Assembly (NCBI GenBank): GCA_964388265.1
Contig: CAYLXZ010000008.1
Location: forward strand, 1-29,512
DNA: 29,512 nucleotides
Source: Candidatus Micrarchaeota archaeon
Lineage (GTDB): Archaea > B1Sed10-29
Direction of reading: 5' to 3'
This document shows positions 1 to 29,512 of the stretch, piece by piece (the stretch's first letter is position 1; each line of letters opens with the position of its first letter). A program made the translations under genes and the position numbers. The notes under the pieces are model-generated. The model worked only from the letters and a program-made list of their open reading frames with translations. It made no database searches and was not told the origin of the DNA.

Positions 1-400
1 CACCACCATTATCACCATCACAACCAGCACCAGGACCACCACCAGAACCAAAACCCTTTGAATCTGCGTTTATCGTTCCCGTAGATGTGAGGTTTAGGTT
101 GCCCTGAGTAGTTATATTAAAGTTTCCGTTTAAGGTTCCTTTTATGGTGATATTTCCGTCTATTTCAAGAGTAGCTGTGGTGTCATTACCGGCACCAGTG
201 ACTAATTCACCTGTAGAGTTTACTAATAAGTTCCCCGTACCAGTGATATTGTCGTAGGTAACATCGTGAGAAGAATTAACAACACAAGTAGTTGATAGAT
301 CTCCAGAATCACAGATAGAGGAGAACCCAACCCCAATAAAAACTAAAAAGACTGAAGAAACTAATATAAACCTTCTAAAGCTCGGTGTAGGTAATTTCAT
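1..400 (-). CDS. Secreted Gly-rich surface protein, 3'-partial (runs off window start)
   Basis: Own translation, not in ORF track: ATG at 400, MKLPTPSFRRFILVSSVFLVFIGVGFSSICDSGDLSTTCVV... (signal-peptide-like), several N-x-T/S sequons, then ...TINADSKGFGSGGGPGAG; no stop before position 1. Confidence 0.8.
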   Translation of the reverse strand, partial: MKLPTPSFRRFILVSSVFLVFIGVGFSSICDSGDLSTTCVVNSSHDVTYDNITGTGNLLVNSTGELVTGAGNDTTATLEIDGNITIKGTLNGNFNITTQGNLNLTSTGTINADSKGFGSGGGPGAGCDGDNGG

Positions 401-465
401 CTGTTATCCTATCCTCATAGACAACCCTCTAAAAAACCCAATTGATCCCCATAGAGAGAGGGTAG

Positions 466-486
466 GGGGGCAGATAACCTGCCCCC
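466..486. promoter_or_regulatory. Perfect 8-bp GC-rich inverted repeat in divergent intergenic region
   Basis: GGGGGCAG-ATAAC-CTGCCCCC. Confidence 0.55.
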
Positions 487-586
487 AAATTGTAGGGTAT
501 ATACTGGTGGGTGTTCGGTTGGTGGTAGCTTATTATAAGAAAAAAACCTATAAAAAGGTGATGGAAAAACTACCCCAGGTTTAAGA

Positions 587-1768
587 ATGGAGAATGAAAA
601 CCCCCCTGAACCACTGGATCAAAGAGAAGTCAGGAGAAAGATAGAGAAGAAACTAGACCTAGAAAAAGGAAAGATAGAACAATACCTTGACTCAGGGTCA
701 GTTCAGTTCATAGAGGACTACCCACCTTACCTAAGATTCAGAAGACCTCTAGCAGGAGTTGAGAAAGGAACAAACGTGTTCTTCAAGGAATCGGACAGAG
801 AAATACAGATAGAGGTAGTTCGTGGCTATCCAAAGACCCCTCGGCTCCTAGTGATAGAGAGCGGGATGAAGAAGAACTTTGATTCAGAAGTATACGTGGA
901 AGAGAAGCTAAACGGATACAACGTGAGATTAGCTAAAGTTTTCAATGAAATCAAAGCCCTTACACGCGGAGGACTCGACTGCCCGTACACGAATGAAAAG
1001 ATAGATAAAGAGAGATACGAAGAGTTCTTCTCCGAAAACCCGGATCTAATGCTCTGTGGAGAAGTAATCGGGCAGAACAACCCGTACGTGGAGAAGAAGT
1101 ACCCTGAAGAGAAAGATTTCGGTTACTTCGTGTTCGATATACGTGACAAAGACACATGCGTTCCTCTAGGAATTCCTGAGAAGAAGAAGATGCTGGATGA
1201 ACACAGTATAAATCGAGTGAAGGAGATAGGTGTATTCGAACCTAGCGAAGGGAAAAAAGTACTGGAGAAAGTGCGTGAAATGGGCCGAGAGGAAAGAGAA
1301 GGAGTGGTCCTAAAGTCAAGAGACATGAGCAAACAGATGAAATACACGGCGAACGCTTCAACAAATAAAGATCTGGAGTATGCATTCAGGTTCTGGAGCG
1401 ACTACGGTCGAGACTTCATGTTCAGAAGAATAGTCAGAGAAGCATTCCAAGCGTACGAGAAAGACCTAGAGGGAGAAGAACTTGAAGAAGAAGCTAAAAA
1501 ACTAGGAGAAAGTATTTTAAAGTCATTCGTAGATACAATAGAGAGAATAGATCAAGGAAAAGAGGTCACTGAGGACCTAGAGCTAAAAGTACCTACTGAG
1601 GAGTTCGGAGAAGCCTACGTAGACTACCTACGTCACATAGGGATAAAAGCAGAGATAAAAGAGATGGAAGAGACCAAAAAAGGAGTAGAGATAAAGCTCT
1701 CCAGGAAGTACCAGTCCACGAACGACAAAACCAAGAACTACCTCGAAGGCGGAAAGGCTCAAGAGTGA
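587..1768 (+). CDS. ATP-dependent RNA ligase, Pab1020/Rnl3 family
   Basis: Nucleotidyltransferase motif I EEKLNGYNVR, TRGG..CPYT, LCGEVIG, FVFDI, REGVVLK, KYT; length typical of archaeal Rnl3. Confidence 0.92.
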   Translation: MENENPPEPLDQREVRRKIEKKLDLEKGKIEQYLDSGSVQFIEDYPPYLRFRRPLAGVEKGTNVFFKESDREIQIEVVRGYPKTPRLLVIESGMKKNFDSEVYVEEKLNGYNVRLAKVFNEIKALTRGGLDCPYTNEKIDKERYEEFFSENPDLMLCGEVIGQNNPYVEKKYPEEKDFGYFVFDIRDKDTCVPLGIPEKKKMLDEHSINRVKEIGVFEPSEGKKVLEKVREMGREEREGVVLKSRDMSKQMKYTANASTNKDLEYAFRFWSDYGRDFMFRRIVREAFQAYEKDLEGEELEEEAKKLGESILKSFVDTIERIDQGKEVTEDLELKVPTEEFGEAYVDYLRHIGIKAEIKEMEETKKGVEIKLSRKYQSTNDKTKNYLEGGKAQE

Positions 1769-1770
1769 GA

Positions 1771-1847
1771 TTTAGGCACTACATCGTCTGTTTCAAGAGG
1801 ATGTAGGAACTACATCTTTCTTTTCCAAAGGATGCAGGAACTACATC
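1771..1847. repeat. Three 31-bp-periodic copies of the AGG(C/A)ACTACATC motif
   Basis: CTACATC at 1779, 1810 and 1841; middle copy is palindromic (GATGTAG-GAA-CTACATC); closely similar block at 22100-22144. Confidence 0.85.
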
Positions 1848-1896
1848 TGGGTAGATGGAGTAGAAATAAAAAAGACAGATTCCTTCAATAACCAAT

Positions 1897-2832
1897 ATGG
1901 ATGAAATGAAGAAGACCGCGGAAACAGCACTAAAAAAATGCCTGAAACTAAAAGAAAACGAGGACTTCATAGTAATAACAGATAAAAAAACCCAGGAAAT
2001 AGGAGAAGCATTCTACAGAGCAGGAGAAGAAAAAACAGAAGAAACCTACCTGCTAAAAGTACCGGAACAAGAACTAGGAGAAACAGAACCACCTGAACTA
2101 GCTGGTAGAATAATGGAAGAAACACCAGCAGACGTAATAGTGATTCCAACTCAGAGCTCATACTCCCACACGGAAGCAAGAGAAAAAGCCAATAAGAAAG
2201 GAACTAGAATAGCCACTCTACCAGGGATAACTGAAGAGATATTCAAAAGAACCATAGACATAGACTACAAGAAACTCAGAAAAGAAGGAAAAAAACTCAA
2301 GAAGAAACTGGAAAAAGCATCCAAAGCCAGGATAAAAACCAGCTCAGGCACAAACCTAAACCTAAAACTATCTAACAAAGTAATTCCGGATCTCGGGCAG
2401 ATAAACGAACCTGGAACGTACGGGAACCTACCCACCGGCGAAGTATTCACAGCTCCAGACAAAAAAGAAGTGAACGGAAAGATAGTCATAGATTCAATGC
2501 AAGACATAGCAAAACCAAAAACCAAGGTACTAGTACAGAACGGAGAAGCACAAGACGTAGAAGGAGACAAAGAATTCAAAGAAAAACTATGGAGACATGA
2601 AAACGGTAGAAACATAGCGGAGTTCGGAATAGGTTTAAATCCCAACGCAACCCTCACCGGAAACATCCTAGAGGACGAAAAAGTAAAAGGGACCTGCCAC
2701 ATAGCCTTTGGGAAAAACAAAGACTTCGGAGGAAAAGTAGACTCCAAGATACACTGGGACGCCATACTAATACAGCCAGATATCTGGCTGGATGAAGAAA
2801 AACTAATGGAAGAAGGAGAGCTAATTCTCTAA
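1897..2832 (+). CDS. Aminopeptidase, M29 (AmpS/aminopeptidase T) family
   Basis: Motifs SHT.AR, GNLPTGEVFTAP, NIAEFGIGLNP, LEDEK..GTCHIAFG, IHWD. Confidence 0.9.
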   Translation: MDEMKKTAETALKKCLKLKENEDFIVITDKKTQEIGEAFYRAGEEKTEETYLLKVPEQELGETEPPELAGRIMEETPADVIVIPTQSSYSHTEAREKANKKGTRIATLPGITEEIFKRTIDIDYKKLRKEGKKLKKKLEKASKARIKTSSGTNLNLKLSNKVIPDLGQINEPGTYGNLPTGEVFTAPDKKEVNGKIVIDSMQDIAKPKTKVLVQNGEAQDVEGDKEFKEKLWRHENGRNIAEFGIGLNPNATLTGNILEDEKVKGTCHIAFGKNKDFGGKVDSKIHWDAILIQPDIWLDEEKLMEEGELIL

Positions 2833-2844
2833 GGAGCTAGGAAA

Positions 2845-3393
2845 ATGAATCCTCTAGACAAAACAGTGCTCTCACTAATGAAAAGCATCCAGAACCCCTT
2901 ACTCACAGACATAATGCTAGTAATCACCCACATAGCATCCTACTCCATTCTATTTCTTATATTCCTACTTATACTGTTCAAAAGAGAAAAGAAACTAGCT
3001 GCCAACATATTCATAGGTATACTCATAGAAACACTAATCACAGTAGGGATCAAGTTCCTAGTTGGAAGACCAAGACCCAATGGAATAATAAAAGAAGTCG
3101 CACCTTCCTTCCCATCCGGACACACAAGCAGAGTAACATTCCTATCTCTTTTATTTCACAACAAATGGGGAAAAAAGATACTATGGGGAACCTTCACAGG
3201 CCTAGTAGTATTTTCAAGACTCTACCTACGTGTCCACTACGCAACCGACATCATAGGAGGACTAATAGTAGGATACATAACCTACTGGCTAATAACCAAG
3301 TACAACCTAGGATTAAAAATCACGAAGGGACTGAAAAAGAAGATACATAACACTCCCTATTTATTTAAATCACATCTACCTATTGGTAAGTAG
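2845..3393 (+). CDS. PAP2-family membrane phosphatase
   Basis: K...GRPRP, PSFPSGH and SRLYLRVHYATD motifs; several hydrophobic helices. Confidence 0.9.
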   Translation: MNPLDKTVLSLMKSIQNPLLTDIMLVITHIASYSILFLIFLLILFKREKKLAANIFIGILIETLITVGIKFLVGRPRPNGIIKEVAPSFPSGHTSRVTFLSLLFHNKWGKKILWGTFTGLVVFSRLYLRVHYATDIIGGLIVGYITYWLITKYNLGLKITKGLKKKIHNTPYLFKSHLPIGK

Positions 3394-3402
3394 GAGATAA
3401 AA

Positions 3403-3870
3403 ATGGATGAAGTAAAAGGAGTTTTACTTGGAAAAAGAACACTAGGATTGCTTTCAATCACCATAATCTCACTTATAATGGGAGGAGCCCTGATGATAGC
3501 CTACAAAGATCCTTCGTTACTTGTTTTTCCAAATTCAGTATCCTTGATTCTGATGGTTTCCACGGTCTTCACCCTAGGATTTCTTTTCTTCGGTTACCTA
3601 ACACCCCTCCCTATGTTCTTCGTGGGTACACACATAGGTAAACTCCTGACTCAAGAAGGAAGAATGATAACCAACCTAGGAGCCATCCCTACAGAAGCGT
3701 TAATTCTATTTCCATCATCCATACTAGTAGCTTACTCAAGCATAATCTTAGGTGACTCTCTTTTAAAAGATATGGCAGGTAGAGGTAACTTCCTTGAAGT
3801 ACTAGAGATATCTCTAACTCTCCTGGTTATCGGGATAGCCATTGCTGCTTCAGGCACATTTTTACTCTGA
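3403..3870 (+). CDS. Hypothetical multi-pass membrane protein
   Basis: About four hydrophobic segments; AGGAG RBS; directly follows the PAP2 gene. Confidence 0.75.
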   Translation: MDEVKGVLLGKRTLGLLSITIISLIMGGALMIAYKDPSLLVFPNSVSLILMVSTVFTLGFLFFGYLTPLPMFFVGTHIGKLLTQEGRMITNLGAIPTEALILFPSSILVAYSSIILGDSLLKDMAGRGNFLEVLEISLTLLVIGIAIAASGTFLL

Positions 3871-3984
3871 TTTAAAGGCAACTTAAGGAAAGAAGGTTTA
3901 AAATATACCAGGGTTTTATATACCAGGTGATCCCCATATTATATCCGACAGACCCTTTTTCCAAACGCGTCACCGTTGTTTCAG

Positions 3985-4016
3985 GGAGGCGGAGGCGGCA
4001 CCGTCTCCTCTTTTTC
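3985..4016 (+). terminator. GC-rich hairpin plus T tract (terminator or 3' end of a small RNA)
   Basis: GGAGGCGG-N8-CCGTCTCC followed by TCTTTTTC, between convergent genes. Confidence 0.4.
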
Positions 4017-4124
4017 TACTCCTAAAAACCATCAAAACTAGCTAAATCAAAATAAGAGAGATTTAAAGAAAGAAAAAAGAAATAGAGATCTTTTCTTCCA
4101 AAAATAAAGAAAGGAAGAAAGGAT

Positions 4125-4265
4125 CTAAACGAATTTATTCACTGTAGTTCCGCAGTTAGGGCATTCACCCTTAATCATGTCTCTATCATTCTTAGTCTTT
4201 GTTTCTTTAGGGTTCTTTACATCTACCTTTTCTCTACATTTAACACAGTAAGCTTTTTCAGCCAT
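4125..4265 (-). CDS. 46-aa Zn-ribbon protein (DUF5679-like)
   Basis: Own translation: MAEKAYCVKCREKVDVKNPKETKTKNDRDMIKGECPNCGTTVNKFV*; strong GGAGGTGG RBS; AYCxKC...GxCPxCG pattern. Confidence 0.85.
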   Translation of the reverse strand: MAEKAYCVKCREKVDVKNPKETKTKNDRDMIKGECPNCGTTVNKFV

Positions 4266-4446
4266 CTATAATCCACCTCCAATTCCTTTAGGAACAGGGA
4301 CTTAAAAACCTTTACCCTTATCACCCCTAAAAACACGACTTATCAACCACCCTCTTCAAGTTGACCTGGATAAACCTTAAATTACGTGAATTCGTTAAGA
4401 AACCAGGAGAATTCAATCTCCTAAAAACGAGCTAGAGGTATTTAAA

Positions 4447-6048
4447 TTGACCAAATACATCTTCGTAACAGGCGGAGTGATGTCAGGTCTTGGAAAAGGT
4501 ATAACCGCCAGCAGCATAGCTAGATTAATACAAGACAAAGGATACAGTGTATCCTGCCTTAAGATAGATCCCTACGTGAACATCGATGCCGGGACAATGC
4601 GCCCAACAGAACACGGAGAAGTCTTCGTGACCGAAGACGGAGGAGAAATAGATCAAGATCTCGGTAACTACGAAAGATTTCTCAACAAGAACCTATCAAA
4701 GGAAAACAACCTGACAACAGGGAAAGTGTACCGTAGATTAATACGAAAAGAAAGAAAAGGAGAGTTCCTGGGAAAAACAGTACAGATAATACCACATCTA
4801 ATCAACGAAATAATCAACCACACCCAAAAAGTAGGTGAAGACAACGACTTCATAGTAATAGAGATAGGAGGAACAGTCGGAGACTACGAAAACATCCCAT
4901 TCCTCGAAGCAGGAAGACAAATGAGATTAAAAAAAGGATCAGAAGAAGTAGTGTTCGTACATGTTACATATCTACCTATCCTAAAAGCCATTGGAGAACA
5001 GAAAACCAAGCCAACACAACACAGCGTTAAAATGCTGAGAGAAGAAGGAATAGAACCAGACTTCATCATAGGAAGAAGCGAAGAACCACTGGACGATATA
5101 AGGAAAGACAAAATAAAACTCTTCTGTAAAGTAGATAAAGAAAACATATTCTCAGCTCCAAACGTAGACAACGTATACGAAGTACCAATACTCCTGGAAA
5201 AACAGAAGGTAGCGGACAAGATACTCAGCCAAACAAACCTAGATTCAAAGATAAATAACTTCCACACATGGAAAAAAACCGTTCAAAAGATGAAGAACAA
5301 TGGAGAGAAAGTTAAGATAGGTATGATAGGGAAATACGTTTCATCAGGAGACTTCAGCTTAAGAGACTCCTATATCTCCATAAACGAATCAATCAAACAC
5401 GCCGCAGGCGAAGTAGGAGTGGACTACGATATAGAATGGATAGACTCAACGGACGAAGAGAAAGCTAAGAAAGAAATAGAGAGAATGGACGCCGTGATCA
5501 TTCCAGGTGGATTCGGAACCTCAGGAATAGAGGGAAAAGTAAAAGCCATAGAGAAATGTAGAAAAGATAAAGTGCCGTTCCTTGGACTCTGCCTAGGGCT
5601 GCAACTAGCCATAGTAGAGCACGCTAGAAACCAAGTGGGGTTAGAGGAAGCTCACTCCACAGAGATAGATGAAGATACTCCACATCCTGTAATCGATCTA
5701 CTACCCGAACAACAAGATGTTGAAAAGAAGGGAGGCACAATGAGGCTAGGAGCCTACCCAGCTGTACTCAAATCCGGGACAAAGACAAGAAAACTATACG
5801 GAGAAGAAGAAATAAATGAAAGACACAGGCACAGATACGAAGTGAACCCAGAATACCACGAAGAACTCGAAAAAGAAGGACTCGTATTCTCAGGTAAATC
5901 CCCGAACGGAAAACTCGTGGAATTCATAGAAAGAAGAAAACACCCCTACTTCATAGGAACTCAAGCCCACCCTGAATTCAAATCAAGGCCAGAAGACCCA
6001 CACCCACTTTTCGTGGGGTTAATGCAAGCAAGTAAAAAACAAGGATAA
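4447..6048 (+). CDS. pyrG: CTP synthase
   Basis: TKYIFVTGGVMSGLGKG, KTKPTQHSV, PGGFG, GLCLG, ERHRHRYE, QAHPEFKS; TTG start with GAGGT RBS. Confidence 0.98.
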   Translation: MTKYIFVTGGVMSGLGKGITASSIARLIQDKGYSVSCLKIDPYVNIDAGTMRPTEHGEVFVTEDGGEIDQDLGNYERFLNKNLSKENNLTTGKVYRRLIRKERKGEFLGKTVQIIPHLINEIINHTQKVGEDNDFIVIEIGGTVGDYENIPFLEAGRQMRLKKGSEEVVFVHVTYLPILKAIGEQKTKPTQHSVKMLREEGIEPDFIIGRSEEPLDDIRKDKIKLFCKVDKENIFSAPNVDNVYEVPILLEKQKVADKILSQTNLDSKINNFHTWKKTVQKMKNNGEKVKIGMIGKYVSSGDFSLRDSYISINESIKHAAGEVGVDYDIEWIDSTDEEKAKKEIERMDAVIIPGGFGTSGIEGKVKAIEKCRKDKVPFLGLCLGLQLAIVEHARNQVGLEEAHSTEIDEDTPHPVIDLLPEQQDVEKKGGTMRLGAYPAVLKSGTKTRKLYGEEEINERHRHRYEVNPEYHEELEKEGLVFSGKSPNGKLVEFIERRKHPYFIGTQAHPEFKSRPEDPHPLFVGLMQASKKQG

Positions 6049-6099
6049 ACCCTTTTGAAGAAGATAATTTTATAAATCTCCTCTTCCTTTCCTATTCCG

Positions 6100-6822
6100 G
6101 TGACGCAGATGCAGACTCTATTAAACATGTTCGATGAAGAAGAAAAAGAACTACTAAATACAACCAACCAAGATCTAGAAGCCCTGAAAAACATCCATGA
6201 AACAAGAAAAGGAAAGATAGATACTGAAAAATTCAAGTTCGAGATGAAAACCCTGTTCTCGTCACTAAAAGAAACCCAAACCAGGAAAATCCAGGTAAAG
6301 AAAGGTAAAAAACAGGAAAAAATCACTGACCTGGAGTTCAATCCAACCATCTCAAAGCCAGACATAATAGTAACGGACAAGGAAGCAAGATCATATTCAA
6401 TCTGGTATAAACCAATAATCTACGTCCCCTCAAAAAATTCAGCCAAGAAAATCCAACCTGACTTCATAGTGATAAAAGGAGAAAGAGAGTCAATCTACGA
6501 AGTAGATAAAGAACTCAAGAAATCCCTGTACACGTACGAGTTCCTCTCCGATTCTGTGTTAAAAGAAATATCCAGCGAACTTCTAGATAAGATGCATGAA
6601 ATACAGTTAGTTATCCACGTGAACAAAGAATATAAATACAAAGACCTAAAAGACATAAAAGACTCAAAGCACTATCTAGAGCCAAAAAACCTTCTCCTAG
6701 TATCGGAGAAAGAGCTTCCTGAAGAAGTGAAGATGAACATGCCAGTAGGAGTCACACCAAAAGAAAAAGTCGGTATAAACCTTCGAAAGCTACAGGGTAA
6801 AACAGCCAAGCTACTGGAATGA
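6100..6822 (+). CDS. Hypothetical protein
   Basis: 240-aa ORF with genome-typical codon use; family not recognised; start may be ATG 6109. Confidence 0.65.
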   Translation: MTQMQTLLNMFDEEEKELLNTTNQDLEALKNIHETRKGKIDTEKFKFEMKTLFSSLKETQTRKIQVKKGKKQEKITDLEFNPTISKPDIIVTDKEARSYSIWYKPIIYVPSKNSAKKIQPDFIVIKGERESIYEVDKELKKSLYTYEFLSDSVLKEISSELLDKMHEIQLVIHVNKEYKYKDLKDIKDSKHYLEPKNLLLVSEKELPEEVKMNMPVGVTPKEKVGINLRKLQGKTAKLLE

Positions 6823-7497
6823 ATTCACTCTATCCTTTATCTCCTCGATAGGTAGAATGGTTTTTACCAATGGAACATCTTCAACTTTAGAAATCTTCAT
6901 AGCTATCTTATCAACGTCTTTAATGTTATGGAGAACGATTAAAGATGGTTTGAGCTCTGTTACCCTTACTGCGACCATTGGGCTTCTTCCCATAGATACA
7001 TTGGTAAATAAAAGCGCTCTTTCCGTTGTAGAACCATATATATTGATGAATTCATCGCAAGGGAGCTCTACAATCGCTCTTAATGAATCTATGAATGTGG
7101 TTCCGTATATTTTGGATTCTTCAAGTTTATCTTCCTTTGTCAGTATCTCTCCGTCCAGTATCTCGTCTACAAATTCTTTAGAATTCATAGGAGAAGGTAA
7201 ACTAGCCATTTCATAGGGTTTGTCGGCTTCTTCTCCATCTTTGAGTCTTTTTATAGTCCATCCGCCTTTTTCTTCATCTATCTCTATCAATGCCTCTATG
7301 AATCTCTGTATGACATTTATCCCTGGGCTCTTTCTTCTGTTGGACTCGTAGTCACTTATAGTGGAGGATGTTACATCTAGATGGTCTGCTAGCTCGGTTT
7401 GGGTTACATCGAAGATTTCTCTCCACTTTTTTAGGCTTGCACCAGGGTTTTGAGATAGTGTTATCTCACCGGCTATTTTTAAAGGTAGTTTCTCCAT
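6811..7497 (-). CDS. XRE/Cro-type HTH transcriptional regulator (COG1709-like)
   Basis: IAGEITLS.NPG..LKKWREIF..TQ.ELA..L....STISDYE..RRKSPG; C-terminal ERALLFTNVS.GRSPMVA. Confidence 0.88.
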   Translation of the reverse strand: MEKLPLKIAGEITLSQNPGASLKKWREIFDVTQTELADHLDVTSSTISDYESNRRKSPGINVIQRFIEALIEIDEEKGGWTIKRLKDGEEADKPYEMASLPSPMNSKEFVDEILDGEILTKEDKLEESKIYGTTFIDSLRAIVELPCDEFINIYGSTTERALLFTNVSMGRSPMVAVRVTELKPSLIVLHNIKDVDKIAMKISKVEDVPLVKTILPIEEIKDRVNSFQ

Positions 7498-7560
7498 GTT
7501 TTGTAAATAGACCTCAAGGTTTAAATAATTAACGAATGCGGGTTAGACAATCAGTGGATG

Positions 7561-7700
7561 TAGGGGAGAAAAAAGAGAAAAGAGGGGAGAAAGGAAAGGG
7601 GGAAGGGAAGGGGGAAAGGTAGGAGAGGAATTGTGGGAGGCTCACCCAGCCCCAAAAAACAGGATCTTATCGATCCTCTCCCTGGAAAAAGTGTGTAATA
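7561..7700 (-). ncRNA. Candidate structured small RNA
   Basis: Orphan BRE/TATA (GAAACCTTTAAAAA, minus strand about 7718-7731), two hairpins, then a ~70-nt pyrimidine-rich tract; no ORF. Confidence 0.35.
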
Positions 7701-7817
7701 AAATTCCTCACTTGAGGTTTTTAAAGGTTTCGGGTAATTGTGGAAAAAGTAATTTTTTCCAGTTTAATTATCTAAATGTATAATTGACTGGGGTTCCAGT
7801 GTATCTTTAAAAAGAGA

Positions 7818-8063
7818 TTATTCTGGGGGGAAGTTTATTACTACGTATTCTCCTATTGCTTTGATGTTTTCGAATGATACTATTAAGAATCCTCTGTCGT
7901 TTAGGTATTCTTCCACGCCTGTGAGTGCTCTGTGGGGTTGGATGATTACGCTTTCGACTCTACCGTCTTCTTCGAAGTAGGCATCTTCTACTTTCCCTAG
8001 TTCTTTTCCTTCTGTGGATATTGCTTTCTTTTTCCGTAGGTTTCTTCCTAGTACGTTCTTCAT
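7818..8063 (-). CDS. PRC-barrel domain protein
   Basis: L.KKKAISTEGKELGKVED.YFE..GRVESVII ... VSFENIKAIGEYVVI. Confidence 0.88.
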   Translation of the reverse strand: MKNVLGRNLRKKKAISTEGKELGKVEDAYFEEDGRVESVIIQPHRALTGVEEYLNDRGFLIVSFENIKAIGEYVVINFPPE

Positions 8064-8302
8064 TATTTTTCCTCCAGCACGATTATGTCTTTTATGGCTT
8101 TTACTCTGTCGAAAGGTATGAAGTTTTCTTTTATGAACTGCTTGGCTGCTGTTTTTTCTTTTCTAAGTATTGAGGAAGGTTCTCCTTTTACAAGATATTC
8201 TATTTCCCCCTTGTCTGGATCTATTAGTATATCTTTGGCTTCTCCTATGTAGTCCGTACCCGAGTAGATCTTTTTTCCTCTTACATCGCTTATTTTATTC
8301 AT
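8063..8302 (-). CDS. PRC-barrel domain protein
   Basis: ISDVRGKKIYS..DYIGEAKDILIDPDKGEI ... IPFDRVKAIKDIIVL; stop/start overlap with next PRC gene. Confidence 0.88.
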   Translation of the reverse strand: MNKISDVRGKKIYSGTDYIGEAKDILIDPDKGEIEYLVKGEPSSILRKEKTAAKQFIKENFIPFDRVKAIKDIIVLEEK

Positions 8303-8350
8303 ATACTCACCAGGTAATATAGGGAAAGGGGGAATTTAAAGGTTTCGGGA

Positions 8351-8674
8351 TTAAGCTGCCTGTTGGGATTGCGCGTCCTGGAGTTTGTTCTTCATGTTTT
8401 CTTCTTTTTCTTCGAGTTGCTCTTTCTTGGATTCTAGGTCCTCTTTTCTTTCTTCCAGGTCGTCTTCTACTTCTTCTCTGTCTTCTTCTACAAATACGTT
8501 CCCTGCTGACTTGTATACTTTTCCGTCTGATGCTTTTACTTCTTCTAGAGCTGTTTTTACTTCTTGTAGTTGTCTTTGTATTGTTTGCTTCTGTGTTTGT
8601 ATCGCTTGCATCTGTCTCTGTATGTTTTGCATTTGTTGAGATCTTTGTCTTTTTCTTTGAGATTCTTCAGCCAT
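8351..8674 (-). CDS. pfdB: Prefoldin subunit beta
   Basis: Coiled coil with central AL.E....GKVYKSAGNVFV hairpin; usual position after rpoP. Confidence 0.9.
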   Translation of the reverse strand: MAEESQRKRQRSQQMQNIQRQMQAIQTQKQTIQRQLQEVKTALEEVKASDGKVYKSAGNVFVEEDREEVEDDLEERKEDLESKKEQLEEKEENMKNKLQDAQSQQAA

Positions 8675-8711
8675 GTTTTAGCCTCCTTGATTTGTTTTAG
8701 TGTTATCTTTG

Positions 8712-8840
8712 TTAATCTGTGTCTATGGTTTTTACTACTCTTGATCTTTCTTTTGTTAGTGTTCTTCTTCCGCAGTACGGGCATTTGATTTCGTTTATAT
8801 CTTCTACTTCTTCTCCGCAGTAGAAACATTTCCAAGCCAT
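8712..8840 (-). CDS. rpoP: RNA polymerase subunit P (Rpo12)
   Basis: Own translation: MAWKCFYCGEEVEDINEIKCPYCGRRTLTKERSRVVKTIDTD*; GGTGA RBS; directly after rpl37ae. Confidence 0.92.
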   Translation of the reverse strand: MAWKCFYCGEEVEDINEIKCPYCGRRTLTKERSRVVKTIDTD

Positions 8841-8856
8841 TTTTTATCACCTTTCT

Positions 8857-9189
8857 TTATTCTTCAGGTTCTTCTTCGTTTTCTTCAGATTCGCCTGTTT
8901 CTTCTTTGAGTTCTTCTACTTTTTCTTTTCCTATTCCTTCTTTTTCCACTATTCTCTTTGCTTCTACGCCGCTGTCTGTTTTTGGTTTGTAAGCTCCGCC
9001 CGCTACTTCTGCTCCGCATTTGCTGCATCCCCAGATTGCGTATCCTTTTCTTTTTAAGCTTTTTCTCCCGCATTTGGGGCATACTTGTTTTTTTCTCTGT
9101 ATTTCCTCTATTTCTTTTACTTCTTTCTTCAGTGGAGAGGAGTATCTTGCTCCGTATCTTGATGCGGATCCTAACTTGGTTTCTGCCAT
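8857..9189 (-). CDS. rpl37ae: 50S ribosomal protein L37Ae (eL43) with acidic C-terminal tail
   Basis: RYGARY, CPKCG....KR....IW.C.KCG...AGGAY.P. Confidence 0.95.
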   Translation of the reverse strand: MAETKLGSASRYGARYSSPLKKEVKEIEEIQRKKQVCPKCGRKSLKRKGYAIWGCSKCGAEVAGGAYKPKTDSGVEAKRIVEKEGIGKEKVEELKEETGESEENEEEPEE

Positions 9190-9208
9190 TATAATCTCCT
9201 GTTTCTAT

Positions 9209-10009
9209 TTATTCTTTGGATTCTAGAATTTTTTCCCGAGTTTCACTTGCCTTCGGGATTGACTCCTTTATTACTTTGTTTATTTCGTCTCTTTTAAAGG
9301 AACCGTTTCCTCCTTTCTGTGTGGCGCAGACGTTGCCTTTGTCGTTTATGTATACTGTGATTCTGGAGTCCTGGGCTTTTTCTTCTCTTAGTTCTGGGTC
9401 CAGCACTATTCCTCCGTCTATCTTGCTGAATGTCTTTGCTACTGGTGTATCGGTTATTGGTAGGTCTTTTTCCATTTTATCTCTGTTTATTTCTCCGTCT
9501 TCGTATTCCGGTATCTTTGCGTTTTCTAGGGCTGCGACTGCTGCTATTGCTGAGGCGTCTATTAGGTTTCCGTCTTGGTCCAGTGGGAATATATCTAGGA
9601 ACACCATCCATACTTTTTCTTTTGGCTCTATGCATAGTTCTCCTAGGTCAACCATTTCGCTTTCTCTTATTCCTCTGTCCACTACTCTTGCTAGTTCTAC
9701 TGTGTCTTCTCTTGGTGGTCCTGTTTCGAAGGATGGTGAGGCGATTGGGTATAGCTCGGAGTTTGTGATTAGTACTCCTTGATCTGGTTCGTTGGAGTAT
9801 GGTTCTCCTGTTCCGAGTTTTACTCCTGCGATTACTTTGGTGTCTCCTAGTTCTACTTTTGCGCTTCCTTCTGCGGTTCCTATGATTCCTTTTGTTATGT
9901 TTATGTCTCTTGATTCCATGTTTTTTCTTCCGTCTATTCTCTTGCCTTTTTTTACTCTGTGTTCTACGGCGTCTTTTTTAACGTTCCATATGAGTTCTTG
10001 TGTATCCAT
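9209..10009 (-). CDS. rrp42: Exosome subunit Rrp42
   Basis: RIDGR, AEGSA.V.LG.TKV, FETGPP.E...ELARVVDRGIRES, DGNLIDA. Confidence 0.95.
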   Translation of the reverse strand: MDTQELIWNVKKDAVEHRVKKGKRIDGRKNMESRDINITKGIIGTAEGSAKVELGDTKVIAGVKLGTGEPYSNEPDQGVLITNSELYPIASPSFETGPPREDTVELARVVDRGIRESEMVDLGELCIEPKEKVWMVFLDIFPLDQDGNLIDASAIAAVAALENAKIPEYEDGEINRDKMEKDLPITDTPVAKTFSKIDGGIVLDPELREEKAQDSRITVYINDKGNVCATQKGGNGSFKRDEINKVIKESIPKASETREKILESKE

Positions 10010-10011
10010 TT

Positions 10012-10749
10012 TTATTCCTCCTTTTTTCCTTCTTGAATTTGTTCATATTTTTCTTTTAGGGCTTTTTTCTGTTCTTCGTACACTCTCATGCATCCATCTA
10101 CGGCCATGTCAAGTGCTTCTTCGTATTCTTCTGGTGTTAGGTCTCCGTCCATCTGCATTAGGCTTATTTCGTCTTTGTGTGGTAGGTACGCTATTGGTAG
10201 GTCGGCTTGTCCACATTGGTCTTCTTCTTTGGCTAGGTCCAGTACTACTTCGTCTTCGATTTTTCCCGCTGCACATGATGGTACTAGATCTTTCATTGGT
10301 ATTCCTGCGTCTGCTAGTGCTACACTTGCTGTTGATAGTGCCGCGCATCTTGTTCCTGCTTCTGCTTCTAGTATCACTACGTAGACGTCTATCGTGGTTT
10401 TAGGATAGTATTCTAGGAATAATGTATCTTCTAGTGCTTCTTTTGATACTTTACTTATTTCTATTGATCTTCTACCAGGTTTTGGACTTGTTCGGTCGTC
10501 TACTGAGAATGTTGCTAGTCTGTAGTTGTAGTTTAACCTTGCTTTGTATGGATTTCTTTCATGTCTGGGGTAGCATTCTCTTGGGCCGTATACTGAGGCC
10601 ATTACTTTGTTTCCTCCCCATTCCATGTAAGCGGATCCGTCTGCTCTTTTTAGGAATCCTGCTTCTATTGATATGTCTCTTAGTTCTTCTTTTTCTCTTC
10701 CGTCAAGTCTTTCTCCGTTTTCCATGAGTTTTTTGTCTTTTTTTCCCAT
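10012..10749 (-). CDS. rrp41: Exosome subunit Rrp41
   Basis: RLDGR..ELR, ADGSAY.EWG.NK, RRSIEISKV, AGTRCA, QMDG. Confidence 0.96.
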   Translation of the reverse strand: MGKKDKKLMENGERLDGREKEELRDISIEAGFLKRADGSAYMEWGGNKVMASVYGPRECYPRHERNPYKARLNYNYRLATFSVDDRTSPKPGRRSIEISKVSKEALEDTLFLEYYPKTTIDVYVVILEAEAGTRCAALSTASVALADAGIPMKDLVPSCAAGKIEDEVVLDLAKEEDQCGQADLPIAYLPHKDEISLMQMDGDLTPEEYEEALDMAVDGCMRVYEEQKKALKEKYEQIQEGKKEE

Positions 10750-10762
10750 TTTTTATCACCTT

Positions 10763-11353
10763 TTATTTTTTTAGGAACTCTTCTATTTCTTCAGTTAATC
10801 CTGTTCTATGAGCTTCTTGCTCTATCTTGAATATGGTTTCTTCTGCTTTGCTTATGTCTCCTCCTTTGATCCATATTCTTCCGTTTCTTCCTACGAATAT
10901 CTTTGAATCTGTTTCTTCTTTTATGAGCGATACCATTGATGCTTTTTTCCCTATTACTCTTTGTGTTCTCACTGGGTTTATCTCTATTATTTCTCCTCCG
11001 TAGAACTTTCTTTCGTCTCCTAGTGTAACATCGTTCACTTCGTCTACTTCTTGCACTTCTGCTGATACTACATCTCCTACATCGTAGGATTCGTCTGTTG
11101 GTAGGAATGAATCGTAGGCGGAGTTTATGTCTGTTACGCATCCTCCGTGTTTCACTGATTCGATTATCCCTATTATTTTGTCTCCTTCTTTTGGTATGTA
11201 CTTGGATGAGAAGGGAATTATTCTTCCGCTTCCTTTATCTTTGCTTTTGTATAGCATTCCGTATACTTTGGAGTATTTTTCTCCGTCTTCTTCTCTTACG
11301 TGGTTTTTTACATCTTCTTCGATTTTTTGTCCGGGTATAACTATTTTCTTCAT
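10763..11353 (-). CDS. rrp4: Exosome RNA-binding cap subunit Rrp4
   Basis: YIPKEGD.IIG (S1), RVIGKK.SM and VGRNGRIWI (KH), AH..GLT. Confidence 0.93.
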   Translation of the reverse strand: MKKIVIPGQKIEEDVKNHVREEDGEKYSKVYGMLYKSKDKGSGRIIPFSSKYIPKEGDKIIGIIESVKHGGCVTDINSAYDSFLPTDESYDVGDVVSAEVQEVDEVNDVTLGDERKFYGGEIIEINPVRTQRVIGKKASMVSLIKEETDSKIFVGRNGRIWIKGGDISKAEETIFKIEQEAHRTGLTEEIEEFLKK

Positions 11354-12060
11354 TATAGTTCCTCCTCTGTTTCTATTATTTTTGTTTCATTTTCTCCGTG
11401 GGTTATATTGTTTACTTTTTCGTATAGTTGATCTTGAAGTCCTGCTGGAATCTTGATTACAGCTATGTATGATCCGTCGTTTCTCCATTCTTCTTTTTCC
11501 ATGTTGTATGAGTGTAGTACATTGCTTGCTTTTGCTGCGTGGTCTGGTGGGATCTTGACTGCTACCTTGACTTTTTCTATTTTTATCGGGAGCTCTGATC
11601 TTATTTTATCCATCACTTCTTTTGCTTGTTCTTCTACTGATTTAAATTCATCGAAGTGGTGTCCTACTTTATCTATTGCGTTTTCTATTCTGTTTCTTGG
11701 ATGTGGATTGTCTGTCTTTGGGTTTATTGAGTTTCTTTTTAGCCATGAGATCACTTTATTCTTCTTTTTTTTTTTTTTTTCTTTTTTCTGTTCCGTGGTT
11801 AACTGGATTTCTCCTTTGTTGATTATTTTTTCTGCTATTTCGTTGAAGTCCGTGGTTCCAAAGGCGTTGTTGAGTTCTTGATCTGAGGCTTTTTCTCCTT
11901 TTTCTGAGTCTGTGTATACGTCTCGTGCTGCTACTACTTCTTCTAGGTCTACTTCTTCACCTTCTCTTAGGTCTCGTGATTTATAAGGATCTACGAGAAT
12001 TTCGTATTCTTCGCCTTCTCTTTTTATTCTGGCGATCACGGCGTCTTCAAGGGATATCAT
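11353..12060 (-). CDS. Ribosome maturation factor SBDS/Sdo1
   Basis: AVIAR....YEILVDP, GEIQLTTEQ, INPKT..PHP..RIENA, EEWRNDGS, IPAGLQ. Confidence 0.95.
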   Translation of the reverse strand: MISLEDAVIARIKREGEEYEILVDPYKSRDLREGEEVDLEEVVAARDVYTDSEKGEKASDQELNNAFGTTDFNEIAEKIINKGEIQLTTEQKKEKKKKKKNKVISWLKRNSINPKTDNPHPRNRIENAIDKVGHHFDEFKSVEEQAKEVMDKIRSELPIKIEKVKVAVKIPPDHAAKASNVLHSYNMEKEEWRNDGSYIAVIKIPAGLQDQLYEKVNNITHGENETKIIETEEEL

Positions 12061-12084
12061 CTTTATTCACTTTTTTATTTCTGT

Positions 12085-12795
12085 CTACTCCTTGCTGAGG
12101 TATTTCTTCACTTCTTCTTCGGTTAGTTTCTCGAAGTCTTCGTCTTCGGAGACGTAGGATATTTCAACTGCTTTCTTGTTGAATTCGTCTCCTTTGACTT
12201 CTTTAAGAGCATCTAGAATGAACTCCAGGGCTTTTTCTTTGTCCATTCCTTCTTCGTAGTTTTCTTCTAGGAATGGTTGTGCGTCTTCTGCTCCTGATCC
12301 TATTGCTGTGGCTTTGTATCCGTTGAATGCTCCGGATGGGAAGGTTCTGTATAGCTGTGGTCCGGATTGGTCGACTCCTGCTACTAGTAGTGATACTCCG
12401 AAGGGTCTTGTGCCTCCGTATTGGGTGTATTTTTGTTTTAGGTCTCCTACTTCTTTGGTTAGTTTCTGTACATCTACGTCTTCGTTGTAGATCATTTGTT
12501 CTTGTTGTGCTGATACTCTGGCGTAGTCCACTAGTTTTCTTCCATCTCCTAGTCCGCTTGTGGCTACTCCTATGTGGTTGTCTATCTTGTATATCTTTTC
12601 TATGGATTCTTCTTTCAGTAGATTTGTGGTTATTTGTTTATCTATGGCTAGTATTACTCCTGAGGAGTATTCTACTCCTATGGCTGTTGTTCCTTTCTTT
12701 ATTGCTTCTTTTGCGTATTCTACTTGGAATAGTCTTCCGTCTGGGCTGAATACGGTTATTGCTCTGTCGTATGCTTTTGGAGAAACAGATTGCAT
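12085..12795 (-). CDS. psmA: Proteasome subunit alpha
   Basis: YDRAITVFSPDGRLFQVEYA.EA, RPFGVSLL.AG, ATAIGSG. Confidence 0.97.
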   Translation of the reverse strand: MQSVSPKAYDRAITVFSPDGRLFQVEYAKEAIKKGTTAIGVEYSSGVILAIDKQITTNLLKEESIEKIYKIDNHIGVATSGLGDGRKLVDYARVSAQQEQMIYNEDVDVQKLTKEVGDLKQKYTQYGGTRPFGVSLLVAGVDQSGPQLYRTFPSGAFNGYKATAIGSGAEDAQPFLEENYEEGMDKEKALEFILDALKEVKGDEFNKKAVEISYVSEDEDFEKLTEEEVKKYLSKE

Positions 12796-12798
12796 TTT

Positions 12799-13146
12799 TT
12801 AATCCTCCTTTTTTAGTTTTTCCCGGGCTTTTTTTAGTGTTCCGGATATGGTTTGTATAGAGATGAATGCTTTGTTGTTTTTAATTTTATTCATCATTGT
12901 CAGGCTTGCTTTTACTTTCCTTTCTTTTTTAGTGTTCGTTCTTAAAATACCTTTTTGTTCCTGTTCATTGAAATCCATTAGCCAGAAACTGGATTTTGAT
13001 ATGTCTATGGAGCCTAGGTTTTCAAATGCGTTGTCCCATAGTGACTTTATAACTTCATCTCTTGTGAATTTCTCTTTTGAGTGTAGTTTTATGACGAAGT
13101 ACCGATTTTTTTCTTTTAGTGTAGGTGGGAAGGGTTTTTTAGCCAT
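12799..13146 (-). CDS. rnp2: RNase P protein Pop5/Rpp14
   Basis: PPTLKEKNRY, GILR, SGTLKKA; position before psmA. Confidence 0.9.
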   Translation of the reverse strand: MAKKPFPPTLKEKNRYFVIKLHSKEKFTRDEVIKSLWDNAFENLGSIDISKSSFWLMDFNEQEQKGILRTNTKKERKVKASLTMMNKIKNNKAFISIQTISGTLKKAREKLKKED

Positions 13147-13177
13147 TTTTAGTTCTCCTTATCGGATTGATTTTATT

Positions 13178-13723
13178 TTAAATGTCTTTTTCATTTATTA
13201 TTGAGTTTGGGTTTTTTGAAACTGCGTCTAGTGATTCTTCTTGGTTTATTCCTAGGAGGTATCCGATTGATGCTAGTTCTCTGGGTTTCCTCATGTCTAG
13301 TTTTTCTTCTGCTCCTGATGTTATGACTAGGTTGCAGTTCTTTCTTTTCACTAGTTTACCTAGGTATTGGAGTGATCTGAAGTACTGTGTTTTCTCCATT
13401 CCTTCGAACTCGAGTATTCTTTTGAGTGTTATGCCGATGGAGACGTTGTTTTCTTTTGCCACGGTTGCTATGGATACATCGAATGGTTTTTCCTTTGGGT
13501 TAACAGGATTCATTAGAATGTCTATGTCTGGGTTTCTGACTATCTTCTTGTTTTTGTCTAGGTTCCCTGCTTTTGCTATGTTTATCTTTCCTTTCTCTGG
13601 GTTTAGTTTATCTTCCAGGTAGTTTACTTCTTCTTGATATACTCTGTGGTATCCTAGTTGTTCTTCTCCGAACTCTACGCATTCTTCGGATCTTGTGAAT
13701 AAATCTGTGAATTTTCTGCTCAT
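13178..13723 (-). CDS. rnp3: RNase P protein Rpp30
   Basis: DIL..P, AKENNV.I, VITSGA....MR.PREL, A.SKNP; operon context. Confidence 0.88.
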   Translation of the reverse strand: MSRKFTDLFTRSEECVEFGEEQLGYHRVYQEEVNYLEDKLNPEKGKINIAKAGNLDKNKKIVRNPDIDILMNPVNPKEKPFDVSIATVAKENNVSIGITLKRILEFEGMEKTQYFRSLQYLGKLVKRKNCNLVITSGAEEKLDMRKPRELASIGYLLGINQEESLDAVSKNPNSIINEKDI

Positions 13724-13880
13724 ATTATCGTTCCTCGTTATTTATCTGTGGAAGGATAATATTGTTCATATTATCGTTCCTCTCTATCTTATTATCTTTT
13801 TGGGATCATAAGGTTTATCTTGCTATTCTCTTTGAATCGTAAGGCTGTTCGTCTTGTTATTCTTTTTGAATCACAAGGTT
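13721..13880. repeat. Duplicated start-site 15/16-mer plus three degenerate 31-bp tandem units
   Basis: CATATTATCGTTCCT at 13721, 13767 and 14228; units at 13785-13815, 13816-13846 and 13850-13880. Confidence 0.8.
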
Positions 13881-14230
13881 TATTTTCTTTTTATGTTGAT
13901 TTCTTTTTTACCTGAGCTGAGTTTTTTAAGTACCTGTTTGAGTCTTTCGTCGGTTATCTTTTGATCTTTGCTTATTCTTCCTGATTGATAGAGTTTTATC
14001 AGGAGTTTTTCTATTCTTTCTGCTTTTTCTTGGTTTGCTGCTCTTATTCTTCCGAGTCTTTCTCTTGCTTCTGGTGTGAGTATCTTTTTGAGCACTCTTT
14101 TCTTCATTGCTTCGGCTTTCTGTTTCTGCTTTTCTCTCATTTCTCTTTCTTTTCCTTGTCTTCCTTCCATCTGTTTCTTTATTTGCTCTTTCTTTTTTTC
14201 TCGTATGTCTGAGAGATTTTCTTCAGGCAT
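13880..14230 (-). CDS. PDCD5/TFAR19-family DNA-binding protein
   Basis: LKKILTPEARERL.RI....A..IE..LI.L..SGRI....ITDE.LK.L...KKEINIKRK; follows eS19. Confidence 0.93.
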   Translation of the reverse strand: MPEENLSDIREKKKEQIKKQMEGRQGKEREMREKQKQKAEAMKKRVLKKILTPEARERLGRIRAANQEKAERIEKLLIKLYQSGRISKDQKITDERLKQVLKKLSSGKKEINIKRK

Positions 14231-14285
14231 ATTATCGTTCCTTACTATATTGTAGGTTGAAGGATAATGCTTCCTTCAGGTGTCT

Positions 14286-14699
14286 TCATTTCTTTATTTC
14301 GTTTGTGGTTTGGTCTAGTAGTGATTTTCCTTGTGGGGTTATTTTTCTTCCTTCATCGGTTTTTTCAAGGTATTCTGCGTTTTCAAGTTGCTGTAGGAGT
14401 GTTCTTATTATTTTCCCGCTTGCTTTCTGGTGTTTTGGTGGTCTTCTTCCTTTTTTCTTTTTTCCTCCGTACCATGATCTTAGTGGTTCTACTCCTTGTG
14501 GTCCTTGTATGTAGATTCTTCTGAGTATGGATGCTGCTCTTGTGTACCACCAGTCAGGTTGGTCAGGTCTTCTTTCTTTGTATGAGCTTGTTTTAGCGTG
14601 TTTTGCCCATTCTGGTTTCTCTATCTCTTCTTCATCCTTCAGCTTCTCTTTCACTTTGTTTATAAGGTCTGATGCCTCTGCTTCTTGTGCGTTAACCAT
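14286..14699 (-). CDS. rps19e: 30S ribosomal protein S19e
   Basis: PEWA...KT...KER.P...WWYTRAASILR, SGKIIR..LQQLE, GR.ITP.G.S.LD. Confidence 0.97.
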   Translation of the reverse strand: MVNAQEAEASDLINKVKEKLKDEEEIEKPEWAKHAKTSSYKERRPDQPDWWYTRAASILRRIYIQGPQGVEPLRSWYGGKKKKGRRPPKHQKASGKIIRTLLQQLENAEYLEKTDEGRKITPQGKSLLDQTTNEIKK

Positions 14700-14801
14700 T
14701 GAATCACCTTTATTTGTTGAGAGAGTATGTTCTAGTGGGTTCTTTAGATTTCTTTAGAACGTGGTGTGATTTCACTGTTTATTTTTAAGTGTTAGTATTT
14801 A

Positions 14802-15131
14802 TTAATCTGTGCCTTTTTGTGTTTTTTTTTCTCCGTATAGGTAGGTTCTTTCTGCTTCATACTCTAGGCATCTGTAGATTACTCTGGAGTTCTCTTGATC
14901 CATCTTGATCTTCAGTGTATTACCTGGCTTCCAGTATCTAAGGCAATTCGGACATATTCTCCTTTTCAAGTCATTTGGGATGGATACGTTGTATCTTTTG
15001 GAGATCTTGTGCGCTAGCTCCATGTATCTATTCGATCTCTCTGGATGGTCTTCGAACTCTTTTTCAGCTTGTTTGAACAGCTTCTTTATTCTTTTCTCAG
15101 CTAGTTCCTTAACCCATCCTGGCTTTGACAT
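14802..15131 (-). CDS. rnp4: RNase P protein Rpp21 (Rpr2)
   Basis: A..RI..LF..A, RY..LA..IS.RY, KRRICPNC....PG; second Zn knuckle reads CLEY. Confidence 0.9.
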   Translation of the reverse strand: MSKPGWVKELAEKRIKKLFKQAEKEFEDHPERSNRYMELAHKISKRYNVSIPNDLKRRICPNCLRYWKPGNTLKIKMDQENSRVIYRCLEYEAERTYLYGEKKTQKGTD

Positions 15132-15210
15132 CTTTTAATCACCTTAGAAACAAACTTCTGTTACCTAATTTTAGTTACCTATTACTTAAAAACCATTCTG
15201 AAGAGAATAA

Positions 15211-15225
15211 TTTTAGGCACTACAT
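15211..15225. repeat. Single copy of dispersed TTTTAGGCACTACAT motif
   Basis: Same 14-mer as at 1771, 22100 and (reverse complement) 24452 and 24476. Confidence 0.8.
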
Positions 15226-15250
15226 AAATTTTTAGAAAATTTTGAAAAAG

Positions 15251-15270
15251 AACCTCGGGTGGGACTCGAA
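15251..15270 (-). pseudogene. tRNA 3'-end fragment (att-like remnant)
   Basis: Minus strand TTCGAGTCCCACCCGAGGTT = T loop, 3' T-stem strand, 3' acceptor strand and discriminator; no 5' part nearby. Confidence 0.55.
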
Positions 15271-15293
15271 TTTTGAAAGGAAGAAAAAGAGAG

Positions 15294-15397
15294 TGCGCCG
15301 GACGGGATTCGAACCCGTGCTGTTGGCTTGGAAGGCCAAAGTATACCAGCCTAGCCAATAATAAGGCAAAGGCTCCTAGCCGCTAGACCACCGGCGC
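15294..15397 (-). tRNA. tRNA-Gly(TCC) with 32-nt non-canonical intron at 23/24 (15343-15374)
   Basis: Acceptor GCGCCGG/CCGGCGC-A, anticodon arm TTGGC-CTTCCAA-GCCAA, T arm ACGGG-TTCGAAT-CCCGT; removing the intron restores D stem GTCT/GGAC. Confidence 0.93.
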
Positions 15398-15427
15398 GTC
15401 AATGTATATTTTCACTTGCAGTATATT

Positions 15428-15997
15428 TTATTCTTCTCCTTCTTTTATTTCTTCCAGTGAAAGATCTTCCTTAAAGGGCTTTGTTCCTTCTTCATGATAT
15501 ATGAAGGGAGTGATTAATATTATACCTACTATTGTGATTACGACTATGCCTGCTAGGATGAATATATTGTTCTTCACGAAGTTCCAGTAACCTTGTTCTC
15601 CTCCTTGCGGAGCTTCTTCTCCAGTTGTTTCTACTGTGATGTGTCTTGGCTCTATTAAGTTCACTCCTTGGTTTTTAAGCGTGATTTCGAATTCTTCTGA
15701 TGGTTCAGTCATCTGGAAACCAGTTAATTGATATGTTTCTTCTTGGTTCGGGGAAAGAGTTACCTGTAGAGACTTGTATCCTGTTGAAGGCGAACCTGCT
15801 CTCAATGTACCTGTTTTGCTGAATCCATTGCTTCTTAAAGTTACTTTTATATCTACTGAATTCTCTGATACATCTTCCTCTATTTTAACCACATCTACTG
15901 GGTATTTACCTTGTGCTAACCCAGATTTTGGTGTGATTAGAGTGCAAGATAACACTACCACCAAGGCTAACAGTGCTCTTGATTTACTTAGATTCAT
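15428..15997 (-). CDS. Secreted/membrane-anchored hypothetical protein
   Basis: Signal-peptide-like N-terminus, beta-rich middle domain, C-terminal TM helix (IFILAGIVVITIVGIILITPFIY). Confidence 0.8.
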   Translation of the reverse strand: MNLSKSRALLALVVVLSCTLITPKSGLAQGKYPVDVVKIEEDVSENSVDIKVTLRSNGFSKTGTLRAGSPSTGYKSLQVTLSPNQEETYQLTGFQMTEPSEEFEITLKNQGVNLIEPRHITVETTGEEAPQGGEQGYWNFVKNNIFILAGIVVITIVGIILITPFIYHEEGTKPFKEDLSLEEIKEGEE

Positions 15998-15999
15998 AA

Positions 16000-16142
16000 T
16001 GGGAAGACAGGGATTTGAACCCCGGACAACCGCCTTTCCGAAGGAAAGCTCTGCTCTTCAGGGCTTAGAGGAAACTGAGTTTCCTCTACGCATGAAGAAC
16101 TCCGTTCTTCAGGGCGGCGCTCTCCCGCTGAGCTATCTTCCC
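16000..16142 (-). tRNA. tRNA-Phe(GAA) with 71-nt intron at 37/38 (16036-16106)
   Basis: GGGAAGA/TCTTCCC-A acceptor, GCTC/GAGC D stem, CCGCC/GGCGG anticodon stem, CTGAAG^A loop; central helix CTGA/TCGG and AA^A bulge. Confidence 0.92.
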
Positions 16143-16178
16143 GTCCTTCTAAGGAAACCTTCGTTTCAAAGGGAAGGA

Positions 16179-16299
16179 TGGGCCGGACGGGGTTTGAACC
16201 CGCGGCTACCAGGTTTCTTCGAAACTCCAGATGTATCCTAAAGGGATTTAGAGAAGTTTCTTAAAAGCCTGGTGCTCTCCCAGACTGAGCTACCGGCCC
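16179..16299 (-). tRNA. tRNA-Lys(TTT) with 47-nt intron at 37/38 (16215-16261)
   Basis: GGGCCGG/CCGGCCC-A acceptor, CCAGG/CCTGG stem, CTTTTA^A loop; clean BHB (CTTT/GAAG, GAAACTTC/GGAGTTTC). Confidence 0.95.
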
Positions 16300-16360
16300 A
16301 GAATTACATATATTTAATTCTCTTCCTTATTTAAATTAAACCAAGTTTAAATAAATACAT

Positions 16361-16876
16361 ATGATTGAAGTTCTCAGAATCGGACATAGAAGGGAAAGGG
16401 ACAATAGGTTAAGTACACACGTGGCTCTATGTGCACGTGCGCTTGGAGCAGATAAATTCACACTCTCAGGACAGAAAGATAAAAAACTCCTAGACACAGT
16501 TAGAGATGTAGTGGACAGATTTGGTGGAGACTTCACCGTAGGACACACAGAAAACTGGCGTAGAAAAGTAAAAGAATTCAAAGGAACCGTGGTTCATTTA
16601 ACCATGTACGGTGAAAAACTCAAAAACAAGAAAGAAGAATTAAAGGAAACTGAAGACCTATTGATCATAGTAGGAGGAGAAAAGGTTCCCAGGGAAGCTT
16701 ACGAGTTAAGCGATTACAATATATCCGTGACCAATCAACCTCACTCAGAAGTAGCTGCGTTGGCCCTTACTCTGGACAGACACCATGAAGGAAAAGAACT
16801 GAACTTCAGTTTTCCAGGTGGAGAGATCAATATCCATCCATCCAAATCAGGGAAGAACGTGGAGAGAAATAAATAA
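16361..16876 (+). CDS. tRNA (cytidine(56)-2'-O)-methyltransferase aTrm56
   Basis: VLRIGHR.ERD.R.STHVAL.ARALGA, HLTMYG, VGGEKVP, NQPHSEVAALA. Confidence 0.96.
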   Translation: MIEVLRIGHRRERDNRLSTHVALCARALGADKFTLSGQKDKKLLDTVRDVVDRFGGDFTVGHTENWRRKVKEFKGTVVHLTMYGEKLKNKKEELKETEDLLIIVGGEKVPREAYELSDYNISVTNQPHSEVAALALTLDRHHEGKELNFSFPGGEINIHPSKSGKNVERNK

Positions 16877-16908
16877 GGTGCTGAACAAAAATACATCGAA
16901 GTGTTTCT

Positions 16909-17415
16909 ATGGACATAGATATGGATAGCTCACTAGTTGAAGAATTCCTTAAAAACAAGGCAGGTCCAGAAGCCTACAAAGTAGCGAAAGCCCTAGGAGA
17001 CGGAGTAACAGACCAAGAAATAAAGAAAAAAACAGATCTAGATATAAATAAGATTCGATCAGTCCTAAACAGACTACACTACCTTGGGATAATAGAATAC
17101 GACAAAGAAAAAGCTGAAAAATCCAGTTGGTACACCTACACATGGTTCCTAAGAGAAGAAAGAATAAAAGAACTACTAGAAGAAACCTATGAAGAAGAAC
17201 TTCAGAAACTTCAAAAAAACCTAGAGTTGAAGGAAAACCACGTTTTCTTCGAATGCAAGAACAACTGTGAGACCCAGCCATTCGAAGTAGCCTACGAATA
17301 CAACTTCGAGTGCCCAGAATGCGGGGAAGAGATGGAGAAATCCCAGGAAGACGGAGTAGAAGAAATAAAAGAAAGAATAAACGAAATAAAAGACCTTCTA
17401 GGTAAAGATGAATAA
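16909..17415 (+). CDS. tfe: Transcription factor E (TFIIE alpha homologue)
   Basis: wHTH (TD.EI...T.L..N.IR..L..L...G; WYTYTW) plus Zn ribbon (FF.C...C; F.CPECG); next to aTrm56. Confidence 0.93.
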   Translation: MDIDMDSSLVEEFLKNKAGPEAYKVAKALGDGVTDQEIKKKTDLDINKIRSVLNRLHYLGIIEYDKEKAEKSSWYTYTWFLREERIKELLEETYEEELQKLQKNLELKENHVFFECKNNCETQPFEVAYEYNFECPECGEEMEKSQEDGVEEIKERINEIKDLLGKDE

Positions 17416-18040
17416 AACCAATAAGGAACTGGTCAATCAATTAATCAAAAAAGATCTCATCAAGTCTGAAAAAGTTAAGAAAGCTTTCTTAAAAGTAGAC
17501 AGAAGAAATTTTCTACCAGAAAACAAGAAAAAATGGAGCTACTCCGATACACCTATCCCAATAGGGGAAGGACAAACTATATCTGCTCCACACATGGTAG
17601 CGATAATGACTGAGGAGCTAGATGTTAAAGAAACATCTAAAATCCTAGAGATAGGAACAGGGTCCGGTTACCAGGTCGCATTACTCGGAGAAATCGCTGA
17701 AAAAGGAGAAATACACACCACTGAGAAAGTAAAATCACTCTACCAGAAAGCCAAGAAAAAACTAAAGAGATACAACAACATCACAATACATCACACCGAT
17801 GGATCCACAGGAATACCGGAAGTAGCCCCCTTTGATAGAATAATCTCCACCTGCGGAGCACCGGAAATACCAAAAACATGGAAAAAACAACTCAAAGAAA
17901 CCGGAATAATTCTTACACCAGTCGGAAGAAAATACAGACAGAGGCTGAAAAAATACAGAAAAAAAGAAGGAGAACTAATAGAAGAAGATCTTAATCTCCC
18001 ATGCGCCTTCGTACCCATGAAAGGGAAACACGGTTTCTAA
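17408..18040 (+). CDS. pcm: Protein-L-isoaspartate O-methyltransferase
   Basis: GQTISAPHMVA, ILEIGTGSGYQ, DGS.G....APFDRI, AFVPM.G. Confidence 0.96.
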   Translation: MNKTNKELVNQLIKKDLIKSEKVKKAFLKVDRRNFLPENKKKWSYSDTPIPIGEGQTISAPHMVAIMTEELDVKETSKILEIGTGSGYQVALLGEIAEKGEIHTTEKVKSLYQKAKKKLKRYNNITIHHTDGSTGIPEVAPFDRIISTCGAPEIPKTWKKQLKETGIILTPVGRKYRQRLKKYRKKEGELIEEDLNLPCAFVPMKGKHGF

Positions 18041-21000
18041 AATGATATAAAACCACAGAGAAGGCAATGAGAGAGACAATGATAACCAGGTAAAAAAGAG
18101 TTGTGTCAATAGGAGAATGAGAAACAGAGGCTCCCATGACATCTCTATCTACACTTTTCTCTAGGTCATCTACAACTTTAAAGGTAGAGTAGTCTTCCAG
18201 GGAAGCGCACTTCACATGTAACTCATGTTGCCCTGATTTCACATCTGAATAGGATCTAGTTAAGATACCTTGTTCTTGGTTCATTTGCTTCCAACGAGAA
18301 TTATCTATCTTTATGATGCAGTCTTTAACGTTAAGTGCCTTTACTTTTGCCTTAAAGGAAGTGTTTGCCCTTGAAACAGGTTCAAGTATCTGTAATTTCT
18401 TCCCCGTCAACCTTTGTTTTTTAGTTTCCTTTTCAAGGGTCTTGTTCTCTGGGGTTTTATTACTTGTATCGTTTCTTTCTGGTTCTAGAGAAGCTGCGCC
18501 TCCTCCAAGTCCTCCTGCTCCACCACCAGCACCTCCTCCATTTGAACCGGAATCACCATCATCTTCAGAGTCTTCCTCTATATCGTAACTGGTTACATAA
18601 GTTAACGTGCTTAGGGGATCTCCTTCCCTGGTTATTTCACCGTTTTCAGCTTCATACTTTATTCTCTGCCAGTTTGAAAGATTGCTTGCACTGCAATTTA
18701 ATGGGTTTTTATTGATGCATTTGTAGAGCGATATATTTTTCCAGTTTTTTCCTTTGTCCTGGATGAATGATATATTCTTCACATGGTTTGAGAGGTTGCT
18801 GGATATCTTTGTCATGTGTTGATGTTCTCCTGGGAAGGTATCTGTGTTTATATCTCTTTTCTCGGCCTTTATTGGAGCTTTGAAGGGTACTTCTATCTTC
18901 TTTGTTTCATTTGCTTTTATCTTGGCGGTGTGTGAAGTGGTTTGTTGTGCTTTGGATATGTTTAAGTCGGTGAGTGGAATAGTGATGTTGTAGGTGGATC
19001 TTGGGTCAGTGTTGTTTAGCTCTATGGGTGCTACGGCATCTATTTTTTGGGTAGAAGTGGTTACTGGTGTCTTGCTTTCTATAGGGTGTTTTTCCTTGAG
19101 TTTAATTACATTGCTGCCATTGCAAGTAGCTATATGATAGTTTTTTTCTTCTGTAAGTGCTTTTACTTTGTTTCTATAGGTAGTGCAGTTCCATCTTGGT
19201 TCTTCTTTGTATTGGAGTGACAGATTGGTGAAGTTCCGGTTGTATCTTGACTTGGTTTTTATCTTCATTTCTTTGGAGATGTCTTGATTTATCTTAACTG
19301 GTCCTAGGGGCTCCGTTACCCATGTGTTTTCTATCCTGTCCCCTCTTGCCTGCATCTCCACAGTGTTTTTTCCTGGTGTCAAGGTCACTTCTAGGTCTGT
19401 GTTGCAGCTTAACTGTTCTTTACAGTTTCCTGGAATTGATATTTGGGTGTAGTTAATCTGATCTGTGTTGTTTATAGTAGCTGTGGTGTTCCATATCTGT
19501 AAGGATAGATTAGCTTTTTTTATGTTCCAAGGTCCTCTTGTATAGGTTAACATGTTTTCTTTCTTTTGTTCTAGGTGGATATTTCTTTCTTCTTTGGGTT
19601 CGAGTTCTGTGGTTCCTTTTTTCTTTATTGGTTTCCATCCTTGTGTCGCTGTGGAACTCCAAGATATGTTATGGTATTTTATAGTGTCTGTGTTGTTTAA
19701 TTTGATAGGTATGACTGTGTAGGCTGTTCCATTAACTTCTGTGGTTTTTTCTAGGTGTTGTTTTCTTTTTCTTCTTTGTTTGGTGATTACGTTATCTTTC
19801 TCTAGCTTTATTTGTATCTCTTTGGTTTGGTTAGGTTCAATCTCTATTTCTCCGGATCTTGGGTCCTTTGCCTTCCAGTCTTTGTTTGCTGAATAATTGT
19901 ATTTGAATTCTATTTGTTTATTTATTGGTCCATAAGGTGGTTCGTTAGCTTTATTGGTTACTTTGATGTTTTCTTGTGTGGTTACTGGTGATAAGGGTTT
20001 TACTAGTGTATCTGGATTTTGCTCTCTGTGTTCTTCGATGTATAGGTTTGTCTTAATTGGGTCTAAAGTGTATGTGCAGGTTACTTGTTTTTCATTGTCC
20101 ACTGTACCGAGTTCGAAGGTAAATCCTTCTTTTTCTGCTTTTTTTACGTCTAATTGGTTTCCTTGTGTAGAACAACTTATCTCTTTTGGTTCTGGTGTCT
20201 TGTAGGTGGCATTAGGGATGTTTATGGTGTTATCTGAGTGGAATCTAATTGTTTTGTTTATTTTTAGTTCTTTTTTGGTTTTATTTGGGTTCATATCGAG
20301 GTTTAGAGACAGTTGATTCACTGTTTGGTTGAAGTAGGCTACCTCGTCATCTAGGAAAAGTATCTGGTTATTTTCTTCTGAATCTGCTTCAATTCTTATG
20401 TTGGTGGTTCTAGGTTCATCTATATCTTGATCTAGGTATATGGTAGCTTTTTCTCCTGGTTCTAAAGTACCTATATTGTTCTTTGAAAGGTTTCTGTTGG
20501 CTGAGATTGGGTTTAGAGTTAGGTTTGTGGTTTTAAATGTTCCTTTGTTCTTTATCTTTATGGGTATCTTGTAGTTTCCTTGGTAATCATCTTCAACTGG
20601 GTTTATCCAGCTTGTATTTGCTTTGAGGTGGGGAATTGTTTGTTCAGTGGATTTAGTTATGTTAATTCTTTTTATTCTGCTTCTTAGGAAATATAGTTGG
20701 ATGTGAGAGCTTCCTGTTCTTGTGTAGCTGGCTCCTGTGTTTCGAACAGCATTAGAGTAGGATATAAACTTTACTCTAAGGTTAGTGGTGTTAAGATTCG
20801 TTGCCTTAACTGAACTTAATTCTTCTTTATTGCTCCAGTCGCTACGGGTTGATCCTGTTTTCCAGTTCTCTATATCTTTATATTCTTTCTCCGTCATTGA
20901 ATTATGGCCAAGCCCTAGTTCTGATCTATATAGAGTTACTTCATTTTCTGATTGATTGTAAGTTAACCTATATACTGCTGACTCCCAGTCCATGCTTTCT

Positions 21001-21773
21001 CCATATCTTAGACGTCTTTCATAGATCTTTTTAGTGGTTGACCCGTCTGTGAGGTAGATTTTAGATTCGGCTATTGATTCGTCTCCTCTTGTTCCTAGGT
21101 TATGTTTCATGTAGTAATATGTTTCGTCTGTTACATTGTTCAGTACAGGTAATTTTGATTCTAATGTTGCTTCTGCGTGGTCTCTTGGTGAGTTTTCCGG
21201 TTCTCCACCATATATATTTGTCTTTGCTTTTGTGTATATTTTTATATGGTTTTGTTTTTCCTCTATTAGAGTGGTGTCGTCGCTTGGGTTCCCTGATTCT
21301 CCATAGCAAAAGGACCTGCAATTATACCATTTTCTTGTCTGAGTTTCCCAGAGGTGAGTGTTTCTTTCTCCGTCTTCAAACTCGTCTTCATACCCTGTTG
21401 AGAACTCTGAGGATAATGGATCTGCTCGTGGGTACCCGTAGTATAGATAGGTTTTTCCTTCTGGTGTATGGTTTGTTATGTTGATTTCAGCGTATAGGTC
21501 AGTTTTCTCTGTGTTACAGTTTTCTACATGTAAAGGTAAAGTTTTTCCTTGGTTCACTATCCTTAGATCACTGCAGTCTTGCTTTAGTTTTTCTTCTTCT
21601 ATTAATTTCTGTGTGTTTAATTTTAGCTCGAAGATTTCTTCTTGTGTTTGGTTGCTTTCGCTATGTATAGTTAGTTCTTTTCGGTGTTTCCAGTTGTTGT
21701 TCCACCAGTTTAGAGATAAAGCCAATTGAGACACTATAACAATAACCAAGAGTGTTTTTGCAGTCTTCTCCAT
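17991..21773 (-). CDS. Large cell-surface glycoprotein (DUF2341-like N-terminus, C-terminal membrane anchor)
   Basis: Signal peptide, WWN..WKHRKELTI...DCSDLRIV, many sequons, repeated beta-rich modules, acidic/Gly linker, C-terminal TM and basic tail. Confidence 0.85.
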   Translation of the reverse strand: MEKTAKTLLVIVIVSQLALSLNWWNNNWKHRKELTIHSESNQTQEEIFELKLNTQKLIEEEKLKQDCSDLRIVNQGKTLPLHVENCNTEKTDLYAEINITNHTPEGKTYLYYGYPRADPLSSEFSTGYEDEFEDGERNTHLWETQTRKWYNCRSFCYGESGNPSDDTTLIEEKQNHIKIYTKAKTNIYGGEPENSPRDHAEATLESKLPVLNNVTDETYYYMKHNLGTRGDESIAESKIYLTDGSTTKKIYERRLRYGESMDWESAVYRLTYNQSENEVTLYRSELGLGHNSMTEKEYKDIENWKTGSTRSDWSNKEELSSVKATNLNTTNLRVKFISYSNAVRNTGASYTRTGSSHIQLYFLRSRIKRINITKSTEQTIPHLKANTSWINPVEDDYQGNYKIPIKIKNKGTFKTTNLTLNPISANRNLSKNNIGTLEPGEKATIYLDQDIDEPRTTNIRIEADSEENNQILFLDDEVAYFNQTVNQLSLNLDMNPNKTKKELKINKTIRFHSDNTINIPNATYKTPEPKEISCSTQGNQLDVKKAEKEGFTFELGTVDNEKQVTCTYTLDPIKTNLYIEEHREQNPDTLVKPLSPVTTQENIKVTNKANEPPYGPINKQIEFKYNYSANKDWKAKDPRSGEIEIEPNQTKEIQIKLEKDNVITKQRRKRKQHLEKTTEVNGTAYTVIPIKLNNTDTIKYHNISWSSTATQGWKPIKKKGTTELEPKEERNIHLEQKKENMLTYTRGPWNIKKANLSLQIWNTTATINNTDQINYTQISIPGNCKEQLSCNTDLEVTLTPGKNTVEMQARGDRIENTWVTEPLGPVKINQDISKEMKIKTKSRYNRNFTNLSLQYKEEPRWNCTTYRNKVKALTEEKNYHIATCNGSNVIKLKEKHPIESKTPVTTSTQKIDAVAPIELNNTDPRSTYNITIPLTDLNISKAQQTTSHTAKIKANETKKIEVPFKAPIKAEKRDINTDTFPGEHQHMTKISSNLSNHVKNISFIQDKGKNWKNISLYKCINKNPLNCSASNLSNWQRIKYEAENGEITREGDPLSTLTYVTSYDIEEDSEDDGDSGSNGGGAGGGAGGLGGGAASLEPERNDTSNKTPENKTLEKETKKQRLTGKKLQILEPVSRANTSFKAKVKALNVKDCIIKIDNSRWKQMNQEQGILTRSYSDVKSGQHELHVKCASLEDYSTFKVVDDLEKSVDRDVMGASVSHSPIDTTLFYLVIIVSLIAFSVVLYHFRNRVSLSWVRRRMGD

Positions 21774-21929
21774 CTCTATCTGTAGGTATTGTTTGTGGCT
21801 GGTAATAAAGGGTTTTTCTAAAGGTTGTGAGTTAATCTATGTTAATCTCTAGTCCAGGCTCCAGATTTTTATATAAGTATAAGGTTAATATATTAACAGA
21901 AAAGTTCTTTATTTATTTCATCCTATTAT

Positions 21930-22035
21930 AGCGGGGTGGGGCAGCCTGGAGTGCCCGGCGGGCTCATAAAAAAGGTTGAGCTTCAACCTTCTTTGAGATA
22001 CCCGCAGGTCAGTGGTCCAAATCCACTCCCCGCTA
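21930..22035 (+). tRNA. Initiator tRNA-Met(CAT) with 31-nt intron at 37/38 (21969-21999)
   Basis: A1:T72 (AGCGGGG/CCCCGCT-A), GGG/CCC anticodon-stem pairs, CTCATA^A loop; BHB CTCA/TGAG with TA^A and AT^A bulges. Confidence 0.95.
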
Positions 22036-22097
22036 TCTATCTAATTTTAGGTTTTTATCACTCTTCTAAGAATCTAAATCAGGTTATTGTAATAATC

Positions 22098-22157
22098 TTT
22101 TTAGGCACTACATCGTTCTCTTCTAAAGGATGTAGGAACTACATTGGAGCCTAAAAA
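22098..22157. repeat. 60-bp MITE/REP-like unit with two CTACAT motifs
   Basis: Ends TTTTTAGGC...GCCTAAAAA (9-bp inverted); CTACAT at 22108 and 22139, 31 bp apart. Confidence 0.75.
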
Positions 22158-22162
22158 AGATA

Positions 22163-22192
22163 GTACTGTTGGTAGTACTGAAAGTATATATT
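22163..22192 (+). promoter_or_regulatory. TACT-N3-AGTA operator overlapping the TATA box of the TrmB-like gene
   Basis: TACTGAAAGTA at 22176-22186, imperfect TACTGTTGGTA at 22164-22174, TATATATT at 22185-22192. Confidence 0.6.
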
Positions 22193-22214
22193 ACCTAGGG
22201 CACCAAATAAAAAC

Positions 22215-22976
22215 ATGGAAAAAGAAGAGATGGAAGACCTCCTGTATAAACTAGGACTATCAAACTATCAGGCTCGATTATACAAAGCTCTCGTTAACCT
22301 AGAAGAAGGAACAGTATCTAAAATAGCTAAAGAAGCAGAAATACCAACCAACAAAGCCTACGGAGACCTAGAATGGCTATACGAAAACGAATTCATATCA
22401 CTATCTTCCAAAAAACCTCTAAGATACAAAATAATAGATCCAGAAGTAGTTTTACAGTCAAAGATAGAAAGAAGAATAAATAAACTAGAAAATTTAAAAG
22501 ATAAGACCAGTGAAGTTGTTTCTAATCCTAAAAAAACCAAGAAAAGCAGCGATGTCTCCATATTAAGAGGTAGAGACCTATTCTTTTCCCGAATGAAGAA
22601 ACAACTTAGAAACTGTGAAAACTCCGTACTAGCAACTATAGGAACAAGTAGAGTTGATTCAGAGTTACTGAAAATAGAGGAAGAAGTTACTTCTAGAGGA
22701 GTAGATATGAGATTCATAGCTGGCTACAACGAAGATGCCGTGCCTAGAATAAAGAAACATATAGATGTAGGGGTAAACGTACGGTTTTCAGAACAAGAAA
22801 ACGTTCGGTTTACAGTATGGGATGAGGAAGTGATTACTTTTAGGGTTCACACAGAGAATGATGAAGATTACTACTCTATATGGATAGAGAGCCCTGCTCT
22901 AGCGAGAATAATGAAATCTTACTTCAATACAGTTTGGGAAAGTAGCTTTAAGAAAGAAGAAATACTTAATAAATAG
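22215..22976 (+). CDS. TrmB-family transcriptional regulator
   Basis: L..LGLS.YQARLY.AL......T...IA....IP..KAY..L..L...; KPLRY...DP; C-terminal effector domain ending YF...WE. Confidence 0.9.
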   Translation: MEKEEMEDLLYKLGLSNYQARLYKALVNLEEGTVSKIAKEAEIPTNKAYGDLEWLYENEFISLSSKKPLRYKIIDPEVVLQSKIERRINKLENLKDKTSEVVSNPKKTKKSSDVSILRGRDLFFSRMKKQLRNCENSVLATIGTSRVDSELLKIEEEVTSRGVDMRFIAGYNEDAVPRIKKHIDVGVNVRFSEQENVRFTVWDEEVITFRVHTENDEDYYSIWIESPALARIMKSYFNTVWESSFKKEEILNK

Positions 22977-23271
22977 AGGTTTATATTTCTCTCTGACCCC
23001 TTTCTTCCGGTATTGAGTTAATTTCAGTGAACTTCGATTTTTCAACCTTATATCAGGGATTGATGAAAATCTTTATTTTCTTTTAATCTCTGGTTCTGAG
23101 TTAACTTTCGTAGGTTAAAAAGATTTTCTACTCTTTCTAAAGGTTTGCGTGTTTGTTAGTTGTTTGTCTTTTGTTTATTGTATTGTTATTGTTTGTATGA
23201 AAACAATTTAATGCGTAATTCTTGCAGGAGTTTTAGGTTGAGTTTTACTCGATTCCTGTATTTTTAGAATT

Positions 23272-23916
23272 CTAAATCGATTCTATGAATTTCAATGCTT
23301 TTTCTATATCTGGTTTGAATGGTAGTTTATTTAGTATGTCTTTCATTTCATCAGTGTGTTCGAGTAACCTGTCGAGTGCTCTCGATTCTTCCTCAGCGAA
23401 TCTAGATCCATGTATCTTTACTCTTATCTTTCCCTTGTATTCTTCTTGTAAGTAGGAGTAAAATAGGTTCAGGATATTCCAGAAGTAGTTTTGGTTCTCT
23501 TTGTTTTCAATGAATCTATACATCAGGGCCACGGTCTCTAGGTTTATTTCTTCTAATACAGGTAGTTTTCGTATGTAGGAGTCTTTTCCTAGGTAGAAGA
23601 AGTTTATTTGGTATAGTTCAGTTAGTTTCCTTGGTTTTGGTCTGTCTATAGATTCATAGTGTCTTCTTAGTAGTTCTCGAGCTCTTTCCCAATTACCATC
23701 TTCTTTTGTGTACTTTACTAAGAGATTTCTTTTTTCTAGGTCTTTTATTATGTGTTTTTTCAGTTTCTTGGTTGCTCTGTAGTCTTCTGTGTTGGGGTAG
23801 AAATCTTCTAGTTCTTTCTTTAGGTATCGAGTTGTCGAGATGGGTGTTCTAGGTACTGGGTATCTTAGGTATTCAAGAGTTTTTTCTTTTGCTTCTTCCT
23901 TGTTAAAATAAACCAT
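23272..23916 (-). CDS. Hypothetical protein
   Basis: 214-aa ORF with normal codon use; family not recognised. Confidence 0.7.
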   Translation of the reverse strand: MVYFNKEEAKEKTLEYLRYPVPRTPISTTRYLKKELEDFYPNTEDYRATKKLKKHIIKDLEKRNLLVKYTKEDGNWERARELLRRHYESIDRPKPRKLTELYQINFFYLGKDSYIRKLPVLEEINLETVALMYRFIENKENQNYFWNILNLFYSYLQEEYKGKIRVKIHGSRFAEEESRALDRLLEHTDEMKDILNKLPFKPDIEKALKFIESI

Positions 23917-24009
23917 TTAACCCACATATATCATGTAGGTTATACTGGTTATTATTTCTTTTCCTATTCTGGTTCTGCAACCAATATATGAAAAAGGAGT
24001 AGAGGGTTT

Positions 24010-24336
24010 TTATTGGCTCATAAAGTTTCCGAAAGCGCTTGATTTACTTTCTTCTGTTGTTTGTTTTTTCTTGGTTGTTTCACTGGTTTTTCTTTTTGGT
24101 ATTTTACTTCCTAACAGCACTATGTCTCCTATTGATTCTACCTTGTCGTATGAGACGCTTTGGTCTTTTATGAGAGATTTTAGTTCTCTTTTGGTTATTC
24201 CTTTTAGTTTGTTGGTGCTGAGTCTCTCTACTTTTCCTTGTTCTATGTCTAGGATTACATCGCTTACTGAGCCTATTTTTTCTCCTTCTCCTGAGAATAT
24301 TGGTTTTCCGTATATCTCTGATATCTTTTTACCCAT
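24010..24336 (-). CDS. PRC-barrel domain protein with basic tail
   Basis: ISEIYGKPIFS.EGEKIG.V.DVILD...GKV ... VSYDKVESIGDIVLL. Confidence 0.9.
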   Translation of the reverse strand: MGKKISEIYGKPIFSGEGEKIGSVSDVILDIEQGKVERLSTNKLKGITKRELKSLIKDQSVSYDKVESIGDIVLLGSKIPKRKTSETTKKKQTTEESKSSAFGNFMSQ

Positions 24337-24412
24337 ATTTTATCACAGGTAATGAAAAGAAGTTTTAGTTTATATACATTATGGTGATTTTTCGAGGTTG
24401 AGAAAACACCCC

Positions 24413-24432
24413 TAATACTGGAAGTAGGGGGT
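24413..24432. repeat. Direct repeat copy 1, TAATACTGGAAGTAGGGGGT
   Basis: Matches 24740-24760 except for one inserted T; contains TACT-N3-AGTA. Confidence 0.75.
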
Positions 24433-24451
24433 CACTCAGTTGTTTTTTTAA

Positions 24452-24489
24452 ATGTAGTGCCTAAAATATATTAAGATGTAGTGCCTAAA
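24452..24489 (+). promoter_or_regulatory. Two ATGTAGTGCCTAAA boxes bracketing a TATA box
   Basis: Exact 14-mers at 24452-24465 and 24476-24489, ATATATTAAG between them, ATG at 24497. Confidence 0.75.
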
Positions 24490-24496
24490 GATAACC

Positions 24497-24685
24497 ATGG
24501 TTTACCTCAGGAAGAAGGATATATATAGGAATGATTACTGGTATTTATGTAGGTCAAAAAGAGTCGATGGGGATGTAAAGCAGGAAGTAGTGTCTTATAT
24601 TGGTTCTTGTGGCTCTATATCTAGAGAGAAAGCTGAAGAAGAAAAAGAAAAGGTTCAGCATAGGTTAGATCAAGAACAGAATTAA
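24497..24685 (+). CDS. 62-aa putative DNA-binding protein resembling the N-terminal domain of IS1634-type transposases
   Basis: Pattern YLRKK.....YWYL..S.RVDG.VKQ.VV.YIG recognised from memory, no search run; TATA about 25 nt before ATG. Confidence 0.65.
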   Translation: MVYLRKKDIYRNDYWYLCRSKRVDGDVKQEVVSYIGSCGSISREKAEEEKEKVQHRLDQEQN

Positions 24686-24739
24686 ATAAAATTCTTGCAG
24701 ACTAAATAAAAACTATAAAACTATGTTTAAAAAGTATAT

Positions 24740-24760
24740 TAATACTGGAAGTATGGGGGT
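24740..24760. repeat. Direct repeat copy 2, TAATACTGGAAGTATGGGGGT
   Basis: Partner of 24413-24432. Confidence 0.75.
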
Positions 24761-24833
24761 GGCCAGATACTTAAGTGTTTGGCTCAGATCTATATCTTCT
24801 TCTAATCCTCAACGAAAATTAGAACAAGGGTAA

Positions 24834-25418
24834 TTATACCTTTAGATCCTCATTACTCGAATTAACTCGATAGTAGACTTTTCGCCCAACTCTCTTCTTA
24901 GAAAGATGATTGGCCTTAAATAAAGTGTTTAATAGTTCTGAACATCTATTCTGGCTTAGATCTAGTTCTTCAGATAAATCAGAAGCATTTAATTCTCCTT
25001 TTTCCTGGGTTATTTCGATGACTTGTCGAAGTCTCGGGGATAGTTTCGATTCTTTCGAGGTTTCTCGCGACACATCGCGAGTACTCTCGACATCCTCTTT
25101 TTTACTTATTTCCACCATCCAGTCAAGCATATCTTCGTATAATTCTTTTATTTCTAGCAATTCATCTATTTTTTTGTTCATTTCCCACAGGATCTCTCTT
25201 TCTTCTATTTTCTGCAAGTTTTCTTGACTTTTTACTTTTTGTTGGGTTCTCACGTTGTTTCGGGAGGCGCTGGCGCTCACATTAGAAGTAGAACTATTGG
25301 CGGTCACATTTGTTTCCTTGTTCTGGCTTTTACTTTCGGCTTCTTCTACCTGTTTCTTGATCTCGCTCTCACTTTTGCCCTCACTTAAGAGGGATTTGAA
25401 AAAAGATGACAGACCCAT
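24834..25418 (-). CDS. Protein with N-terminal amphipathic helix, low-complexity/helical middle and C-terminal winged HTH
   Basis: MGLSSFFKSLLS; C-terminus LSPR.RQVIEI..EKGELNASDLSEELDLSQNRCSELLNTL.....LSKKRVGRKVYYRV; GGTGAGG RBS. Confidence 0.85.
   Translation of the reverse strand: MGLSSFFKSLLSEGKSESEIKKQVEEAESKSQNKETNVTANSSTSNVSASASRNNVRTQQKVKSQENLQKIEEREILWEMNKKIDELLEIKELYEDMLDWMVEISKKEDVESTRDVSRETSKESKLSPRLRQVIEITQEKGELNASDLSEELDLSQNRCSELLNTLFKANHLSKKRVGRKVYYRVNSSNEDLKV
25015..25090. repeat. About 10-bp-phased TCGA/TCGCGA array inside the wHTH gene
   Basis: TCG starts at 25015, 25026, 25034, 25046, 25055, 25065, 25075, 25087. Confidence 0.65.
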
Positions 25419-25625
25419 TTCCTCACCTGCGTCACACTATATTTTTCTCTCTTTGTGTTTTTATACTTTTGCACTCACATTTCCTTTTTGAGTCATAGGT
25501 ATTTTTCCGGATTTTCTTGTTTTTTGTCTATTTTATGGTCTGGCTCTCACATTTTTTCCAGTCACACATTAACTTTATTATATATTTTCTAGTATAATGT
25601 TCTATTAGTATATTCTTGCACACAT
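25249..25625. repeat. Co-oriented (C/G)TCACATT-type repeat array
   Basis: Exact or variant copies at 25249, 25276, 25303, 25368, 25380, 25431, 25474, 25546, 25561; degenerate one at 25618. Confidence 0.7.
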
Positions 25626-25718
25626 AAAATGAATTTATTATAATTAATTTATTAAAAAATAACCAAAACCTTTAAATATATGTTTTTCCTTTTATGTTTT
25701 AGGAACGAGGTGATATCG

Positions 25719-26036
25719 ATGTTAGCCCCTATTTTCTTCAAGGAAAAACCAGTAAATGCCCTTGCCTCTTTGGCCCAAGAAGACAAAGCATGGTACGCTT
25801 CTCTCTTAGCAAAGGAAATTGACTGTACGTACCCACATATGGTTAATATAATCGAGAAGTTTAAGAAATACGATTTAATTGAAACAGAGAAAGAAGGAAG
25901 GGTCAAAAAGATAAGTTTGACTCCTGATGGTGAGGATCTAGCTATAGACTTCCAGAACATGAAGAGAAGAATGGAAAGAATAGATGAGAATGTTGATATA
26001 GAGGAAGAACCAGAGGAGGAAGGAGATGGATCCTGA
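25719..26036 (+). CDS. Small winged-helix (MarR-like) DNA-binding protein
   Basis: F.KEKP......L.....YAS.LAKEIDCTYPH...I......LI...KEGR.K.I.LT..G; GAGGTGA RBS favours ATG 25719 over 25680. Confidence 0.85.
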   Translation: MLAPIFFKEKPVNALASLAQEDKAWYASLLAKEIDCTYPHMVNIIEKFKKYDLIETEKEGRVKKISLTPDGEDLAIDFQNMKRRMERIDENVDIEEEPEEEGDGS

Positions 26037-26679
26037 AGAGGACGTTAAAATCCGTTTTGCGGACCTCGATGATGTACCTAGATTGAAAGAAGTGGCCGGA
26101 GAAAAAGAGATTCGTACAAAATATTTGCATGAATCGGTTAGAGCACGTAGACAGAAAGTAATACTCTTAGAGAAATCTGAAGACATAAAAGGATTCTTAA
26201 AGATCAGAATAGTGGATGAGGGGATAAAAATAGATTTCTTCAAACTTCCAGAAGACCAGGAACAGATAAATGATCTTTTAAGCACTGTTGAGGCACTTGC
26301 TTTTCAAGGAAAAGTCTATACGTATATTCCTAAAGAAGATGAAGCTCTTGAAATCTTCAAAGATGCTGGTTATGAAGGAGGGATAGAGACTGATGATAAT
26401 AAGGTAAAGGTGTCTAAGGAATGGTCAAAGATACATGAGGACAGAGAAAAAGAAAAACAGTTCTATGATAAGGTAAAGGAAGTATCTGAACGATATAAGG
26501 TACTTCAACCCGCGAGCGTGTACAAAGGAACCAGGTTAGAGAGAAACTTAAAGAAATTAGAGAATAAAATGGAAGAAATAGAGAAAGAAGAGGAAGATAA
26601 GGTTAAATGCACAGAGTGTGACAGGGTTTTCGATTCAGAGAAAGGAATGAAGATCCACAAGACCAAGGTCCATGGTTAG
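26026..26679 (+). CDS. Hypothetical protein with possible degenerate GNAT-like N-terminus and C-terminal C2H2 zinc finger
   Basis: VKIRFADLDDVP..., ALEIFKDAGY (weak GNAT-like); CTECDRVFDSEKGMKIHKTKVH. Confidence 0.75.
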   Translation: MDPEEDVKIRFADLDDVPRLKEVAGEKEIRTKYLHESVRARRQKVILLEKSEDIKGFLKIRIVDEGIKIDFFKLPEDQEQINDLLSTVEALAFQGKVYTYIPKEDEALEIFKDAGYEGGIETDDNKVKVSKEWSKIHEDREKEKQFYDKVKEVSERYKVLQPASVYKGTRLERNLKKLENKMEEIEKEEEDKVKCTECDRVFDSEKGMKIHKTKVHG

Positions 26680-27107
26680 TCTTCTCTTTTACTGAGTTTC
26701 TTCTGTCTCTTGAATAGTGTTTCCCAGCACTCAGCTATGTCTTTTAAGCATTTGCTGAACTCTAGTGCAGGATAAATTCCTTTTTCTCTACTGCTTTTGA
26801 TTAATCCTCTTCTTTTAAGCATTGGAATTACTTTGTTCTGTATCGTGGATTTGGAATGTCTTTTTTCTTCTGTTAGGTGTTCTATTAGTTTCTTTCTAGG
26901 TGTTCCTTTGAAGTTCTCTGGCTTTAGTAGGAACTTGACTGCGTCTAGGGCTACTTGGCTTGTTACTGGGTTTATGTGGCTTGGGTAGACGTGTTCTATT
27001 ATATCTTCTTCTATCACATGGTCTTCCTGTAGTTCTGTGGATGTGGATTTTAGGTATAGTGTGTTTTCTCGGGATATTTTGGCTGAGTGTTCTGGTGGTT
27101 TTGTCAT
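26676..27107 (-). CDS. Putative winged-helix DNA-binding protein
   Basis: GTPRKKLIEHL.....SKSTIQNKVIPMLKRRGLIK; GGAGGAG RBS favours ATG 27107. Confidence 0.65.
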   Translation of the reverse strand: MTKPPEHSAKISRENTLYLKSTSTELQEDHVIEEDIIEHVYPSHINPVTSQVALDAVKFLLKPENFKGTPRKKLIEHLTEEKRHSKSTIQNKVIPMLKRRGLIKSSREKGIYPALEFSKCLKDIAECWETLFKRQKKLSKRED

Positions 27108-27126
27108 TTTATCTCCTCCACTTGTT

Positions 27127-27295
27127 ATCACACGGTTCCGGTATATAATGTTTTGGTTCTTGGTGTTGATCAGGGTTTTTCCCTGGTTTAAGCAAGGGTA
27201 TTGGCCAGAAATATATGACTACACACCGGAACGGTATACAGATCGACATATGGAAACTAACTCGATCTAGCTTCACTATACTGGCTCGGTGTGAT
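27127..27295. promoter_or_regulatory. Three copies of a 19-bp CACAC-N5-C(G/A)GTATA motif (two direct, one inverted)
   Basis: 27127-27145, 27220-27238 and reverse complement at 27277-27295. Confidence 0.6.
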
Positions 27296-27296
27296 G

Positions 27297-28004
27297 TCAC
27301 TTGAAGTGTTCGATTCTATAACCATACATCCAGATCATGTATACGAATAACCCTATGAATAGAAATACCATAAACATAGGGAAGAATAAACCTACGGATT
27401 CTTCTAAGCCAACTCCTCTAGATACCTTCTCTAGTTGAGTGAAGTTACCTGGTCCTCCTTCAGTAATAACTTGTTCTTGAGTAGACAGATTAACTTGCGA
27501 TTGATTTGAAAGGTTCAAGCTCCCACTCTGAATCATAGGGTATCCAGATTGATTAAAAGCACCTGCTTCGCCGGTTCTAGTTACTCTTCCTCTTATCATA
27601 GTCAGTACAGCGGCTACTAGGAACAGTAGGATAACTGTTGTGAAGATTGGCTTCAGCACATCGCTTTTTTTCTTTCCCTCCTTAGTCTCTTTCTTGGTTT
27701 TTCTCTCTTTAAGTTTCTCTATCTGTGGTTTATCTAGCTGGCTGACCGGCATCTCTAGTTTTATTGATCCTTCATATCCACAGTCTTCACAGTAGTATAC
27801 TTCAGGTGCTCCTAACCCTGTGATTGTTCCTGTGGCTCTTGTGTCCATGGAAGCATATTCTAGGCGAGGACTACCGCATTCTGGGCATACCTGAACGGTT
27901 TTTTCATCTTTTTCAGTGTTTTCTTCTCTGTGTTTCTTGGCTTTGTGGATTTTAAGCCCTCTTTTGTTCTTGAATTCTCTTCCACATTCTTCACATTCAA
28001 CCAT
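27297..28004 (-). CDS. Membrane protein with N-terminal C2H2 finger and Zn ribbon
   Basis: CEECGREFKNKRGLKIHKAKKH; CPECG...YYCEDCGY; two TM helices around a sequon-rich loop. Confidence 0.8.
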   Translation of the reverse strand: MVECEECGREFKNKRGLKIHKAKKHREENTEKDEKTVQVCPECGSPRLEYASMDTRATGTITGLGAPEVYYCEDCGYEGSIKLEMPVSQLDKPQIEKLKERKTKKETKEGKKKSDVLKPIFTTVILLFLVAAVLTMIRGRVTRTGEAGAFNQSGYPMIQSGSLNLSNQSQVNLSTQEQVITEGGPGNFTQLEKVSRGVGLEESVGLFFPMFMVFLFIGLFVYMIWMYGYRIEHFK

Positions 28005-28340
28005 TTTTTCCTCTATATCTCATAATGAAGGTGATAAATATAAAACTACCCTTAAATCAGGGGTGTTTCCCCTGTGAATCGGTACCTATACTAAATGTAT
28101 TTTATTAATTATAGTTTATATGTTGGTGAAAAACACCATAACTAAAACTAAATATATAAAATAGATTTTAATGAAAAATGATGTTAAACAAAAACATATA
28201 AAATGAATTATATAATATCTAGATTAATGTTTATCTGCCGGAGGAATACAAATTTGGACAAAATACTTGCAAAATCATGAAATCACCCTTATTCTAACTC
28301 CCAACACAAATTCGAAGCACTCACAAAGGGATAGAAAGAT

Positions 28341-29501
28341 TTATTCTCTGGATTCTTCTCTATTTTTTTCCTTTCTTGCTTTTTTCCTCTTCTCTTTATA
28401 CTCTTCTTCGCTAAGTATTCTTTGTGGCCAGGGGCCTGAGTCCTTCTTTTCCCATGCTTTAAAGTTCTTCCACTTATCATAGTCTTTGAATTCTTTCTTC
28501 AATTCTTGGTCTACTAGTTCTCTTATCTCTTTCTTCTTTTCTTCCAGTACTTCCTTATTTGTGACTACTGAGAACTTGATATCAGCAGGAGAGGGAGCAG
28601 CCTGGTTTTCTCTTTTAGTTTGAACTTCATTGGACCATGTGTTACGGGGTTTTATCTCTGCCTTTATCCCTTTTTCTTGGAGTTTTTTCTCTATTTTATC
28701 TATTGCTACTTTTGTCCTCCAGTAGTCTGTAGTTGATTGGTACTGTTCCGGGTTCTTTTCTTTTATTCTTTCTTGTTTTTCTCTCCTTTCTTTCTTTTTC
28801 TCTAGTCTTTTCTTCCATTGTTTCTCGAATAATTTCTTTCTGTTCTCTGCTCTTTCAGGATCTAGCTTCTTACCTGCTTCTATGAGCCTTCCAAAAGGTT
28901 TTCCTTCTGCCCCTATCTTCTCTTCATGAATATTAAACCCTTCTTTTTTTAACATCTTCTTTAGTTTCTCTGGTTCGTATCCGTATCTAGGATATCCTCT
29001 TAACCCTGATTTTTTTGATCCGAAGAAGAAGATTTTTCCATTGTCTTTCATTACTCTTGAAATCTCGTCTATTATTGATTTTTTATCTTTCATATAGTTT
29101 ATTCCGTATATCATCATTGCTCCATCTACAGATTTCTTTTTGTAAGGTAGTTTTTCTCCTTCTGCTAGTTTATCCAGGTTCATCTCCATTCTTTCTTTAG
29201 ATGGGTTCTTTTTAAGCATTTCTTTAGAGAAGTCAATAGCTTGTGATCCTTTTACGTGCTGTATTTCTCCTGCTGCGAGCTCTATGGTCTTCTTATCTTT
29301 TTTTCCTCCTAATTCATGGTTTATTCTCTGAGCTATCTTTTCTCTTGCTGGTCTTTTAAGGAATGTCCAGTCCTGACTGGCTACTCTATTCCATTTTTCT
29401 CTTTTCTCTTTCTCTGTTTCTGGTTTTTTCTTCATAGCTGTGCCTTTAAATTCCCCTTCTCCTGGTTTCTTCCTTTCCTTTACCTGTCTCTCCTTTCTCA
29501 T
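28341..29501 (-). CDS. Lys-rich protein with class I SAM-methyltransferase-like domain
   Basis: TIELAAG (motif I-like), AIDFSKEML, LPY...SVD......INY......EISRVMK.NG.IFF; start near window edge is uncertain. Confidence 0.7.
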   Translation of the reverse strand: MRKERQVKERKKPGEGEFKGTAMKKKPETEKEKREKWNRVASQDWTFLKRPAREKIAQRINHELGGKKDKKTIELAAGEIQHVKGSQAIDFSKEMLKKNPSKERMEMNLDKLAEGEKLPYKKKSVDGAMMIYGINYMKDKKSIIDEISRVMKDNGKIFFFGSKKSGLRGYPRYGYEPEKLKKMLKKEGFNIHEEKIGAEGKPFGRLIEAGKKLDPERAENRKKLFEKQWKKRLEKKKERREKQERIKEKNPEQYQSTTDYWRTKVAIDKIEKKLQEKGIKAEIKPRNTWSNEVQTKRENQAAPSPADIKFSVVTNKEVLEEKKKEIRELVDQELKKEFKDYDKWKNFKAWEKKDSGPWPQRILSEEEYKEKRKKARKEKNREESRE

Positions 29502-29512
29502 CTTTTTGTATT

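Follow-up and report, generated by a model that had tools for sequence, protein, structure and literature searches.

A stand-alone homologue of the IS1634 transposase N-terminal domain and a dispersed 14-nt box in an archaeal genome: a candidate autoregulated DNA-binding protein

A short gene and the boxes in its promoter

The locus described here lies in a 29,512-nt stretch of archaeal DNA (the window), which is contig C8 of genome G000 (725,682 bp in 45 contigs, 82% complete). It encodes ORF62 (24497..24685, plus strand, stop codon included), a stand-alone protein of 62 aa with homology to the N-terminal domain of IS1634-family transposases, and its promoter region contains two copies of a 14-mer that recurs elsewhere in the window. 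This raises the question of whether the protein recognizes the 14-mer, and whether it would do so as a regulator of the host, as a factor of mobile elements or at its own promoter only.

The two exact copies of ATGTAGTGCCTAAA are located on the plus strand at 24452-24465 (box 1) and 24476-24489 (box 2), and the ATG of ORF62 at 24497 follows 7 nt past box 2. An AT-rich, TATA-like stretch, TAAAATATATTAA (24462..24474, plus strand, judged by eye), is centred about 29 nt before the ATG and lies between the boxes, overlapping them. Box 1 abuts this stretch and its TGCCTAA core begins 39 nt before the ATG, a position at which the box is likewise found in three relatives (L073, L074 and L027), and box 2, with its core at -15, is placed between the TATA-like stretch and the start codon. 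Given the spacing expected of archaeal promoters, the position of the TATA-like stretch implies that the ORF62 mRNA is probably leaderless or nearly leaderless.

The 14-mer was found at three further places in the window, each time on the minus strand. The copy at 1771..1784 starts 3 nt after the stop codon of an RNA-ligase gene and 113 nt upstream of an M29-peptidase-like gene (1897..2832, plus strand), and it is accompanied by two variants with 31-bp spacing (1801..1846), namely ATGTAGGAACTACAT at 1801-1815 and ATGCAGGAACTACAT at 1832-1846. The copy at 15212..15225 is positioned 81 nt upstream of the RNase P Rpr2 gene (14802..15131, minus strand), between this gene and a tRNA called by Rfam, and genome G001 has an exact copy at the orthologous place. 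The third copy (22100..22113) precedes a TrmB-like regulator gene (22215..22976, plus strand), with the palindromic variant ATGTAGGAACTACAT at 22130..22144, 31 bp away. Thus, the initial reading made from the sequence alone, according to which exact boxes lie on both sides of the TATA box of a 62-aa ORF and the same 14-mer occurs at 1771, 15212 and 22100, always between genes, proved correct in both respects. When two mismatches were allowed, the scan also reported variants at 1802 and 22131, and the window contained seven matches in all, compared to 0.30 expected, a number that was reached in none of 100 shuffles. As to the tRNA genes of the window, three were called by Rfam and none by ARAGORN.

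The open frame that holds ORF62 is only 67 aa long. Orthologues of 57-62 aa occur in G002 (50% identity, E 5e-15) and G001 (54%, E 8e-13), which represent two further genera of the family, and four metagenome loci encode proteins with 56-60% identity to ORF62. The neighbourhood is kept in three genera and consists of a 214-219-aa ORF, a divergent PRC-barrel gene, the small ORF and a convergent 188-194-aa ArsR-like wHTH gene. Over the first 40 codons pN amounts to 0.01-0.26 and pS to at least 0.49, being mostly saturated, and dN/dS is 0.01-0.29 where it could be estimated. Judging from the shared neighbourhood and these codon comparisons, ORF62 is a real gene under purifying selection. In an exhaustive HMMER search of 1.84 billion representative proteins, 13 relatives reached E ≤ 0.001, and the majority of these stand alone and are 56-75 aa long. 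No paralogue was detected in the genome of ORF62 itself, where tblastn gave matches at chance level only.

Relationship to the N-terminal region of IS1634-family transposases

The known family collections gave little for ORF62 itself. Pfam contained no family for it or for any of the 16 members of its alignment (A1), the NCBIfam match was at chance level, a PDB sequence-profile search returned nothing, and in the ESM Atlas only unnamed clusters of 59-62-aa proteins were found. The family profile built from A1, however, matched 43 longer proteins at E ≤ 0.001, which are mostly 500-590-aa DDE_Tnp_1 proteins and several of which are named IS1634 family transposase by their sources. The proteins P0024 and P0017 pass the NCBIfam IS1634 model NF033559 with 262.8 and 251.7 bits against a cut-off of 100. 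The profile match corresponds to residues 1-44 of a verified IS1634-family transposase (hhalign 97.1%, E 6.5e-11), and BLASTP aligned ORF62 with P0017 at 49% identity over 37 residues, the strand pattern common to both being ...Y.Y.V.S.R..GK..Q....YLG. The resemblance to the N-terminal beta-strand domain of IS1634-type transposases, which the sequence-only reading had put forward, is thus borne out by the profile comparisons.

The same reading stated that no DDE domain follows, and this is so, as the ORF stops at 62 aa. Moreover, there was no DDE_Tnp_1 (PF01609) match in the 82%-complete G000, and with P0017 as a query no IS1634 transposase was found at E ≤ 1e-20 in 31 genomes of the phylum. 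Because G000 has neither a DDE_Tnp_1 match nor, according to tblastn, a paralogue of ORF62, the assembled part of the genome contains no intact IS of which the gene could be a truncated copy. ORF62 is not an IS1634 transposase itself, since it lacks the DDE domain, and no inverted repeats flank its gene. The N-terminal sequence is homologous to that of the IS1634-family (IS4-related) transposases, some elements of which have similar subterminal boxes, but ORF62 has no linker, DDE catalytic domain or terminal inverted repeats, and its gene, unlike that of the transposase, is present in a single copy, keeps its synteny in three genera and evolves under purifying selection.

The structure of ORF62 was predicted by AlphaFold2 from the 16-row alignment with a pLDDT of 93.7 and a pTM of 0.73. 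The model consists of antiparallel strands at residues 2-9, 12-23 and 26-37, followed by a helix at 43-61. The arm-type domain of the HPI integrase (3jtz) ranked first with both Foldseek (E 0.089, prob 0.89) and VIA-align (Z 6.8, rmsd 2.2 Å over 54 residues, 20% identity); VIA-align further listed AP2 (6sy0, Z 5.2) and the lambda Int arm domain (1z1b, Z 4.1), all with Z values below 8, which by the aligner's own caveat may mean merely a common arrangement. Even the best of these structural matches is a weak one. Integrase arm-type and AP2 domains read sites of about 10 bp through their sheet. The predicted three-stranded sheet and C-terminal helix of ORF62 appear to be shared with arm-type domains (lambda Int, Tn916 Int, HPI integrase 3jtz) and ApiAP2, although, unlike these, ORF62 has no Pfam or PDB profile match and the structural scores are modest. 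We therefore take these matches to suggest, to a modest degree, the same general build and not membership of either family.

These data also bear on the explanation that ORF62 is a chance open frame and not a gene. Its shortness and the lack of a Pfam match would agree with that, but the syntenic orthologues, the low dN with saturated dS, the dozens of homologues, the confidently predicted fold and the homology to a transposase domain make such an explanation hardly credible.

As far as our searches show, the IS1634 N-terminal region has no described function in the literature searched and no Pfam model. No paper on an IS1634 N-terminal DNA-binding domain was found, and in the part of the IS4/IS1634 survey available to us (PMC2266710) an 'N-terminal' region is not mentioned. 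A literature search for the word TAGTGCCTAA led, among the matches listed, to papers that were unrelated according to their titles and the beginnings of their abstracts.

Co-occurrence of the box with the module

The sequence-only reading had suggested that the co-occurrence of the ORF and the motif be checked in relatives, and we did so at 27 loci encoding stand-alone homologues, 23 of which are distinct. TGCCTAA was present in sense orientation within 160 nt upstream of the homologue in 21 of the 23 distinct loci, with 33 boxes in total. The reverse complement, the reversed word and its complement were each found 0 times in the same 160-nt regions, and the background occurrence of TGCCTAA in the rest of these loci was 0.035 per 160 nt. 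The proximal box is typically located at -15 to -22 (13 of the 23 loci), with an AT-rich TATA-like stretch preceding it and the start following, and a second box occurs at -39 to -42 in the family of ORF62 and at -77 to -91 in other groups. Two loci had no box, namely L081, which is identical to L082, and L093, which encodes a distant 80-aa homologue.

This rule holds both for the chromosomal type of locus (7 loci) and for the loci with an IS5-like element. In 15 of 26 loci the small gene is divergent to a gene for an IS5-like DDE transposase of about 312 aa (Pfam DDE_Tnp_1 E 1e-6; NCBIfam IS5 model E 4e-25, which is below its cut-off). Two copies of this arrangement in one genome align over 1,242 bp with 80.6% identity, and by eye the 1.24-kb element has terminal inverted repeats GGCGTTGCGTGG and a target duplication of about 9 bp. 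The presence of such ends and of a duplication implies that the small protein is a component of the insertion sequence there. The TGCCTAA boxes of the element are internal, lying in the divergent promoter region, and they are unlike the terminal repeats GGCGTTGCGTGG.

Besides the stand-alone proteins, the module heads Fic-domain proteins, AbiEii nucleotidyltransferases, B12-binding (CarH-like) proteins, which are named by a source as MerR-type light-induced regulators, and one class II aminoacyl-tRNA synthetase-like protein. Proteins of the Fic, AbiEii and B12-binding types usually begin with a DNA-binding domain, and here the module takes its place. The Fic gene of G018, which carries the module at the N-terminus of its product, has TGTAGTGCCTA-type boxes at its start, with TGGTGCCTAAC and two inverted copies of TGTAGTGCCTATA around the start codon. 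One AbiEii fusion gene has the box TATAGTGCCTAA, and an 83-aa frame in G008 has TGTAGTGCCTAGG. For three other fusion genes (AbiEii, B12-binding and Fic) no good match to the box was found.

We also examined six distinct plasmid-borne IS1634 elements of bacteria. Two diverged Rhodococcus copies have TGTATTACCTA 14 nt before the ATG of the transposase gene and an inverted copy of it 15-17 nt after the stop codon; they differ in their flanks and terminal repeats, yet both keep TGTATTACCTA, 9 of 11 positions of which agree with TGTAGTGCCTA. A Mesorhizobium element carries ATGTAGTGGTAACA just after the stop codon and TGTGGTAACA upstream, and an Alicyclobacillus element several (A/T)TGTAG(A/G)C boxes. 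The elements from Cereibacter and Sulfitobacter, which are related to each other, contain GTTGTGGCA-type boxes, and no similar box was seen in the Ralstonia element. Hence, the proposed comparison of the motif with subterminal repeats of IS1634 gave a divided result, since similar boxes exist in some of the elements, but three of the six distinct ones lack a clearly similar box.

No element other than the module is shared by all these contexts, which makes it the most economical candidate for the protein that binds the box. On the sequence comparisons, this link between module and box across contexts is the main new result and the decisive comparative evidence. It also bears on the alternative that the box is read by another factor, for example, by the nearby TrmB-like or ArsR-like regulator, and that ORF62 is merely one of its targets. 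The box and its palindromic variant do precede the TrmB-like gene, two boxes precede the ArsR-like neighbour in G001, and the syntenic neighbours of ORF62 all co-occur with the motif equally well in genomes that are not independent of each other, so that co-occurrence within the family cannot separate these genes. However, boxes accompany the module in the absence of those neighbours (in the IS5-like element, the Fic fusion and the AbiEii fusion), and similar subterminal boxes occur in IS1634 elements, the sole protein of which is the module carrier. We therefore regard another factor as a quite unlikely reader of the box.

Dispersed boxes and the proposed function

In the whole genome G000 the 14-mer was found 17 times without mismatch, 0 times with one mismatch and 9 times with two, and with three mismatches the number of matches equalled the background level; the reversed pattern gave 0 exact, 0 one-mismatch and 3 two-mismatch matches. 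The two-mismatch class includes real variants, four being the palindrome ATGTAGGAACTACAT, with an exact box at a distance of 31 bp in every case, and three reading xxGTAGTGCCTAAA. We also considered avoidance of the core 8-mer outside the motif and dropped the idea, as TGCCTAA occurs 40 times in the genome, 21 of them in the motif, compared to a median of 53 for words of the same composition. A crude ORF caller, by which 92% of the genome is covered, placed 14 of the 17 exact copies in DNA without an ORF of at least 70 aa. Two of the three 'inside' copies fall in ORFs of 72-74 aa, which we regard as doubtful and probably spurious, and one is truly within a 980-aa intein-containing ORF, where it is present in the G002 orthologue, too. 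Among the genes adjacent to boxes are those for a 90-aa single-repeat TBP (PF00352, 96.8 bits), RNase P Rpr2, the TrmB-like regulator, the M29-type peptidase and an AP-endonuclease-2/xylose-isomerase-like protein. When 41 sites of four genomes were considered, with the same type of crude ORF calls, a co-directional gene start was located downstream at 27 of them, 8-526 nt away, a divergent gene start was found on the other side at 16, and 6 sites had no adjacent gene start.

Exact copies of the 14-mer were also present in G001 (10), G002 (12) and G004 (two), and single matches occurred in 2 of 36 other relatives searched; the reversed control gave one match. At least five box sites are orthologous between genera, each representing an island of identity in diverged intergenic DNA. 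Two of them precede ORF62 and Rpr2, respectively, one is located downstream of an Sm-like gene, one follows the gene for an intein-containing ATPase, and one coincides with the last codon and stop (ATG TAG) of a 162-aa gene, an overlap that is seen in two genera. Thus, exact boxes are kept at orthologous intergenic sites despite saturated synonymous sites. In G041 and G042, which have IS-borne homologues, the distribution was different: outside the promoter(s) of the small gene itself the 9-mer TGTGCCTAA was mostly found within ORFs, and its mapping gave no evidence of a dispersed regulon in these two genomes.

The sequence-only reading had offered two explanations, a domesticated, autoregulated DNA-binding protein with a regulon or the trans-acting factor of a miniature element family. 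In the latter case the boxes would be sites, or decayed ends, of miniature non-autonomous elements, and ORF62 would be the factor that binds their ends and mobilises, silences or immobilises them. Several observations are consistent with that. The module is the N-terminal head of IS1634 transposases, some IS1634 elements have similar subterminal boxes, and most homologues outside the family of ORF62 reside inside the IS5-like element. Moreover, boxes occur in 31-32-bp tandem arrays, the copy number of which varies between genera, and in G000 a shared hairpin unit is joined to three of them. At the same time, the copies do not show the element-length similarity, terminal inverted repeats and target duplications that define a MITE. 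When the 17 copies were inspected, their flanks had nothing in common beyond 14-15 nt except for the 31-bp arrays and the hairpin at three sites, and neither inverted-repeat pairs nor target duplications were seen around them. The orthology of at least five sites between genera with saturated synonymous sites, the lack of a DDE_Tnp_1 match in G000 and of an IS1634-type transposase in the 31 genomes of the phylum, and the internal position of the boxes in the IS5-like element, where they differ from the terminal repeats, also argue against this explanation. It is consequently the less well supported of the two, and we consider it unlikely.

A further alternative is that ORF62 is an autoregulated relic that binds its own promoter only, the dispersed copies being architectural or terminator-associated signals or elements that function in the RNA. 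It would agree with the distribution in G041 and G042, where the box is found essentially in the promoter(s) of the small gene only, and with the finding that several boxes of G000 follow gene ends or hairpins and one overlaps the ATG TAG of the 162-aa gene. However, if box 1 or box 2 is bound, the identical 14-mer elsewhere would be bound too. In addition, Rfam returned nothing credible around ORF62, no Rfam family or conserved RNA structure was found around its boxes, and a co-directional gene start follows at 27 of the 41 sites. This alternative is thus very unlikely.

The comparisons support instead the first explanation of the sequence-only reading, because the boxes follow the module through its different contexts and are kept at orthologous sites. 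We consider it fairly probable that ORF62 is a transposase-derived, autoregulated DNA-binding protein with a small regulon, the binding itself being deduced from the sequence comparisons. Sites that overlap its own core promoter and are conserved in relatives, as expected of an autoregulated factor, are present at the locus. ORF62 would be only the N-terminal DNA-recognition module of IS1634-type transposases and act as a sequence-specific DNA binder. One face of its predicted three-stranded antiparallel sheet, rich in basic and aromatic residues (R5 K6 K7, Y14 W15 Y16, R22, Q29, Y34 G36), may read the DNA, and the single helix would back the sheet. The box recognized is proposed to be (A)TGTAGTGCCTAA(A), with TGCCTAA as the family-wide core. 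At its own promoter the protein would occupy the BRE/TATA-proximal box and the box between the TATA-like element and the start, and these positions around the TATA-like element imply that bound ORF62 should hinder the assembly of TBP, TFB and RNA polymerase, by which it could repress its own, probably leaderless, transcript. The same protein may act at the other 15 exact and about nine variant boxes and modulate the neighbouring promoters. We infer from the comparisons not only DNA binding, but also repression, the regulon, the stoichiometry and a descent from a mobile element and not the reverse.

Some of the data speak against this regulator. A set of 17 sites with zero one-mismatch copies is sharper than usual for a transcription-factor regulon, and a 14-bp exact word is long for a single sheet domain of 40 residues. 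The palindromic variant ATGTAG-N3-CTACAT hints at a dimer; the prediction of a complex of two ORF62 copies had a score of 0.01, which says nothing either way. The six sites without an adjacent gene start, the wide spread of box-to-start distances, the weak structural matches and the three IS1634 elements that lack a clearly similar box count on the same side. Overall, a regulator does not easily account for how sharply the 14-mer is defined, for the 31-bp arrays and the palindromic variant, for the copy in the intein-containing ORF or for the lack of an evident regulon in G041 and G042.

In its proposed mode of action ORF62 comes closest to the small DNA-binding regulators of insertion sequences and, as regards the whole genome, to domesticated factors derived from transposases. 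IS1 InsA and IS911 OrfA are short IS-encoded regulators that correspond to the DNA-binding part of the transposase, bind the element or its promoter and lower expression, and they are co-linear with the catalytic frame and become fused to it by frameshifting. In a similar manner, an ORF62 homologue is encoded by the IS5-like elements, the boxes of which lie in the region of the divergent promoters. The small gene is divergent to the transposase gene there, however, in the assembled part of G000 no DDE_Tnp_1 match accompanies it at all, and, unlike in the InsA/OrfA systems, ORF62-type boxes are dispersed at conserved host promoters. The bacterial RAYT/REP systems and the eukaryotic SETMAR and FHY3/FAR1 are domesticated transposase-derived factors with dispersed cognate sites. 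Like these, ORF62 is a single-copy and probably transposase-derived gene beside its own cognate short sequence, which is scattered between genes and conserved. RAYTs keep the HUH catalytic domain and REPs number in the hundreds, whereas ORF62 is the DNA-binding head alone, with about 20 sites, in a genome-reduced archaeon.

The locus offers the IS1634 N-terminal region a predicted DNA target, the TGCCTAA core, which is here extended to TGTAGTGCCTAA. If ORF62 does bind this box, the DNA-binding module of a transposase would have been turned into a regulator of its host with a conserved network of sites, which is rare in prokaryotes. Together with its operator, ORF62 would then be a ready-made transcription factor for an uncultivated archaeal lineage about whose regulation hardly anything is known. 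Binding would also explain why the module heads Fic, AbiEii and B12-binding proteins, in which it could serve as an autoregulatory DNA-binding domain. A further-reaching scenario, which is possible but which we hold with considerable doubt, is a prokaryotic counterpart of eukaryotic transposase domestication. In this scenario the end-binding head of an IS1634 transposase would have become a host transcription factor in a genome-reduced DPANN family, and the approximately 20 conserved boxes would descend from subterminal sites of the IS and wire a regulon that includes the single-repeat TBP, Rpr2 and TrmB-like genes.

The scenario would also give a meaning to a conserved direct repeat of about 20 nt, ATACTGGAAGTAnGGGG, that flanks ORF62 and could have arisen as a long target duplication when the original element inserted; inverted repeats were not found around the gene. 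Rfam returned nothing credible for this element in three relatives. As a candidate origin recognition box it bears only a loose resemblance to Pyrococcus ORB1 as given in the accessible part of PMC1904270, and orc1/cdc6 is located on a contig other than that of the element in all six genomes checked. The element ATACTGGAAGTAnGGGG also occurs in other genomes without ORF62.

A direct-repeat element around ORF62

ORF62, the 62-aa gene homologous to the N-terminal domain of IS1634-family transposases, is accompanied by a second conserved element, (A)ATACTGGAAGTAnGGGGGT, present as direct repeats on both sides of the gene (window 24415-24431 and 24742-24758). This pair represents the only two copies in genome G000, and the element is arranged likewise in G001 and G002, relatives from other genera; it is also present at loci L027, L028 and L042-L044. 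When up to one mismatch was allowed, 22 of the 41 relatives carried 1-3 copies, in comparison to 5 matches for the reversed control. The element had no match in Rfam, and in genomes G013 and G006 it makes a hairpin with a 12-bp stem adjoining an Mpg-like gene. Its sequence is loosely similar to an origin recognition box of archaea; however, orc1/cdc6 was located on a different contig in all six genomes checked. The pair could also be a long target duplication left by an old IS1634-type insertion.

An IS5-like element encoding an ORF62 homologue

Genome G042 contains a 1.24-kb IS5-like insertion sequence (L072:100-1336 and L104:1238-2472), which ends in the terminal repeats GGCGTTGCGTGG and has a target duplication of about 9 bp. 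Its 56-aa ORF62 homologue is divergent from the 312-aa transposase, and the promoter region common to both carries two TGCCTAA boxes. An IS5-like transposase was present at 15 of the 26 loci encoding ORF62 homologues.

Arrays, hairpin units and single boxes

Tandem units of 31-32 bp, each with the box (the exact 14-mer with the TGCCTAA core) or its perfect-palindrome variant ATGTAGGAACTACAT, were found at window 1801-1846 and 22130-22144, at G000:C31:1179-1310 and at L060 of G002. The number of units varies among genera: 3' of the intein-ATPase gene, G002 has four box units versus two in G000. Four copies of a hairpin unit, TTTTTGCAAACTTTTT-loop-AAAAAGTTT, are present in G000 (C4:17529, C11:10369, C31:1221 and C35:1230), three immediately preceding a box and one situated before a tRNA-like sequence.

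An exact box also lies 73 nt upstream of a gene for a 90-aa single-TBP-repeat protein (G000:C10:7075-7347, equal to L009:1156-1428; PF00352, 96.8 bits). Another (G000:C11:12995-13008, locus L011) falls within the intein-coding stretch of a 980-aa ORF and is translated there as ...FDVVPKIG...; the 1384-aa G002 orthologue contains the exact 14-mer as well.

tRNA genes in the window

The tRNA and tRNA-like sequences of the window (15294-15400, 16000-16142, 16179-16299 and ~21930-22035) were called differently by the tools: ARAGORN called none in the window; Rfam called three, one as a 59-nt part only. The fourth, at ~21930-22035, was recognised by eye only. Introns in the window tRNA genes are long or in unusual places.
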